Shown piece by piece: positions 1 to 64,000 of a DNA stretch of 64,000 nt. The notes below the pieces were generated by a model. It had not been told where the DNA came from. It did not search any database and saw only the letters and a program-made list of their open reading frames with translations. The stretch lies in the IMG/VR virus record IMGVR_UViG_3300042310_000427, positions 2,371 through 66,370 of that record; one strand, 5' to 3'. The DNA is from a virus. Made by a program: the position numbers and the translations under genes. Every line of letters begins with the position of its first letter. Position 1 is the stretch's first letter.

Positions 1-52
1 GGATGTCGTTTTTAATTGCTTGGATAAGGGTTTTAAGTTCTGGTGTCATAGG

Positions 53-370
53 TTATTTATTAATAGTTAATTGACTTTGCATCCATAAGGCACCTCTTGC
101 AAAACCATCTGTAAATGTGCATTCATTTGTTAAATCAAAATTATCTTTGTTATACAATTTCCATTCATCAAATCTTTTAATTGCTATTTCTTCTTTAGTT
201 ACCACTACAAATGGGTTAGAATGTGGTATTGATTTATTTCTTTCAATACTTTCGAGTGCTGACAACTGTTTTTCAAATGCTTCAATTTCAGCAATTAAAA
301 TCATTCTATCTTTCCTTAAGTTATCAATGTGTAACTTAGTATCTGCGATTGCTCTTTCTATTTTATTCAT
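53..370 (-). CDS. hypothetical protein with N-terminal coiled coil
   Basis: 105-aa ORF in the leftward gene run; heptad-like N-terminus. Confidence 0.6.
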   Translation of the reverse strand: MNKIERAIADTKLHIDNLRKDRMILIAEIEAFEKQLSALESIERNKSIPHSNPFVVVTKEEIAIKRFDEWKLYNKDNFDLTNECTFTDGFARGALWMQSQLTINK

Positions 371-539
371 AATTCACTTGCTAATCTAATTCTCAGTTTA
401 TTTTTCATTTGATGGTATCTTACCCACACTTCCAAAGGTTTTCTTTTGCAGGTTAATACTGTTCTAAGGTTTACTTTTGGGAGGTCAAGTCCTTGTGGTT
501 TTATCATCTCGCCAAATATTTGTGTATCTTGTTGCATGG

Positions 540-722
540 TTATTCTTTAATTATAATTTGTATTCCCTTGTCTTGTTCTTGTTTCACTACAATGATATGC
601 CAGTCAGGATTGTTCTTTTTGTGGCATTCAATATCCTGCTCGTCTTGATCAATGTAGATTATTCTTACTTTCCCTAATGAGAGGTAAACTGAGTAAAGGG
701 ATTGTTTTATTTCTTGTTCCAT
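540..722 (-). CDS. small hypothetical protein
   Basis: 60-aa ORF downstream of a minus-strand TAAATTTG promoter-like site near 760. Confidence 0.5.
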   Translation of the reverse strand: MEQEIKQSLYSVYLSLGKVRIIYIDQDEQDIECHKKNNPDWHIIVVKQEQDKGIQIIIKE

Positions 723-788
723 ATTCTTTTTAAAATAATTAATTTAATTCCTACTAACAAATTTAGTAAAATTACCAATACTGTCCAA

Positions 789-1289
789 CTATCCATTTTT
801 AGCTTCTATGATTAATTTCATTCTTTCGTTATACTCTGCAAGCACTATATCGTATTCCTCTTTAAAGATTTTCTCATAGATGTATCTATCTTCAAACTCT
901 TTAAGTGAGTGTATAATTGTGCTGTGATGTGGCTTTCTAACCGGCTCCAATAAAGTTCCCAATGCTTTTAAAGTAGTTTCATTTGGGTAATTATCCTTTA
1001 GAATCTTATAAAAGTATGACCTTCCTCTAACGATTTCAGCATTCCTTGCCCCTGCTTCAATAAAATCATCCTTAATGGTAGATCCATTGTAAGTAAGATT
1101 ATCTTCATGCGCTTTTTTCACAATCGGGTTGATGACACTTTTAAGCACTTTTACTGCAATCTCTATCTCAATGGTGTTGCTCTTTTTTGGGTTTAACAAT
1201 TCTCTCTTAGTTGCTATGGCGCTTACTAATTCATTCAAATGATACTTAATCTTAGCATCAATCTCATTCATTACATCTGTATCAATCAT
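789..1289 (-). CDS. protein with DnaA domain IV-like helix-turn-helix
   Basis: 'TLKALG...HHSTIIHSLKEFE' resembles the DnaA C-terminal 'SLxxIG...DHTTVxHA' signature. Confidence 0.6.
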   Translation of the reverse strand: MIDTDVMNEIDAKIKYHLNELVSAIATKRELLNPKKSNTIEIEIAVKVLKSVINPIVKKAHEDNLTYNGSTIKDDFIEAGARNAEIVRGRSYFYKILKDNYPNETTLKALGTLLEPVRKPHHSTIIHSLKEFEDRYIYEKIFKEEYDIVLAEYNERMKLIIEAKNG

Positions 1290-1454
1290 TTAAAAATGTA
1301 TTTTTAATCTCGTTACTTCTAAGGTCATTTTCCATTTGTTTTGCTTTTTTGTAGATTGCCAAATTAAAGGGGCTTCTTACTTTAAGCATGCCACATTCCT
1401 GCAGCTCCTTAACTAAGTAATCTACTGGGGATATTGTTTTTGGTTTAGGCTTGG

Positions 1455-1976
1455 TCATTTTATTAACTCTCGGTCAAGTTGCTTTAACATGATGGCAATA
1501 AGTAGTGTAAAAATAATTAGGTTGGTAGGTTGGATGTTCCAAATAAAATAAGATAAAATAGATAAAGCCCAAACTGTAATCCAAGCCCAAAATTGAAATC
1601 TCACAATCTTATTCTTTTTAGATTTCATTTTTTCAAATTTTGCCTCTGCGCTTTCCATCTCCTTCATCATTTTCTCCATATCGTCTTTAATCTCTCTCAA
1701 TCTCTCAATTTTATCATCAGTAATGGCTCTATAATCTTGTCCGCTTACTTTAAGAAGGTTTTGCAGTCTTATGTTAAGCTCCTCTGCATTTTCTATTGAG
1801 TAATAGATTTTTCCATCATACATTATTGCACTATAAATATTCTTAGCATTTAAAAACGCTTTTCCAATGGCACCTATTTCAACTGCACTTCCTGGGTTTA
1901 ATTCTAAGGTAAAGGTCTTAAAATTATCATAGATTTGCTCGTCTATGCCTATTAATTCAAATTCAAATTGTACCAT
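1455..1976 (-). CDS. coiled-coil membrane protein
   Basis: charged coiled coil followed by two hydrophobic segments (FWAWITVWALSILSYFIW; LIIFTLLIAIML). Confidence 0.65.
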   Translation of the reverse strand: MVQFEFELIGIDEQIYDNFKTFTLELNPGSAVEIGAIGKAFLNAKNIYSAIMYDGKIYYSIENAEELNIRLQNLLKVSGQDYRAITDDKIERLREIKDDMEKMMKEMESAEAKFEKMKSKKNKIVRFQFWAWITVWALSILSYFIWNIQPTNLIIFTLLIAIMLKQLDRELIK

Positions 1977-1980
1977 AATC

Positions 1981-2280
1981 CTAAAATAACAATCCTCTTT
2001 GTTCTTTACTAAGTGAGTATTTAATCTCTCTCAACTCTCTATTAATAGATGCCAGTACACAAGATTTAGTCCAACTGTATCCTTTTATCATTTTCGCTTT
2101 TGCAAGTTTTATTTCAAGCAAACAAAGTTTCATAAAAGCTCTCCCTTGTTTGGATACTTTTTTATTGAAGTCCTTTAAATTTGCTTTTTCTATTGATTTG
2201 ATCCAATCAATTCTTTTTTTGAAAAATTCCCCTGTTTTTAAATTCAGGTAGCCGATTGTTTTTAATTTGATTTTTTGCAT
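1981..2280 (-). CDS. basic hypothetical protein
   Basis: 99-aa ORF preceded by the ACACACC-ATG start motif. Confidence 0.65.
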   Translation of the reverse strand: MQKIKLKTIGYLNLKTGEFFKKRIDWIKSIEKANLKDFNKKVSKQGRAFMKLCLLEIKLAKAKMIKGYSWTKSCVLASINRELREIKYSLSKEQRGLLF

Positions 2281-2299
2281 GGTGTGTAATTTTTGATTT

Positions 2300-2578
2300 T
2301 TATCCTGCGTTAAATGATTTTAATATTATTCCCCTTTGTTGCCAATGGTGTGCAATCCCTATTGATGTTACTTTTACTTTGTCTATGTCTTTAAATTCAA
2401 CCCAATCATTAAAATCGTGTTCATATTCCCCTGAATACCATTTCCCATCCTTATGGTGTGTAATATAGTCTGATGGGTGCATCTCTCGTGCCTCTTGTTC
2501 GCTTTCTGATACACAAACGAATGAATCATAGGTATCGTATCCTGTAACAATGTCTTGTTGTACTAAATAGATGTTCAT
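2300..2578 (-). CDS. small phage hypothetical protein
   Basis: 92-aa ORF with a 'GYDTYDSFVCVSESEQEAREMHP' pattern typical of small phage proteins. Confidence 0.7.
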   Translation of the reverse strand: MNIYLVQQDIVTGYDTYDSFVCVSESEQEAREMHPSDYITHHKDGKWYSGEYEHDFNDWVEFKDIDKVKVTSIGIAHHWQQRGIILKSFNAG

Positions 2579-2767
2579 GTTATTGGTTGTTAATATTTTT
2601 CTAATTCTAATTTGTAATGATTAGCAATATTAATAATTCTAATAATCAATTCCCTTTCGGTTTCTTTTGCTAATTCGATTAAGTCGCTTTTTGATTCAAA
2701 TTCATCTCCAGATAATTCTAAAATTGAATTGATTAAAATTTCTCTTGTTGTTTGTCCTTCGTTCATA

Positions 2768-3055
2768 CTAATTAAATAAAGTTTGGTTTGTTGATTGTTT
2801 GGTTTGGTATCCTATTGTTTTAAAATCTCTTTTAAAAAGATTATATTTATAAAAAAACGCTTTTATGGGGTATGCTTCATTAAAATACTTTTGGTCCTCC
2901 ATATCGTTGACTAACTTTTTAGCATAATTGATAAAATCAATATCATCCATAAGTGCCAATTTGGTTAAAAAGCCTACTAATTGACTATGGTTATGCTTTT
3001 TTGAGCGAAAACATGCAATGACTATTTCTGTTAATTCTTTGCGGTTGTAGAACAT
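2768..3055 (-). CDS. early hypothetical protein
   Basis: 95-aa ORF in the packed leftward run. Confidence 0.55.
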   Translation of the reverse strand: MFYNRKELTEIVIACFRSKKHNHSQLVGFLTKLALMDDIDFINYAKKLVNDMEDQKYFNEAYPIKAFFYKYNLFKRDFKTIGYQTKQSTNQTLFN

Positions 3056-3223
3056 ATTTTTATTGATATAATAATTTTTTAATGAATGTATGGTTAATAT
3101 GTATTGTTTTTCCTGCTTTTTCTGTCAATACAGCCTCTATCTCCTTTTTTTGATACAATCTCCCTATAATGAATGAAAATATTGCTACAAACAAATAAAA
3201 GATATAATTTAATAATGCTTTTT

Positions 3224-3466
3224 TCATGGATGTTGATTTGGTTGTTTTAAAATTTCATACAATTCCCACTTTGTGCCTTTAAACAGTACCTCGTTATTTT
3301 TTACAATTGATATTTCAATTTGTTCGAGTGGTTTGTATTCCGGTCCTTCGGTGGATGATATTTGAATATAATCATATTCATGGTTTAATCTTGTTACGCT
3401 GGTAATAATTTCGGTATTTGACTGAATATCGCCAATTTTATTTTGGATGTGTGTTGTTAAGTGCAT
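3224..3466 (-). CDS. early hypothetical protein
   Basis: 80-aa ORF with an A-rich upstream region. Confidence 0.6.
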   Translation of the reverse strand: MHLTTHIQNKIGDIQSNTEIITSVTRLNHEYDYIQISSTEGPEYKPLEQIEISIVKNNEVLFKGTKWELYEILKQPNQHP

Positions 3467-3487
3467 GATGTTAGTTAGTTAGTGTAA

Positions 3488-3760
3488 TTAAAATATTTTG
3501 ATGTCTGAGTAATAAAAATCATTAAAATCCTTATCATTTGCAAACAAATTTTTAATAAAGTTAAATTGATTTTCGTAAGTTCTATTCATTAATTTTTTTC
3601 TTTCTGAATATGTTATTTTACCCGAATTTAATAAGTTATTATATAATGATGGTAATGTAATCGTAACTTCATTTGTTACTATTTTAAAGCTTGTTCCCTT
3701 GTCTGTTTTGTAATTTACTAATTGCATGATGTTATAATTTTTTGAAATTGTTGATGTCAT
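3488..3760 (-). CDS. early hypothetical protein
   Basis: 90-aa ORF abutting its neighbours. Confidence 0.6.
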   Translation of the reverse strand: MTSTISKNYNIMQLVNYKTDKGTSFKIVTNEVTITLPSLYNNLLNSGKITYSERKKLMNRTYENQFNFIKNLFANDKDFNDFYYSDIKIF

Positions 3761-3762
3761 AA

Positions 3763-3969
3763 TTACTTTACTATATAATAGTCATTAGATTGTTTTAAGA
3801 AATTCATCCAGTCATTGCCGGTCCAAAACCTTTGCGCCTCTGAAAATTCACTTTTTTCAAATTGTCCTGTTCGGTACTTACTCCCGTTTTTTCTTATTGT
3901 GAAGGTTCGAGTACTTTTATTGCTTGAGATTTTTATCTCTGTTTGTGTAATGTCTTTTAAAGTTTGCAT
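3763..3969 (-). CDS. early hypothetical protein
   Basis: 68-aa ORF; its start lies within a duplicated 34-bp intergenic module. Confidence 0.65.
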   Translation of the reverse strand: MQTLKDITQTEIKISSNKSTRTFTIRKNGSKYRTGQFEKSEFSEAQRFWTGNDWMNFLKQSNDYYIVK

Positions 3970-4129
3970 GATGTTTTATTTGCTTTTTTTGGTTAATCTT
4001 TCTTTTTTTCGTCTTTCTATTCTTTGTTGATGTCCGCTTTTTGGCGGTGTAATATTTTTTAGCTTTTCTGCTATATCTGTTTTTAATTCTCTTTGTTGCA
4101 TAATGTTTTATTTGCTTTTTTGGGTTAAT
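3964..4129. repeat. 34-bp direct repeat pair (3964-3997, 4096-4129)
   Basis: TTGCAT(G/A)ATGTTTTATTTGCTTTTTT(T/G)GGTTAAT, 32 of 34 positions identical. Confidence 0.85.
3976..4101 (-). CDS. 41-aa basic microprotein (MQQRELKTD...LTKKSK)
   Basis: translated by hand; below the ORF-track cutoff; same upstream module as the neighbouring gene. Confidence 0.5.
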   Translation of the reverse strand: MQQRELKTDIAEKLKNITPPKSGHQQRIERRKKERLTKKSK

Positions 4130-4337
4130 ATGTAAATTCAGGGTAAAATTTGTTTAAATACTTTTGCAGTTGTTCGTGTTTTCTGAATTTCTTTATTGAT
4201 TCTTTATTGCACCAGGCGTTTGCATATGTATATTCCTTTACTATTGCAATAAAATTGCCTTTAAATACTTTACCTTCATCTGACAATAACAATTCATTGT
4301 CATTAAGGGCGCCTTCGTTTAAAATGTATGTTTGCAT
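4125..4337 (-). CDS. early hypothetical protein
   Basis: 70-aa ORF. Confidence 0.6.
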   Translation of the reverse strand: MQTYILNEGALNDNELLLSDEGKVFKGNFIAIVKEYTYANAWCNKESIKKFRKHEQLQKYLNKFYPEFTY

Positions 4338-4344
4338 GATATTA

Positions 4345-4563
4345 TTATATTGTTTGTTGCCCTAATTCTGTTAAGCTGTACCAATTTAAAACCCTTTTTG
4401 CTTCTTTATAATCAGGCTTTAAAATACCTTTTTTAATTAGCCCTTTTACTTCGGTTGAATAACCTAAAAAAATCATAGGGGCTTTTTTATTACCGTTTTT
4501 AAATTCTGCAATTCTTCTTTTAATTTCATCAATTTGTATTGATTCTGTAATTGTTAATTTCAT
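4345..4563 (-). CDS. small protein, possible winged helix
   Basis: 'LIKKGILK...WYSLTELGQ' resembles a wHTH wing. Confidence 0.55.
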   Translation of the reverse strand: MKLTITESIQIDEIKRRIAEFKNGNKKAPMIFLGYSTEVKGLIKKGILKPDYKEAKRVLNWYSLTELGQQTI

Positions 4564-4664
4564 GATATTTTTTTTATTTTTTTTTAAATTGTTTTGGTTT
4601 GTGGTTTATTGTTTGCCCCCTTGTCACCACAACTCAGGGGCTAAAACAACAAACGATGTCTTTT

Positions 4665-5858
4665 TTAGATGGATACTGTATTTAAAATATTATTTAAACT
4701 AAATTTGTGGCACCCTGCTTTAATAATAAAATCGTTATTTACTTTTTTAGCATATTCTACAAAATAGTTGCCTACATTCTTTTTAATTGGTAAAATTGAA
4801 TTTTCTTCTAATTGGGCACCTTTGATATTAGCCATTAATTCAATCAGGTTCGCTTTAAATTCACTTAGCAATACAGTTACTCCCTTACTGGTTAAAATCT
4901 TGTTATTATCAATCTGAATAGTCACATTTGACAAAGTTTCTTCTTCTTCGTATTCTTCTAAAAAGCTATTAATTTCATGATTTAATTGACTAATTAAACA
5001 ATCTTTAAAATATTTTTTACTTTCTTCTATGTCATTAATAACGCTTTCAACTGCATTAAACTTAAATTCAATATCCTTTAAATTTTCTTTTAATCTACTT
5101 AAAAATTGCTTTTTGGATTCATTACAATTCAATAAGTCGTTTACAATTTCATTGAATGTATTATTGTCATTTTCGCTTAATAGGTCATGTGCTTGATAAC
5201 TTATGTAATAATATAACCAGTCTTGTTCATAATCTTCTTTTTTGCATATAGAAAACCATCCGCCTGACCTTCCAAACTGCCAACATTTGAAGTTTATTGA
5301 ATCCCTATTAACAAAGTCGTTAAATTCGCTTTCGTTTTCTTTTTTAATTGCTTTTTTGTAGGCTTCAAAAGTTTTATACTTTTTTGCTTTATCGAAATAA
5401 GTTTTTATATACCAGTCATTTTCAATATTTTCTTCAATCGCTTTTTCCTTAGTTTCGTATCTTTTTGTATAATTATAAACATGAAAAACTTTTGTAAAAT
5501 TTGTTAAGTCACAATTGCCTTCATACTTTTCTTTTAAATATGCTACTTTGCTTTCGCATACATGATGAAAAACATTATTTAATCTTTCATCGTTAAATTC
5601 TTCTAATATTGCAAATTTTGTTGATATTGCAAATTCATTTGATCCTATTATATTGGGATAGTCTTTTATAGTGTTTAAAATATCGCTTTCGCTTAAGTAG
5701 TCATACACTTTTATATTTGCTATTATGTAGCCTTCACGAGTATTAAAACGGTCGTTTATTTCGCTTTCTGTGTAGTCATTAATACTGTTTAATACTTTTT
5801 TAATCTCTAAATTGATTTTAGATAATTCTTTTTTTGTGGTGTGGTTTGTTGTATTCAT
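4665..5858 (-). CDS. large early protein of unknown function
   Basis: 397-aa ORF with GRSGGW and C-terminal KAGCHK motifs. Confidence 0.8.
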   Translation of the reverse strand: MNTTNHTTKKELSKINLEIKKVLNSINDYTESEINDRFNTREGYIIANIKVYDYLSESDILNTIKDYPNIIGSNEFAISTKFAILEEFNDERLNNVFHHVCESKVAYLKEKYEGNCDLTNFTKVFHVYNYTKRYETKEKAIEENIENDWYIKTYFDKAKKYKTFEAYKKAIKKENESEFNDFVNRDSINFKCWQFGRSGGWFSICKKEDYEQDWLYYYISYQAHDLLSENDNNTFNEIVNDLLNCNESKKQFLSRLKENLKDIEFKFNAVESVINDIEESKKYFKDCLISQLNHEINSFLEEYEEEETLSNVTIQIDNNKILTSKGVTVLLSEFKANLIELMANIKGAQLEENSILPIKKNVGNYFVEYAKKVNNDFIIKAGCHKFSLNNILNTVSI

Positions 5859-5898
5859 TTTATTTTTTTGGTTTGGTTTGATTTGTTTGTTTGTTTGG

Positions 5899-6093
5899 TT
5901 ATTCGTTTATTAAATAGTTTTCAATCTCAATTAGTGTATTGAGCTTTTTAGGTTTTGCGCTTTTTTGCATAAATAAACAAGTTTGCAAGGGGCTTGTATA
6001 AATAGAAATTGAATAAATAAAATCTAATGTTTTTTGAGCTTCTTTACTTAAGTCAATAAAACTGTTTTGCTTTGTGGTGGTTTCTGTGTACAT
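5899..6093 (-). CDS. early hypothetical protein
   Basis: 64-aa ORF. Confidence 0.5.
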   Translation of the reverse strand: MYTETTTKQNSFIDLSKEAQKTLDFIYSISIYTSPLQTCLFMQKSAKPKKLNTLIEIENYLINE

Positions 6094-6176
6094 GATATTA
6101 ATTTGGTTTGTCTGTTACTGCCTTAACCCCTTGCCGTTTTTAGTGGCGAAGGGGCAAAGGTTTGGGAGGGGGTTTG

Positions 6177-6560
6177 TTAGATTGCTTTTTTCATTTCTCG
6201 AAAAATCAAATAATGATACAAATGTTGCATTTTTTCAAATTCGTATATTTTACCTTCTGGATTAATACCTAAACTATTTAAAAAATTCTCAATATCAAAA
6301 TTTGAATAATGAAAGTGAAAAGGTAAACCGGTCAACCAGTAACTAAATTTTTCTTGTTCGCTTTTATTTCTTAAATATCCATCCCCTTCAGTACAGCGTT
6401 TAAATTCTTCGTATAAATGCTTTGCGGATTCTTCAAATGTGTTAAATTCTTTTTCCTCGTAATTGTACACACATTCAATAATATGCTTTTTAATTGCTTC
6501 TTTTACTTCTTTACTGTTAGTACTTAATTTTTTAGTTTGGTTTGTTGTTAAATTTGTCAT
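6177..6560 (-). CDS. early hypothetical protein
   Basis: 127-aa ORF with a 'FSYWLTGLP' motif. Confidence 0.7.
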   Translation of the reverse strand: MTNLTTNQTKKLSTNSKEVKEAIKKHIIECVYNYEEKEFNTFEESAKHLYEEFKRCTEGDGYLRNKSEQEKFSYWLTGLPFHFHYSNFDIENFLNSLGINPEGKIYEFEKMQHLYHYLIFREMKKAI

Positions 6561-6619
6561 GGTAATTATTTTTTAAATTGGTTTGTTGTTTGGTTTGTTG
6601 GCTTAATGATTCGGTTTTG

Positions 6620-6814
6620 TTATGCTTTGTTTTTCCATTCTTTAGTTGATCTTGTGGATTTATACACGTTTTGCCCTGATATGTGGTACTCTCTTATCAT
6701 TGCATTTATGTGCGCTTTAAATTCTTTCGGGTTTTGGGGTGAATCTTCGCCCCTTGTGAATTGGTCTATTGTTTCGACTCCTTCGCTTGTTCTTAAGTTT
6801 AAATAAATAGTCAT
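6620..6814 (-). CDS. early hypothetical protein
   Basis: 64-aa ORF. Confidence 0.65.
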   Translation of the reverse strand: MTIYLNLRTSEGVETIDQFTRGEDSPQNPKEFKAHINAMIREYHISGQNVYKSTRSTKEWKNKA

Positions 6815-6843
6815 ATTGTTAAATTGATTTTTTTAAAGTTGTT

Positions 6844-7056
6844 TTATCTGTTTGTTATTCTGAAATAGCTTTTTGTTGCTTTTAAAATATACTCTTTTAT
6901 TTCTGATTGATTAATATAATTATTTACTAAAAAAATATCATAATCAACTAAAAAATCATACATTGAGCAATAACTTTGCATTTGTTCAACTGCTTGTTTA
7001 ATTTGTCCGTTTTCCATACTTTCGTGTATTTCTGTAATTTGCTGTAATTTTGTCAT
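6844..7056 (-). CDS. early hypothetical protein
   Basis: 70-aa ORF. Confidence 0.6.
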   Translation of the reverse strand: MTKLQQITEIHESMENGQIKQAVEQMQSYCSMYDFLVDYDIFLVNNYINQSEIKEYILKATKSYFRITNR

Positions 7057-7080
7057 AACTGTATTATTTTTTAAATTGGT

Positions 7081-7227
7081 TTATTTATATAGATTTTTTA
7101 TTTGTCTAAGTTTGTGCCAAATTGCCCCCTTTTCGCTTGTTTTAAGGTCATTGCGTTGCATTGTGCGAATTATTAATACATTGCAATTAAAAACTATTTT
7201 TTGAGGGGTTAAAGGTCTTGTTTGCAT
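7081..7227 (-). CDS. 48-aa microprotein (MQTRPLTPQKIV...)
   Basis: translated by hand; preceded by ACACC-ATG; fills the gap between neighbouring genes. Confidence 0.5.
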   Translation of the reverse strand: MQTRPLTPQKIVFNCNVLIIRTMQRNDLKTSEKGAIWHKLRQIKNLYK

Positions 7228-7231
7228 GGTG

Positions 7232-7570
7232 TTAATTAATAAATTCTTTTAATAGTTTAGAATAAAAATTTATAGTTTCTGTTTCGTGTTCTCTTTCTTC
7301 TTCTGTTAATTCGCTGTCACTCAAATAAATTTCAATAGCATCCAAAAATTCATTTGCAGGCACTATTTTAATATATTGCGCTGTATTACTTACACTAACA
7401 ACCATCAAAACTGGTTCACAATTAAAATAATTTTTGTAATAAGTATAAAGGGCTTTTTTATATGGATGTATTAATTCATATAAAATTGATGTACTGTAAT
7501 TAAGATCATTAATATTAATAATGTCACTTAATAAATAAGGTTTTTTTGTGGTGGTTAAATTTGTAGTCAT
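7232..7570 (-). CDS. early hypothetical protein
   Basis: likely start MTTNL at 7570. Confidence 0.65.
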   Translation of the reverse strand: MTTNLTTTKKPYLLSDIININDLNYSTSILYELIHPYKKALYTYYKNYFNCEPVLMVVSVSNTAQYIKIVPANEFLDAIEIYLSDSELTEEEREHETETINFYSKLLKEFIN

Positions 7571-7759
7571 TTTGTTGTCATTAATTCGAGTACAAACTAA
7601 CAATAAAGAATTAATATAAACAAATTAAAATGAAAATATTTTCAAAATAAATTCTAATTACCTGAATATCAACTAAATAAATTTTAAAATATATTTAAAA
7701 AAGTTTCAAAAGTGGTATAAAATAGGGTAAAAATCGGGGCTTAAAACTGTCAAATAAGA

Positions 7760-8431
7760 TCAAAAATCTTCATCAAAACCACTTGTTTTTAATTTTTCTA
7801 TATCATTTATATATATATTGCCTGTTATTTGCTCGTGTTTTTTGGTATATACCTTAATGAAATTTTTTATTTCGGCTCTGCCTTTGGCGGTCAATCTATA
7901 GAATTTTATCTCTCTGGGTGTGTTTAAATTTTTGGGCAGTTTACCAGTTTTATTATAGATAGCTTTTTGGGGGGCTTGTTCAATAAGATTCAATTTTAAC
8001 AATTCGGCAAAATAGCCCCTTATTGTAGTGGGTGTTATTTGCTTATCATATTTTAATAAATTACTTTGTGAAAAAAAGCCGTCATTTAATATACTGCATG
8101 TATAACAAGATAAAAAAACATTGATTAACGGTTTATTCATTTTTAAGAATAGTTTATTAATTTTTTTATCTCTGACAATTGAATCTATTATATTGTTAAA
8201 CACAAGGGCGTGAAGGAGTCCGGCGCCTACATTAAATTTAATATCTATATTATTAATATATCTCTGTGCCTGTAAGTCAATCTTTTTTTCAATATGTTTG
8301 CTTAGTGCCTTATTTACATATATAAGCGTATAAGGGCTTAATTTATTTATTATATCTCTATCCTTATCAGTTAATAAAGGTAATTGATTATTTATTATAT
8401 CTATCCTTTTAGTTTCCCTTAAATTAGTCAT
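7760..8431 (-). CDS. winged-helix DNA-binding protein
   Basis: 'TTIRGYFAELLKLNLIEQ...FYRLTAKGRAEI' MarR/PadR-like wing; own TATATTTG promoter at 8454-8461 (minus). Confidence 0.7.
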   Translation of the reverse strand: MTNLRETKRIDIINNQLPLLTDKDRDIINKLSPYTLIYVNKALSKHIEKKIDLQAQRYINNIDIKFNVGAGLLHALVFNNIIDSIVRDKKINKLFLKMNKPLINVFLSCYTCSILNDGFFSQSNLLKYDKQITPTTIRGYFAELLKLNLIEQAPQKAIYNKTGKLPKNLNTPREIKFYRLTAKGRAEIKNFIKVYTKKHEQITGNIYINDIEKLKTSGFDEDF

Positions 8432-8611
8432 GCAATATTATTATTTTTCTTTGCAAATATATATAAATACTCTCAATCCCTTATATATATAGAATCATAG
8501 TACATATATTTATACCTTTTGTTTTTGAATTTTCGCCAATTTGTAGGCGTGTTAGAAGATATTTTTTGAAGGTGTCCAACTGTTTAAGGTTAAAAAGGGC
8601 TTAAAAGGTCA

Positions 8612-8791
8612 TTAAATACCATTAAATTGATTAAAAGGGGCTTTTGTGAAGGTGATCCCCTTATATATAAAAGGGTATTTTTTATTCTTTAGGTAATTAT
8701 AACTAAATTTCTTTATTCTGCAACATGCTTTTAAGCTTCCGTATGCTTCAAAGTTGTTATTTTGGTGCAATATTATAATATTTTCATTCAT
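8612..8791 (-). CDS. small HTH-like protein
   Basis: likely start MNEN; 'YGSLKACCRIKKFSYNYL' pattern. Confidence 0.5.
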   Translation of the reverse strand: MNENIIILHQNNNFEAYGSLKACCRIKKFSYNYLKNKKYPFIYKGITFTKAPFNQFNGI

Positions 8792-9384
8792 AAAATTACC
8801 TACAAAGGTATAACTATTTGACAAATGTTTCCATAAAAACACAAATTAAATTTATTTGCCTTCGCTTCCTGTCGTTTAATGGTGGGAGGGGGGTTTTACT
8901 GTTCTTTTATAGTGGTTTAATTTGTCCTATATTTAATATTATGTTAACTAACTTATTTTTGTGCCTATCCTTACGACGCTGCCCTATTGAAAACGCTTAG
9001 TATTTACGCCACATTTTCACACATATAAAACCAAAAAAGAATCAATCAGGGGGGTGCCTCAGTATATTTGCGTTTCGTTTCGTGTGCGTGCATAGGGGAT
9101 CATATATAATCACCTTACGAAAATACTTAAATAAAGAAAACTGCTAAAAGTTACCACATCTACAGAATGTACTTAGATAAAACTTTTGTTAAAACGAGTA
9201 CTCCTAATAAATATTCCTTTTAAACACTACCACTCCTAAGAAACAATCCTTTTACAGTGTTATCTCCCACAATCAATCCCCAGAGGGGGTGGCTTAAGTA
9301 AAGTCATCTAAAGTAATAATATCTTGCATGGTATATGTATTATATAGTACTGGTGCTTGTCCAAGAAAAAAAGATTAAAAAAGA

Positions 9385-9426
9385 TTTTGTCGTATGGAAT
9401 TAATACATTAGTTTTGTCGTATGGAA
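9385..9426 (+). promoter_or_regulatory. Bacteroidota-type promoter overlapped by two 15-bp direct repeats
   Basis: TTTG(9386)-N19-TAGTTTTG(9409); TTTTGTCGTATGGAA at 9385 and 9412. Confidence 0.75.
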
Positions 9427-9831
9427 AAAGGGAAAATAGGCAAACATGGTAAGTATGGTGGTGATTATATTACGCCTTGTGGTGTATTTAGTAATTTATG
9501 GGATGCAGCGAGGGAGATGGGTACTTATGATAATAAGGTATTGAGGGCTTGTATTGGAGGTAGAGATGGATATGGGTTTAAAGCATCTGTAGGTAGAGAG
9601 CCTGAGTGGTATAAGGAGATTGTATGTGATAGTAATAAGAGTTTGAAGGGAAGTGTTCTTTTGAGTGGGAGAGATAGTAGAGGTAAGAAGTGGAGGACTT
9701 ATTGGCTTACACCTGGTGGATTGTTTGGGGATTTAGATACTGCATGTAAGTGGAATGAGGGATTTAGTGAAATTGAGATTAAAAGAAGATGTATTTTAGG
9801 TAAGAAAGGTTGGGGGGTATTTGTTAAGTAA
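9421..9831 (+). CDS. protein with two tandem NUMOD-like DNA-binding repeats
   Basis: two copies of (Y/W)xTPxGxFxxLxxA...RxCxxGxxG(Y/W)G. Confidence 0.65.
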   Translation: MEKGKIGKHGKYGGDYITPCGVFSNLWDAAREMGTYDNKVLRACIGGRDGYGFKASVGREPEWYKEIVCDSNKSLKGSVLLSGRDSRGKKWRTYWLTPGGLFGDLDTACKWNEGFSEIEIKRRCILGKKGWGVFVK

Positions 9832-9835
9832 GAAT

Positions 9836-10195
9836 ATGGGCATAATAAAAATAACAGAAACAAAATTTAACTTTGGTACAGTGTATTATCCTTTTGAAGG
9901 GTATTATAAAATAAAGTATGCGCCAAGTAATAGAGAGCAAAAAAGAAAGTTCATAAGAGAAACCGATAAGATCATTAAAGAATTATTTACCATAGAGAAT
10001 GAATTTCTATGGTATATGTTCGGGCCGGAAGATGATGAGATGAACATGCAATATTATGGACTTGAACACATGGAAGTCTATGAACATTTTTGTAAAAGGT
10101 ATGAGGCTATGTGTGATTGGCTTAATAGAACACAGAAGTTTGTTTACATTGAGATTAAAAGAGATTACTTTAGAGAAGAATATAGAAAGATTTAA
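9836..10195 (+). CDS. hypothetical protein
   Basis: ORF packed between neighbours; likely start MGII. Confidence 0.65.
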   Translation: MGIIKITETKFNFGTVYYPFEGYYKIKYAPSNREQKRKFIRETDKIIKELFTIENEFLWYMFGPEDDEMNMQYYGLEHMEVYEHFCKRYEAMCDWLNRTQKFVYIEIKRDYFREEYRKI

Positions 10196-10199
10196 GATT

Positions 10200-11033
10200 A
10201 TGCAATTAGAAAAAATAAAACCATTAAACAACTATGTCTTACTAAAGGCAAAGTTAGATCCAAGCAAAGTTAAACTTGGGGATACAGGAGTAATCTTGTT
10301 TGTAGATACTGATTTTGAAAAAGAAAAAAACTCAGTAGTAGTATGTGAGGTTGTTGCCATTCCAGATAGATTAGTGTTTGGTTGGAGTACAGACATGAAT
10401 AAGTTTGGAGGGTATGTTCCCAAAGAAAATAGCATGGATTGGAAAACAAACATGGAACTAAGAGTTGGCGATGAAGTGATTATTCACTTTAATGTATTCC
10501 TCCATACAGATAATATAAAATTAAATATTGAAGGACAGGAATATTTCTTTTGTAAGTATAGCGATATTTTTGTTGCAAAAAGAAGATGGAAAGATTCTGA
10601 GATTAAAGAATTTTATCAGCTCAATGGTGGAGATGTAAATGTAAGTGAAGATTTCTGTGAAGAAAATAATATTAGTGTTAATAAAGATACCAAAGAGATT
10701 TTTAATGTTATTATGCTTAATGGGTATTGCCTTGTGGAGCCAATCGAAAAGGAAATTAAAAGTGATTTTTTAATATTGCCAGACAATTACAATCAGCAAA
10801 ATACAGACAAGATTAAAGTAAGAGTTTGTTTTAATGGTAGTGATAACCAAGAGTATTTGTATGAGCATTACCAAGATGCAGAAGGATTGAAGTGTGGAGA
10901 TGTTATTATGATAGAGAAAAATTGTGACATACCACTTGAGTACAATGAAACATTAAATGGTAAAAAGAAGTATTGGAGAGTGCAAAAGAATTTAGTCCAA
11001 GCGGTAGAGAGAAAGGAGGGAGTTGTAGCATGA
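10200..11033 (+). CDS. GroES/Cpn10-like co-chaperonin with two domains
   Basis: 'IKPLNNYVLLKA...EVVA...LRVGDEVI' and 'MLNGYCLVEPIE...LILPD...LKCGDVI'. Confidence 0.75.
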   Translation: MQLEKIKPLNNYVLLKAKLDPSKVKLGDTGVILFVDTDFEKEKNSVVVCEVVAIPDRLVFGWSTDMNKFGGYVPKENSMDWKTNMELRVGDEVIIHFNVFLHTDNIKLNIEGQEYFFCKYSDIFVAKRRWKDSEIKEFYQLNGGDVNVSEDFCEENNISVNKDTKEIFNVIMLNGYCLVEPIEKEIKSDFLILPDNYNQQNTDKIKVRVCFNGSDNQEYLYEHYQDAEGLKCGDVIMIEKNCDIPLEYNETLNGKKKYWRVQKNLVQAVERKEGVVA

Positions 11034-11317
11034 TACAAAGAATAAGCGGAATAGACACAACCATCTCAAGTAAAATAAGAGAATTTGAATCGCAAGGTTA
11101 TAAAGTTGAGATATTGTCAACACATATAGACCCTCAAAACACAAATATCATTACAATGATCCTTAAATTAAGTTAAATATGCCAGAATTTAAAATAAACC
11201 CACAAAGAGAATACCTCGAAAGAAAACTATTCAAGCAACATAAAAATAAAACACGATTTTATTTAATGGGCAAGGATATTTATAAGAAGTACATTGATTT
11301 TCAAGAATATTTAACCA

Positions 11318-11755
11318 ATGCCAAACACAACAAATAAAGAATATTCATTGCAAGTAGCAGTATGTAGGTATTTAAACTTAAAGTACCCTCAGTTGTTATT
11401 TATGTCTGATACAGTTGCAAGTGTAAAGCTCACACCGGCACAAGGAGGTAGAAATGCAGCAATCCAAAAAAGAGATTTTAGTTGCCCGGACTTAATTATC
11501 TTCCACCCTAATGAAAAATACAATGGCTTGTTTATGGAACTTAAAATAAGCTCACCATACAATAGAGATGGGAGTTTAAGAAAACAAAAAGTAACCGTTA
11601 AAAAAGGCGGTATTGTAGTAGATGAGTATGACCACCTTGAAGAACAAGCAAGGGCAATGAGAATGCTAAGAGATAGAGGATATTGGGCAGACTTTGTATG
11701 GTCGCTTGATGATGCAATGAGGATAATTGATAAGTATATGGAGGGTAAATTATGA
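11318..11755 (+). CDS. VRR-NUC family nuclease
   Basis: 'EYSLQ...PDLIIF...GLFMELK...EQ...L...GY' PD-(D/E)xK pattern. Confidence 0.85.
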   Translation: MPNTTNKEYSLQVAVCRYLNLKYPQLLFMSDTVASVKLTPAQGGRNAAIQKRDFSCPDLIIFHPNEKYNGLFMELKISSPYNRDGSLRKQKVTVKKGGIVVDEYDHLEEQARAMRMLRDRGYWADFVWSLDDAMRIIDKYMEGKL

Positions 11756-12315
11756 TTTACACAGACATGAAATTTATTGCCACCGATAATCCCGAAAATG
11801 ACTACCAACAGTTAAGGGATTATATGGCAAAGTTCCCTATTAGAAGAAAAAGAATATACTATAGGGCAGATGGCGTATTATATACTAAGGTAAGGGCATC
11901 AATGAGATTGCAATTAAGGCTTGATGGTATTTACATCGTTAAGTCAAGGGCGTTTGATAAGTATCTAAATCAACAGGCAGATACCTTAGAACGTGCCATT
12001 GTAAACTTTAGGAGATTAGGCAAAGGACCATTACTTAAGCATGTATTCTACCATATTTGTAAGCCACATAAAATGGATTTAAAAAGAAGGTACAATCTAA
12101 TAGATGTGAGAATAAATAAGGACCAAGTAGTATTATCATACCAAACTACAGATATTAAAAAAAGTAGAACGGCAGTATTAACACTTACCCAAGATGAGCC
12201 TTTAGGAATGTTTTATATTAAAAATAATCTCACCGAAGAAATAAGGTATTTTGATATTCCAGAAGAAGAAAAGCGAAAAATCAAAGAAAAAATCACATAT
12301 TTGCACAAAAGATAA
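11752..12315 (+). CDS. hypothetical protein
   Basis: 187-aa ORF with translational coupling at both ends. Confidence 0.7.
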   Translation: MIYTDMKFIATDNPENDYQQLRDYMAKFPIRRKRIYYRADGVLYTKVRASMRLQLRLDGIYIVKSRAFDKYLNQQADTLERAIVNFRRLGKGPLLKHVFYHICKPHKMDLKRRYNLIDVRINKDQVVLSYQTTDIKKSRTAVLTLTQDEPLGMFYIKNNLTEEIRYFDIPEEEKRKIKEKITYLHKR

Positions 12316-13052
12316 TGGAAATAAATAAGATATACAACGAGAATTGTTTAGATACTATGGCAAAGATGCCCGATAAGTTTGTGGACTTAGTGGTTACATC
12401 TCCACCTTATAATATGAGAACAAGGATTCGTAATGGCAAATACACTTCAAGAGAAAAATCAGAACACTTTAGTAAAAAATATGAACATTTTAGTGATGAT
12501 ATGCAGATTGATGATTTTTATGATTTTCATAGCAAGGCATTAACTGAATTGCTAAGAGTTTCAAAAATTGTATGCTATAATTTTCAAATAGTAACAGGAT
12601 CGAAAGAGGCTTTTTTTAGAATAATGGGAACATTTAGCAAACACATAAAAGATGTAATTGTTTGGGATAAAGGAAACGGACAGCCTGCAATGCACGAAAA
12701 TGTATTAAACAGTTCTTATGAAATAATACTGATTTTAGAAGATGACGAAAAATGTGGGAGAATGATACAAAATGCTAATTTTAAAAGAGGTGAAATGGAT
12801 AACATACTAAGAGTAGGTAGAGGCAAAAAAGTAGTAGAAGGGCATAGTGCAGTATTCCCTGAAATATTAGCAGGGTCATTAATTAAAGCATTTAGTAAAG
12901 AAGGCCATTTGGTTTACGACCCATTTATGGGTAGCGGAACAACTGCAATAGTTTCAAAAAAAATAAACAGAAAATACATTGGCAGCGAAATAACAAAACA
13001 ATATTTTGATATTTCTAACCAAAGATTACAATTAGAAGCAACACTATTTTAA
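12315..13052 (+). CDS. amino-DNA methyltransferase (N4-C/N6-A, beta class)
   Basis: TSPPY motif IV precedes the DPFMGSGTT motif I. Confidence 0.95.
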   Translation: MEINKIYNENCLDTMAKMPDKFVDLVVTSPPYNMRTRIRNGKYTSREKSEHFSKKYEHFSDDMQIDDFYDFHSKALTELLRVSKIVCYNFQIVTGSKEAFFRIMGTFSKHIKDVIVWDKGNGQPAMHENVLNSSYEIILILEDDEKCGRMIQNANFKRGEMDNILRVGRGKKVVEGHSAVFPEILAGSLIKAFSKEGHLVYDPFMGSGTTAIVSKKINRKYIGSEITKQYFDISNQRLQLEATLF

Positions 13053-13054
13053 CA

Positions 13055-13714
13055 ATGGAATTTGCACCAAGCGACTTTAACCGATTAATGATTGATGTTA
13101 CAAAAGCAGACATGAGTGTGCCTTTTGTAAAACAATTCCATCAACTACAGTTATATACCGAGTTCAGTAAACTCCCAACTAAAAGCCTTGAAGTAAACAG
13201 AATCATCAAATGGATAGTGTATGTTTATGACAAAGGCTCCCCTTACAGAGATAAATATAAAAATCTCACACAAAGGAAAGTGCAGGCAATGATGGATGTA
13301 GGGTATGATTTGCAAGAAGATAGCCAAAGGTTCAATGGCGATGTAGAAGATGTCCTTATGGGTCATAACTCCTATGTCAATGCAATGATTATAGCATACA
13401 TTAAACTACATTGCGATGCCGAGTATTCGCACTTACTACTCCTTGAATCAATGTACTTTACAATCTATGCACAAGTGCTAAGCGGTATTACGCAAAAGAT
13501 TGTTGAGCTTGAAAAAACCAAAGAGGCATATTCCCAGGCAATTGACATTGTACTAATGAATGACAAAAATAAAGGACTTGTAACAGAACTTTATAAAAGC
13601 ATTAATAATGACAAGATTAAATTAAGACCAGAGGATATGGCAAAAGCAATTAAAGAAAAAGGCGCACAATCCGCAGCCATAGAAATATCAGAAGCATTTA
13701 ATGTCAAAATTTAG
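13055..13714 (+). CDS. conserved protein upstream of terminase (possible small terminase)
   Basis: position, overlapping the terL start; helical composition. Confidence 0.5.
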   Translation: MEFAPSDFNRLMIDVTKADMSVPFVKQFHQLQLYTEFSKLPTKSLEVNRIIKWIVYVYDKGSPYRDKYKNLTQRKVQAMMDVGYDLQEDSQRFNGDVEDVLMGHNSYVNAMIIAYIKLHCDAEYSHLLLLESMYFTIYAQVLSGITQKIVELEKTKEAYSQAIDIVLMNDKNKGLVTELYKSINNDKIKLRPEDMAKAIKEKGAQSAAIEISEAFNVKI

Positions 13715-15878
13715 TCAGTATAAAAAATATGGTATTAAGGATTCTATATTAGAACAATATAGTAATGAGGATGAGTACATAGACTACAATAAGGATGATG
13801 CCGATTTAGATACCATAAGAGTTCCACTTCCACCAACACCAAGTTGGGATAAGATAGATGGATTTGGATTACCTGCCAAAGAACAAAAATTTAAAAGACA
13901 AACCTTGCCATACAAACTAATGGCATTGCAAGAGGAACAAGACGATGATGGTGAGTTTCTAACCCAAGATGAAATATGGGCAAAAATAGAACTTGATGTC
14001 GAACATTATCAAGATGAAATAGAATGGATAGCAACCCAATGGGTAAGAGTGTTAAATGGATACTGGTTTTTTAATAATGGTAAAGCAACCTACCTTGATG
14101 GGTGGAATTATTTTTACCTAAACTTTTACCACTTAGACCAATCACTACCTGAATACAGGGATAGAGATAGAAGGTTCTTTTTATTTGCAAGATTTTGTTA
14201 CAATGACAAAGATTGCTACGGATTTGTATATCCTAAACACAGAAGGGAAGGGGCAACATACAAAACAAGCTGCATACATTATTTAATAATCTCTTTACTT
14301 GGTAATGCAAGGGGAGGTATTCAATCAATGACAGATAGCTCAGGGGCAGACGTATTTTTAAAACACATCATTGACCCTTGGAGAAAAATGCCATTCTTTT
14401 TTAAGCCTAACCACAATGGTGGTGATGACCCTAAAAAGATACTTGCATTTAGAGCATCAGCATCAAGAGGTAAAAAAGGTATTAAAGCCAAAAGCGGTAA
14501 AAGTTTAGATAGTGAAATTTCTTATAGAGCATCAGTTCAAACTGCATACGATGGAACAAAACTATTTTTCTACCACCATGAGGAGATAGGAAAATTTGTG
14601 GAAGGCAATGTTGTGGATAGATGGAACATTGTAAAATTAACATTGTCAACAGGTGCCGGTAAAAAGATTCATGGATTTACAATACAAACATCTACGGTAG
14701 GGGAAATGGAAGTAGGTGGTGGTGAACCATTCAGACAATTATGCGAAAGTTCAATGTATGGTCAAAGAAATAAAAATAACCAAACCGATAGTGGATTGTA
14801 TATTTTATTCATGCCGGCATACGATGGCTTAGAAGATTTTATTGATGAGTATGGTATGTCTGTAATAGATACGCCAACCGAACAACAAGCAAAGTTTATA
14901 AAGAATAACATTGGTGCAAGACAATACATAGAAAATCAAATAGAAAGTCTGTCTAAAAAATCAGACAAAACAGATTTACTTGCATTCCAAAGGCAAACAC
15001 CAACAACTTATAGAGGTTGTTTTAGGACCAATAGCAAAAACCCGTTCTTTGATTTGAACTTAATCGAAACAAGGATTGATGAACTAAGGGAAAATAAAAC
15101 AATGACAGTCAAGGGTAACTTTGAGTGGTTAGGTCAGCCATATAAATCAGGAGTAAAATTTGTAGAAGATCCTGATGGAAGATTTACTTTGAGTAAATTA
15201 ATGGCAGCAAACGAGGCTAACAATTTTTATTGGAATGCCGAGGCTGAAAGTTTTGAGCCTTTAAATTTACATTTTTGTGCAGGGGCCGATACATTTAAGT
15301 CGAATAAAGTAAAAAGTAAAAAGAAATCCGATGGTGGTGGTGCTGTATTCTGGGGCCACGATATTATGAAAGACCCATATGATAAGCCAATGGAACAATG
15401 GATAACACACAGATTTGTATGTAGTTATTCTAATCGTAGGCCAACCAAAGAAGATTATGGTGATGATATGATTATGATGTGCTTGTATTATGGTTGCCCA
15501 ATGTTTGCAGAAAGGAACGTGCCTTTTGTAATTGAGTATTTTGAGGCAATGGGATTTGAGAATTTCTTAGTCCACTACCAACAATATGGCAAATATGATA
15601 CAGTAGCAGGTAAAGATACCGATGTAAAAATTAAACAAAAAATCTTCAATGAGTACCGGACTTATATAAAAAGGCATGGGATGAGAGAAAGGCATACCGA
15701 CCTATTAATAGAGATTCGAGATATAAAAGACATAGACGATATGACTAATTGGGATTTATTTACAGCAGGTGGATACGCACTAATAGGTAATTTAAACTAT
15801 TGGCCCGATATTCAAAAAGAACAAATGCAACAAGGTAACGAAAATAATGATATTTTTGTAGAGGAAATTTTATATTAA
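13701..15878 (+). CDS. terL: terminase large subunit (crAss-like)
   Basis: 'KHRREGATY' Walker A variant, 'HEEIGK' Walker B, STVGE coupling motif, C-terminal 'GAD...AERN...WDL' nuclease region. Confidence 0.92.
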   Translation: MSKFSQYKKYGIKDSILEQYSNEDEYIDYNKDDADLDTIRVPLPPTPSWDKIDGFGLPAKEQKFKRQTLPYKLMALQEEQDDDGEFLTQDEIWAKIELDVEHYQDEIEWIATQWVRVLNGYWFFNNGKATYLDGWNYFYLNFYHLDQSLPEYRDRDRRFFLFARFCYNDKDCYGFVYPKHRREGATYKTSCIHYLIISLLGNARGGIQSMTDSSGADVFLKHIIDPWRKMPFFFKPNHNGGDDPKKILAFRASASRGKKGIKAKSGKSLDSEISYRASVQTAYDGTKLFFYHHEEIGKFVEGNVVDRWNIVKLTLSTGAGKKIHGFTIQTSTVGEMEVGGGEPFRQLCESSMYGQRNKNNQTDSGLYILFMPAYDGLEDFIDEYGMSVIDTPTEQQAKFIKNNIGARQYIENQIESLSKKSDKTDLLAFQRQTPTTYRGCFRTNSKNPFFDLNLIETRIDELRENKTMTVKGNFEWLGQPYKSGVKFVEDPDGRFTLSKLMAANEANNFYWNAEAESFEPLNLHFCAGADTFKSNKVKSKKKSDGGGAVFWGHDIMKDPYDKPMEQWITHRFVCSYSNRRPTKEDYGDDMIMMCLYYGCPMFAERNVPFVIEYFEAMGFENFLVHYQQYGKYDTVAGKDTDVKIKQKIFNEYRTYIKRHGMRERHTDLLIEIRDIKDIDDMTNWDLFTAGGYALIGNLNYWPDIQKEQMQQGNENNDIFVEEILY

Positions 15879-18259
15879 TGGCAACAAACAATAATAGTCA
15901 GACACAAGGGTTAATTGGATTCCCTTCACACGATGTTAGTCCACAAATAAAAGTAGGTAAAGAATGGTGTATGACTTTTTGTAAAGCCATAGATTCATTG
16001 TACCGCAACAACATGACTGGACTTAACTATTCAGATGTTGATTTATTTAATCTTTGGAGGGCATACGGAAATGGAAACCAAAGCGTATCTCAATACATGG
16101 ATTTACTTGGCATTAAAAAAAATGCAGTATCCCCAGTTACTCAAACAGTAAGTGATGTAAACCCACCTGCAAGAGATAATAAAGAGTTTATGCGCAAAGG
16201 CTACATGAATGTCAAATGGGATATTGTACCTATTGCGCCCAACTTTAAAAACATTATTTTAGGCATTGGTGAAGATATGGACTATGATGTTTTTGCCGAT
16301 GGCCTTGATGAAGCATCTTCTGCAGAAAGACAACAAATGAAATATCTTTTGTGGGTAGAAAGAGAACTTAAAGGATACTTTGATAAATTAGAACAAGCAG
16401 CCAATGTAGAATTTCCAAAACCAGACTATGTTCCACAAAGTAATCAAGAGTTAGAATTATTTGCCCAACTTGGTGGCTTTAAATTAAAATCAGAAATGTC
16501 AATCGAGCAAGGAATAAATTATACCTTAGACATCTCTGAATGGAAAGAGGTTAGAAGAAAGTTGCTTGAAGATGCCTTTGAACTTGGAGTGGTAGGTGTA
16601 AAAGATTATGTTGACCCGTTTACCCAAAAAGCAAAAGTAAGATATTGCGACCCTGCATTGTGTGTAATACCATACAATCACCAACAAGATTTTAATAATA
16701 TGCCATTTGCAGGGGAATACATTTATTACTCAATCGCAGAACTAAGGTCATTAACAAATCTTGATGGAAGTAGAGTGTTTACAGAACAAGAATTATCTCA
16801 AATTGCAGCTTATGCCGTAACCCAATGGGGCAATCCTTCCATGGTTAATAATTTCCAACCAGATAACATGGGAAGATATGAGTATGACAACTTTAAAATC
16901 TGTGTTATGGATGCTGAGTTTAAATCAGACGACAGAGAATACATGACCGAAAGAACCACAGGGGATGGTAAAAAAGTAGTCCACAAAGATACTTATGGTA
17001 AGGTAAGAAACTCACCAACTAAGAAAACACACATCACTACAAGACAAATGGTTTACAGATGCAAATGGATTGTAGGTTCAGAATATGCTTGGGACTATGG
17101 ACATCAATTTGATATTCCAAGACCAACACCAAGCCAAGCTAATTTAAGTTTCCACTTTTATAAAATGAAAGCCGGTTCTTACATTAAAAGAATGATACCT
17201 CACTTAGATGGTATGCAACTTGCTTGGTTAAAACTACAAAACGCAGTAGCCAAAGCAAGACCAAAAGGACTTGCCATTGATTACAATACTATTACTAACA
17301 TCACTATGGCCAATAATAAATTGCAGCCACTTGATGTTTTAAAGATAGCAAATCAGCAAGGGGATATGTTATTCCAATCAACCTCTACAAAAAGCCATTT
17401 GCCATCACAAACAAACTACAGACCAATTCAAGAACTTGAAGGTGGATTAGGTAATCAACTAAACGAATACTTAGGTTTAATAAACTCTCACCTTGAAAGC
17501 ATCAGACAAGTAATAGGTATTAATAGAGTAGCAGATGCAAGTTCCCCTGGGGCGCAACAATTGGTAGGTGTATCAGAGATAAGTATGCAAGCAACAGTAA
17601 CATCATTAAGGCCAATGTTCAGTTCAATACTAAATGTAAAAGAACGTGCATGTAGAAATATTGCTTTAAGGATACAAATGCTTATCAAGTTTAATAAAGT
17701 GTATGAGCTTGGATACCATAAAGTATTTGGTAAATCTGTTACCGAGGTTTTAAAGATTGGCTCAGAAGTAGAGAACTCTATGTTTGGAATAAGAATAGAG
17801 GCAAGACCAAACCAACAAGAGAAAGACCAAATAATGCAAGCAGCACTTGAAAGCATGAGAGTAGGCAGACAAGGACAACCGTTACTTGGATATGCAGATT
17901 ACTTAATGGTCCAAAACTTTGTTAATTTAGGGATGACTAAAATGGCAAGGGCATACATAGGCCAAAAAGAAAGAGAAGCAATCACAAGAATGGATGAAGA
18001 AAAAGCAGCAGCAATCGAGCAACAAGGACAACAAAATGCACAACTTCAACAAATGAAAGGTGAGCAAGAAGCAGCCTTAATGAAAAAAGAAATGGAAATG
18101 ATTGTTTTAAAAGCTGATGAAGAAAGAAAAACATTAGTATTAAAATACCAAAAAGAAATGGAACTAAGATTTGGTATTGAAAAGATAAAAGGCGAGCAAA
18201 AAGAAAATGAAATGATTGTAAATTCTGTAGCCGAACAAGAAAAAGAAATCACCAAGTAA
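15878..18259 (+). CDS. portal protein
   Basis: 793 aa directly after terL; 'GINRVADAS' motif and C-terminal coiled coil. Confidence 0.88.
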   Translation: MATNNNSQTQGLIGFPSHDVSPQIKVGKEWCMTFCKAIDSLYRNNMTGLNYSDVDLFNLWRAYGNGNQSVSQYMDLLGIKKNAVSPVTQTVSDVNPPARDNKEFMRKGYMNVKWDIVPIAPNFKNIILGIGEDMDYDVFADGLDEASSAERQQMKYLLWVERELKGYFDKLEQAANVEFPKPDYVPQSNQELELFAQLGGFKLKSEMSIEQGINYTLDISEWKEVRRKLLEDAFELGVVGVKDYVDPFTQKAKVRYCDPALCVIPYNHQQDFNNMPFAGEYIYYSIAELRSLTNLDGSRVFTEQELSQIAAYAVTQWGNPSMVNNFQPDNMGRYEYDNFKICVMDAEFKSDDREYMTERTTGDGKKVVHKDTYGKVRNSPTKKTHITTRQMVYRCKWIVGSEYAWDYGHQFDIPRPTPSQANLSFHFYKMKAGSYIKRMIPHLDGMQLAWLKLQNAVAKARPKGLAIDYNTITNITMANNKLQPLDVLKIANQQGDMLFQSTSTKSHLPSQTNYRPIQELEGGLGNQLNEYLGLINSHLESIRQVIGINRVADASSPGAQQLVGVSEISMQATVTSLRPMFSSILNVKERACRNIALRIQMLIKFNKVYELGYHKVFGKSVTEVLKIGSEVENSMFGIRIEARPNQQEKDQIMQAALESMRVGRQGQPLLGYADYLMVQNFVNLGMTKMARAYIGQKEREAITRMDEEKAAAIEQQGQQNAQLQQMKGEQEAALMKKEMEMIVLKADEERKTLVLKYQKEMELRFGIEKIKGEQKENEMIVNSVAEQEKEITK

Positions 18260-18271
18260 TGATTTTTGCAT

Positions 18272-18354
18272 TATATTTGCAGACATCTTAATTCTTTAGG
18301 TTGTTTTTCATTATTTTTTTTCATGGGAACCCCAAGGTAAAATCTTGGGGTTTT
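18272..18354 (+). ncRNA. candidate sRNA with two anti-start-codon segments
   Basis: TATATTTG at 18272, two TTTTTCAT tracts, then intrinsic terminator AACCCCAAG/CTTGGGGTT-TT. Confidence 0.55.
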
Positions 18355-18388
18355 ACTTTTATTTTCCATTATTTTAGACACAAAAGAA

Positions 18389-18417
18389 ACAACCTATTAT
18401 AATAATGTGTTAATTTG
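18389..18417 (+). promoter_or_regulatory. putative late promoter ACAACCTA-N17-TTTG
   Basis: same motif and spacing as at 24884, 50055 and 52573. Confidence 0.75.
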
Positions 18418-18435
18418 CACTTAAATTACATACAC

Positions 18436-19620
18436 ATGACCGAGTTAAATGATCAAAAAGCACAATTCTTGCAATCCATAGGAGTAGAACCCAAGGTCAC
18501 TCCACCTGCAAGTGAACCAATTGAGCCTACAGAACCACAAGGGCAAGTAGTGCCAAATGAGCCAATTGTTACGAAAACAACTACAGAACCAACTCCACCT
18601 GCACCAACTCAGCCAATAGGGTTGACAGAGGACATTAAATTACAAGCAATCAATGAGGTGCTTGGAACTAACTACTCAAAATTAGAAGATGCAGTAGAGG
18701 CAAAAAACAGAATGATGGGTTATAATGAACTTAAAGAGTACAAAGAAAAGTATGATGAGTTAAATTCTAAACCACTTGCAAGTTTTCACTCTAAAACAAT
18801 TGAGGAGTTAAATAACTTTGCAAAAGTAACAGGCATAGATGACCCTACTATTATAAGGTCAGTAAAAGCATTTTCTGAAAAACAAGAAAAAGACCCGATT
18901 GAAGCATTAGTATTGGCAGAAATTTTAAATGACCCAACACTTGCTGAAAAAAGAGATTTATTGAAAAAACAAATTTCAAGAAAATATAAAATAGAAATTG
19001 ACGAAGATTTGTATGGTGAAGAATTGGAAAAAGCGAGAGAGGAATCAGACTTAAGCAAATTCCAATTGGAACGTGATGCAAGCAAGGCAATAAAAAGTAT
19101 AAGTGAAACTTTGGAAAAGGTGAATACCGAGAGCAAAGACAATCCTTATAGCAAAACTCAAGAGCAAAAACAAAATCTCAAAGCGCAATGGGATAATGTT
19201 ATTGTTAGCAACTATGACAAAATTTTTGGTAAAGTTCCTGTTCAAGTACCGAAGGGAAAGGATGAGAGTGGCAATACCATTTACGAAACCATAGACACAA
19301 TTGAGTTATCTCCAACCGAGGCTAAACAGTATGCTGAACAAGCGGTTAAATCATTGGTTAATTCTGGAACGGAAATAACTGAGGCCAATCTTGTTGATGC
19401 GGTTTATCAGCAGCATTTAATGATTCAAGCGAAACACCTTGAAAAAGTTAAAGACAAAATGTATGCGAAAATCCAAGCAGAGGTTAGATTAAACTTGGAG
19501 AAAGAAATCCACAACCCTTCATCCTTAAAGGGCGGTAACACACCACCACCACAAGCACCTGTTAAAGAGTTTGGAGATAAGATTCTCGAAAAACTTGAAA
19601 GCATGAATAGATTGAGCTAA
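18436..19620 (+). CDS. capsid scaffolding protein
   Basis: Pro/Glu-rich N-terminus, acidic helical body, between portal and capsid genes. Confidence 0.7.
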   Translation: MTELNDQKAQFLQSIGVEPKVTPPASEPIEPTEPQGQVVPNEPIVTKTTTEPTPPAPTQPIGLTEDIKLQAINEVLGTNYSKLEDAVEAKNRMMGYNELKEYKEKYDELNSKPLASFHSKTIEELNNFAKVTGIDDPTIIRSVKAFSEKQEKDPIEALVLAEILNDPTLAEKRDLLKKQISRKYKIEIDEDLYGEELEKAREESDLSKFQLERDASKAIKSISETLEKVNTESKDNPYSKTQEQKQNLKAQWDNVIVSNYDKIFGKVPVQVPKGKDESGNTIYETIDTIELSPTEAKQYAEQAVKSLVNSGTEITEANLVDAVYQQHLMIQAKHLEKVKDKMYAKIQAEVRLNLEKEIHNPSSLKGGNTPPPQAPVKEFGDKILEKLESMNRLS

Positions 19621-19727
19621 TGGCGTGTCAATTGAGGAAATGAAAAAAAAGAAAAAAAGAAAAACAATTTAATTGAAAAGAAAACAAAAAATCAAAATTA
19701 ACAATAACAATTAAATTAAATTAAAAA

Positions 19728-21119
19728 ATGGCAGTACCTTCAATAGCCGGAAATTTTCAAACGAATATCGTTTCCGCATTCGACGTTTTAAAACCTGATG
19801 TATTATCTAAATTATTCAAACAATATGGTGATCAAGGTTTAAATTGGTTTTTAACATTAAACCAATTAGGGTTCGTAAACCCAGTAGCAAATCAAATCTT
19901 CAATCACTATGAAGATGATTTGAAAAATCCAACATTTACTGCAAGAGCATTGGTTGCACAACCAGCAGCAGGAGCAGCTTTATTGGTAACATTAGCAGCA
20001 GTTGATGTTGACACTAACAACAATTTCTACCCAAGAGTAGGTGACCAAGTTTACTTTAAAGGTGGACAAACAGGTATCATCACTTCAATTAACGTAAGTA
20101 CACCAGCACAACCGGTATTAACTATCAGTCCTGTGTCTGCAACTTACCAATTGCCAGGTGTTGCTTTAGGTGAAGAAATGAGTATTATATCTGGTGCATT
20201 CTCTGAGGGTTCTAACCAACCTAAAGGTGCTGTAACAGGTGCAGTAAAAAGAACATTCTACACTCAAATCATTAAAGAAACTATGACAGTTACAGGTAGC
20301 CAATTGACTACTCAAACTTGGTTTGATGGTTGGATTAGCTCTGAGGACATGGTAGGTTCAGGTCAAGTATCAAGCGGTAATAGCTGGTATAACTTGCACA
20401 TGAGAGATGCTGAGTTCCGTATGGCATTAAAAACATCAGGTGCATTGTTGTTTGGTGAAGAAGGTGATGGCTCATTAATTGATGCAACAACTGGATTACC
20501 AATCTACACTACTCAAGGTTTAATTCCACAAATTAAAAAATTGGGTATGGAAGAAAACTATACTCCTGGTTCTACTTCATTAGCAGACGTTGATTCTTAC
20601 AACAGATTGTTAGACAAACAATATGCTGGTGACTTTGTAATGGGATTATTCTCTCGTCAGTACACAACTGAATTTGAAAACGCCCTATCTACTTTCTTAG
20701 CAAACACTAACATCAATTATGTTGAAAGCCAAGTCGCTTCAAGATATGGTGAAAGTGCTAAATCTATCTGTACTGATTTCAGTTCTGTAAAAAGAGGAGG
20801 AAGAACATTTATGTATCAAACATTTATGGAGTTCTCTAACAGACAAACTGTAGGTATTGCAGGTTCAGTAGCAGAATCTTATGGTGTGTTCTTACCAATG
20901 ATGACCAAAACAGATACTAAAACCAAACAAGTTGTAAATAACGTAGGTGCAAGATACAAAGCACTTGATGGTTACAGCAGAAAAATGGAAGTATGGTCAG
21001 TTAATGGTGCAGGTCCTGGTTTAAAAGTATCTCAATCAGACTTGAACAACACTTACTTAAGAAGTGAAATTGGCGCACACCAATTAGGTGTAAACCAAAT
21101 GTTATTAGTATCAGCGTAA
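19728..21119 (+). CDS. major capsid protein
   Basis: 463 aa; strongly biased high-expression codons; 'TQIIKETMTVTGS' and 'TTQGLIPQI' HK97-type motifs; followed by a terminator. Confidence 0.88.
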   Translation: MAVPSIAGNFQTNIVSAFDVLKPDVLSKLFKQYGDQGLNWFLTLNQLGFVNPVANQIFNHYEDDLKNPTFTARALVAQPAAGAALLVTLAAVDVDTNNNFYPRVGDQVYFKGGQTGIITSINVSTPAQPVLTISPVSATYQLPGVALGEEMSIISGAFSEGSNQPKGAVTGAVKRTFYTQIIKETMTVTGSQLTTQTWFDGWISSEDMVGSGQVSSGNSWYNLHMRDAEFRMALKTSGALLFGEEGDGSLIDATTGLPIYTTQGLIPQIKKLGMEENYTPGSTSLADVDSYNRLLDKQYAGDFVMGLFSRQYTTEFENALSTFLANTNINYVESQVASRYGESAKSICTDFSSVKRGGRTFMYQTFMEFSNRQTVGIAGSVAESYGVFLPMMTKTDTKTKQVVNNVGARYKALDGYSRKMEVWSVNGAGPGLKVSQSDLNNTYLRSEIGAHQLGVNQMLLVSA

Positions 21120-21139
21120 GCATAGACAAACTAAATATT

Positions 21140-21169
21140 GTGAGGGATGAAATACTCCCTCACTTTTTT
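21140..21169 (+). terminator. intrinsic terminator
   Basis: GTGAGGGA/TCCCTCAC stem plus T run. Confidence 0.85.
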
Positions 21170-21196
21170 AAATTTTAAAAAAACCAATTACACAAC

Positions 21197-22183
21197 ATGA
21201 TATACGTTAATAATGAATTAGTAAAATTCGACAAACCAAATCCATACACAAAGTTATGGGCAGAGTTCCACAAAGAGTTTGCACCTTACCTTGATGAAAC
21301 AGGGAAGTTAGTAAAACCAATCACAATCAAATACAGAGATGGCTTAACAAGGCCCGACCCTGATAACCCAGGCAAATACTTAACGCCTGCATCAAAAGGG
21401 TTGAAATTGGTATGTAATACCTATGTAGATGGATTGAGTGTTGAGATTAGATACACTAAAACTCCACCAAGAACAAATCAAAAAACAGGGGAACCTGAAT
21501 TTACAACGCAAAGTATTCCGGTAACAGGCGGTAGATTTGTAATTATGGATGACAAAGATTTAGCATTTTTCTTTTGGGCATTCAGTCCACAGAACTATGG
21601 TAAATCATCAAACATGGGTAACACAAGTGCATGGTTTATTATTGAGAACATTAGTTACGAAAATAAAGAACTTGCAGACAAAAAACGTATCAAAGCTCAA
21701 ATACAAGTTAAATTGTATGCTGATGTAGAGAACAATGGATTGTCTGATGAATCTTTGGTAGAAGTGGCTAAGTCATTAATGATACCAAATGCAGAAAGTT
21801 ACTTAAAGGATCACGATATGGATGGATTAAGGCTATTGCTTGAGAAAATGTGTGAGAACAGAGATAGAGCAGAAGAATTTTTACATGCAGCATCAAGAAC
21901 AAATGTAACAGGCAAACGCAAATCTGAAAGAGCTTATGTAATTAGAGAGGCGCTTGATATGAGAATTATCAATCAAGACTTTAAGAAAAGGTCATTCTTC
22001 CTTGCAGCCGAAGATGGTAAAAACGAAGGACAAGCACTTTACATTTGGAAACAAACAGATAAAGACCCATTAGGAGGGTTCTATACCTACTTGTATGAAA
22101 CCAATCAAGAAATGCTTAACAGCTTAGAAGAAAGGGTAGCATACCGCAAAGAAATAGCAGATGCCGAGCCGGCAGAAGCATAA
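21197..22183 (+). CDS. conserved protein downstream of the capsid gene
   Basis: 328-aa ORF in the position occupied by a conserved gene in crAss-like head modules. Confidence 0.7.
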   Translation: MIYVNNELVKFDKPNPYTKLWAEFHKEFAPYLDETGKLVKPITIKYRDGLTRPDPDNPGKYLTPASKGLKLVCNTYVDGLSVEIRYTKTPPRTNQKTGEPEFTTQSIPVTGGRFVIMDDKDLAFFFWAFSPQNYGKSSNMGNTSAWFIIENISYENKELADKKRIKAQIQVKLYADVENNGLSDESLVEVAKSLMIPNAESYLKDHDMDGLRLLLEKMCENRDRAEEFLHAASRTNVTGKRKSERAYVIREALDMRIINQDFKKRSFFLAAEDGKNEGQALYIWKQTDKDPLGGFYTYLYETNQEMLNSLEERVAYRKEIADAEPAEA

Positions 22184-22210
22184 AGATACCAGTCATGGTG
22201 TGTAGCAATT

Positions 22211-22238
22211 AAGCCAAGCAGAAATGTTTGGCTTTTTT
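22211..22238 (+). terminator. intrinsic terminator overlapping the next promoter's -33 box
   Basis: AAGCCAAGCA-GAAA-TGTTTGGCTT plus T run. Confidence 0.85.
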
Positions 22239-22322
22239 GTTTTTTATGTTATCTTTGTAGAAATATTTACGGTTTCGTTTTTCATAGTCCGGAAAGCCCT
22301 TACAGAAATGTAGGGGTTTTTT
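22227..22322 (+). ncRNA. candidate ~60-nt sRNA with an anti-start-codon segment
   Basis: TTTG-N19-TATCTTTG promoter; body ACGGTTTCGTTTTTCATAG; terminator GCCCTTACA-GAAA-TGTAGGGGT-T run. Confidence 0.6.
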
Positions 22323-22364
22323 GGTTTAAAGAAAATGTATTATATTTGCACAAACAATCTCACC

Positions 22365-22838
22365 ATGTTAAATTCAAATACTCAAATGTATGTTGATTTA
22401 TTAGATAAATACAACTACAAACCAATCCACTCAGACGACAACACAATTCTTTTTATGTATGAAAAACATACAATGAAAGTGTACCCAAAATTAAACACAT
22501 TCTTTTATCAAGGCAAAACCTATAAAGGAATTGATAAGTTGGAACAAATGTTAAACCCAAGCAAAATTGAGTTGCCAAAAAATGAAAAATTATATAGAAA
22601 AATCATATACATACATCAGGGCAAAAAAATAGTACCTAAGAAAGTATCAAGATTAATGGCTTTGTATTATGAGGTATTGGTTACAAATGGATTTGTATGT
22701 GAGGTGTTAAAAAGCGAGATACGAATACAATTTAAAGGATCAACTATTAAAATATTCCCAAATAAACAATGGCATACAGGCAAAACAATAAAAGATTGTA
22801 GGGGTATTGATAATTTATTAAGTCAATTAGGTATATAA
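22365..22838 (+). CDS. hypothetical protein with internal duplication
   Basis: CACC-ATG start behind TATATTTG; two '(M/I)K(V/I)(Y/F)P...GK...GIDxLxxxL' halves. Confidence 0.7.
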   Translation: MLNSNTQMYVDLLDKYNYKPIHSDDNTILFMYEKHTMKVYPKLNTFFYQGKTYKGIDKLEQMLNPSKIELPKNEKLYRKIIYIHQGKKIVPKKVSRLMALYYEVLVTNGFVCEVLKSEIRIQFKGSTIKIFPNKQWHTGKTIKDCRGIDNLLSQLGI

Positions 22839-22850
22839 ACACCAACATTG

Positions 22851-22930
22851 TATATTTGCAATGTCTTTTATTCGGCAAAAGACATTTCGGACTTAATCCT
22901 TGTGAGATTGTGATTAAGTCCGATTTTTTT
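22851..22930 (+). ncRNA. candidate two-hairpin sRNA
   Basis: TATATTTG, 10-bp hairpin AATGTCTTTT/AAAAGACATT, then 12-bp TCGGACTTAATC/GATTAAGTCCGA stem with T7. Confidence 0.55.
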
Positions 22931-22931
22931 A

Positions 22932-23087
22932 TTTGGAAATATGAAAAATAATATTATCTTTGTACCTGAAACAATAGTTTCACCTTTTGTGTGATAAAAG
23001 GACTAAGATATTTAAGATATACAATTTAACGATTGTACCATAAAAGTAACCTAATTCTTATCACACAGGAGTTAGGTTCTTTTTTTT
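22932..23087 (+). promoter_or_regulatory. promoter plus terminator/antiterminator leader
   Basis: TTTG-N19-TATCTTTG; the 5' hairpin loop GTGTGAT is complementary to the terminator loop ATCACAC. Confidence 0.65.
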
Positions 23088-23129
23088 ATAATCGGTTCAT
23101 ATCTGAATACCTTACCAAAAATTCGTAGA

Positions 23130-23407
23130 TTATAATTAAAAGTAAAAATAGTTATTATAAACGGTACACACATAAGTCCAGCAATGTCCTAACCTGACAA
23201 CTGGCGACTCAAACAGAAATGTTCGTGTGTGCTGACGTAAAGACCCAATGTAATAAGGTTAAAATCTTATTGCAGAAATCAGTAAGAATTGGGGAGGGAA
23301 CGAATTGTTATTTTGGCTATATTCTAAGATTCCTGTTAGATAATTAATCTCTTGGGGGCTCAATAGTACCTTTGAGGGATAAAGGACTTGGTGCGCACCG
23401 ACCACAC
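23130..23407 (+). ncRNA. candidate large structured RNA
   Basis: ORF-free, locally GC-enriched, with multiple nested stems, G-U pairs and a GAAA tetraloop. Confidence 0.55.
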
Positions 23408-23458
23408 TTATTTTTGTCATTTTAAACAATCAATCACAAATTTTCCTACATTTGCAAC

Positions 23459-23701
23459 ATGAATGATTTTTTAAATACCGCAATAGGCAGTTGGTTAAAA
23501 GTTTACATAACTGGCGTTTTAATGTTTGTTGTTGCCAATGGTGGAATACGAAGCATTGATTGGGTAACTGCATTAGAGGCAACCTTAGTCAGTTCATTGC
23601 CTGTTTTAATTAATTACCTTAATCCAAAAGATACAAGGTATGGTAGTAAGAAAAAAATAGAAGATTTTAAACCTGAAAAAACAGATAAAATAACAGAATG
23701 A
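23459..23701 (+). CDS. holin
   Basis: 80 aa, two hydrophobic segments, 'YLNPKDTRYG', charged tail, overlaps the amidase start. Confidence 0.8.
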   Translation: MNDFLNTAIGSWLKVYITGVLMFVVANGGIRSIDWVTALEATLVSSLPVLINYLNPKDTRYGSKKKIEDFKPEKTDKITE

Positions 23702-24267
23702 GAAGATTATTTATTTCGGCCGGGCATTCGGCAAATGGAGGAATTGATAAAGGAGTTCCACCAACACCATTTAGTAAAGGCAAAACAGAAGGCGAATTAA
23801 CACTTGCTTTAAGAAATTCACTTGCAGATACATTAAAGGGCATGGGAATCGAGGTGCATAAAGATAAAGATACCAATGCACTAAAAGAAACTTTGGCACA
23901 CATTAAAAATATCTTTACCTCAAAACCGAATGATATTTTAATTGACATACATTTCAACGCCTTTAATGGCAAGGCAAATGGAGTAGAAGTAATTATACCA
24001 ACGGCAGCATCTATAAAAGAAGTAACCATAGCACAAAGAGTGTGTGAGTTATTTAGCAACTTTGGATTTAAAAACAGAGGTGTGAAGGATGAAAAAAGAA
24101 CTGCAAGGGGAACACTTGGTTGGATGCGCCCATCAGGGGAGAATATTTTAATAGAAGTATGTTTTATGGATAACGAAGGTGATATGAAGATCTACTTTGA
24201 GAAATTCCAAGAGATACAATACACATTGGCATTATTACTAAGAGATGAATTTTTAAAGAACAGTTAA
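23698..24267 (+). CDS. endolysin, N-acetylmuramoyl-L-alanine amidase (Amidase_3)
   Basis: 'ISAGH...E...IDIHFNA...ILIEVCFMDN' zinc and catalytic motifs. Confidence 0.93.
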   Translation: MRRLFISAGHSANGGIDKGVPPTPFSKGKTEGELTLALRNSLADTLKGMGIEVHKDKDTNALKETLAHIKNIFTSKPNDILIDIHFNAFNGKANGVEVIIPTAASIKEVTIAQRVCELFSNFGFKNRGVKDEKRTARGTLGWMRPSGENILIEVCFMDNEGDMKIYFEKFQEIQYTLALLLRDEFLKNS

Positions 24268-24283
24268 AAAAATGTAAAACACC

Positions 24284-24361
24284 ATGGCGTACAGACCTAA
24301 AAAAACTCAGACAAAAGCAGTAAGGGTTACGGACAATGCGCCAGAACAAAACGAAAAATGA
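24284..24361 (+). CDS. 25-aa microprotein in the lysis cassette
   Basis: ACACC-ATG start; stop overlaps the next ATG (ATGA). Confidence 0.4.
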   Translation: MAYRPKKTQTKAVRVTDNAPEQNEK

Positions 24362-24876
24362 ATCAGTATTTAAAGACCATACTAAAAGCAGCAATACTAA
24401 TTGGAGTAATTGCTATGTTACTTTCAAGTTGCACCACGCAACAAAAAGCCAATAGAAAAATTAAATGGCTCAAAGACCACAATTATCTGACCACAAAAAA
24501 GGACACTATAAGAGATACAATCCCTGAATACAAAGATACAGGCAGTATTAAGTTGCTTGTAGAGTATGATAGTATTGATAAGTGGAACCTTAAAGATACT
24601 TGCTACACTAAAGGCAGGGCAAATAGAATATTGTCTGTAGTAAAAATTGATTCAGTAAAAGTAGATAACGATAGAATAAAGCTCACCATTTGGATGGGCA
24701 AGGATGGTAAAATAATGTATGACTATAATGTAAAAGAGGTTATTGTAGAAAAACCAATAGAAGTTCCAATCCTAAAAGATTGCCCCAAAGAGAAATGGTG
24801 GGAAAAGTTTTGGATAGGATTTGTGGTGGCAGTTGTGGTGGGAGTTATATTGGGATTTTTGTTTCGGAGAAAATAA
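24358..24876 (+). CDS. unimolecular-spanin-like lipoprotein
   Basis: signal peptide with LSSC lipobox plus a C-terminal TM helix (FWIGFVVAVVVGVILGFLF-RRK); follows the endolysin. Confidence 0.75.
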   Translation: MNQYLKTILKAAILIGVIAMLLSSCTTQQKANRKIKWLKDHNYLTTKKDTIRDTIPEYKDTGSIKLLVEYDSIDKWNLKDTCYTKGRANRILSVVKIDSVKVDNDRIKLTIWMGKDGKIMYDYNVKEVIVEKPIEVPILKDCPKEKWWEKFWIGFVVAVVVGVILGFLFRRK

Positions 24877-24883
24877 AAACAAA

Positions 24884-24912
24884 ACAACCTATTTTATAAA
24901 TGCTTAAATTTG
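24884..24912 (+). promoter_or_regulatory. putative late promoter ACAACCTA-N17-TTTG
   Basis: exact motif copy. Confidence 0.75.
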
Positions 24913-24931
24913 CTACCAATAAACAAATACA

Positions 24932-27136
24932 ATGGCATTTTCAGCATCAAACCTCAATATTGAATTAGTCTATGATTTATCAAATAGCCCAAAAGATTTT
25001 AAATTAATAGATAATACAGACTACACCGCAGAAACATATTCTAATGTTTTAGGATTATTAAGGGCGGTTGATCCAAGTGGTTTACAATTTTACAATAATG
25101 TAAATTATGGCTCACCAGATATTGATTATGGTGTGTCTGATGAATCTTCTTTCTTAGGAAGTTTACCATTAGAAAACTCATTAGTTAAAAATGGCATCTA
25201 TAATTTTACTTACACAGTAAAGATTGAAGATATGTTACAATCACATCTTGTGGTATCAAGTAACATAGCAGCCAAAACCTTTACAGTATTAGGCAATATT
25301 GCAAGTCAAATTACAGATGCAACAGCAGCAGGGTGGGAGATAATTGATGCAGGAACAACCGCATTAACAATTGTATCGGCAACTTATTCAGCAACAACCG
25401 GACTAACAACCGTAACCGTTAATGAAACATTACCAAGTTTATCAACACTTGCAGAGTTCCAATTCACAGTAGATGTGATTTACTCAAAAGCATTTTCACA
25501 AAATTATACTTACCAATCTCCAGAAGTTTGTATCAATTGGACATCTGAGGAATGTTCCTCAAGCATGACCATTACAGATATAACTGCATACCCAAGTGGT
25601 GCATCAATCACAAGGCTACATACAGTTAAATATCCAGAAGGAATGTTAGTTCCTGAATCAGATGTAGTAAGTCCATTACAAACATTTAGCATTAGTCCAA
25701 TTTGGACAGGCACATGGGTGAATGTATTTACCGCAGATGTGGATACTGCCAATGGGATTATAACAATCATTGACGAGCTTAGAAGCGTAAAAAGATTTAC
25801 CGTAAGTGCATCACAAACATTATGTGAGGTGTCAAGTTGCTTGTCAAATATGGCAACCAAATATGCTCAGTATTTAGTGTCAGCACCAAACAAAGCATTG
25901 GAAATGGCTAAGTTTATTAACCAGGCAAGTGCAGCGTTTATGGCATACACCGCAGCAAAACAATGTGGCCAAGATGATTGTGATATTTACTTAGATATAA
26001 TACTTGCAACTGCAACCCAATGTGGATGTGGATGTAACGATTGTGGTCCATGTGATGACCAAACACCAACACAAATAGTAGGGTGTTGCCAAAATGTAGG
26101 TGGAAGTGGAAATACAATATTAATAATCTCAACAGATGGTAGTATTACAATCTCATCCAATACAGTAGGAACAACAACCACATTTGATATTGAAATAAAT
26201 GGCGCATTTGTAACCAACCTTGCCGAGCAAGCAATAGCAGCAGCAAGTATTAATGATTTGCTTGATGTAAACACAGGCAATATAGCAGCAGCCAATGGAC
26301 AAGCATTAATATGGAGTGCAGGCACAAGCAGATGGGTAAGAGGTTCAGTAATCGGTTCACTTGTAACATTAACCGATGTTGACGATACAGGACTTGCAAA
26401 CGGAATGGTTCTTTATTGGGATAACGCAACCTCAACCTTTAAGTTTAGATTAGAAACAGTACCTAATTTGAATGATTTGGGAGATGTAACAATTACAAGT
26501 GTTGCAAACGGACAAATTATAAAATGGAATGGAAGTGCATGGGTAAACACAGCCAACACTTATAGATTATTAGGCGATGTAAACGATAGTGGACTTGCCA
26601 ATGGAAACTCATTTAAGTGGGATAGCGGAACAAGTAGATTTATACCATTTGCACCTAAATTAACTCTTGCAGCATTAGATGATGTTGCAGCAAGTTTAGT
26701 AGGTGTAGGAAACAGAATACAATATAATTCAGGAACAGCTCTTTGGGATGGAATAGGAATACCAAGTGTAAGTTCACTATTAAGTTACCAAGCAGGGTTT
26801 GCAGCAGGAACAACAGCAGGTTTTAGTAATGCAGGTGCATTCTTTGACCCTGTTACTGGCATTGTAACACTAATCGGAGTTATTACAAACTCAGGTGGTG
26901 CAGCATTAATACCTACATGGGTGGCAAGTGTACCAACCGCAATGATACCGGCAGTAGAAGTTCCTATTACAATACATGTTGGAATAGGCGCAACATCATA
27001 CATTGCCATGGGTTCAATAGCAGCAGGTACAGGAAACATTGTAATATCTAAACACTACACAGGTGCAGCCATTGTAAATGGTATTCCGGCAGGTGGATTA
27101 TGCTTAGAAGGAATCTCTTACAGATTAAATAGATAA
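24932..27136 (+). CDS. virion fibre/tail-hub protein
   Basis: Cys-rich cluster (CGCGCNDCGPC) followed by LxDLxDV...NG..I.W repeats typical of fibres. Confidence 0.75.
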   Translation: MAFSASNLNIELVYDLSNSPKDFKLIDNTDYTAETYSNVLGLLRAVDPSGLQFYNNVNYGSPDIDYGVSDESSFLGSLPLENSLVKNGIYNFTYTVKIEDMLQSHLVVSSNIAAKTFTVLGNIASQITDATAAGWEIIDAGTTALTIVSATYSATTGLTTVTVNETLPSLSTLAEFQFTVDVIYSKAFSQNYTYQSPEVCINWTSEECSSSMTITDITAYPSGASITRLHTVKYPEGMLVPESDVVSPLQTFSISPIWTGTWVNVFTADVDTANGIITIIDELRSVKRFTVSASQTLCEVSSCLSNMATKYAQYLVSAPNKALEMAKFINQASAAFMAYTAAKQCGQDDCDIYLDIILATATQCGCGCNDCGPCDDQTPTQIVGCCQNVGGSGNTILIISTDGSITISSNTVGTTTTFDIEINGAFVTNLAEQAIAAASINDLLDVNTGNIAAANGQALIWSAGTSRWVRGSVIGSLVTLTDVDDTGLANGMVLYWDNATSTFKFRLETVPNLNDLGDVTITSVANGQIIKWNGSAWVNTANTYRLLGDVNDSGLANGNSFKWDSGTSRFIPFAPKLTLAALDDVAASLVGVGNRIQYNSGTALWDGIGIPSVSSLLSYQAGFAAGTTAGFSNAGAFFDPVTGIVTLIGVITNSGGAALIPTWVASVPTAMIPAVEVPITIHVGIGATSYIAMGSIAAGTGNIVISKHYTGAAIVNGIPAGGLCLEGISYRLNR

Positions 27137-27142
27137 TAAAAC

Positions 27143-27826
27143 ATGACAGTTGAAGATATAAGAAATTGGGTTAATTACGAGCTTAACAAACATCAAACAG
27201 GGGATACTCTTTCAAAAGACGAGTATAACCTTTGTTTGAAGTGGGCCAATCAAGAGTATTTTAAGATTAAATACTCATTGCCTGAGCAGTATCAACCTGG
27301 ACAACCACTTGCAGGGCAAGCATGGGCAGTTACTCAAGAAAGCATTGATGCTTTAAGTCCATTCCTTATTGGAAAGGGCGGAAAAGACTATCCTGAATTA
27401 AAGGTAGATGCCAATGGTTTTGCAAGTTACCCAAGTGATTATGTCCATGTATCTTCAATTAGGTATGGTAAAAAACCAGTAGAGGTTGTAAGCAATGATG
27501 TGTTAGGAGATAGATTAGATAGTCCAATAGTAAATCCTACCAAGCAATACCCAATCTGTTGTTTTTATTCTAACTACATTCAGTTTTACCCAGAGGATTT
27601 AGCCTTTGTAAAATTTGATTACTTAAGGATGCCACAAACACCGGTATGGGCAGCAACAATAGTAAATGACGAATATGTTTACAATCCAAATGCAAGTATC
27701 CAATTAGAGTGGCCCGAGTTCACTCATATAGATATTGCAAACTTAATTGTAAATTACGCAGCAAAAAATCTTAGAGATTTTGATATGGTCCAAATAAGCC
27801 AACAAAGAAAATTACAAGGAGAATAA
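27143..27826 (+). CDS. tail ring/tubular protein
   Basis: size, position and 'YPSDY...FDYLRMP' pattern of podoviral ring proteins. Confidence 0.7.
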   Translation: MTVEDIRNWVNYELNKHQTGDTLSKDEYNLCLKWANQEYFKIKYSLPEQYQPGQPLAGQAWAVTQESIDALSPFLIGKGGKDYPELKVDANGFASYPSDYVHVSSIRYGKKPVEVVSNDVLGDRLDSPIVNPTKQYPICCFYSNYIQFYPEDLAFVKFDYLRMPQTPVWAATIVNDEYVYNPNASIQLEWPEFTHIDIANLIVNYAAKNLRDFDMVQISQQRKLQGE

Positions 27827-27830
27827 TTAA

Positions 27831-28475
27831 ATGACAAAAGCACAATTCATAGAGCTTGTAAAAAGAAACCTTCAAGGGGGTGATGGTAATGCCGAACTTA
27901 GAGGTAGATACCACCAAAGAGAAATAGAGCTTTATATAAGTATGGCATTTGATGCCTCCTTAAATTCAAGGCTTAACGAAAAACAAGAGTACAGAGAAGA
28001 TTTAGGAATAAACAATTGGAAGTACGATGCCTTAACAAAATCTTTTGTAGTGCCTATTTTAGAGGACACAGTTAGGCAAAGAAGATACTCAGAGTTACCA
28101 GAAAACATCTTATCTATCGCCAATAATGGCGGTATAAGAATGATTTGCCCGGTACATGAAGAATCAACTCAGTTTTTCCCAAGAGCATTAACCGATACTT
28201 TCTTAATGGATGGATTGGATGTTGGTCAACTAAGTGGACTAATTTATTTTAGTCTTGAAAAGAAAAGAGTTTATTACTCAGGTGATATGGATTGCACTTG
28301 GAAAGATGTCTTAATGAAACTTGCAGTTAAGTTTGAAGAACTTGAAGATGATGATGATTTTGACATCCCTGATGGAAAAGATTTGGAGATATTCCAAGCA
28401 GTAATTCAATTAATGAACGCTAAGAACCCGATGGATATTGTTTCGGATAGCACAGCACAACAAACAACAAAATAA
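27831..28475 (+). CDS. tail ring protein
   Basis: synteny; 214 aa. Confidence 0.6.
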   Translation: MTKAQFIELVKRNLQGGDGNAELRGRYHQREIELYISMAFDASLNSRLNEKQEYREDLGINNWKYDALTKSFVVPILEDTVRQRRYSELPENILSIANNGGIRMICPVHEESTQFFPRALTDTFLMDGLDVGQLSGLIYFSLEKKRVYYSGDMDCTWKDVLMKLAVKFEELEDDDDFDIPDGKDLEIFQAVIQLMNAKNPMDIVSDSTAQQTTK

Positions 28476-28478
28476 AAA

Positions 28479-29234
28479 ATGGCAGAAAAAGTAAACTCTT
28501 GGCTCTCACTTATGCAGGTTGTTCGTTCTTTTATGAATGAGAGGAAAGAAAAATCATTAGCAGGCATTGAAGGCTATTTACAAATGGCAATAGAGGGATA
28601 TTCTGATATGCAAATCTTTGAAATGAATAGCATTGATGTGGCATACTTAGAGGTAAACCCTGATACTAATACAGCATTACTGCCACCTGATTTTATCACC
28701 ATGACTAAAATTGGCGTAAACATTAATGGTAGATTATGGACACTTACCTTAAATAATGAGATACTACTTCCACCTCCAGAAACAATCTGTAGTGAGCCAA
28801 TAACTGCGGTACAAACCGTAAATCCTGTTGGGGTTTATAACTTTGCGCCACATTACAGAAATGGCAGATATGTAGAGGCATTATATGGATTAGGTGGAGG
28901 ATTTAATGTGGCTTATTATAGAATAGATATGAATACAAGAACAATCTATTTTGATGGTAAAGTTCCCAATGATCAGATTATAATGGAATACAAAAGCTCA
29001 GGTGTAAAAGCCGGTGGTGCGATGATACCAAGACAAGCCGTTCCTGCATTAAAAGCATACTTACATTGGAAATCAATTGAGTATGATACCAGAATGCCAA
29101 TGAATGAAAAGGTAAGGAAAGAACAATTGTATGGCATAGAATTAAAGAAATTAACATTGCTTGAGTGTTCATTCACAGTAGATGAATACTTAGACAATTC
29201 TTACGCAAGTTACTCACAAGGACCAAAACGATAA
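28479..29234 (+). CDS. tail ring protein
   Basis: 'LPPDFI' and 'IMEYKSSG...ALKAYL' pattern; synteny. Confidence 0.65.
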   Translation: MAEKVNSWLSLMQVVRSFMNERKEKSLAGIEGYLQMAIEGYSDMQIFEMNSIDVAYLEVNPDTNTALLPPDFITMTKIGVNINGRLWTLTLNNEILLPPPETICSEPITAVQTVNPVGVYNFAPHYRNGRYVEALYGLGGGFNVAYYRIDMNTRTIYFDGKVPNDQIIMEYKSSGVKAGGAMIPRQAVPALKAYLHWKSIEYDTRMPMNEKVRKEQLYGIELKKLTLLECSFTVDEYLDNSYASYSQGPKR

Positions 29235-32200
29235 ATGATTAAAGATATAAGAAATTTTAGTGGGGGATTAGATTTTGATAGTGACCCAAGGAATGTTGCG
29301 CCATCAGATTACATAGATGGATTATGTTTGGCAAGCGGTGTATCCGAAAAGGGTGCAGTTACCAATATGCTTGGGAGTGTAAAAATAGATTATACATTGC
29401 CCGATGGCAACAATACCTGCATAGGTACACTAAGAAACATCAAGCAAAACACTATTATTTATTTTGTCTTTAATGACCTTGGTAATCACTCTATTTTAGA
29501 GTATGATTGCTTAAATAAAATTGTAGAGCCAATCCTTGAGCCAAAAGCATCAATAGGATTTACAACAGATTTCTTAGGATTTACAATAGAAAATAAAATC
29601 CACTCATGTAGCATCTTAGATGATATTCTAACATGGACAGACAATAACGTAAGCCCAAAAAAGATTAACAAAAAAAGAGCAAAGGATTTCTTAAACCAAT
29701 TAACACCAAGTGCAGTAAATATTCCTTATGATAATTTACTTGCAACAGGAACATTAGAGCAAAAACTACAGTTTGTTGAGTTTATAAAATATAAGCCATT
29801 ACCATTAGGATTTATAGAAACAGGTTATGACCCTACAAGGAATACAAACTACATTGTAAATCAAATGCTTCAAATGAGGTATCGTTACATTTATGATGAC
29901 TACGAAACAACAAGATGGAGTGATGCTACAACAGTATCATTGCCTGTTGGCCAAGAAAACGCAAATGGAACAATCTCTTTAAAGACTGCCAATAACTTTG
30001 TAAGATGTTTTGTAAATACAGGACACCCAACAGTAAGGGCAATAGATGTGGCATTTAGATTTGGTGACAGAGGTATATGGGGAAGATTAGATGAGCCAAT
30101 TAAAAAGTACAACAATCAAAACCAAAGATTAATCAATGACTACGAAAGTTATGAAATTAAATTTTATAATGATGGTGTATTGGTTGAGATGGCCGATCAG
30201 ATTGATAACTATGATGCCATACCGCTTGTAAGTAAGACACAATCTATTATAGATGGCAATAGACAAGTGTTTGTAAACAATGTTGAAGGATATGAAAACC
30301 CAGATATTGATGTAAGTGTGGAGCCTATTTTAACAAGCATACCATTGGATACAATTCAAATGTATGCAGGGGATAAAACACCAAGTGCAACTCAGTTTAC
30401 TATTGCACCGGTATTTACTTCAATATTACCTCCAACTACATTTCAAGCGCAAGGTGGTCCAGTACAAAACCCAAACACAGAACCTTACAGACAAATTATA
30501 TGTATCCCATATAGTTCATCAGGAATACTTATCAATAGTGTAATTTCTTTTAAATTAAGACTATCAACTGTACCAAACTTTGCTACAAGTAATGATTTTT
30601 TAATTAACTACACAATTACACAAGATGATTTAGTAAATTGGCCAATCAAGTTTTCAAACAACCTTGCTGTAACAATAAGAAATATTGCTAATCCAAATTT
30701 AGTAATAGAATTTAATGGTACAGCAGCAACTTTAGGGCAGATTAACAATCAGTTTGAAAAAATACAATATGGTGGAATATCAATGAGATATATTACCACT
30801 CAAGATTTTAACAACATTATTACTCTTGCACAATATACAACCATTGAGGATTTTGCAATTACAACACCAACGGAGAGAACAAAATCATTAAAAACAGGTT
30901 CTTATCACCCATTTGGAATTGTTTACAGAGATATACAAGGTAGAGATGGGGGAGTTGTTACTAATGGGGATATGGTCATGTATTTACCTTATCTAACGGA
31001 AAGTGTATTTAAGGGTGCAGCAGTTCCGAATAACCTAAAAAAATACAGACCTCAATTTGTAATCAACCATAGACCACCTCTTTGGGCATACTCATACCAA
31101 ATTGTTTATGCAGGCAATAACCTTAAGAAATTTACTCAGTTTGTTATAAAAGGCACAACCTTTACAAGATTACCTAATGGTAACTATTCTTTAGATTGTA
31201 CTTACATTGTAGATTATATCTCAAAGGATAGAGTACAAACATCAGTTGACTTTCAATTTGAAAAAGGGGATAGATTGAGATTTATTCAAAATGCACAAAA
31301 CTACGCATCAGAGTACATCGAATGTCAAGTGTTAGACTTTGATGAAGCGACAAACGCACTAACAGTTACGCCATTTGATATTTCATTAATCACCAATACA
31401 ATGTCACCGACAACTCTTGAAGGTACATTGGTAGAATTATTCTCGTACAATGAAAATACAGCACCGGAAAACAGACCATACTTTGCTATTGGAGAATATG
31501 AAGATATTATAAACCCAGGAACATTCGATAGATTCCATAGCGGTAATACCCAAAACCAAAACGCAACAAGACCTGCAATATTAAGAGCAGACTTTGGTGA
31601 TTGTTATGTTTATAGAAGGTATTTTAACAACAACTCTATAACAAGAATTGTTGAATCAGATAATTTCTCTGATTTTTACCCAAGCAAAAACATAGGAATA
31701 TCAACTGTGTATGCAGTAATACCAAACGGTACTCAAAAAAGATACGAGCAAATGGTAAGGCATGGTGGTAGATACTTCCAAGGTACAAACACAAACAATC
31801 TATGCCAATTCAATGGTAGTGACTTTGTGGTGCTTAATGCAATGTATGGACCAATCAACAAGGTTGTAACAATGGGTTATACTTTAAAATGCCTACAAAC
31901 TAAAAAAAATACCTCAATCTATATCAATAGAAGCATGGTGTTTAACGCAAATGGTGCAAGCCAACTATCCTTAACAGACACAGTATTGAGTGACTTAAAT
32001 GTAAGCGAACTTGATTACGGATGCGCACACCCAGAAAGCGTGTGTGTAGATGATAGACAAATTTATTTTTTTGATGTCAATACAGGAACAATTATACAAG
32101 ACAGCGCAAATGGGATGTTCCCAATCTCAGACTACAAAGCGCAAACTTATTGGAGAAACATTGCCGAAAATATTAAAAACAGGCCCGATGTATATGTGTA

Positions 32201-32816
32201 TAGTGGAGTGGACAATTTTAACCATTATGTTCATTTTACAATAGAGGATACTGCCGAAACCCCATTAATAGAACCACAAACAATTACCTACCACGAAATA
32301 GAGAACAGATGGAAAAGTTTTATGCCATACCACCCGGAATACTACGGTGCTAATGCACTTGTATTCTTAGCATTTAAGGATGGTGAACTATGGGAACATA
32401 ATTCTAATTTAGTGCCAAGAAATAACTTCTTTGGGGTGCAATACAATACAGAAATCACACCGGTAAGTAATGTTGATTACCCAATAGTGAAAGTATTTAA
32501 CTCAATTGCAATTTATGCCAATAAAGTATTTTCATCACCAGAAATAGGAGATATTACAATCCCTGCAAACGGGAATTACCCTAATGGTATGTCATCAAGA
32601 TTAATTGCAAGTAAATTTAGACCAAAGGAAGGTGTATGGTATGCCGACTACATGAGAGATGGTAATACACCAAACATGGTATTGCAGGACGCATTAATGG
32701 CAGGAAGAAAACTAAGAGGTGAAGTTCTTATACAAAAACTAATAAATACCGATATAGATAAGGTGATATTATATTCTGTAATTGTAAGTTCAGAGAAATC
32801 TGATAAGAGTGGTTAA
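29235..32816 (+). CDS. tail stabilisation/muzzle protein
   Basis: 1193 aa, beta-rich; 'FSGGLDFDSDPR', 'YGCAHPES' and 'KEGVWYA' motifs of crAss/P22 gp10-like nozzle proteins. Confidence 0.8.
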   Translation: MIKDIRNFSGGLDFDSDPRNVAPSDYIDGLCLASGVSEKGAVTNMLGSVKIDYTLPDGNNTCIGTLRNIKQNTIIYFVFNDLGNHSILEYDCLNKIVEPILEPKASIGFTTDFLGFTIENKIHSCSILDDILTWTDNNVSPKKINKKRAKDFLNQLTPSAVNIPYDNLLATGTLEQKLQFVEFIKYKPLPLGFIETGYDPTRNTNYIVNQMLQMRYRYIYDDYETTRWSDATTVSLPVGQENANGTISLKTANNFVRCFVNTGHPTVRAIDVAFRFGDRGIWGRLDEPIKKYNNQNQRLINDYESYEIKFYNDGVLVEMADQIDNYDAIPLVSKTQSIIDGNRQVFVNNVEGYENPDIDVSVEPILTSIPLDTIQMYAGDKTPSATQFTIAPVFTSILPPTTFQAQGGPVQNPNTEPYRQIICIPYSSSGILINSVISFKLRLSTVPNFATSNDFLINYTITQDDLVNWPIKFSNNLAVTIRNIANPNLVIEFNGTAATLGQINNQFEKIQYGGISMRYITTQDFNNIITLAQYTTIEDFAITTPTERTKSLKTGSYHPFGIVYRDIQGRDGGVVTNGDMVMYLPYLTESVFKGAAVPNNLKKYRPQFVINHRPPLWAYSYQIVYAGNNLKKFTQFVIKGTTFTRLPNGNYSLDCTYIVDYISKDRVQTSVDFQFEKGDRLRFIQNAQNYASEYIECQVLDFDEATNALTVTPFDISLITNTMSPTTLEGTLVELFSYNENTAPENRPYFAIGEYEDIINPGTFDRFHSGNTQNQNATRPAILRADFGDCYVYRRYFNNNSITRIVESDNFSDFYPSKNIGISTVYAVIPNGTQKRYEQMVRHGGRYFQGTNTNNLCQFNGSDFVVLNAMYGPINKVVTMGYTLKCLQTKKNTSIYINRSMVFNANGASQLSLTDTVLSDLNVSELDYGCAHPESVCVDDRQIYFFDVNTGTIIQDSANGMFPISDYKAQTYWRNIAENIKNRPDVYVYSGVDNFNHYVHFTIEDTAETPLIEPQTITYHEIENRWKSFMPYHPEYYGANALVFLAFKDGELWEHNSNLVPRNNFFGVQYNTEITPVSNVDYPIVKVFNSIAIYANKVFSSPEIGDITIPANGNYPNGMSSRLIASKFRPKEGVWYADYMRDGNTPNMVLQDALMAGRKLRGEVLIQKLINTDIDKVILYSVIVSSEKSDKSG

Positions 32817-33025
32817 TTACTCGCAATAATACTTAAATCTTTAAGGATAGTAATAACCTCGTGGCAAAACTCTATGTCACGATAGATTGACTTAATAGTA
32901 TCTTCCATGTGATTTGATTTTTTACCTATCTTTGATAAGGCATTTATTGCAAGTTTGTTGTTTTCAATGCGTTCATTATAGGCAGCAATTTCATCGTTAA
33001 TCTTTTTTCTTAGCTCGTTTATCAT
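32813..33025 (-). CDS. small coiled-coil protein opposing the late operon
   Basis: 70 aa; own minus-strand TAGTTTTG a few nt before the ATG. Confidence 0.6.
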   Translation of the reverse strand: MINELRKKINDEIAAYNERIENNKLAINALSKIGKKSNHMEDTIKSIYRDIEFCHEVITILKDLSIIASN

Positions 33026-33119
33026 ACGACAAAACTACTATATTATTTCATAAATGCAAAAAAAATCAACAAACAAATAAAGAATTGGTTATTTTTGTAA
33101 CTGTAATTACAATAAATAT

Positions 33120-33908
33120 ATGGATCCATTAACTATAGCGATGTTAGCAAAACTTGTACCTATGGGTATAAACGCCATAAAAAGCGGTGTTCAAGCAAGC
33201 CAAGCTAAAAAACTTGCACAAACCGAGAGACCTGACTATCAGATTCCAGAGGAAGCATTGCAAGCATTAAACCAAGCAAAGTATTTATCGGGCATGACAG
33301 AATTGCCAGGTCAAAACTTAATGGAGGCAAAGGTTGGACAGAATTTGTCTAAAGGTGTTTCTGAGCTTGAAAGGGTATCAACAAACCCATCCGACTTAGC
33401 ATCCAATGTTGCCAAAATGTATATGAGTGGCAATGAATCTATAAATGATATTGGATTACAAGCAGGGCAACAATACTTAAGAAATCAAGGAATGTTGACC
33501 GATGCCTTGGGAACAATGGCCGGTTATAGAGATAAGCAATTTGAAATAAACGAAATGCAACCTTATGAAAACAACATGGCAGCAGCAGCAGCTTTAAGAG
33601 AAGGTTCTTTTAGAAATGCAAGTGCAGCAGGCCAAGATTTGTCATCAGGCTTATCGGGGTATGCCAATATGGAATACTATCAAAATATGCTTAATGATTT
33701 GAATAAAGGAGAACCCAATCCATATTTGCCTGAAAACAAAACATACAAAGACGATTTCAAGACTATTAAAACAGTTGATGAAAAAGGTGCAGGTGTTTAT
33801 AAGCCAAAAAGCACGAATAGAAAAACATACAATGCTTCATCAAACGATGATGACTATGTAACAACAAGAATACCAAGATCAACAAATCAAAATGTTCCCG
33901 GAAGATAA
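33120..33908 (+). CDS. ejection/internal virion protein
   Basis: 'MDPLTIAM' start, Ala/Gln-rich helical body, position after the muzzle gene. Confidence 0.7.
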   Translation: MDPLTIAMLAKLVPMGINAIKSGVQASQAKKLAQTERPDYQIPEEALQALNQAKYLSGMTELPGQNLMEAKVGQNLSKGVSELERVSTNPSDLASNVAKMYMSGNESINDIGLQAGQQYLRNQGMLTDALGTMAGYRDKQFEINEMQPYENNMAAAAALREGSFRNASAAGQDLSSGLSGYANMEYYQNMLNDLNKGEPNPYLPENKTYKDDFKTIKTVDEKGAGVYKPKSTNRKTYNASSNDDDYVTTRIPRSTNQNVPGR

Positions 33909-33921
33909 TCAATTATAAATT

Positions 33922-35397
33922 ATGTTAGATGGATTAGGATTAGTATATGAAAAAAGAGGGAATACAGGTGCAGCAGCTTATAATCAGCCAAGCAATGATA
34001 ATCCATTTGCGGTAATCACCGAAGATTTACAAGGTAGAGTAGAGGGAATACGCAAAGAGGAACAACGCAAAAAAGACAACATTGATAAAGCTAATGAATT
34101 AATTATTCAAGATATAGACCCTAAAGGTTGGGATATTGATAATAGAAAAATATTTTATCAAAAAGGGTTGGATTTAAAAAAAGAAGCAGCCATACTAAGA
34201 ACAAAAGGCAAGAACCTAAGTGACCCAACAGACCCCGAAGTAATGGCGTTTCAAAGAAAGCAACAAGAGGTTCTTAACCAAGCTAATTCATCCGCAGAAC
34301 AAGGTAAGTTGTTTGACCCTGTTTATAAAGAGTTCATTGCAAAACCTGATAGATACGACCAAGCAAAAACATTAGAGAATATTGAAAAATTCAAGGCATT
34401 ACCGTTTGAAGAAAGAATAAATGTTGACCCAAGAACATTGTTATCTAAAAAGTTTGATAAGTTTGCAGCCGTAAAACCGGTTAAAAATTTTAGTGACTTT
34501 ACAGATGTTAGTCCATTAAAAGGAACAATAATTAGACCTGAAAGAATCAATGCTTACTTAGAAGAACAAATACAAAGTCCTGATGTGCAAGAATCAATAC
34601 AAATGGGTATTGAACAAGGTGCATGGAAAGATGTTGAAGGTTGGAGGCAAGCAATGACTAATCACATTAAAAGTTTGATTCCATTAAAAGCTAATGAGTA
34701 TAGAGAACCTAAAGGTGGTGGCCCCGATGATGAAAATATAAGTATTTCATTAAATCTTGACGAGGTTGCAAATTTACCTTTTATGAATTTAGACCAAAAA
34801 GGTAGGCCAAAAGGGGAGTACACAGATGCTACAATGAGGGCGCCAACTACATTAGGTACAGGTAATTTTACTATTGCATCAGGAGATGTTATTACAACCG
34901 AAAGTGGGAAATCAAGCAGTACCGTTCCTTATTTAATGCCAACAGGCACACTTGCTATTGGCTTAAAACACCAAGGCACAGGAAAGTATATGAAAGAAGA
35001 TGCAGGGGTAAATGTTGTTAGAGATGGCAAGGTAGTAACAATATCAATGCAAGAAGCATTACAAAAAGGTATTGTAAAATACGAACCAGTTGTGTACGGT
35101 ATGGCAAAAACACAAGTTAAAGGCGTATCGGGTAGAGAAGATGATGAAAAAGAAGTGTCAATAACAGTTCCAGCACGAAAATTGAAAAATACCATAACAG
35201 GAGTAGAACCTAAAGAAGCTAAAAATATAATCCTACAAATTGAAGCGGCAGAAAAAGCAGCAGAGGAGTTAAATAGAAAAGCAGGTGTAGGAACAACCAG
35301 ACTAAAAAGCGGAGGTACAAGTGGAGGCACAACAAGCGGTGCAACTAAACAAGGGGGAACAAATCAAAAAAGTTGGACAGCAGATAGCCCAATATAA
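33922..35397 (+). CDS. ejection/internal virion protein
   Basis: 491 aa; position; Gly/Thr-rich C-terminal tail. Confidence 0.65.
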   Translation: MLDGLGLVYEKRGNTGAAAYNQPSNDNPFAVITEDLQGRVEGIRKEEQRKKDNIDKANELIIQDIDPKGWDIDNRKIFYQKGLDLKKEAAILRTKGKNLSDPTDPEVMAFQRKQQEVLNQANSSAEQGKLFDPVYKEFIAKPDRYDQAKTLENIEKFKALPFEERINVDPRTLLSKKFDKFAAVKPVKNFSDFTDVSPLKGTIIRPERINAYLEEQIQSPDVQESIQMGIEQGAWKDVEGWRQAMTNHIKSLIPLKANEYREPKGGGPDDENISISLNLDEVANLPFMNLDQKGRPKGEYTDATMRAPTTLGTGNFTIASGDVITTESGKSSSTVPYLMPTGTLAIGLKHQGTGKYMKEDAGVNVVRDGKVVTISMQEALQKGIVKYEPVVYGMAKTQVKGVSGREDDEKEVSITVPARKLKNTITGVEPKEAKNIILQIEAAEKAAEELNRKAGVGTTRLKSGGTSGGTTSGATKQGGTNQKSWTADSPI

Positions 35398-35399
35398 TT

Positions 35400-38300
35400 A
35401 TGCCAGATAGAAAGAAATTACTACAAGATTTTTACGCAAAATATGCGCCCGACCAAGAATTATCAGACGAAAGATTAAGTGCTATTGATAAAAAGTATGG
35501 TAACAATAATGAACAATTATTGCGTGATTTTTACGCAAAATATGCACCCGACCAAGAGGTAACTCCCGAAAGGATTGATGCTATAAATAAGAAGTATCAA
35601 TTAAATACCACTCCACCAACCGAACCTCCAATACAAAAAACAGGCACTTACGAACCACGCAACAAGGTGGCAGAAATGCTTAACCAACCAACCTCTCAAG
35701 ATATTCAAAGAGAGAAAAGGGGGATAGGTACACAAAAGGAAGTTGTATCAGGAACTAAGGCTCCTGAAATAAAAGTAAAAACAGAAGATGTAGAAAAGTT
35801 TATAGAAAACAAAGCTACAGAATCGGCTTACATTGGAACAAAGCAAGAAGCGGAAGGAAAGGGTTTAAAAAACACACTTGACTTATTCCCTGAAAAATCA
35901 GACAACATTGCCAACTACCTAAATGAAGAATCTAAGGTAGAATATAATTTCTTAAAAGCATTAGAGAATTATGGTAGAGAGGTTAATGAACTAACCGCAA
36001 GAACAGGGGCAACAGGCAATCCTCAAACACAAGCTGACCTACAAAAAGCTAAGTTCAACAAATATAAAACACAAGTAGAGTTAGAAAAGTTTACCAAACA
36101 AAGAAATGCTAAAATTGATGAGGCTATTACCTTAAACGAAAATCTAATAAACTATTTGACCGCACAAGGTGATAGTGAAGAAAAAATTGCCGATGCACAA
36201 AAAGAAATTGTAAGACTACAATCTCAAAAAGAAAACTACCTTCAAAATCCTGACCAAAAAATAATGTCTGTATTTTCTGCAAACAAGCAGGAGATGGATG
36301 AGTTTAAAGTTCCGGGCAATACACCAAGAGAAAGAGTAAAAAACTATGCCTTAATTGTTAATAGACAAATTGAGGAAATTGATGAGAAAATAAAAACAAA
36401 GTTCCCGGGTGAACCATTGGAAAAACCATCATGGACAGGTGGCTATAAAATGGCAACAAGAAGCCCTGAGCTTGAAGTTTTGTGGGAAAGAAAAATGAAA
36501 TTAACTCCTAAGATGCAAGCCTTAGCGCAAGTTGCATTGGTGGATAGAATGCCTACAAAAACAACAGGCGGATTTATAGGTTCTATGTTTGATGCAATAA
36601 GTAAAGAGTTATTACCTGATAAAATGACCCAAACAAACTTGAAAGATTTGTCTATACAAGATGTCGGTAAAATTATTGAGAAAAACCAAATTGCAATGGG
36701 ATTGACTGATGAAATGGTAAAAGAAAGTGCAGTAAAACAAACAAAAGAATTGCAAACACCAACTGAGTTTTTCTCAGCAGAAGGTATGGGTAATTTGTTT
36801 GGAACATCTTTATCAATGATACCTGCATTCACATTAGGTAACAAAGCTACGGCAGCAATGAAGATACCTCAAATGATAAGAATGGCAAGGATGGCATCTA
36901 CAACTACTAAGTATGGTAAGTATTTAGTACCAACCTTAAAAGCATCTCAGCAAGGTATTGAATATGCTATGGCAAAACCATTTTTACAACAAGAAGAACT
37001 TAAAGACGAGGCTAATTTCCTATCAGGGTTCTTAGGTGCGGTACTATCAAAACCAGTTGAAAAAGCATTATCTGCAAAAAATATTCAATCAATGATTGGA
37101 AGTTTGTTTGGCGAAAAAGCACCAATAGTCGTTAATCAATTGACTGTATTGGGGAATAAAGTAGCAAATGGATTTGGGGAATATGGTTCAGAGGTGGGTG
37201 AAACTGTAGGTAGTATTGCACAAACATATTTAGAAACTAAAAACTTTGCAGAACTTAAAAAATCTTTAAACGAGCAATTTGGATCATTAGAGCCAAACAT
37301 GGAATTATTTGTAGGTTCTGTAGTAATGGGTTTCTTTATGGGTAGCGGCACAGGAATTGGTGATGCAGCAATAAATAAATCAAAAGAGGTTTATGCAGCA
37401 ATGACCCCTGAACAAAAGAAAACCGCAGATGAAATCTTAAAGCAATTTAAAGATGATTTAGAAGTATCAGAAGTAAATGCTAAAAGACAAGAAATTGCAG
37501 AAGGCGATGCACCACCAAAAGTAGAGGAAGTAACAGAAGTTGACCTTCAAAATAAACAAGCAGCCATAGAGGTAATACAATCTCCAACTACAAGTATAAA
37601 AGAAAAAGCAGAGGCAGCAAAGATTGTAAGAGATATTGAAGCCAAAGAAAGAGAAGTAAAAATTACTGAAAAAGCATTAGAGCAAGGACCATTAGCAGAA
37701 GGTGAAGTTGTAAAAGAGGAAGTGGTAGAAACGCCTAAAGAGGAAGTTGTAAAAGAAACTCCAATGGCAGAGGAAACTAAAGTAGGTGAATTGGTTGTTA
37801 CTGATGAAGTAAAGGACATAAAAGACGAAGTTACCGATGAAAAAATAGGAGAAAAAAAATATCAAAGCTTTAGTATTGATTTTGAAGATGGTGCAAGAGC
37901 AATCGGTACTATTGAAAACGGAGTTGCAAGTATATCGGGAATCAATGCACCTAAAGCAGAAGGTAGTGCAATTGAGCCAAAAAGAGGAACTAAAACATAC
38001 GAAAGAGTAATTTCCAAGTTAAAAGAAAGTGGCGTAAAAACTATTTCAGTTAAACTGCAATCAACCGATAGCGAAAAAGCTATTGACAAATTAGTTGAAA
38101 AGGGAATACTTACCAATCCAAGAGATATTAGAGGAGGTAGTTTTAATCAAAGGCCAACAACATTTGATATATCCGAACAACCTACCACACCCAAAGAAGT
38201 AACTCCTATAACACCCAAAGCAGGTAGTGTTGGTGTAGGGGGAGATGTTACCGAAGCCGAAAAAATGCAATTTGGTGCAGGGTATAAAGATTATAATTTT

Positions 38301-41300
38301 AAAAAAGAAAATGTACCTATTTCAAAAATTAGAATAACTGAACAACCATCTTTATCAGAAAGAAAAGATTTGGTAGAAGATATTAAAAAGAATGGGATAA
38401 AAGAACCTATTGTAGTTGAGTACGATAAAGAAAGCGATACATACTATGTAAAAAATGGTAACAATAGGGCTGCAATAGCCAAAGAATTAGGCATTACAGA
38501 AGTACCAACTATTATTGCTGAATACAAAAAACAATCCCTCAAAGAAACACCCAAAGAAGTAACTCCTACAACTCCTATCTTAAAAGAAGAAGGTAAGATA
38601 GAGGATAAGATAGAGGAAGCGCCTAAAGAGGTGGTTGAAGCAAAAGTGGAGGGAGTGAAGATTGCTAAAACAAACAATATAAACGGATATGAATTTACAG
38701 ACACGCCATCACTAAAAGATGTTATCGTAAAAACAGTTCCTAAAGAAAACTTAGTTACAGTAGAATCTGATATTTTTTTAACAGAAAATAAAAATTCATT
38801 AGCAGAAGGTGTAAAGAATGAAGGCGGTGGATGGTATAGCATGAAACAAAATGCAGGAGCAGAAGTGTTTTTGTATAACGATATAACCAAAGAGGGAGTG
38901 GTTTTAACCGAAAAAAAGGGAGGAACAATGGGCGTTGTTGTGCAAGATTTTATCAAAAACAATAGCAGAGAAGCTGCCACCACAACCCAAAACAAACCTT
39001 CTCAAACCCCCTTATCTGAACAAAAAGGCCAAAACAAGGTAGAAACTCCTAAAAAAGAATCCTTAAAAGAACAAAAGCCGAAAGCTAAAGCTGAGATAAA
39101 AGCAGAGAAGGAAGCAGAAATAAAAGATAGACTATTAGATAGATTAGCAGCGTACAATAGCCTATCAACATATCAGCAAAACACTCAAAAAAATAGAGAT
39201 GAAATAGTAGATATTTTTGGTGTTGCAAGTAAATACAAATTTACCATAGCAGATGCCAATGTTAAAAGCACCAAGCAATCAAAAAAATACGAACTATTTA
39301 AAGATGGCAAAAAGCAAACAAGAACAAAGGTTGCAACAGAAACTACTAAAGCAACACCTGAACAAGTAAAAGTTGCAGAGAGATTAATAGACAAAGATAT
39401 GGTAACTATGTGGGATGGTAGTCCATACACGCCTCACTTAGATGCAGTATCTTATGGAATAACATGGCAACAGATAAGAAAAGGTGAGCAAGATATTAAA
39501 AATGGCAAAGTTGATTCTGTGCCTGCAAGAAAGTTAATAGAAGTATTAAATCAAATAGAAGCAGATGGCATGGTAAATTTAGTATCAGGCTCAGGTTCTA
39601 TGATGCAAAGAGATGGATATAAACTAAGCGAAGCAAGACAAGCAAACAGAGAAATACCAGAACTAACAGATGAGGACATTGCAGAAATAAATGCCAATGA
39701 AGATGCACTTGCAAAAGAATATGACGAGTGGTTTGAATCACTATCAGAAGAAGAACAAATAAATATATTAGAAGAAAATGAAAACAGAAATCAAAACGAG
39801 ATTGAACAATCTCCCGAAAGCAGAGAAGGCAAAAAGGATGTTTCTAATGAAAAAGATGGAACAAGAGAAAGCCTCCAAGAAAAAGTAGCCGAAGCAGAGA
39901 AAGACCTAAAATCAGCACAAAACAAACTATCTAAGGCAAGACAATCTCAAGATGAGATAGGCAAAGAACAGCAAGTAAATATTTTTGGCAATAAACCTGC
40001 CGATAATAAATTGTTTGGTGCAGATGTATCAATTGCAGAAAAACAAATTAAAAAACTACAAGATGAGGTAGATGCTGCAAAAGAAAACTTAGATAAAGCA
40101 AAGGCTGAATTAGATAATGTTGTTCCTGCTAATCAAATGCAAATGGGATTGGAGGGGGAAAGCGAAACAGCAGACCCATTAAAAAATGTAGAAAACACAG
40201 CAAAGGCGTTAGAGGGTATAGATAATTTTAAGGAAAGATTTTTAGAGTTTTTTGCACCAATTGTAAATAACATAAAAAAAGAACTTCCCAAATTTGCAGG
40301 CAAGGATAAATCAGCAAAAATTGTTGTTATAAATAAAGGTGGATTTATTGGCGACCCTATAACATTTTACAGAAATGGCAAATTATACAAAGGGCAAACT
40401 AAAGAAGTAAAGCAAACTATAAAATCAAGGGCAGATGGTAAGCCAACACAACAAGAAATAAATGAAGCGTTATCTAAAATTGATGATAAAAACCTATTCA
40501 ATGTTGTTGTGTCAAATGAATTTGGTGATGTAGTTTTAAGAGGCGACTTGGTAGTAAGTCCAAAAGAAGTAAGCATAGAGGATGCACAAGCGGAATTAGA
40601 TATTCTAAACGAATCAAAAGCCTTTGCATCCGAAAAAATATTAAACACACCTCAAGGTATTTCCGAAGCATACCATAAAGCAAAGGCAGATGGAAGTAAC
40701 CCAAAACTTGTTCAAGCAGTAGAGGATGCGGTATCTCAATCCACCGAACAAGCCCTAAAAGACACCATTGCCAAAGAATTAAATAAATCAGCAAATGAAT
40801 TGGGTTCCTTTAATATTGGTTCTACAAAACTATGGCTTAGTATGGCTAAACTTATGGGATTGTATTCTAAAAAAGGAGTTACTAAGTTTGGTGATTTTAT
40901 TAAAGCAACAGGATATAAAGCTACATCAGCACTTAAAAGCCTATGGGATGCCATTAGAAATAGAAAACAAACTACAATAAGTAAATCAGTTAAGAATGCT
41001 AAGTTAAGAACTCTTAATGCAAGGGTACTGTTCTATGAGGCACTAATTGGTGTTGACCCTCTTGCAGATGGACAAACACAATTAGATGACATTAAAAATA
41101 CCATAGCAACCTATAAAACACTTGCCATACATGCAAATAAGAATGAAGTACAAGATGTAATCAATGCAGTAGATGCACTAAGTGATTTGTATATTGAATT
41201 GTCAGCAGACTTAAATACAGTTAAAGATAAGATTGCAAGTCAAGCAGCTAATGGACAGCAAGCAATTGAACTTAAAGAAGATTTAACTACAGTAGGTAAA

Positions 41301-43988
41301 CTGATTGAATCCTTTGCAGATGATTTTAAGTGGCAAGAAAAAGTACAAAACGAGATTGAAAAAGTAAAAGGCACATTGCCGGATGACATGAATCCTTATA
41401 TGCAAAAGGATATAAGCATAGGTAGAGTAGAGAATACTATATCCGAAATGATGCAAAAGATTTTTGGCAAAAGATATGGTCAACTTAAAACAAACAAGAA
41501 GGGTGAAAAATCATTGTTTGAAAGAGCAGCCCAAGATAAAATAAGCCAAGAAGATTTAGATTTCTTTATGTATGTCCAACACGCAAAAGAGAGAAATGCA
41601 AGGGTTGAGGCAGCTAAAATAATAGAAAAAACACAAGCAATACAAGAGGCTCAAGATAGATTAGCAGACCTTGTAACTCAAGACCAAACAAATCCATCAG
41701 TAAAAGCTCAGACTACTATGGCCAAACAAGCATTATCAGAGGCTCAATCAATGGCGATTGTTACAGATGGTAGTGGTATGAGTAACGAGGAAGCAGACAG
41801 GTTTATGCAAGAGTTTGAAAAGTCAGGTAAAGTGCCAAAACTTGAGGAGTACGCCAAAGAGTACAGAGAAACGGTAATTAAGCCAATGATTGACATGATG
41901 GAGGAAGGCAACTTATTAGATGCCGACCAAGCAGAAATGTTAAGAACTGGTATGGATAAAAAGACAGGTGTTAAATTTGATTACTATGTTCCATTAAAAG
42001 TAGAAAAAGAAGCATTAGAACAATCTCAAGGAACGGTTGCATCAGCAAGTCCAACATTACTTAATCCAATTAAATCTATAAAAGGAACATCAAAGTATGA
42101 TTATGTAAAAAGGATTAGTCCAATAGCGCAATCAATATCAGATTTCCAAGCAGCAGCAAAATCGGTAGAGGATAATAAAACCGCACAATCTTTATACAAA
42201 TTAGTAAAAGAAAATCCTAATAAAGATATTTGGGAAATAGTATCACCAACCTTTATGCCTAATGCTGATGGTATTCCAATAAACCAAACAGCACAAGATG
42301 TAAAAGACAGTTCTATTCCGGTTAAAATTGATGGCAAACTAAAATACATTAAATTAAACCATAAAGGATTAAGGGAAGCATGGATGAGAAAGCAATCAAA
42401 TCCGGAATACATTTGGAGATTATTACTTAATGTATTTAGAACATACAATAACTTTAAAAGAAAAGTATTGACACAATTCTCTCCTGAGTTTGCATTAGTG
42501 AATTTAATTAGGGATGTGCAAGATGCGGTGTTTAATAGCTCAGGTGTTGATATTCCATTCTTAGGGAAACAAATTATAGGTAACTTACCGAAAGCCAATG
42601 CAACAGCAGCAAAAGCGATATATGGTAACTTAGACCCTGATTCCGACATGGGCAAAACACTTGACCTATACCTTGCAAGTGGTGGTAAAATATCTTGGGC
42701 TAATTACAATGCAATAGAGGATGTTCAAAAAGAAATAGACCAAATGACTGCCAAGTTTAGTGATGACAAATCATTAGGGTATTATGGCAAGAATGTGTTT
42801 AACAAAGTGGTTGCTACAATAGGTTCATTTAACGAAACGGTTGAAACAGGAACAAGGCTTGCAACATTTAAAGCGTTAATAGATAATGGCATTACCCCTG
42901 AAAAGGCAGCATCAATATCCAAGAACATGACTGTAAACTTTAATAAAAGAGGAACAGCCACACCATTATTAAACGCAGCTTATTTGTTTAGTAATGCAGG
43001 GATTCAATCAATATATGTAGGCGCAAAAGGATTGGTAAAATCTAAAAAAACACAAAGATATGCAGCTTATATGATGCTAACAGGTGCAGCAATTCCATTT
43101 ATACAACAAATGATGATAGCAGCAGTATCGGAAAGTGATGAGGAAGAAAAAGAATACAAGCAATTATTAACAGATGAGGATAATACTAACTTCATTGTTA
43201 TACCAACTGGTAAAAAACAATTTTTAAGAATATCCAAATCTTATGGTATGATAAAAGTGTTCTTAAATTCAGGACAAGAATTAGGTAGTGCAATGATTGA
43301 TGGTAAGATTTCTGAACATTCAGCTAATATTGTTTCAACAATACTAAGTGTAATTGACCCAATAGCAGGTAGCTCACAAAACACATTATCAGCAGTTGCA
43401 CCTACCACATTAAGACCATTTGTAGAGGTATTGATGTTAAATAGAAATTACCAAAATGCGCCTATTTATCCGGAAGATAGATTTGGGCCTGAATCAGCAG
43501 ACTATTTAAAATTCTACCCTAAAACAGCAGACTTTTATAAAAACTTTGCAGAAAACATGTATTTTAAATCAGGTAGCAACATTGATGTATCTCCCGAAAC
43601 ATTAGAATACATTGTAAATGATTTCTTTAGTGGTATATTCAGAACAGGGGAAAACTTTATAGTAGCAGGCTCACAACTTGCCCAAGGCAAAGAGGTTGAC
43701 CCTAACAAAATACCATTCAAATCTAAATTTATAGTAGATATGTCCGAGCAAGATTGGAGATACACTAAAGATTTCTGGACAATTTATAATAATTCTGAAA
43801 AGGTGTTATACCAAAAAGAAGAAATTGAGGAAGTGATTAAATTGGTAATGAAGCTTGATGCCAAAAGAATAAAAGAGAATGGTCCAGAGGCGGTTAAGGA
43901 CATGCAAAAGAAAGTAGATTTAATCTACGAAGGCCAAGAAAAACTAAAAGAAAGAAAAGAAGCATTTGAAAAGAAACAACAAAACTAA
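35400..43988 (+). CDS. giant polyvalent ejection protein (GNAT-like, ParB-like, C-terminal LPD38-like)
   Basis: 2862 aa; ParB-like 'DIKKNGIKEPIVV...KNGNNRAAIAKELG'; C-terminal 'ETGTRLATF...TVNFNKRG...YLFSNAGIQ...IDVSPETLEY'. Confidence 0.8.
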   Translation: MPDRKKLLQDFYAKYAPDQELSDERLSAIDKKYGNNNEQLLRDFYAKYAPDQEVTPERIDAINKKYQLNTTPPTEPPIQKTGTYEPRNKVAEMLNQPTSQDIQREKRGIGTQKEVVSGTKAPEIKVKTEDVEKFIENKATESAYIGTKQEAEGKGLKNTLDLFPEKSDNIANYLNEESKVEYNFLKALENYGREVNELTARTGATGNPQTQADLQKAKFNKYKTQVELEKFTKQRNAKIDEAITLNENLINYLTAQGDSEEKIADAQKEIVRLQSQKENYLQNPDQKIMSVFSANKQEMDEFKVPGNTPRERVKNYALIVNRQIEEIDEKIKTKFPGEPLEKPSWTGGYKMATRSPELEVLWERKMKLTPKMQALAQVALVDRMPTKTTGGFIGSMFDAISKELLPDKMTQTNLKDLSIQDVGKIIEKNQIAMGLTDEMVKESAVKQTKELQTPTEFFSAEGMGNLFGTSLSMIPAFTLGNKATAAMKIPQMIRMARMASTTTKYGKYLVPTLKASQQGIEYAMAKPFLQQEELKDEANFLSGFLGAVLSKPVEKALSAKNIQSMIGSLFGEKAPIVVNQLTVLGNKVANGFGEYGSEVGETVGSIAQTYLETKNFAELKKSLNEQFGSLEPNMELFVGSVVMGFFMGSGTGIGDAAINKSKEVYAAMTPEQKKTADEILKQFKDDLEVSEVNAKRQEIAEGDAPPKVEEVTEVDLQNKQAAIEVIQSPTTSIKEKAEAAKIVRDIEAKEREVKITEKALEQGPLAEGEVVKEEVVETPKEEVVKETPMAEETKVGELVVTDEVKDIKDEVTDEKIGEKKYQSFSIDFEDGARAIGTIENGVASISGINAPKAEGSAIEPKRGTKTYERVISKLKESGVKTISVKLQSTDSEKAIDKLVEKGILTNPRDIRGGSFNQRPTTFDISEQPTTPKEVTPITPKAGSVGVGGDVTEAEKMQFGAGYKDYNFKKENVPISKIRITEQPSLSERKDLVEDIKKNGIKEPIVVEYDKESDTYYVKNGNNRAAIAKELGITEVPTIIAEYKKQSLKETPKEVTPTTPILKEEGKIEDKIEEAPKEVVEAKVEGVKIAKTNNINGYEFTDTPSLKDVIVKTVPKENLVTVESDIFLTENKNSLAEGVKNEGGGWYSMKQNAGAEVFLYNDITKEGVVLTEKKGGTMGVVVQDFIKNNSREAATTTQNKPSQTPLSEQKGQNKVETPKKESLKEQKPKAKAEIKAEKEAEIKDRLLDRLAAYNSLSTYQQNTQKNRDEIVDIFGVASKYKFTIADANVKSTKQSKKYELFKDGKKQTRTKVATETTKATPEQVKVAERLIDKDMVTMWDGSPYTPHLDAVSYGITWQQIRKGEQDIKNGKVDSVPARKLIEVLNQIEADGMVNLVSGSGSMMQRDGYKLSEARQANREIPELTDEDIAEINANEDALAKEYDEWFESLSEEEQINILEENENRNQNEIEQSPESREGKKDVSNEKDGTRESLQEKVAEAEKDLKSAQNKLSKARQSQDEIGKEQQVNIFGNKPADNKLFGADVSIAEKQIKKLQDEVDAAKENLDKAKAELDNVVPANQMQMGLEGESETADPLKNVENTAKALEGIDNFKERFLEFFAPIVNNIKKELPKFAGKDKSAKIVVINKGGFIGDPITFYRNGKLYKGQTKEVKQTIKSRADGKPTQQEINEALSKIDDKNLFNVVVSNEFGDVVLRGDLVVSPKEVSIEDAQAELDILNESKAFASEKILNTPQGISEAYHKAKADGSNPKLVQAVEDAVSQSTEQALKDTIAKELNKSANELGSFNIGSTKLWLSMAKLMGLYSKKGVTKFGDFIKATGYKATSALKSLWDAIRNRKQTTISKSVKNAKLRTLNARVLFYEALIGVDPLADGQTQLDDIKNTIATYKTLAIHANKNEVQDVINAVDALSDLYIELSADLNTVKDKIASQAANGQQAIELKEDLTTVGKLIESFADDFKWQEKVQNEIEKVKGTLPDDMNPYMQKDISIGRVENTISEMMQKIFGKRYGQLKTNKKGEKSLFERAAQDKISQEDLDFFMYVQHAKERNARVEAAKIIEKTQAIQEAQDRLADLVTQDQTNPSVKAQTTMAKQALSEAQSMAIVTDGSGMSNEEADRFMQEFEKSGKVPKLEEYAKEYRETVIKPMIDMMEEGNLLDADQAEMLRTGMDKKTGVKFDYYVPLKVEKEALEQSQGTVASASPTLLNPIKSIKGTSKYDYVKRISPIAQSISDFQAAAKSVEDNKTAQSLYKLVKENPNKDIWEIVSPTFMPNADGIPINQTAQDVKDSSIPVKIDGKLKYIKLNHKGLREAWMRKQSNPEYIWRLLLNVFRTYNNFKRKVLTQFSPEFALVNLIRDVQDAVFNSSGVDIPFLGKQIIGNLPKANATAAKAIYGNLDPDSDMGKTLDLYLASGGKISWANYNAIEDVQKEIDQMTAKFSDDKSLGYYGKNVFNKVVATIGSFNETVETGTRLATFKALIDNGITPEKAASISKNMTVNFNKRGTATPLLNAAYLFSNAGIQSIYVGAKGLVKSKKTQRYAAYMMLTGAAIPFIQQMMIAAVSESDEEEKEYKQLLTDEDNTNFIVIPTGKKQFLRISKSYGMIKVFLNSGQELGSAMIDGKISEHSANIVSTILSVIDPIAGSSQNTLSAVAPTTLRPFVEVLMLNRNYQNAPIYPEDRFGPESADYLKFYPKTADFYKNFAENMYFKSGSNIDVSPETLEYIVNDFFSGIFRTGENFIVAGSQLAQGKEVDPNKIPFKSKFIVDMSEQDWRYTKDFWTIYNNSEKVLYQKEEIEEVIKLVMKLDAKRIKENGPEAVKDMQKKVDLIYEGQEKLKERKEAFEKKQQN
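38187..38568 (+). repeat. perfect 22-bp direct repeats flanking the ParB-like domain
   Basis: ACACCCAAAGAAGTAACTCCTA at 38187 and 38547, 360 bp apart (in frame). Confidence 0.9.
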
Positions 43989-44014
43989 CTAAACATTATA
44001 TTTGCGAGTAACAA

Positions 44015-45415
44015 ATGATAAGACTTAACACCCCTATAGAATCTATTGTAATTAATCTCCAATCAGCAGGGGAAATTAACTATAACATACAATATGTATT
44101 TGTAAGGAATGGTGTTACATTAAATAAATCAGTTGAAGGAATACTTACCACAAGCGGACAACACCAAGTTTTAATCAATGATTACTCAAGTGGATATTTT
44201 GATATTACCTATCTGAATATTACTAACATTGACCCGGCACAGAATTACATAAGTGTCCTTAAAAAAACAAATGTCAATGAAACTAATCTTACCTCAGAGG
44301 CAATAGGACTTAAAAACAGAGAGTGTATTGAGTTTACCTCAGAAAGTGGATTTAAGACATTAGATCAAAACGGTAGTTTTAAAACAATTACTTCAAGTGT
44401 AGCAGCAGATGGTGATGTTCAAAATAGCGATATGTCTTACATGGCAACCGTTCCAAGTGCTGGAAGCTTAACATTGCCAGATAGCCAAATAAATGTAAAT
44501 GGTATTGATGAAGGAGATGTTGTAAGTGTTAAAACTATTGATGTCAATTTAACAGATGGTGTAAATCCGGTAGTTCCAAGTGCAATAAGCTTAGTGGGAA
44601 ATACTCTTGAATTGACAGTATTATCATCAGGAGGGGGCGATGTTGATGTTGAAATAAATGGCGTTCCTTATGATACTATAACAGCCCCTGCAACAGTGGA
44701 TGTTCCTGTAATAAATAGTGCATCAACACCTGTTGGTACAATTGTAGGAATAAATGTTGAAATAGGAAATAGTACAGCAGTAATTAAAAATAGCGCAGGA
44801 ACAACAATTAAAACAGAGGCAATACCGGCAGCAACTTCCGAAAATATAACTATAATCAATAGTACAGTCAATGTTAGAAAAAGTGATGCTACATTGATAA
44901 GTGCAGTTACTGTACTTGCAGAAGGTTCAGCAAACTATAATGTTGCAGACAGTACCGCAGTTATTAAGAATAGCGCAGGAACGACTCTTAAATCTGAGGG
45001 AATACTTGCAGCTACATCAGAAAACATTACTATTAATGATTCAACGGCAGTTATAAAAGACTCCGCAGGAACGACATTAAAATCCGAAAACATACTTGCA
45101 GAGGCATCGGAAAATATCACAATAAATGATAGTGTAGCGGTATTAAAAGATACTGCAATGGTAACTCTTGATACAGTAAATATTTTAGCAGAAGATACTG
45201 AAAACATTGTATTAGATGATTTCAATGTGGAGGTAGAGGACCCTTTAGGGAGTGTTATTTTAACTGATAGTTATTTAGCATACTCTATGAATACTCTTAA
45301 TTTAACTGCCCTTTCAAATGCCAATGTAGTAATTGGAAGTGCAACATCAATAACAATAAGCGCAACTGCACCATTAACACCTACACTAGGCGATATATGG
45401 TTTCAACCTAATTAA
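44015..45415 (+). CDS. tail fibre protein with ~29-aa repeats
   Basis: about five copies of DSTAVIKxSAGTTLKSExIxAxxSENITIN; ends in SATAP..PTLGDIWF. Confidence 0.75.
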   Translation: MIRLNTPIESIVINLQSAGEINYNIQYVFVRNGVTLNKSVEGILTTSGQHQVLINDYSSGYFDITYLNITNIDPAQNYISVLKKTNVNETNLTSEAIGLKNRECIEFTSESGFKTLDQNGSFKTITSSVAADGDVQNSDMSYMATVPSAGSLTLPDSQINVNGIDEGDVVSVKTIDVNLTDGVNPVVPSAISLVGNTLELTVLSSGGGDVDVEINGVPYDTITAPATVDVPVINSASTPVGTIVGINVEIGNSTAVIKNSAGTTIKTEAIPAATSENITIINSTVNVRKSDATLISAVTVLAEGSANYNVADSTAVIKNSAGTTLKSEGILAATSENITINDSTAVIKDSAGTTLKSENILAEASENITINDSVAVLKDTAMVTLDTVNILAEDTENIVLDDFNVEVEDPLGSVILTDSYLAYSMNTLNLTALSNANVVIGSATSITISATAPLTPTLGDIWFQPN

Positions 45416-45432
45416 AATAAATAAAATAATAT

Positions 45433-45849
45433 ATGGCAACTTTCAACAAATTCAACGCCTTTGTGGCAGACTTAGCAAATGGGGTTCATAATCTCGGAAC
45501 AAATCAATTAGTAGTAGCATTATCAAATAGCGCACCAAGCGCAACAGATGCAACACTAACTGCAATCACACAAATATCTTACACAGGTTTAAGTACAAGA
45601 AACATCACAACAACTTCAAGCACACAGACTTCGGGTTTGTATTCTTTGGTGTTAGTAGATTTAGTTCTTACTGCATCGGGTGCAATTCCTACTTTTAGAT
45701 ATGTGGTTATTTACAATGATACTCCAACATCACCTGCCGACCCATTGATAGGATGGTATGACTATGGTGTAGGTGGTGTAACTATGGCTAATGGAGATAC
45801 ATTTACAATCGACTTTACAGACGCTCAAAAATTAATAGAAATTTCTTAA
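45433..45849 (+). CDS. tail-associated structural protein
   Basis: 'MATFNKF...FRYVVIYNDT...LIGWYDYG...GDTFTIDF' pattern of small phage structural proteins. Confidence 0.7.
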   Translation: MATFNKFNAFVADLANGVHNLGTNQLVVALSNSAPSATDATLTAITQISYTGLSTRNITTTSSTQTSGLYSLVLVDLVLTASGAIPTFRYVVIYNDTPTSPADPLIGWYDYGVGGVTMANGDTFTIDFTDAQKLIEIS

Positions 45850-45859
45850 TTAAATATTT

Positions 45860-46291
45860 ATGGCAGACAATATAGGATATACCCCAGGAACAGGCGCAAC
45901 GATTGCAGCCGATGAAATAGGAGGCGTACTTCATCAACGAGTAAAAATAGGAGTAGGTGCAGATGGTACTGCAACAGATGTAAGCAGTAACAACCCAATG
46001 CCTATAATGGCTTATGGTGAATTAGTTGAAGCGATTGAAGCTATGCGAATGGCAATTCAATCACTCAATAGAACAATAGGATTAGCACAAGTCAACCCAC
46101 TTACAGGTCGTATGTTGGTAGATGGTTCGGGTGTTACTCAACCAATATCGGGTTCGGTAACTGCCAATCAGGGCGGTACTTGGAACATCACCAACCTTGC
46201 AACTATTGGAGGCCAGAATGCCAACTCACAAATACAATCATTCGAAAGAATGACGGCAGACAATTTAAGAAGAAATATAATCGTAACATAA
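45860..46291 (+). CDS. tail fibre-associated protein
   Basis: 'DGSGVTQPISG' fibre-type motif. Confidence 0.65.
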   Translation: MADNIGYTPGTGATIAADEIGGVLHQRVKIGVGADGTATDVSSNNPMPIMAYGELVEAIEAMRMAIQSLNRTIGLAQVNPLTGRMLVDGSGVTQPISGSVTANQGGTWNITNLATIGGQNANSQIQSFERMTADNLRRNIIVT

Positions 46292-46302
46292 TAAAAAAAA
46301 TC

Positions 46303-47736
46303 ATGGCAACTACAAACGGCAACAGAAAATTATTAGATTTAAAAAGATGGGAGCAAGTCACTCCCGCTCCCGCTGCAACAACCGCAGGTTCATTCATTGC
46401 ATCTTCACGTCATTTCAAACAACAACAATTGTATGTGAGAGGAACAACCGAAGCGTATCTTTACAACCCAACCGAAGATGGATGGGTGCAAATACCATCC
46501 CCTGCTCTTGCGGGGACTTTGGTAGCAGGTTCGTCAGGCGTAGCAGGGGCATGGTCAACAGGTACAACGGTTGGTGCTGCATCGCTAACTGCAACGGGTG
46601 GCACAACATCTACAATTGTAACCAACCAAACATTGGCACGTTCAATAGCTGGTTACAAAATACATATCCTTTCAGGGCCAAACGCAGGAGTTACTCTTGA
46701 CATTGTTTCTAACACAATAGGAGCAACAGCCACTATTACCGTAGCTGCACAGGCATCTGCATTTACTGCATCAACCGTATATCGTTTATGTACGCCTGTT
46801 TGGTATGTTCTAGGGTCAGGTACACTTGCATCGGGTTCTTTCAAAAAATACGATTTTGCAACGAACACTTGGACAACTCTTGTAAACACAGGATTGCCTG
46901 CAACCATTGGAACAGATGGCAAAATGATTAGCACTCCTTCATTTTTGAACAATGATTATGAAGTTTTTGCAACAGGAACAGCAACAAGTGCAACTGGTAC
47001 TACGTTGGTCAATTCAGCGAAAGGATGGGCAACTAACCAATGGGCGAATTATCAAGTAAGAATTGTATCAGGTACAGGTGCAGGTCAAATTAGGTCAATT
47101 ACTTCTAACACAGGAACTACCTTAACCGTTCCTACTTGGACAACCACACCCGATGCAACTTCGGTTTATAACATAGAGGGTAATGATGACTTCCTTTACT
47201 ACATGGGTAACAACGCAGTAACTCTTTATCGTTATTCAATTTCGGCAAACACTTGGAGTACGCTATCACCAACGGCTGCAAGAGCAGCAGCACCTACAAC
47301 TGGTATGTCTGGTCATTGGATATATGGTGAAACGAATACAGATTGGATAGCTGAAAATGCAATTATAAACGGGCGTAGGATTTATTCATTTCGAGGTGCA
47401 GCAGGTGCAGTTTTGGATTACTATGATATAGCTGCTAACACTTGGGTATCAGGTGTTTTATATTCTCCTGCAACTGAAACATTTTCAACAGGCACAAAAT
47501 ACACTTATATCAACGATAAGATATACATTCAAAAAGATGCAAGTAACAGGTGGTTTGAATATGACATTGCAGACCAAAACATGATGGGATGGACTACAAT
47601 GCCTGTTGTGCAAGGTACTGCAATTGTTGGTGATACTTGTTTTGATGCAACATATTACGATGGTGCAACAGAGATACATTATGTGTATATGCTTGTAAAT
47701 TCATCCACTCTTATGTACAGACAAATGGTAATCTAA
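46303..47736 (+). CDS. Kelch-like beta-propeller fibre/receptor-binding protein
   Basis: repeated 'Y(D/S)xxxNTW' blades and two 'I.SGxxAG..R.I.SNT' inserts; likely start MATTN. Confidence 0.7.
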   Translation: MATTNGNRKLLDLKRWEQVTPAPAATTAGSFIASSRHFKQQQLYVRGTTEAYLYNPTEDGWVQIPSPALAGTLVAGSSGVAGAWSTGTTVGAASLTATGGTTSTIVTNQTLARSIAGYKIHILSGPNAGVTLDIVSNTIGATATITVAAQASAFTASTVYRLCTPVWYVLGSGTLASGSFKKYDFATNTWTTLVNTGLPATIGTDGKMISTPSFLNNDYEVFATGTATSATGTTLVNSAKGWATNQWANYQVRIVSGTGAGQIRSITSNTGTTLTVPTWTTTPDATSVYNIEGNDDFLYYMGNNAVTLYRYSISANTWSTLSPTAARAAAPTTGMSGHWIYGETNTDWIAENAIINGRRIYSFRGAAGAVLDYYDIAANTWVSGVLYSPATETFSTGTKYTYINDKIYIQKDASNRWFEYDIADQNMMGWTTMPVVQGTAIVGDTCFDATYYDGATEIHYVYMLVNSSTLMYRQMVI

Positions 47737-47750
47737 AATAATAATATACA

Positions 47751-48419
47751 ATGTTACTAACCTTACTGCAAAATAGTGGAACATCTCCAACTGCATACAC
47801 CATTTCATGCAGTAAGGTTACTTATGCCTTAACGGGAAAAGATGCTACATTAACATTTTCGGCAGGTTCAATTAGTTATTCAATAACTGCAAGTAAAGGC
47901 ACTTATACTCTAAGTGGTAAAGACGCAGAATTTAGGGTAGGTAGAACAATATCATCCGAAAAAGGAGTTTATAGTTTAACAGGCAAAGATGCAGACTTTA
48001 AAGTAGGTAGAAGTATTGCCTCCGAAAAAGGAACATTTACTTTAAGTGGTAAAGTTGCAGAGTTTAAAGTAGGAAGAACTATATCAAGTGAGAAAGGTGT
48101 TTATACTTTAAGTGGAAAAGTTGCTGATTTCAAAGTAGGTCGCACTATTGGATTAACTAAAGGTGTATTTTCTTTAACAGGCAAAGATGCTAATTTAATT
48201 TACGGAGGAACAAGTGTAAGTTATAATATTTCAGCAAATAAAACTACATACGATTTAATTGGAAATTATGTATCTTTGAAATTAAATTTTACCCAAGCAA
48301 TAACTTATGTAAGTCCAAATTTTGTTTTAGGTAGAATAAGAGTTTACAATGGCACTATATGGCAAGATGTGATAACATATCAATATAAAAATAATAAATG
48401 GAATGGCTTTACCAAATAA
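47751..48419 (+). CDS. repeat-containing fibre protein
   Basis: tandem I..EKG.YxL(S/T)GKxAxFKVGR repeats. Confidence 0.7.
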   Translation: MLLTLLQNSGTSPTAYTISCSKVTYALTGKDATLTFSAGSISYSITASKGTYTLSGKDAEFRVGRTISSEKGVYSLTGKDADFKVGRSIASEKGTFTLSGKVAEFKVGRTISSEKGVYTLSGKVADFKVGRTIGLTKGVFSLTGKDANLIYGGTSVSYNISANKTTYDLIGNYVSLKLNFTQAITYVSPNFVLGRIRVYNGTIWQDVITYQYKNNKWNGFTK

Positions 48420-49551
48420 CAAATTAACGATAATAACGGATAATCCAATTTGCGCAAATGCTTCAGTAGAAAATAGCAATGCTAGTTATTCTACAATAGT
48501 TGCAAGTGGTGGATTACTTACATTGCCGGACCAACAAATAAACATAAACTCAGTAGATGAGGGAGATATACCAAGTGTAGGTACTATAGATATTGATTTG
48601 TCAGATGGTGTTAATCCTGTTACTCCTACAAGTGTTACAATTACAGGTAGAACTATTGATATAGTTGTGCCAACAGGTGCAGGTTCTTTTGATGTAAATT
48701 TAGTTGATAGATTTGGCAACAATTTAGGAACTAAAGCAGTAACTGCAAATGCTAATTGGGATTTAAGAACATTAACACCTTTTGATTGGGCTGATATATT
48801 TTTAACAAATGCAACAGGAAGTTATACAAGTGGAGAGCAACAAGCTATTATCGATGCAGTTGATGATTGGTTTACTTCAGGAGTTTGGGAAAGAAGGAGA
48901 GCTATTTATTTATTTACAGGTAAAAATGCTTTTGATAATTCTTTAAATTTAAAATACCCTTTTAATAGCAATAATACAGATAATTTAGTATTTGCAGGAA
49001 GTCCTACACATAACTCAAACGGGGTTACATTTTCTGCTACAAGTGCAGCATTAATTAATATAAATAGTATTATGTTAAATGTACAAAATACAAATTTCTT
49101 TATTTATTCAAGAACTAATAGTCTGCCGACAGGATTGGCATTTGATTTAGTAACTGCTAATGTTAGTTCAAATCAAACTTATATAGGACTAAGAGATAAC
49201 AATACAAATAGATGTTTTTTTGCTTTTAATGGGAATATAAATGTAAGTGGTACAAATACAGATAGCAGAGGTGGTTATCATACTAATGCAATTGCAGGAA
49301 CAAATGCAAGTAAATTTGTTAAGAACGGAAACACAGGAAGTCCATTATTAACATTAACTGCGGGAACAGGAATTAGTGCATCAACATTTGGATTAGGTGG
49401 TGCAGTTAATGAGATATTTACAGTAACTTCCCCTACTTCAAGAAATTATGCAGGATTAGCAGTTGGGTTGAGTCTAACAGACACGCAAATGCAAGATGAT
49501 TATACAATTTGGCAACAATTCCAAACAGATTTTAATGGTAGACAAGTATGA
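48403..49551 (+). CDS. tail fibre/receptor-binding protein
   Basis: N-terminal ~70 aa is paralogous to part of 44015-45415; lectin-like C-terminus ending GRQV. Confidence 0.7.
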   Translation: MALPNNKLTIITDNPICANASVENSNASYSTIVASGGLLTLPDQQININSVDEGDIPSVGTIDIDLSDGVNPVTPTSVTITGRTIDIVVPTGAGSFDVNLVDRFGNNLGTKAVTANANWDLRTLTPFDWADIFLTNATGSYTSGEQQAIIDAVDDWFTSGVWERRRAIYLFTGKNAFDNSLNLKYPFNSNNTDNLVFAGSPTHNSNGVTFSATSAALININSIMLNVQNTNFFIYSRTNSLPTGLAFDLVTANVSSNQTYIGLRDNNTNRCFFAFNGNINVSGTNTDSRGGYHTNAIAGTNASKFVKNGNTGSPLLTLTAGTGISASTFGLGGAVNEIFTVTSPTSRNYAGLAVGLSLTDTQMQDDYTIWQQFQTDFNGRQV

Positions 49552-50054
49552 TAATAATTAATACAAACCAATATAATGGCACACAAATAGGAGTTAATGC
49601 CTTTTTTGCTGCACCTATTTTAAGTGGTCAATACATAGGTAAATTCGCAACAAGTGAAAACGCTTTAAATGAATTTCCTGAGATATTTAAAAACTTAACT
49701 TATGAAATTGTAGATTTAGATGCAAGTGCTTTTCAAGTAGATTATACACCACCTACATTAACACCTTATGCAGTCGTTATTCCTGAGATTTATCAATGGG
49801 CATTTCCTGAAAATAAGTTTGTTTTAGGAGGATTTGAAATCCCTTTAGACACTCACAACACAGATAAGGTTGTTAATATAGCTTACTTTATGTGGGAGGA
49901 ATTTAGGGCAGAGTTAGACTCAGGGAAATATGAAGATTTGAAACGCAGTTTGATGCCTATTTGGGATTATGTTCAAGTACAAGTAGATACTATCGGTCCA
50001 TGGTTGCAAGACCCTGAAAATAATCAATTATCAGACAAAGTGGTGATATTATAA
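49548..50054 (+). CDS. putative fibre chaperone/accessory protein
   Basis: acidic 168-aa ORF coupled to the fibre gene. Confidence 0.55.
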   Translation: MIIINTNQYNGTQIGVNAFFAAPILSGQYIGKFATSENALNEFPEIFKNLTYEIVDLDASAFQVDYTPPTLTPYAVVIPEIYQWAFPENKFVLGGFEIPLDTHNTDKVVNIAYFMWEEFRAELDSGKYEDLKRSLMPIWDYVQVQVDTIGPWLQDPENNQLSDKVVIL

Positions 50055-50083
50055 ACAACCTAAGATATTTTTAATTATTTTTG
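50055..50083 (+). promoter_or_regulatory. putative late promoter ACAACCTA-N17-TTTG
   Basis: exact motif copy; ATG 4 nt after TTTG. Confidence 0.7.
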
Positions 50084-50087
50084 CCTT

Positions 50088-50612
50088 ATGCAAATAGTAT
50101 TAGTCCACAGCCCATTCAGTTTTAAAAGACCACTTTCATTAATTGGTTGGGCTATAAGGAAAGTTACCAGAACTTATTGGAATCATGCTTCACTATTAGT
50201 TAATATTCATGGCACTAAAATGATTTTAGAATCTGATATTAAAGGTGTGGTTGCTATACCATTTAAAGAATGGGCAAAGGAGCAAGAAATTGCAATCTAT
50301 GATTTTGACTATGGCCAAAAGGAAATATCTAAGGCATGGAGTAAGGTAGGCCACACAAAATATGACTTTGCGTCATTATTGTGGTTTGGATTAGTAAGAA
50401 GTGTAACCGGCAAGTATTACGGTTATACGGTTGAAAGAAAAGCAGCAAAAAGATTTTATTGCTATGAGTATTTGGCATGGGTAATGGGTATGGATAACTA
50501 CTATAACATATTACCACACGAGTTCATTAAGCACTTGGAGAATGAGGGGTTAGTGCCATTACATGTTGAACCTATTAAAGCCAAAGACTTAATTGATGAA
50601 AAGATGGATTAG
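50088..50612 (+). CDS. permuted papain-like (YiiX/YebB-type NlpC/P60) enzyme
   Basis: 'YWNHAS' His precedes 'KYDF...FYCYEY' Cys. Confidence 0.8.
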   Translation: MQIVLVHSPFSFKRPLSLIGWAIRKVTRTYWNHASLLVNIHGTKMILESDIKGVVAIPFKEWAKEQEIAIYDFDYGQKEISKAWSKVGHTKYDFASLLWFGLVRSVTGKYYGYTVERKAAKRFYCYEYLAWVMGMDNYYNILPHEFIKHLENEGLVPLHVEPIKAKDLIDEKMD

Positions 50613-50692
50613 AAAAATCAGGATAAAACTAAAAAAGACAACGCAAGTGATATTATTAATTATGAAGCTCGACCCTAAATATAACCCTAACG

Positions 50693-50989
50693 ATGATACC
50701 GATTGATTATGGAAGTATTATTGATGGGCTTAAGCGTAAGGGTATGCTTCCAATGTTGCTTGGACTTATTACAATATTCCAATATAACTACATTCAAAGG
50801 AAAGACGAAGAATTTAACGCCAAACAATTAAAGCAAGAGGAAAAATTCACACAACAACAAGAGGAGATGAAAAAATTACTACAAATGCAAATACAATCTT
50901 TGGAGATTAAGCTATTAAATTGCGAAACAGAACGCAATAACACTATAATTAGACAATTAGAGGCAAATAGGAGGTTAAAAGATGAGTAA
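50693..50989 (+). CDS. membrane-anchored coiled-coil protein
   Basis: one TM segment followed by a Gln/Glu coiled coil. Confidence 0.6.
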   Translation: MIPIDYGSIIDGLKRKGMLPMLLGLITIFQYNYIQRKDEEFNAKQLKQEEKFTQQQEEMKKLLQMQIQSLEIKLLNCETERNNTIIRQLEANRRLKDE

Positions 50990-51158
50990 TTGGAAACTAC
51001 CAGAAAAAGTATCAGAAGAAATCGTAGATTTTTTAGCCAATTTTAGCTTTAATTTTGGTATAATGGCACTAACATTTGTAATAGGCGTGTTCTTTTTAGA
51101 GCAATTCTTAGTTTTATTACTTGCATACTTTCTTAGACAATATATTAAAAATCATTAA
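50982..51158 (+). CDS. 58-aa membrane protein
   Basis: translated by hand: MSNWKLPEK...GIMALTFVIGVFFLEQFLVLLLAYFL. Confidence 0.5.
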   Translation: MSNWKLPEKVSEEIVDFLANFSFNFGIMALTFVIGVFFLEQFLVLLLAYFLRQYIKNH

Positions 51159-51171
51159 ACAAATAAATATC

Positions 51172-51453
51172 ATGGCATCAATCACATTAACAGACAAAAA
51201 CTTAACAATAGTATCAGACAGAACTACAAGACCTGTAGTAATGCACATAAAATCAAACATATCAATAGCTTACTCAGGCACTAATAATGCTAATGGTACA
51301 GTAAAGCTAATGATAAACGGACATCCATTTGTGTTTGGTGCATGGGAACGCTCTTACCTTGGTCAACTTGATACAGTAGGAGCAACCGATGTATCTGCAT
51401 TTACTCCGGCAAATAAAGCAGCACAATTAGCAGCATTAGTTAAAAACATTTAA
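51172..51453 (+). CDS. hypothetical (possibly structural) protein
   Basis: likely start MASITL with A-rich leader. Confidence 0.6.
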   Translation: MASITLTDKNLTIVSDRTTRPVVMHIKSNISIAYSGTNNANGTVKLMINGHPFVFGAWERSYLGQLDTVGATDVSAFTPANKAAQLAALVKNI

Positions 51454-51459
51454 TAACTT

Positions 51460-51891
51460 ATGCCAAAAGTTTGTTTGGTTGAGGATTGTAGTAATTACAT
51501 CTTTGGTAAAGGATATTGCCGTAACCACCAATATTTGCGTACTGATAGTAAAAAGCCTAAACCTATTAGTGCGATTTCCAAGAAGAAACAACAATTAAAA
51601 GCAGATCCATTATCTAAATCTGAGATTGATATTTTTAATGAGATATGGAATGAAAGGCCACATATAAGTGAACTATCTGGTAATCCACTGCCTTACGATA
51701 AGAACAATATGTCAATGTGGGTATGTCAATTCTTGCATGTAATACCTAAAGGGATGTCGCCTAAACTGAGATTAGATAAAAGAAATATAATGCTCGGAAC
51801 ACCTGATGAACATAATCACCAAGATAGGTATAACAACTTTAAGGTTAGAAAATTTGAATTACTTAGACAGATGTATGGGAAGGATGATTAG
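51460..51891 (+). CDS. Zn-finger plus HNH/NinG-like nuclease
   Basis: N-terminal CxxxxC...KGYCxxH; 'HVIPKG...LRLDKRNI...EH'. Confidence 0.7.
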   Translation: MPKVCLVEDCSNYIFGKGYCRNHQYLRTDSKKPKPISAISKKKQQLKADPLSKSEIDIFNEIWNERPHISELSGNPLPYDKNNMSMWVCQFLHVIPKGMSPKLRLDKRNIMLGTPDEHNHQDRYNNFKVRKFELLRQMYGKDD

Positions 51892-52130
51892 GATATTTCA
51901 TCAGGCTTATTAAGCTCGGCAATCCTATCTACTATAATTTGCTTAAAATCATAGTTCTTTTGGTAAAGCTGATTTTCTTTTAAAATATCATCTATTGTAG
52001 TTTTCCCTTCTTTAATATCTACAAGGTCAACCATTGCTAAAATAGAAATGTAAGTTTCGTCTTTCTCGAAACTAATATTAAGGGTCGCTAATGCAGCCTT
52101 AAAATAACTTAATCTTTCTGTGTTTTTCAT
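51888..52130 (-). CDS. hypothetical protein
   Basis: 80 aa, coupled to the upstream ORF. Confidence 0.65.
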   Translation of the reverse strand: MKNTERLSYFKAALATLNISFEKDETYISILAMVDLVDIKEGKTTIDDILKENQLYQKNYDFKQIIVDRIAELNKPDEIS

Positions 52131-52483
52131 TTTATCTTACTTAGTATATAATTCCTTGCAATATCATCCACCAAAATAAATGTTCTACCATTAGTATCGG
52201 TAGATTCTGGGAATGGCACAACAGTGGTTAATCTTAAATTAAGGGAACCATCTCTTTTAGCGTAAGGGGAGATTGCATTTCTAATGCGTGATTCACCTAC
52301 CTTACATAATAAAGCCATTTGTTGAACAGTTATAATATCCCACTTTAAAACCAACTTTACTTCTTCAAAAGATAGCCCTGAATACTCAGATAGGCTTTTT
52401 ATCTCATCATCGTGCCACCTTCCAGGCTCCAAGTGATGATACTTTTCAAGATTTAAAGTTGGCTTTTCCAAAGCGGTATTCAT
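52127..52483 (-). CDS. HTH DNA-binding protein
   Basis: 'ITVQQMALLCKVGESRIRN'; start MNTAL with ACACACC-ATG and TATATTTG promoter. Confidence 0.65.
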   Translation of the reverse strand: MNTALEKPTLNLEKYHHLEPGRWHDDEIKSLSEYSGLSFEEVKLVLKWDIITVQQMALLCKVGESRIRNAISPYAKRDGSLNLRLTTVVPFPESTDTNGRTFILVDDIARNYILSKIK

Positions 52484-52572
52484 GGTGTGTGGTGCAAATA
52501 TAACACTTATTTCAATAAAGTGATAAAAAAAATTAATTATTTTCATCACTTTTAGGTTTTAAAATAAAAATA

Positions 52573-52601
52573 ACAACCTATTATTTTTGTTCTTAAATTT
52601 G
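52573..52601 (+). promoter_or_regulatory. putative late promoter ACAACCTA-N17-TTTG
   Basis: exact motif copy. Confidence 0.75.
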
Positions 52602-52633
52602 TACTCAACTAATTAAATAAATAAATAAACAGT

Positions 52634-53257
52634 ATGGCACAAGCATTTAAAGTAACAGTAGTAGGGGTTAATGGGTTTGCCCAAACTTCTAACGAGCAAG
52701 TATTCCCAACAACAGCAGGTGTAAGAGTAATCGAAAACACATGGAATGTAGCAACAGCAAATTGCACAGTAATCGTTCCTCAATCACAAGTTGGTGGTGG
52801 ATTTACTAATTTCCAAGTAACTGAAACATTAGATACAGTATTGGCGTTAATCAATGGCACTACTTCAAGTACAGGTCAAGCAGTTTTCTCTCAAGGTATC
52901 TTGATTGAACACGCTAACACAGCAGCAGTAAACGCAACTGCAACAATTGCAGCAGCAGAACTTGCTAAAGGGTATGTAACTTCTACATCAGCAGCAGCTA
53001 CAACTATCACTTTACCAACTGCAACTCAACTTGCAACTGAATTAGGTGCAACAAGAGGTACAGTGTTTTCATTTTATGTAGATAATACAGCCGGTGCAAG
53101 CACAGTGACAGTAGCGGTAGGTTCAGGGATTGTAGCAGCATCAGCATTAACTGGTGGTACTACTTTAACAGTATCAGCATCAGCAACAGTTGGTATTGCT
53201 TCTTTCCAAATTGTATTCTCATCTGCAACAGCAGGAGTTTTAAGTAGATTGGCTTAA
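52634..53257 (+). CDS. abundant virion protein (capsid decoration/head fibre candidate)
   Basis: Ala/Thr-rich, capsid-like codon bias, own late promoter and terminator. Confidence 0.65.
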   Translation: MAQAFKVTVVGVNGFAQTSNEQVFPTTAGVRVIENTWNVATANCTVIVPQSQVGGGFTNFQVTETLDTVLALINGTTSSTGQAVFSQGILIEHANTAAVNATATIAAAELAKGYVTSTSAAATTITLPTATQLATELGATRGTVFSFYVDNTAGASTVTVAVGSGIVAASALTGGTTLTVSASATVGIASFQIVFSSATAGVLSRLA

Positions 53258-53288
53258 TCTAAGACAGTTCTTTTTGTAAATTTAAATC

Positions 53289-53322
53289 AAAAAAACCTCT
53301 CAAGAAATTGGGAGGTTTTTTT
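53289..53322. terminator. bidirectional intrinsic terminator
   Basis: A7-CCTCTCAA-GAAA-TTGGGAGG-T7 between convergent arms. Confidence 0.85.
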
Positions 53323-53482
53323 ATTTTAAAGGACAATCCAATTAAAGAATTTTTCTAAGTATGGGTATGCGCCTGACCATATTACAAGCTCAAACAATCC
53401 CCTTGCAAGCAATTTCCCAAGATTAAGACCTATAATTACAATGGCAATATAATATAGGATGTTAAATATTATTTTCATTTTT

Positions 53483-53800
53483 TCACTCAAATGGATTCCA
53501 TACATTCATATCTCCTTCTGTAAACCTAAACCCCTTGGTGTATGAATAGTAGTTGCATCTTTTTTCAGGATTGTCTAATCCTTGATATAGCCAATCAATA
53601 ATTTTTTGTGGAGGCTGATTTGTATTTATATCGTAAACAATATCTGTAAAGCTAAAAAAGTAGCAATCGCCAAAACACGCCATTTCACCAATTAGACCTG
53701 CAACCCAAAACTCAAATTCTAAATCTTGTTTTTTACAAAAGGCTTTTATGTAATCACTACATACTTTTTCGTATTGTTTTTTCAATTTTTCTATATTCAT
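53483..53800 (-). CDS. hypothetical protein
   Basis: 105-aa ORF. Confidence 0.7.
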   Translation of the reverse strand: MNIEKLKKQYEKVCSDYIKAFCKKQDLEFEFWVAGLIGEMACFGDCYFFSFTDIVYDINTNQPPQKIIDWLYQGLDNPEKRCNYYSYTKGFRFTEGDMNVWNPFE

Positions 53801-54000
53801 TTTATTATTTTCTTAAATTCTCTCCACATCCCTTTATCAAAATCTCTCCAAACATTTTTAGGGTGTCCGATGTTGTCAATGTACTTTAAATCACCTTTCT
53901 TGAATAAAAGGTATTGGACATTACCGAATAGCTTATTTCTTCTTGCAGGATACTTGTAGCAAGATCCATACTCCCAAAATATATCTTTAAATTTACTCAT
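53797..54000 (-). CDS. hypothetical protein
   Basis: 67 aa, coupled. Confidence 0.6.
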   Translation of the reverse strand: MSKFKDIFWEYGSCYKYPARRNKLFGNVQYLLFKKGDLKYIDNIGHPKNVWRDFDKGMWREFKKIIK

Positions 54001-54244
54001 TATTTATATCTTCAAACACCAATGCTTCGGGTGCCACTTGTTCAACTCTACCATCTATTCTTGCAATAACTGCAGTTGTTTGAGATTGCATAAGGACTGT
54101 ATGTCCATTATCGTGCAATACTGAACTTGATTGACTTCCCCAATGCAAAAAATAAACTGTTTCATACATGGGAGGTATGTAAGCTCCTTCTTCATCGTGA
54201 TACTCTGGGCGTAATACTTGGCATTTTATTTTTTTTATTCCCAT
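53993..54244 (-). CDS. hypothetical protein
   Basis: ACACACC-ATG start; 'FLHWG...TTAVIARIDGRVEQV' pattern. Confidence 0.7.
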   Translation of the reverse strand: MGIKKIKCQVLRPEYHDEEGAYIPPMYETVYFLHWGSQSSSVLHDNGHTVLMQSQTTAVIARIDGRVEQVAPEALVFEDINNE

Positions 54245-54263
54245 GGTGTGTGGTTAAACCTTT

Positions 54264-54590
54264 TTAGTCTAAAAGTTTTTCCCAATAATAATCAATATGG
54301 CTATCAACAACAGAACCTCCACCGCAACAATGTATATTATGTACTTGACAACCATTAGGCTTTAATTGTTCTTCACAAACAGTACTTACAACAAAAACTT
54401 TATCTTCATCAAACCAATCTTTTTGGGAATAATTATTATTTTTTGCCGACAAATGCCCTTGTAGTAAAACCTGATTTTCTGTAATACCAACAACTTTTAA
54501 TGGTTCTTGTCCATTACAAACATCTTCGGCATAAACAGGATACATGTTTAAGGATTTGTACTGTTTAATAGGTATTTTTTTGTACTTCAT
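54264..54590 (-). CDS. hypothetical Cys-containing protein
   Basis: 108 aa. Confidence 0.6.
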   Translation of the reverse strand: MKYKKIPIKQYKSLNMYPVYAEDVCNGQEPLKVVGITENQVLLQGHLSAKNNNYSQKDWFDEDKVFVVSTVCEEQLKPNGCQVHNIHCCGGGSVVDSHIDYYWEKLLD

Positions 54591-54591
54591 C

Positions 54592-55026
54592 TCAATTCAC
54601 TCTCCTTGTTTCAATGTGTGATTCAAAATCAGGATAATAATCACCAATAATCTTAGTGGCATCGGATGCTGATTCTGCGCCTACTGTTGTTTCTTTTGTT
54701 TCCTTACTTTTGTTAATCCATTTCACTACATACTTATAGTGTGTAGGAAGGGTTGGGTCGTGTTCTCCTGGTTGAACATCGTCTGATGGTGGTCTTTGAT
54801 TTGTCATTTCTTTTAAAATTTTAAATATTATGTTAAATGGAAGTTTTGCTTGAATGTTACTCTTTAGAAGTTTATATTTTTTGAGGTTCTTAATGTCATC
54901 ACCATAAAAGAATGTCACTACTGAGTGGCTCCTATTCCTAAAAGCATACTTATGTGACTGTCCTAAATAATCTACAAGTCCATTAATGAATATGTCTTGC
55001 ATGGATGGTGATGGGTGTGTTTTCAT
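54592..55026 (-). CDS. hypothetical protein
   Basis: 144 aa, abutting its neighbours. Confidence 0.65.
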   Translation of the reverse strand: MKTHPSPSMQDIFINGLVDYLGQSHKYAFRNRSHSVVTFFYGDDIKNLKKYKLLKSNIQAKLPFNIIFKILKEMTNQRPPSDDVQPGEHDPTLPTHYKYVVKWINKSKETKETTVGAESASDATKIIGDYYPDFESHIETRRVN

Positions 55027-55281
55027 TTATTTAATCTCCTCCCAAACTTTATCTACAATTGCTTCTCCTATAAGCTCAACTGATTGTATTTCTTCTTTAG
55101 TAAGTTTTTTCTTAATGATTGACCTAAGATGGTTGTTCTTTGCTTTACTTTCATTTACGAGCTTTGTGTAGTCTTTGTCAAGATATGGCTTTAACCATTC
55201 CTGCTGGACATCAAGGGCCGTTAGTAAGTAATACATCCTTTGAATGTTTAAGATTAAATCTTTTTCTTTTAGTTCTGGCAT
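55027..55281 (-). CDS. hypothetical protein
   Basis: 84 aa. Confidence 0.65.
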   Translation of the reverse strand: MPELKEKDLILNIQRMYYLLTALDVQQEWLKPYLDKDYTKLVNESKAKNNHLRSIIKKKLTKEEIQSVELIGEAIVDKVWEEIK

Positions 55282-55289
55282 TTCTTTCT

Positions 55290-55472
55290 TTATTTTCTTA
55301 TTTTTATATCCATTTCAAATCTTATAACCTCACTATGTATGCCCTTAAGATTTGTTTTTATTTTGTATTGCCTCTCTCTACCCTTAATAACCATCGAAGT
55401 TATCACTCCATCATACCACCTATCGTGTATCTTATAAGAACGAAATATGATGGTTTGACCCTCTTTAAACAT
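55290..55472 (-). CDS. small SH3-like hypothetical protein
   Basis: 'MFKEGQTI...GVI' beta pattern. Confidence 0.5.
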   Translation of the reverse strand: MFKEGQTIIFRSYKIHDRWYDGVITSMVIKGRERQYKIKTNLKGIHSEVIRFEMDIKIRK

Positions 55473-55530
55473 CTATGAGTGCAAGATTAATCACTTTTGT
55501 TCAATTAAACAAGGTAAATTTGAGATATTT

Positions 55531-55716
55531 TCATTTTGTATTCTTAAGTATTGTTTCCTCTAAGTATTTACCTAACTCATTTATTGATGATAAGTATTCA
55601 AGATAGTTTACATCGTGGTGGGTGGTGTTGCTGCCTATTGTAACAAATATTAAGGAACCCTGCCTTTGTACAACGCAATTAGGGTATTTATTTTTTATTA
55701 TTGCTTCTATATTCAT
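55531..55716 (-). CDS. hypothetical protein
   Basis: 61 aa, coupled to the dnaB stop. Confidence 0.55.
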   Translation of the reverse strand: MNIEAIIKNKYPNCVVQRQGSLIFVTIGSNTTHHDVNYLEYLSSINELGKYLEETILKNTK

Positions 55717-57065
55717 AATTGTAAATCCTCGCTGCTAAATCTTTCAACAAATCTTTGATATATTTTAAAAAAATCATACTGTATAATACCTACTTGCCCT
55801 GCCCTATGTTTTGCTATTAACAATGCAATGGTGAGCATACTTTCCATTGGGTCTGTAATTGAATGTAAGAACATCACAATATCTGCATCTTGTTCAATAC
55901 TCCCAGATTCTCTCAAATCGCTCAATACTGGCAATCTATTTGACTTTTCCACTTCACGACTTAACTGAGCTAATGCAATAATCGGAATATTTAATTCTTT
56001 GGCAGTAGCTTTCAAGCCTCTTGAAATTACGCCTAATTGCTGTTCACGATTACCATTTTCGTAAGTAGTCATAAGCTGTAAATAATCCACAACAATAAAC
56101 TTAACACCAAACTCTTTTACAAATCTCCTTGCCCTTGCTTTAAAGTCTAAAATATTCAATCCTGCGGTATCATCAATGTATAATGGGTAGGTCCAGTTAT
56201 CTTTATGTAACTTCATCCAATCATTTTCGTCTAAATTAGCCGTTTTTAGCTTGTGTGCTTCAATATCTGTGACATTGCTTATCAATCTATCAACCAACTG
56301 CTTTGAACTCATCTCAAGCGAAAAAATAGCACATGGCTCATTTCGTTTAACGATATTGGTAACTAAATTTAAACAAAAAGCGGTTTTACCTGTTCCGGGC
56401 CTTGCGCCAATGATTACTAAATCTGAATTTTGCCATCCACTTAAAGTTTTATTTAACCTTGCGTAACCAGTATCAATCCCTAAAACACCACCACCTTCTT
56501 GTATTTTTTCTAAAATATCCATGGTACTAAAAACCACTTCATTTAATTTTTGGAAGTTTTTGGCTTTAGTTCCACTTAGGTTTTCAAGCTCATTAATAAT
56601 TAAATCTTTTTCCTTAAACGGATCAATACCATCATTATACAATTTTTGGATTGCCGACATGCAGACTTGTAGTGTTGCACGTTGTATGTATTTTTGAATT
56701 AATATTGATTTATGGTATTCAATATTAGCAGAAGATTGTATCCTTGATGTTATTTGCGATAGCTTATGGAAACCACCTACTAATTCAAAGTTACCAGATT
56801 CTTGTAAGTTATGAGATACCGAAAGTAAGTCAATTGGTTGGTTTTTGCTTAATAAATCTAATATTGATTGATAAATAAACCTGTGTTGTTCCATATAGAA
56901 CATATCAGGCGTTAAATCTGTGCATTTATCAATACAATGCTTATCTAACATTAACGCCCCTAAAATCGCTTCTTCAAATTCTACCGCTTGGGGTGGCATT
57001 CTACCTGCATTTTCAAAAGGTGATAAATCCGCCTCGGCGCGCCTTTTTGTTTTTTTATTTTCCAT
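55713..57065 (-). CDS. dnaB: replicative DNA helicase
   Basis: GARPGTGKT, FSLEMS, VDYLQL, LAQLSREVE, DLRESGSIEQDAD and AKHRAG motifs. Confidence 0.97.
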   Translation of the reverse strand: MENKKTKRRAEADLSPFENAGRMPPQAVEFEEAILGALMLDKHCIDKCTDLTPDMFYMEQHRFIYQSILDLLSKNQPIDLLSVSHNLQESGNFELVGGFHKLSQITSRIQSSANIEYHKSILIQKYIQRATLQVCMSAIQKLYNDGIDPFKEKDLIINELENLSGTKAKNFQKLNEVVFSTMDILEKIQEGGGVLGIDTGYARLNKTLSGWQNSDLVIIGARPGTGKTAFCLNLVTNIVKRNEPCAIFSLEMSSKQLVDRLISNVTDIEAHKLKTANLDENDWMKLHKDNWTYPLYIDDTAGLNILDFKARARRFVKEFGVKFIVVDYLQLMTTYENGNREQQLGVISRGLKATAKELNIPIIALAQLSREVEKSNRLPVLSDLRESGSIEQDADIVMFLHSITDPMESMLTIALLIAKHRAGQVGIIQYDFFKIYQRFVERFSSEDLQL

Positions 57066-57067
57066 GT

Positions 57068-57727
57068 TTATAGTGGTTTGTAATTATTGGTTATTGGGGA
57101 TTGGGTGGTTTTGTTAAATTGCTTGTCGTTTTTAGCCCATGTTTCTAATCTTCTTTCAAGCGACCACGTTGTTTCTAACTCCATTTTGAATTTAGAGTTT
57201 GATTTATTAGGCTCTGTCCAATACTTATAGAACTCGTTAAGGAACTCCTTACCGTATTTGGGTAGATAAGGTTTGAGTGTGTCAGCAAATTTTAATTTGC
57301 GTTGCTCTATCTTATCTACTTTAAGTTCTTTATCTTCTTCTAATTCTTTAGTTGTTGCCCTTGGTTTGCCCTTGCCTTGCCCTTTGTTTGCCTCTTGTTT
57401 GTCCGTTGGCTTGCCCATTGATTGGTACAAATCGTAGTTAAGCATTGTGAGAGTAGTGTTTGCGCTTGACGATTGTTTGCCCACCTCTTTTGTTTTTTCC
57501 AACTTACTTAAAGCTGTTCTTACTTCTTTTTCTGTTAACCCTGTTTCATGGCTAAGGTTTTTAAGTGATGTAATTAATTGACCTCTATTAATAGTTAAGC
57601 CTTGCCATTTTTTAGTTTCGACATTAGCTTTTAAAAGTAAGTGAAGGAATAGTTTAAATGTATTTACATCTTTATACCATTCCCAGTCAATCAGCTTTCT
57701 ATGTATTTTTATCCAACCTAATTCCAT
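57068..57727 (-). CDS. phage replication initiator (replisome organiser)
   Basis: 'GWIKIHRKLIDWEWY...RGQLITS' wHTH N-terminus; internal iterons; precedes dnaB. Confidence 0.85.
   Translation of the reverse strand: MELGWIKIHRKLIDWEWYKDVNTFKLFLHLLLKANVETKKWQGLTINRGQLITSLKNLSHETGLTEKEVRTALSKLEKTKEVGKQSSSANTTLTMLNYDLYQSMGKPTDKQEANKGQGKGKPRATTKELEEDKELKVDKIEQRKLKFADTLKPYLPKYGKEFLNEFYKYWTEPNKSNSKFKMELETTWSLERRLETWAKNDKQFNKTTQSPITNNYKPL
57355..57416. repeat. iteron array, putative origin of replication
   Basis: TTGCCC-like hexamers at 57355, 57366, 57377, 57388, 57399 and 57411. Confidence 0.75.
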
Positions 57728-58068
57728 ATAATATCCAATTCTAATACATCTCCTAATGCTTCTTTTAGTTGCTCATCTGTAAGTAGATAATCTTCTTTAA
57801 TAAACAATCCAGACCAAAACCAAAAAAGATTATCATTTTTAACCATTGTGCTTTTGTTGCATAACTTACAATAAACACTTTTTATTTTACTTACTTCTTT
57901 AGAATATATCCCAATATCTACAACTATATAATTACAACCATGTTGGCATTCACCTTTTTTTAATCCAAGGCAAGTAAATGTTTGTCCTTTTTTAACTAAA
58001 CCTAATGAGTGGTCTTGAATACATACTATTTTATCGCCAATAGTATAATTAATATCTTGATTATCCAT
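57718..58068 (-). CDS. Cys-rich hypothetical protein
   Basis: 'IGDKIVCI' and CxxC motifs. Confidence 0.7.
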   Translation of the reverse strand: MDNQDINYTIGDKIVCIQDHSLGLVKKGQTFTCLGLKKGECQHGCNYIVVDIGIYSKEVSKIKSVYCKLCNKSTMVKNDNLFWFWSGLFIKEDYLLTDEQLKEALGDVLELDIIWN

Positions 58069-58072
58069 AAAA

Positions 58073-58241
58073 TTAAAAATATAAAACCCCTACTAAGTGA
58101 ACAATGGCTGAAACAGGCTGGATAAAACCTACATTGAACTCTTTAGTAAGGGTATAATTTTTTAATATTATTATTTGATTATCCATAAAATAAAAATTAG
58201 AGATATATTTTCAGCTTATCATCTAATCAGCCACAAACATA
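58073..58241 (-). promoter_or_regulatory. structured leader of the replication operon with a 37-aa uORF
   Basis: TATGTTTG at 58241-58234; long bulged hairpin 58086-58153; uORF 58186-58073. Confidence 0.6.
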
Positions 58242-58276
58242 ATACAAAAAAATAACATCTTGTTAAAAAACTTTTC

Positions 58277-58558
58277 TCAATTACTCCCCAACTCCATTTC
58301 CATCTCCTGAATAACCTCCTTCAAGGCATTAACTCTTTGGAGCCTACCATTTTCAATCCTTCCAGAACCATCATAGTGATAGTGTCCAATTTTTTGAACA
58401 TCACCTTTGGCGTATAATTCAGGAAAATCATGGTGGTAGGAAAAGTATCCTTTGTATTCAAAGTATTGGCAGAAACCAAATTGGGTGTCATCGTTGACTG
58501 GATTGGACCAATCTTTTAGTGCTTGTTTGTAGGTTTTAAGGCGTATTGCTCGGCTCAT
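58277..58558 (-). CDS. hypothetical protein
   Basis: 93 aa. Confidence 0.65.
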   Translation of the reverse strand: MSRAIRLKTYKQALKDWSNPVNDDTQFGFCQYFEYKGYFSYHHDFPELYAKGDVQKIGHYHYDGSGRIENGRLQRVNALKEVIQEMEMELGSN

Positions 58559-58947
58559 TTAATGGACTGCAATTTATTAAAAATTTCTGTTTCCAACAAG
58601 GCTTCAAATTTTTTTGATTTACTTACCCAAATTTTAAAATCGTGCATAAGGACATTGTGTTTAACGAACTCAATTTGGTAGTAAGATGTAAGTTTAAATT
58701 TAGAATATCTTGTTTTGTTAGCCTTAATATCCACTCCAATAGGGTGAATAAGTCCTTCACGATAAAGCTCAGATAACCGGCATGAAACATGCACTCGATT
58801 AAGTTTGTAGGTAGTGGCAATATCCTGGGCAGTAAAATTAGCATCAGGATACTGTTTAAAGACACTTAAGATAAATTCTTTGTTTGCCTTTACTTGTTCA
58901 CCAAATAATGTGTGAACGATTTTTGATACGGTGGTTGTTATTGACAT
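58555..58947 (-). CDS. winged-helix DNA-binding protein
   Basis: 'FTAQDIA...VSCRLSELYREGLI'. Confidence 0.75.
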   Translation of the reverse strand: MSITTTVSKIVHTLFGEQVKANKEFILSVFKQYPDANFTAQDIATTYKLNRVHVSCRLSELYREGLIHPIGVDIKANKTRYSKFKLTSYYQIEFVKHNVLMHDFKIWVSKSKKFEALLETEIFNKLQSIK

Positions 58948-58954
58948 AATAATT

Positions 58955-59206
58955 TTAATTAAATAATCTCGGTAATTTTGCCCAATGCGTAACTTTTATA
59001 TCATCTAAGATACAATCTCCTACAATGGTATTCCCTTCAACTTCAAGCGGTCCATCAAGCTCTGCCCAATACCAATTTCTAAATTCTTCTTCGTCTTTTA
59101 AAATTCTGCATCCAATCATAATAGTATTGTCATCTTTATTAAGGAGCCATACCAATTCATCAAATGGTGGGAGTTCATCGTTTGTGTTTATCCAAGTTGT
59201 TGCCAT
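58955..59206 (-). CDS. DUF551-like protein
   Basis: 'WINTNDELP...VTHWAKLP'. Confidence 0.75.
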   Translation of the reverse strand: MATTWINTNDELPPFDELVWLLNKDDNTIMIGCRILKDEEEFRNWYWAELDGPLEVEGNTIVGDCILDDIKVTHWAKLPRLFN

Positions 59207-59210
59207 AAGT

Positions 59211-59393
59211 TTATTTTTTTAATCTATCTACAATTTTACCTTTTTTTTCTAATCTTTTGTATGCGTAGTAAACAGATGTTCTATCTCTGCCATACATATC
59301 AGCAATCATTTGAGGGTGCTTGTGTCTGTTCTTCCATACAAAGTCATCAAACTTGCTTACTTCTTGTTCGGTTGATCCTTTAGTTCTTGGCAT
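59211..59393 (-). CDS. small HTH protein
   Basis: 'IADMYGRDRTSVYYAYKRLEKKG'; likely start MPRTK. Confidence 0.6.
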   Translation of the reverse strand: MPRTKGSTEQEVSKFDDFVWKNRHKHPQMIADMYGRDRTSVYYAYKRLEKKGKIVDRLKK

Positions 59394-60636
59394 TAATAAC
59401 TTCCTCCATAATTTCAATTTGAAGTTTATCTACACCTCGCTGTACTTGTTCCATAATAATTTGCAGGTCAAGTTCTTTGGCAAGTTTTTGAATAACCTTT
59501 AATCTATCAACTCCAAGAGATTCGCCTCTTTGGATAAATAACATTCCAAGGGAAGGATTTTCAGCAATTTTCATTCTTACGCCAAGTTCCATAATCTCTG
59601 ATGATGATAGATTGCTTGTGGATACAGGAACACCTCTCCAAATTAAGCCTTCCTCATTAAACAATAAATCATCTACAGATAAGGCACATTCTTTAATTGT
59701 ATGGGCAATTTCTTCTCTGGCACTTTCAATCATAATGGTAAGGTTTTGGGATTTCTCAGTAAGTTCCTTAAGGACATCTTTACCTATTAAATAATCTAAT
59801 TTAGTAGCATAATTAGCATTTAGTTCCATTGCATTGTCTTTTTGGGCCATAAGCTCAGATACATCCACCGGTTTGTTTGTTTTAAGGTATTCCTCTGCCT
59901 TTAAAACTTTATCAAGCACTTCTAATTTCTTGGCCTTTAATCTTTCAATTTCTTGGTCTATGGATTCGATTTCTTTTTTGTTAGATTCAAGCCTTTGGGA
60001 TACACCTTCAATGTCATTATTAGATTTGATAGACATTGCAAGTTTTTCAGACAGTTCTTTAATATCAATCTTCTTTTCAGGGATTTTATTTAAGTCAATC
60101 TTATGGTAATTATGATTTGCAAGGATATTCTCATTGGCTTTAATTTGAGAGTTTATCTCAGTTCTGGTTCTGAAATAATCATCAACTCTATTCTCACATT
60201 CAATGACTACTTGTTTAACTTCATCATCTAAAAATGATTTGTAAATCTCTACTTGTTGTTTGCGCCCTGCCTTAGTTTCTGATAGTCTTACAAACTCATC
60301 AATATCAAAATCTACTGCACCTACTACATTAGCAAGGACTGATTTGCGTGTATCTACAATACCCTCTGGGGATGTAACTGTTACTACAGGTTTGCCATGT
60401 TTAAATCTGACTAAAAACTTCCATTCATTGCCATCTTTATCTACAATGATATAACCTTCACCATCTGCCTTCTCAGGGATGGATGTCTGCCTACCAAGTG
60501 CAATTTCTATGAATTGGATTACTGAGGACTTCCCTCTGCCATTATCTCCTAAGAGAATGATGTTGTGTCCGTTAATTTCCTTTTCAAGGTTTCTGACTAC
60601 CTTAAAGTCTTTAATGTTTATTTTTACGAGTTTCAT
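59380..60636 (-). CDS. SMC/Rad50-like ATPase
   Basis: GDNGRGKSS Walker A, central coiled coil, degenerate LSSSE signature. Confidence 0.85.
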   Translation of the reverse strand: MKLVKINIKDFKVVRNLEKEINGHNIILLGDNGRGKSSVIQFIEIALGRQTSIPEKADGEGYIIVDKDGNEWKFLVRFKHGKPVVTVTSPEGIVDTRKSVLANVVGAVDFDIDEFVRLSETKAGRKQQVEIYKSFLDDEVKQVVIECENRVDDYFRTRTEINSQIKANENILANHNYHKIDLNKIPEKKIDIKELSEKLAMSIKSNNDIEGVSQRLESNKKEIESIDQEIERLKAKKLEVLDKVLKAEEYLKTNKPVDVSELMAQKDNAMELNANYATKLDYLIGKDVLKELTEKSQNLTIMIESAREEIAHTIKECALSVDDLLFNEEGLIWRGVPVSTSNLSSSEIMELGVRMKIAENPSLGMLFIQRGESLGVDRLKVIQKLAKELDLQIIMEQVQRGVDKLQIEIMEEVINAKN

Positions 60637-60642
60637 GGTGTG

Positions 60643-61326
60643 TTATTTTTTTAAATAGTTTATTAAATCTTCTTCGTTTTTAATCCAACCCATATCTATT
60701 GCAGATATTACAGTTTTTTCAATATCGGTAATTGCTCTTAATTCTTTGGCACTTGCAAGGTTTCTCATTCCAGAAATGTGTTGACCAAAAACCTTAACAT
60801 TTATAAGCGTTGCGTATTCAGCGTAATTTGGCGATTGAATTATTGATTTTATTTTGACATTCATTGGTAAATACTCTGAACCTGCTTCAATTCTATCGAA
60901 AATCAAAGTATCAGCAACCCAAGCAATAACTTTACCATATAAAATGTAGTTTAATTCAAGTGCAATCGAAATCCATATATAAGGATGAGCTACAACTTGT
61001 TTGTTATCTCCCCTACCAGATGTCTTATAAACTCCAATTCCTTTCAAAACGCTTATAAGTTTCTCTTTTTTAACCATTCCCATAAACTTCGACATGTCGC
61101 ATTTTATGAGATTAAGTTCTAAAAGCACTCCATAGCACTTTTTAGCCATGTCGTCTGTAAGCATAAGTTGGTTTACTGTTTGACCCGTCCATCCAAATTG
61201 CCATCTACCTTTTTCGTACGCTTTCTGCAAATCGGTTACACTTAAAAATTGGTCTTTTGTGTTTTGTCTAATAATTGTGCCAAATAAATTTCTATCTGAG
61301 CTTTTTAAAATTACATTACTTTTCAT
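60643..61326 (-). CDS. KilA-N domain protein
   Basis: 'IRQNTKDQFLSVTDL...GRG...AHPYIWISIALELN'. Confidence 0.8.
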   Translation of the reverse strand: MKSNVILKSSDRNLFGTIIRQNTKDQFLSVTDLQKAYEKGRWQFGWTGQTVNQLMLTDDMAKKCYGVLLELNLIKCDMSKFMGMVKKEKLISVLKGIGVYKTSGRGDNKQVVAHPYIWISIALELNYILYGKVIAWVADTLIFDRIEAGSEYLPMNVKIKSIIQSPNYAEYATLINVKVFGQHISGMRNLASAKELRAITDIEKTVISAIDMGWIKNEEDLINYLKK

Positions 61327-61392
61327 ATTGATTATAAATATTTGACAAAATTAAAAACAAAAATTCATATAAACAAATTTATAATTATTATT

Positions 61393-62175
61393 TTACTTAT
61401 AAATTGTTTTTAAAAAATCTCTTGCATCAATTACTCTCTCTTTAATGAATCCTTCTTGCTTTTCATCTCTTTTGTATGATTTGATGTGTATTCTATATTC
61501 AAGTGGAATGTGAACAAAGTTTTCAATAATTGCTTTGCATCTGCTATCAGATTTAACCTCAGAAATATTAAGTCCAAAATTAGCTTGTTCCAACCACTCC
61601 TCAAAAAGCTCACCTTCAAAAATCATATTGTTAGCAATCTTAAGGATTTTATAATCTTCAAGCACACCACCATTATAGTATTTTTCTTTTTCGATTGCCT
61701 TGTTTACTTCAATGATTGGTGATGATAACAAAGTGTAAACCAATGTAAAGTTGCTTACTTCATACAAATCCATATAACCTCTGCCTTGTGCCTCATAAGT
61801 CTTGTTGTCCTTCTCTGAGATTTTCATTTCCTCGTATGTGAATACATCCCAAGAGTTTTTTATGTCAATAACAGTATCTTGATCTGATGCTAAAATATCA
61901 CAAGCACCATCAAAGTATTGATTTTTTTTGCGAGATTCATTCTTTTTGTAGTCATTGCCGGTAAAATCATTAAGAATTTGTATGGAGGTATCTTCAAGCA
62001 ATATCCCTTTATTTACCTTATCGAACTTCTTTTCAGGTTGTGTCCTGTTAGATGCTGCTTGAATGTATGTTTTAATGGCGGTCTTTTTACCAATTTCGCC
62101 AAGTCCTTTTACTCCTAATAAATCCACAATGTTGTGGCATCTGAATAAGAGATTGTCTATGTTAATTTTTTTCAT
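61393..62175 (-). CDS. YqaJ/lambda-type PD-(D/E)xK exonuclease
   Basis: 'KGILLE...GACD...IDIKNSW...YEAQGRGYM'; likely start MKKIN. Confidence 0.85.
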   Translation of the reverse strand: MKKINIDNLLFRCHNIVDLLGVKGLGEIGKKTAIKTYIQAASNRTQPEKKFDKVNKGILLEDTSIQILNDFTGNDYKKNESRKKNQYFDGACDILASDQDTVIDIKNSWDVFTYEEMKISEKDNKTYEAQGRGYMDLYEVSNFTLVYTLLSSPIIEVNKAIEKEKYYNGGVLEDYKILKIANNMIFEGELFEEWLEQANFGLNISEVKSDSRCKAIIENFVHIPLEYRIHIKSYKRDEKQEGFIKERVIDARDFLKTIYK

Positions 62176-62259
62176 GGTGTATTTTAAAATAGACACTAAA
62201 ATCCACAAACAATCAAAGATTGGTAGTGAAATTTAGTGTCATAAATGGTTTAATTTATC

Positions 62260-63087
62260 CTAAAATGGTAAATTTGTGTCGTCAACATCTGAGGTATCAA
62301 CAAACACTCCTGAATTAACATCATCAATTGGTGCATGAATTTCAACTGCTGCTTTATTTTCAGCAATTTTATCTTCCCATTTTTGCTCTGCATTAGATTT
62401 AGGTTCAGTAGCTTCTGGAACTGCACTTTGTGTACGTTCAAAATAAGAGGCAAGATATACTGCAAGTTCTTTATCTAAGGCTTTTGCTTCATTGTCTGTT
62501 GCTTCTGATACAGGAACAATAGCAAACTTAGGGGCAAAGTATTTAGAGGCACCTTTAGTAAGGATTCTTTCATCCTTAGTCATAATAACTGCACCTTTAT
62601 TAATTGCAGCCATATTTTTAGAAGAAAATGTCATCCAACCATCAACTGCTAACACTTCTGTTTTAGATAGTTTATGTTCACCTCCTGCAAGTGATGAGCC
62701 GGTAAACATAATATTACCAACTTGGAGCTTACCATTAGTGTCCTTATAAGCAATGTAGGTAGATTGTGCGTACTTACCACCACCTGCCTTAATAGAATCT
62801 TTAATCTCTTTGTAAAGCCCATGTTCGATAACATCTTTACCCTTTTTAACGGTAAGAACTTGTTTTGATAGGTCTTTAACCTCATTAGAGTAGATACCTA
62901 ACTTAGTGTTATCGTCAAAACCTTTAATGGTATGTAGGCTATCTAAGAATAGGAATGTAAAAGGGAGTGGAACATCAACATTTTCTTTTTTCTCCTTATC
63001 GTAATAAGAGAGAGTGCCTGTTGAACCTGACCATTGGAACCATCTTTGAGATGGGTTTTCGATTTGTGTAAAATTACTTCTTGACAT
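62260..63087 (-). CDS. single-stranded DNA-binding protein (putative)
   Basis: acidic tail ending DDTNLPF; next to the exonuclease. Confidence 0.7.
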   Translation of the reverse strand: MSRSNFTQIENPSQRWFQWSGSTGTLSYYDKEKKENVDVPLPFTFLFLDSLHTIKGFDDNTKLGIYSNEVKDLSKQVLTVKKGKDVIEHGLYKEIKDSIKAGGGKYAQSTYIAYKDTNGKLQVGNIMFTGSSLAGGEHKLSKTEVLAVDGWMTFSSKNMAAINKGAVIMTKDERILTKGASKYFAPKFAIVPVSEATDNEAKALDKELAVYLASYFERTQSAVPEATEPKSNAEQKWEDKIAENKAAVEIHAPIDDVNSGVFVDTSDVDDTNLPF

Positions 63088-63189
63088 GATTTTTTTAGAT
63101 TGTTTTTTTTTGTTATTATTTATTTTCTATGCGACAAATTTAATTCACAAAATGCAATTAAAAAAATTTATTTGTGAATATTTTTTTGG

Positions 63190-63414
63190 TTAAAATGGGC
63201 AATATTTGGGTTTTATTTTTTGGATATTCTTTCTTAGAAATGTAAGTGAGTAAAACCTACAATTAAAGTAGTATCCTATACAACCTGATTTATAACATTG
63301 AGATATTTCTCTGCCTGTTTTAATATTAAAGCATTTGCCGCACTTTGTCCATTGATATTGAGGTGACAATACAAACTCATATTCCATAGTGTATTGCTTT
63401 GATATTGTTGACAT
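63190..63414 (-). CDS. hypothetical protein
   Basis: 74 aa, Cys-containing. Confidence 0.65.
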   Translation of the reverse strand: MSTISKQYTMEYEFVLSPQYQWTKCGKCFNIKTGREISQCYKSGCIGYYFNCRFYSLTFLRKNIQKIKPKYCPF

Positions 63415-63446
63415 TTTGCTGTAGGTGTTTATAGGTAAATAAGTGA

Positions 63447-63884
63447 GTTAGTGGCAAGGCTAAACCAGACCACTATCCAAAAACTTTGAAATCAATCCAG
63501 TGTCTGTAATCATCCGAATCGACCCAAATTTCTAATTCAACTTGATACATTTTACCACTTTCCATATTTTCAATGAGTTCAGATAAATTGCTATCTTCTT
63601 TTTTAAATAGAAATTCATCTAACATTTGCCAGTTTGGTAACCATCCGTTTATAAATATAGAATTTGGGTCAACGATGTAATCATCATCGAGATTAATCAT
63701 TTCAAAAGTAAGTTTTGTTTTTTCTGCCATTGTATTTAGTTTTGTGAGAAGCCCAGCCACTAACACCGTGTATAAAAAATGGCGGTTTCTCGGTTAATTT
63801 AAAGTTTTGTAATTCTAATTAAGTTATTAGTTTGCTGAAAGTTTTGGAGTTCTAATCCACCACTTCTTATACACGCAAAACGTT
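63447..63884 (+). mobile_element. integron-type gene cassette with attC-like site (63756-63884)
   Basis: GTTAGTGGC at 63447 is the exact complement of GCCACTAAC at 63756; imperfect palindrome CGTGTATAA..TGGCGG/CCACCA..TTATACACG ending in CGTT. Confidence 0.7.
63473..63730 (-). CDS. acidic cassette-borne hypothetical protein
   Basis: likely start MAEKTK; lies between GTTAGTGGC and GCCACTAAC. Confidence 0.65.
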   Translation of the reverse strand: MAEKTKLTFEMINLDDDYIVDPNSIFINGWLPNWQMLDEFLFKKEDSNLSELIENMESGKMYQVELEIWVDSDDYRHWIDFKVFG

Positions 63885-63887
63885 CAA

Positions 63888-63919
63888 CAAACATACGACC
63901 AAAATTATTCTTCTCCAAA
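63888..63919 (-). promoter_or_regulatory. Bacteroidota-type promoter reading into the cassette
   Basis: minus-strand TTTG-N20-TATGTTTG. Confidence 0.7.
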
Positions 63920-64000
63920 TTTCTTATTTAAAAAATACATCACATCAACTGCTGATGCAGGGTAATTAAAAGAAACTGATTGCCCAAATTTAAGATCTTT

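What the first reader, a model, noticed from the sequence alone, without database searches (positions are those of the whole stretch)
22184..22238. Capsid-operon 3' UTR carries a perfect antisense copy of the phage's own early-gene start motif
Seen: CATGGTGTGT occurs on the + strand exactly at the starts of four leftward genes (2278, 52481, 54242, 60634), with near copies at 7225 and 62173. A fifth perfect copy lies at 22194, in the ~27 nt between the stop of gene 21197-22183 and its terminator. Read leftward, it would open only a 26-codon ORF antisense to a large gene. Inference: the abundant, hairpin-protected 3' end of the late mRNA could pair with ACACACCAUG start sites and switch off a whole class of early/middle genes, a one-to-many temporal switch.
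Basis: partly seen in the sequence, partly recalled or inferred. Interest (0 to 1): 0.72.

Follow-up and report, generated by a model that had tools for sequence, protein, structure and literature searches.

The report
Anti-start-site element in phage 3' UTR
Just behind the gene that follows the capsid gene, this freshwater crAss-like phage keeps a short conserved RNA stretch that mirrors start-codon regions; it most likely folds back onto its own gene's start to control translation, and may also reach four early genes.

Summary
CATGGTGTGT occurs 5 times, all on the + strand (0.04 expected). Four copies overlap the ATG of leftward genes. The fifth lies at 22194-22203, between the stop of gene 21197-22183 and its terminator.

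The element is under selection. A sister clade whose protein is only about 51% identical keeps TAAAGATACC, TCATGGTGTGTA and the 26-nt terminator letter for letter.

In that clade, 0 of 4 orthologues of the "target" genes start with ACACACC, and no other perfect copy exists.

What is conserved with the UTR is the gene's own start, ACACAACAUGA.
- It pairs with the UTR over 12-14 bp with one mismatch.
- That pairing ranks 2 of 91 and 1 of 54 genes.
- Pair probabilities are 0.72-0.998 in full-mRNA folds.
- Across five genomes, own 5' with own 3' is the best of 120 assignments.

Best reading (about 0.45): an icaR-like 5'-3' UTR pairing adapted to Shine-Dalgarno-less Bacteroidota. Trans action on the four early genes of this phage remains possible (about 0.2).

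No RNA data exist. This scan has noted similar 3'-UTR anti-leader elements on other Bacteroidota and crAss-like phage DNA; those are unchecked notes.

The parts
19728..21119 (+). Major capsid protein gene (SU10-type), upstream neighbour in the late head operon
   Evidence: PF17236 SU10_MCP, E 2e-09, 37.8 bits against cut-off 24.1. phrog_13704 virion structural protein.
21140..21173 (+). Terminator-like hairpin between the capsid gene and gene 21197. It is probably leaky, because no TAnnTTTG box follows it.
   Evidence: Terminator scan: 8 pairs plus a T-run. Sequence read.
21189..21201 (+). Start region of the 328-aa gene (UACACAACAUGAU, positions -8 to +5). This is the proposed cis partner of the 3' UTR.
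   Evidence: 1-mismatch copy of the motif. ACACAACATGATATA is identical in clade B. It is paired to 22192-22204 in the MFE, with pair probabilities 0.72-0.998.
21197..22183 (+). Gene for a conserved 328-aa protein of unknown function (called p328 here). It always lies directly after the capsid gene.
   Evidence: No Pfam or PHROG family. 6 homologues found. Syntenic in 7 of 7 related loci. The predicted fold resembles uncharacterised proteins of Cellulophaga phage phi14:2, Tenacibaculum phage Gundel_1 and crAss-like viruses.
22184..22203 (+). Small hairpin H1. AUACCA (22186-22191) pairs with UGGUGU (22196-22201) around loop GUCA, so half of the motif is held in a weak local stem.
   Evidence: RNAfold gives -6.5 kcal/mol for H1 alone; 11 of 200 shuffles fold as well. 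Both arms are identical in clade B.
22192..22204 (+). Anti-start-site segment GUCAUGGUGUGUA, which contains the fifth CATGGTGTGT at 22194-22203
   Evidence: TCATGGTGTGTA is conserved 12 of 12 in clade B. It is complementary to the gene's own start and to four early-gene starts.
22211..22240 (+). Intrinsic terminator H2 (stem AAGCCAAGC / GTTTGGCTT, loop AGAAAT, then a T-run)
   Evidence: Terminator scan: 10 pairs. The fold of the UTR gives -25.3 kcal/mol, z -6.45. 26 of 26 positions are identical in clade B.
2278..2287 (-). ACACACCATG at the start of leftward gene 1981-2280 (99 aa). Candidate trans target.
   Evidence: Duplex with the UTR -18.4 kcal/mol.
52481..52490 (-). ACACACCATG at the start (ATG at 52483) of a 118-aa leftward gene, 6 nt after a TATATTTG box, so the leader is very short
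   Evidence: Its orthologues in G003 and G004 have a TTTG box directly before their ATG.
54242..54251 (-). ACACACCATG at the start of leftward gene 53993-54244 (83 aa)
   Evidence: Duplex -17.4 kcal/mol.
60634..60643 (-). ACACACCATG at the start of leftward gene 59380-60636 (418-aa AAA/SMC-type ATPase)
   Evidence: PF13175 AAA_15. Duplex -18.5 kcal/mol, the best of 91 starts.

Best explanation
The 27 nt between the stop of gene 21197-22183 and its terminator form a conserved anti-start-site element. Its segment GUCAUGGUGUGUA pairs with the start region of the same mRNA about 1 kb upstream (UACACAACAUGAU, -8 to +5). This covers the AUG and the Kozak-like -3 region that Shine-Dalgarno-less Bacteroidota ribosomes rely on, and so throttles or times translation of this gene.

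The upstream block AGAUACC can instead pair locally with GGUGU (hairpin H1). The element can therefore switch between a closed form and a form paired to the start site. H1 begins 3 nt after the stop codon, so a terminating ribosome would open it.

Shown: the complementarity, the conservation, the co-variation between clades, and the thermodynamic prediction. Inferred: that the pairing forms in the cell, that it represses translation, and the ribosome-coupled switch.
For: (1) Conservation.
- Window against clade B (L055, L053; protein about 51% identical): the last 41 coding columns are 16 of 41 identical.
- TAAAGATACC is 10 of 10 identical, TCATGGTGTGTA 12 of 12, and the terminator 26 of 26. 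A variable spacer with a 4-nt indel lies between them.
- The 5' partner ACACAACATGATATA is also identical.

(2) Own start against own 3' flank (duplex energy).
- The gene ranks 2 of 91 (G000), 1 of 54 (G002), 11 of 83 (G003), 9 of 77 (G004) and 10 of 109 (G005).
- Against 3000 random windows per genome, P = 0.0027, 0.0007, 0.022, 0.034 and 0.059.

(3) Partition-function folds of the whole mRNA (about 1.07-1.10 kb).
- In the window and L055 the helix is the MFE, with pair probabilities 0.72-0.998.
- In L053, CAUGA:UCAUG has probabilities 0.84-0.97 in the same register. An AC insertion in its leader shifts the rest of the register, so the MFE pairs UACACAC with GUGUGUA.

(4) MFE folds of all genes of 450-1300 nt.
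- This gene has the most start-region bases paired to its 3' flank in G000 (12 bases; 1 of 29), G002 (14; 1 of 18) and G004 (14; 1 of 20). It ties for first in G003 (10; 20 genes).
- In G005 it ranks 8 of 38, but its leader at -20 to -8 pairs with UCGUGGUUAU.

(5) Cross-clade 5x5 duplex matrix.
- Own 5' with own 3' is the best of 120 assignments, and the best of 24 when only one of clades A and B is used.

(6) Helix anchored at AUG:CAU.
- Between clades A/B and C, positions -1 (C-G to U-A), -4 (C-G to A-U) and -5 (A-U to U-G) change on both sides and stay paired.

(7) Genome-wide scan.
- Among 24-nt windows scanned every 4 nt on both strands of G000, the UTR is 6th against this start region. 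That count includes the trivial antisense of the start itself.
Against: - No RNA data of any kind are available.
- Long-range pairs predicted by RNAfold are unreliable, and the two ends of any folded RNA tend to pair. About a third of control genes showed some such pairing.
- Clades A and B are not independent. The signals in clades C to E are individually weak (P 0.02-0.06).
- In the matrix, clade C's 5' end pairs as well with clade D's 3' end (-10.2 against -10.0).
- An A-G mismatch at -2 is conserved in clades A and B. In the window, the UTR matches four early-gene starts better (-17.4 to -18.5 kcal/mol) than its own start (-14.9).
- H1 holds part of the segment.
- My gene calls are crude: the first ATG of ORFs of at least 50 aa, chosen greedily. 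They missed the start at 52483.
Confidence: 0.45

Rival explanations
1. The 3' end of the late mRNA, or a small RNA processed from it, acts in trans. Its CAUGGUGUGU seed pairs with ACACACCAUG at the starts of four early or middle leftward genes and shuts off their translation late in infection. This could coexist with the cis reading.
For: - Four perfect 10-nt matches extend to 11-12 bp, at -17.4 to -18.5 kcal/mol. They include the three best of 91 called starts; the start at 52483 was not in my gene calls.
- Mean of the top three duplexes: P = 0.0033 against shuffles and 0.0115 against 260 natural CAT-containing windows.
- The layout, a seed followed by a terminator hairpin and a U-tail, is that of 3'-UTR small RNAs.
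- Four unrelated genes share an exact 10-mer that clade B lacks, which calls for some selective cause.
- Hints in other clades: the G005 UTR has a 12-nt perfect complement (ATTATGAACGAA) to the start of an antirepressor-like gene (P = 0.006). The best duplex in G003 is with the orthologue of the 418-aa ATPase gene (-18.9).
Against: - Clade B keeps the identical UTR, yet 0 of 4 orthologues (of genes 1981-2280, 53993-54244, 59380-60636 and 61393-62175) start with ACACACC.
- G001 and G002 hold no other perfect copy.
- With natural windows as the null, G002, G003, G004 and G005 are not significant (p_best 0.31, 0.33, 0.51, 0.14).
- Half of the seed lies in H1.
- I saw no TTTG box in the roughly 60 nt upstream of the UTR that could make a separate small RNA (sequence read; no dedicated scan was run).
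- The match could be a by-product of CA-rich start contexts shared with the gene's own start. Such contexts occur at 4 of 91 called starts against 13 of 2399 other ATGs.
Confidence: 0.2
2. The UTR is conserved for a reason unrelated to start sites. H1 plus H2 could form a 3'-end stability or termination module, or the binding site of a phage or host RNA-binding protein. Its likeness to the complement of CA-rich starts would then be incidental.
For: - The two arms of H1 (AUACC and GGUGU) are exactly the conserved blocks.
- Clade E also has a hairpin directly after the stop, with UUCAU in its loop.
- The terminator is conserved far beyond what a stem needs. Its 18-nt core recurs in 29 viral-contig stretches, only 2 of which are relatives. 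This suggests sequence-specific recognition.
- A single antisense 10-mer has a chance expectation of about 0.04 per window, which is small but was judged after the fact.
Against: - H1 is weak (-5.5 to -6.5 kcal/mol), and 11 and 17 of 200 shuffles fold as well.
- A purely structural stem would tolerate compensatory change, yet all 19 stem-block bases are identical.
- This reading does not explain why the gene's own start is the best or near-best partner in several clades, nor the matrix result.
Confidence: 0.25
3. The CAT is the start of a real leftward small gene (26 aa, MTGIFMLLPARHLLFLCGMLPFLLSC), translated from an antisense transcript.
For: - It has the same start context as four real leftward genes.
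- The peptide is hydrophobic.
Against: - The equivalent ORFs in the five genomes are 26, 23, 41, 5 and 30 aa. They are alike only in the residues encoded by the conserved UTR block.
- I saw no TAnnTTTG box on the minus strand in the 60 nt shown upstream (sequence read).
- The hydrophobicity is what the antisense of a Glu/Lys-rich C-terminus would give anyway.
Confidence: 0.03
4. A DNA-level signal. CATGGTGTGT would be a strand-polar site for a DNA-binding or recombination protein, which happens to overlap four start codons.
For: - All 5 copies of the 10-mer, and all 8 copies of ATGGTGTGT, are on the + strand, with 0 on the - strand (0.52 expected for the 9-mer).
Against: - Four copies sit in exact register with an ATG, which points to an RNA or translation role.
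- Of the three extra 9-mers, two encode Tyr-Gly-Val inside + strand genes and one lies inside a leftward gene.
- Clade B has a single copy.
Confidence: 0.05

Closest known systems
icaR mRNA of Staphylococcus aureus: 5'-3' UTR pairing (PMC3868564; seen: search listing and start of abstract). Also B. subtilis hbs 5'/3'-UTR interaction (PMC5737220; seen: listing and start of abstract).
   Same: A short segment of the 3' UTR of an mRNA is complementary to the ribosome-binding region of the same mRNA. It is proposed to close the message and limit initiation.
   Different: - Here the covered region is not a Shine-Dalgarno sequence. It is the AUG plus the A/C-rich -1 to -8 context of a Shine-Dalgarno-less Bacteroidota-type message.
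- The UTR is only 27 nt long and directly abuts the stop codon.
- A competing local hairpin (H1) is present.
- The host is a phage late operon.
- Nothing has been shown experimentally. RNase III involvement in icaR is recalled from memory and was not tested here.
3'-UTR-derived base-pairing small RNAs of bacteria (CpxQ, SroC, DapZ type; recalled from own knowledge). Also CisR, a 3'-UTR small RNA acting on a CTX-phi mRNA (PMC13250501; seen: listing and start of abstract).
   Same: The seed lies just upstream of the mRNA's own intrinsic terminator. Candidate targets are matched at their start codons over 10-12 bp.
   Different: - No evidence exists for a processed fragment or an internal promoter.
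- Bacteroidota lack Hfq (recalled).
- Target complementarity is not conserved in the sister clade.
- The proposed direction, phage late RNA acting on phage early mRNAs, is not described in the papers I saw.
GibS and other Bacteroides thetaiotaomicron small RNAs (PMC7366714, PMC11697453; seen: listings and starts of abstracts)
   Same: Base-pairing RNA regulation exists in the host phylum. That it occurs at translation initiation regions rests on those papers containing my search term, not on passages I read.
   Different: Those are stand-alone chromosomal small RNAs with experimental support. This is a phage 3' UTR known only from sequence.
T4 RegA-type translational repressor acting on many early start sites (recalled from own knowledge)
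   Same: One factor recognises a short sequence overlapping the AUG of several early genes. This would equally explain why four early genes share ACACACCAUG.
   Different: RegA is a protein. No such protein was looked for or identified here.

Membership tests
cis 5'-3' UTR pairing control (icaR type) | A 3'-UTR segment is complementary to the translation initiation region of the same mRNA | tested here: met
   12 bp (window) to 14 bp (clade B) with one mismatch, at -14.9 and -16.1 kcal/mol. Rank 2 of 91 and 1 of 54.
cis 5'-3' UTR pairing control (icaR type) | Both partners are conserved or co-vary in relatives | tested here: met
   Both partners are identical in clades A and B. The diagonal of the 5x5 matrix is the best of 120 permutations. 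Three positions change on both sides between clades A/B and C. The signals in clades C to E are individually weak.
cis 5'-3' UTR pairing control (icaR type) | The pairing forms in vivo and lowers translation or stability | not testable with these tools
   No RNA runs hold the sequence. Only thermodynamic prediction is available.
3'-UTR-derived trans-acting small RNA | A seed upstream of an intrinsic terminator, complementary to target start sites | tested here: met
   Four perfect 10-mers at gene starts. Terminator at 22211-22240.
3'-UTR-derived trans-acting small RNA | The seed is accessible (single-stranded) | tested here: inconclusive
   GGUGU of the seed is in the weak hairpin H1, -6.5 kcal/mol.
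3'-UTR-derived trans-acting small RNA | Seed-target complementarity is kept in relatives | tested here: not met
   0 of 4 clade-B orthologues carry the motif although the UTR is identical.
3'-UTR-derived trans-acting small RNA | A stable small RNA species exists (processing site or internal promoter) | not testable with these tools
   No RNA holder was listed. I saw no TTTG box in the last 60 nt of the gene.
Intrinsic (Rho-independent) terminator | A G+C-containing stem-loop followed by a U-run | tested here: met
   10 pairs, loop of 4, then TTTTTTGTTTTT. The fold has z -6.45.
Rfam RNA families | A match to any curated covariance model | tested here: not met
   cmscan of 20500-23500 at E up to 1 gave only an unrelated hit at 23292-23376 (E 0.29).
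Small antisense protein gene | Conserved ORF length and sequence | tested here: not met
   ORFs of 26, 23, 41, 5 and 30 aa with unrelated sequence.

The most novel reading that the evidence does not exclude
The element is a dual-use anti-start-site RNA. An ancestral cis regulator of the gene after the capsid gene would, in this phage lineage, have been co-opted as a one-to-many trans repressor. Four unrelated early genes would have converged on the perfect complement ACACACCAUG, so that the abundant late transcript's 3' end silences them. That would be a protein-free late-on-early switch in Shine-Dalgarno-less Bacteroidota phages. It may be one instance of a wider habit of crAss-like phages of placing anti-leader sequences in 3' UTRs.
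Probability: 0.15. Interest if true: 0.75.

Novelty: new variant of a known kind. Interest (0 to 1): 0.5.

Why it matters
Bacteroidota and their phages start translation without Shine-Dalgarno pairing. They rely on unstructured A-rich leaders and a Kozak-like A at -3 (PMC6847099, passages read).

How such messages are regulated after transcription is little known, and phage small RNAs are called mostly unexplored (PMC11512511, passages read).

A conserved 27-nt 3' UTR that masks its own start codon would show that 5'-3' UTR pairing is used in this setting. It would also give a compact regulatory part that could be carried over to Bacteroidia.

If the trans reading also holds, it would be an RNA-only temporal switch between late and early phage genes.

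Tried and rejected
Searches for relatives:
- DNA (distant mode) and protein searches of the phage collection found nothing.
- A single-protein scan of viral contigs found nothing.
- Relatives came only from the capsid protein and from an alignment of homologues.
Scans of genome contigs with A1 and P0003 and of viral contigs with P0003 and P0002 gave no new locus.
- The pattern AGATACCNNNCATGGTGTGT found 3 stretches: the 2 known relatives and 1 unrelated coding match in an integrase-like gene.
- The 16-mer of the gene's start found 42 stretches. The 40 new loci encode no relative.

RNA evidence and strain variation:
- No RNA holder was listed among 24 runs.
- Contigs of four DNA runs were laid. 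No difference is listed between 22147 and 22244 in the rows shown (35 more rows were not shown). At about 3% divergence that is not significant.

Other tests:
- Rfam gave nothing relevant.
- The PDB sequence search gave E 0.59 only. The Foldseek PDB search gave no match at E of 0.001 or better.
- A read-through reading was considered, because 71 in-frame codons after the stop are open. I rejected it because the frame is not kept in clade B, which has an indel in the spacer.
- TAAAGATACC occurs 4 times against 0.18 expected. The other three copies are in-frame Lys-Asp-Thr codons, so I do not count it as a repeat family.
- Shuffle-based P values for trans pairing in all five genomes were not upheld with natural windows as the null.
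- The antisense ORF was rejected.
- Supplementary files of papers were not opened. The supplementary tables of PMC6847099 and PMC11512511 might bear on start contexts and phage small RNAs.

Not-in-print claim: it rests only on searches. One search returned 53 papers, of which 8 were listed, and none of the listed titles or abstracts describes a phage late 3' UTR that masks start sites.

Full report
**What the window is.**
- The window is 64,000 of the 66,370 bases of an uncultured virus record estimated at 90% complete. G+C is about 33%.
- The promoters I read in it are of the Bacteroidota type (TAnnTTTG boxes; the consensus is recalled). Leaders are A-rich and lack Shine-Dalgarno sequences.
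- Rightward genes from about 9.4 to 51.9 kb encode the large terminase, portal and capsid proteins. They also include a 2862-aa ORF.
- Leftward blocks at 1-9 kb and 52-64 kb hold small genes and an AAA/SMC-type ATPase.
- DNA runs that hold the stretch carry freshwater, lake and estuary labels.
- The predicted fold of the 328-aa protein resembles uncharacterised proteins of Cellulophaga phage phi14:2, Tenacibaculum phage Gundel_1 and crAss-like viruses. I therefore call it a crAss-like phage of Bacteroidota.

**The observation.**
- CATGGTGTGT occurs five times, all on the + strand. Shuffles expect 0.04 copies, and 0 of 100 shuffles reach five.
- Four copies overlap the ATG of leftward genes: 1981-2280, the ATG at 52483, 53993-54244 and 59380-60636.
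- The fifth copy is at 22194-22203, inside the 27 nt between the stop at 22181-22183 and the terminator stem that begins at 22211.
- Of the near copies, 62173 has one mismatch and sits at a real-looking start. 7225 has two mismatches and opens only 48 codons.
- Gene 21197-22183 is not the capsid gene. It is a conserved 328-aa protein without a family, which I call p328. It lies directly after the SU10-type capsid gene 19728-21119.
- Its own start reads ACACAACATG, a one-mismatch copy of the motif.

**Is the 3' UTR functional?**
- Relatives were found through the capsid protein and an alignment of p328 homologues.
- They fall into four groups:
  - Clade B: G001, G002, L053 and L055, with p328 about 51% identical to the window's.
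  - Clade C: G003, L047 and L048, 36-37% identical.
  - Clade D: G004, L010 and L011, 37% identical.
  - Clade E: G005, 31% identical.
- In the alignment of the window with clade B, the last 41 coding columns are 16 of 41 identical. From the stop codon onward the picture changes:
  - TAAAGATACC is 10 of 10 identical.
  - Two variable bases follow.
  - TCATGGTGTGTA is 12 of 12 identical.
  - A variable spacer follows, with a 4-nt indel.
  - The terminator, GCCAAGCAGAAATGTTTGGCTTTTTT, is 26 of 26 identical.
- Separate conserved blocks around a variable spacer indicate selection rather than recent transfer.
- Clades C to E have different UTRs. All of them keep CAU 7-18 nt after the stop, followed by a GGUG-like run.

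- G002 (33 kb) carries orthologues of four of the window's motif-bearing genes. These are the three perfect ones 1981-2280, 53993-54244 and 59380-60636, and the near copy 61393-62175.
- None of the four starts with ACACACC. Their contexts are AAAAAGCC, a TTG start, AAGATAAT and ATAAATAAAA.
- G001 and G002 each hold a single perfect copy of the motif, which is the UTR itself. Each also holds the one-mismatch copy at p328's own start.
- I then compared duplex energies of each genome's UTR with all other gene starts. These beat mononucleotide shuffles in four of the five genomes at 0.05 (p_best 0.023-0.037) and reach 0.076 in G003.
- Against natural CAT-containing windows of the same genome, only the window's genome stands out (top-three P = 0.0115). 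G002, G003, G004 and G005 give p_best of 0.31, 0.33, 0.51 and 0.14.
- Two hints remain:
  - The G005 UTR has a perfect 12-nt complement to the start of an antirepressor-like gene (P = 0.006).
  - The best duplex in G003 is with the orthologue of the 418-aa ATPase gene, which is also the best target in the window.
- So trans targeting is not the conserved function. In the window's own phage it stays physically plausible, with 10-12 bp at -17.4 to -18.5 kcal/mol.

**What does travel with the UTR: the gene's own start.**
- ACACAACATGATATA is identical in clades A and B.
- It pairs with the UTR over 12 bp (window) or 14 bp (clade B) with one A-G mismatch.
- Own start against own 3' flank ranks 2 of 91, 1 of 54, 11 of 83, 9 of 77 and 10 of 109 genes in G000, G002, G003, G004 and G005. 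Against 3000 random windows, P = 0.0027, 0.0007, 0.022, 0.034 and 0.059.
- In partition-function folds of the full mRNA, the helix is the MFE with pair probabilities of 0.72-0.998 in the window and L055.
- In L053, CAUGA:UCAUG has probabilities of 0.84-0.97 in the same register. An AC insertion in its leader moves the rest of the register, so the MFE pairs UACACAC with GUGUGUA and GG pairs fully.
- I also made MFE folds of every gene of 450-1300 nt. p328 has the most start-region bases paired to its 3' flank in G000 (1 of 29), G002 (1 of 18) and G004 (1 of 20). It ties for first in G003 (20 genes) and ranks 8 of 38 in G005, where the leader at -20 to -8 pairs instead.
- In a 5x5 matrix of 5' against 3' segments across the five genomes, the own-own assignment is the best of 120 permutations. 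It is also the best of 24 when clades A and B are not both counted.
- Anchored at AUG:CAU, clades A/B and C differ on both sides at positions -1, -4 and -5 and stay paired.

**Local structure.**
- Alone, the UTR folds as H1 plus the terminator H2, at -25.3 kcal/mol and z -6.45. In H1, AUACCA pairs with UGGUGU around loop GUCA.
- H1 explains why AGAUACC is conserved and why the seed keeps GG. But H1 is weak, at -6.5 and -5.5 kcal/mol, and 11 and 17 of 200 shuffles fold as well.
- Clade E also has a hairpin straight after the stop, with UUCAU in its loop.
- I infer a switch between H1 and the long-range helix. H1 starts 3 nt after the stop codon, so a terminating ribosome would open it. That step is inference only.

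**Other readings.**
- The antisense ORFs are 26, 23, 41, 5 and 30 aa and are unrelated.
- A DNA-level polar site is suggested only by strand bias: ATGGTGTGT occurs 8 to 0 against 0.52 expected. The exact register with four ATGs argues for an RNA role.
- CA-only contexts occur at 4 of 91 called starts against 13 of 2399 other ATGs in G000, and at 3 of 54 against 5 of 1248 in G002. They are absent at starts in G003 and G004. Clades A and B therefore share a class of CA-rich starts that includes p328 and the scaffold-like gene. Part of the match to the early genes may be a by-product of this class.

**Comparison with known systems.**
- The nearest known mechanism is the pairing of the icaR 3' UTR with its own ribosome-binding region (PMC3868564). 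The hbs 5'/3'-UTR interaction is similar (PMC5737220). For both I saw only the listing and the start of the abstract.
- The variant here masks the AUG and the -1 to -8 context, not a Shine-Dalgarno sequence. That fits what Baez et al. report for F. johnsoniae, where A at -3 and -6 and low structure tune initiation (PMC6847099, passages read).
- It has the layout of 3'-UTR-derived small RNAs but fails their test of target conservation.
- Searches listed no paper that describes a phage late 3' UTR masking start sites.
- This scan's own notes list similar anti-leader 3' UTRs in other Bacteroidota and crAss-like phages. I treat them as leads, not as evidence.

**Verdict.**
- The element is real and conserved.
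- The best explanation is cis masking of the gene's own start (0.45).
- A purely structural or protein-binding role is the main alternative (0.25).
- Everything rests on sequence and thermodynamic prediction.

Noticed in passing
window 22211-22240, 22296-22325, 53291-53325; loci L013-L041: Three + strand terminators in the window share the loop AGAAAT. The 18-nt core of the p328 terminator, CCAAGCAGAAATGTTTGG, occurs in 29 viral-contig stretches, and only 2 of them are relatives. About 20 embed it in another conserved context (..AAGTCGATAATCC..GGATTATTTGTT). Others use it inside unrelated terminators. It may be a hairpin recognised by its sequence.
   Followed up: partly
window 22250-22325: The conserved promoter box TTATCTTTG right after the terminator drives only a stretch of about 65 nt that ends in a second terminator. 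In clades C and D the same box sits 4 nt before an ATG (ATGAAAAAGGA...), so that gene would be leaderless. The window's unit looks like a remnant or a small-RNA gene.
   Followed up: partly
window 18272-18354; G002 27150-27260: A promoter-plus-terminator mini-unit lies between the portal gene and the scaffold-like gene and contains UUUUUCAU twice. Clade B keeps the architecture, but CGC replaces CAT there. The late-promoter-like box ACAACCTATT before the scaffold-like gene is conserved in clade B.
   Followed up: partly
window 2279-60643: ATGGTGTGT occurs 8 times, all on the + strand (0.52 expected). Of the three extra copies, those at 20881 and 25128 encode Tyr-Gly-Val inside + strand genes, and the one at 2453 lies inside a leftward gene.
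   Followed up: partly
window 22184-22396: After the TAA stop of p328, the same frame stays open for 71 codons, running through two terminators and two promoter boxes. The frame is not kept in clade B, so this is probably a T-rich accident.
   Followed up: yes
G005 (L012 record) 7720-7731 and 24805-24816: The p328 3' UTR of this distant relative has a perfect 12-nt complement (ATTATGAACGAA), plus GATAAC nearby, to the start of an antirepressor-like + strand gene.
   Followed up: partly
window 22244: In one freshwater run (X6) a contig matches up to 22244 and then continues with unlike sequence. Another contig shares only the terminator at 22215-22244. This points to a mosaic junction right behind the terminator.
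   Followed up: no
window ~51172 (G000 53542, + strand): One other gene has an even stronger duplex between its own start and its own 3' flank than p328 (-16.9 kcal/mol; rank 1 of 91).
   Followed up: no
window 18436-19620: The scaffold-like gene between the portal and capsid genes starts with UUACAUACACAUGA. Its clade-B orthologue starts with UUUUACACAAACAUGA. Both are among the best non-own partners of the UTR (-17.2 and -15.7 kcal/mol).
   Followed up: partly
window 52483; G003 and G004 orthologues: The gene at 52483 and its orthologues have a TTTG box only 5-14 nt before the ATG, so their mRNAs would be leaderless or have a very short leader.
   Followed up: no
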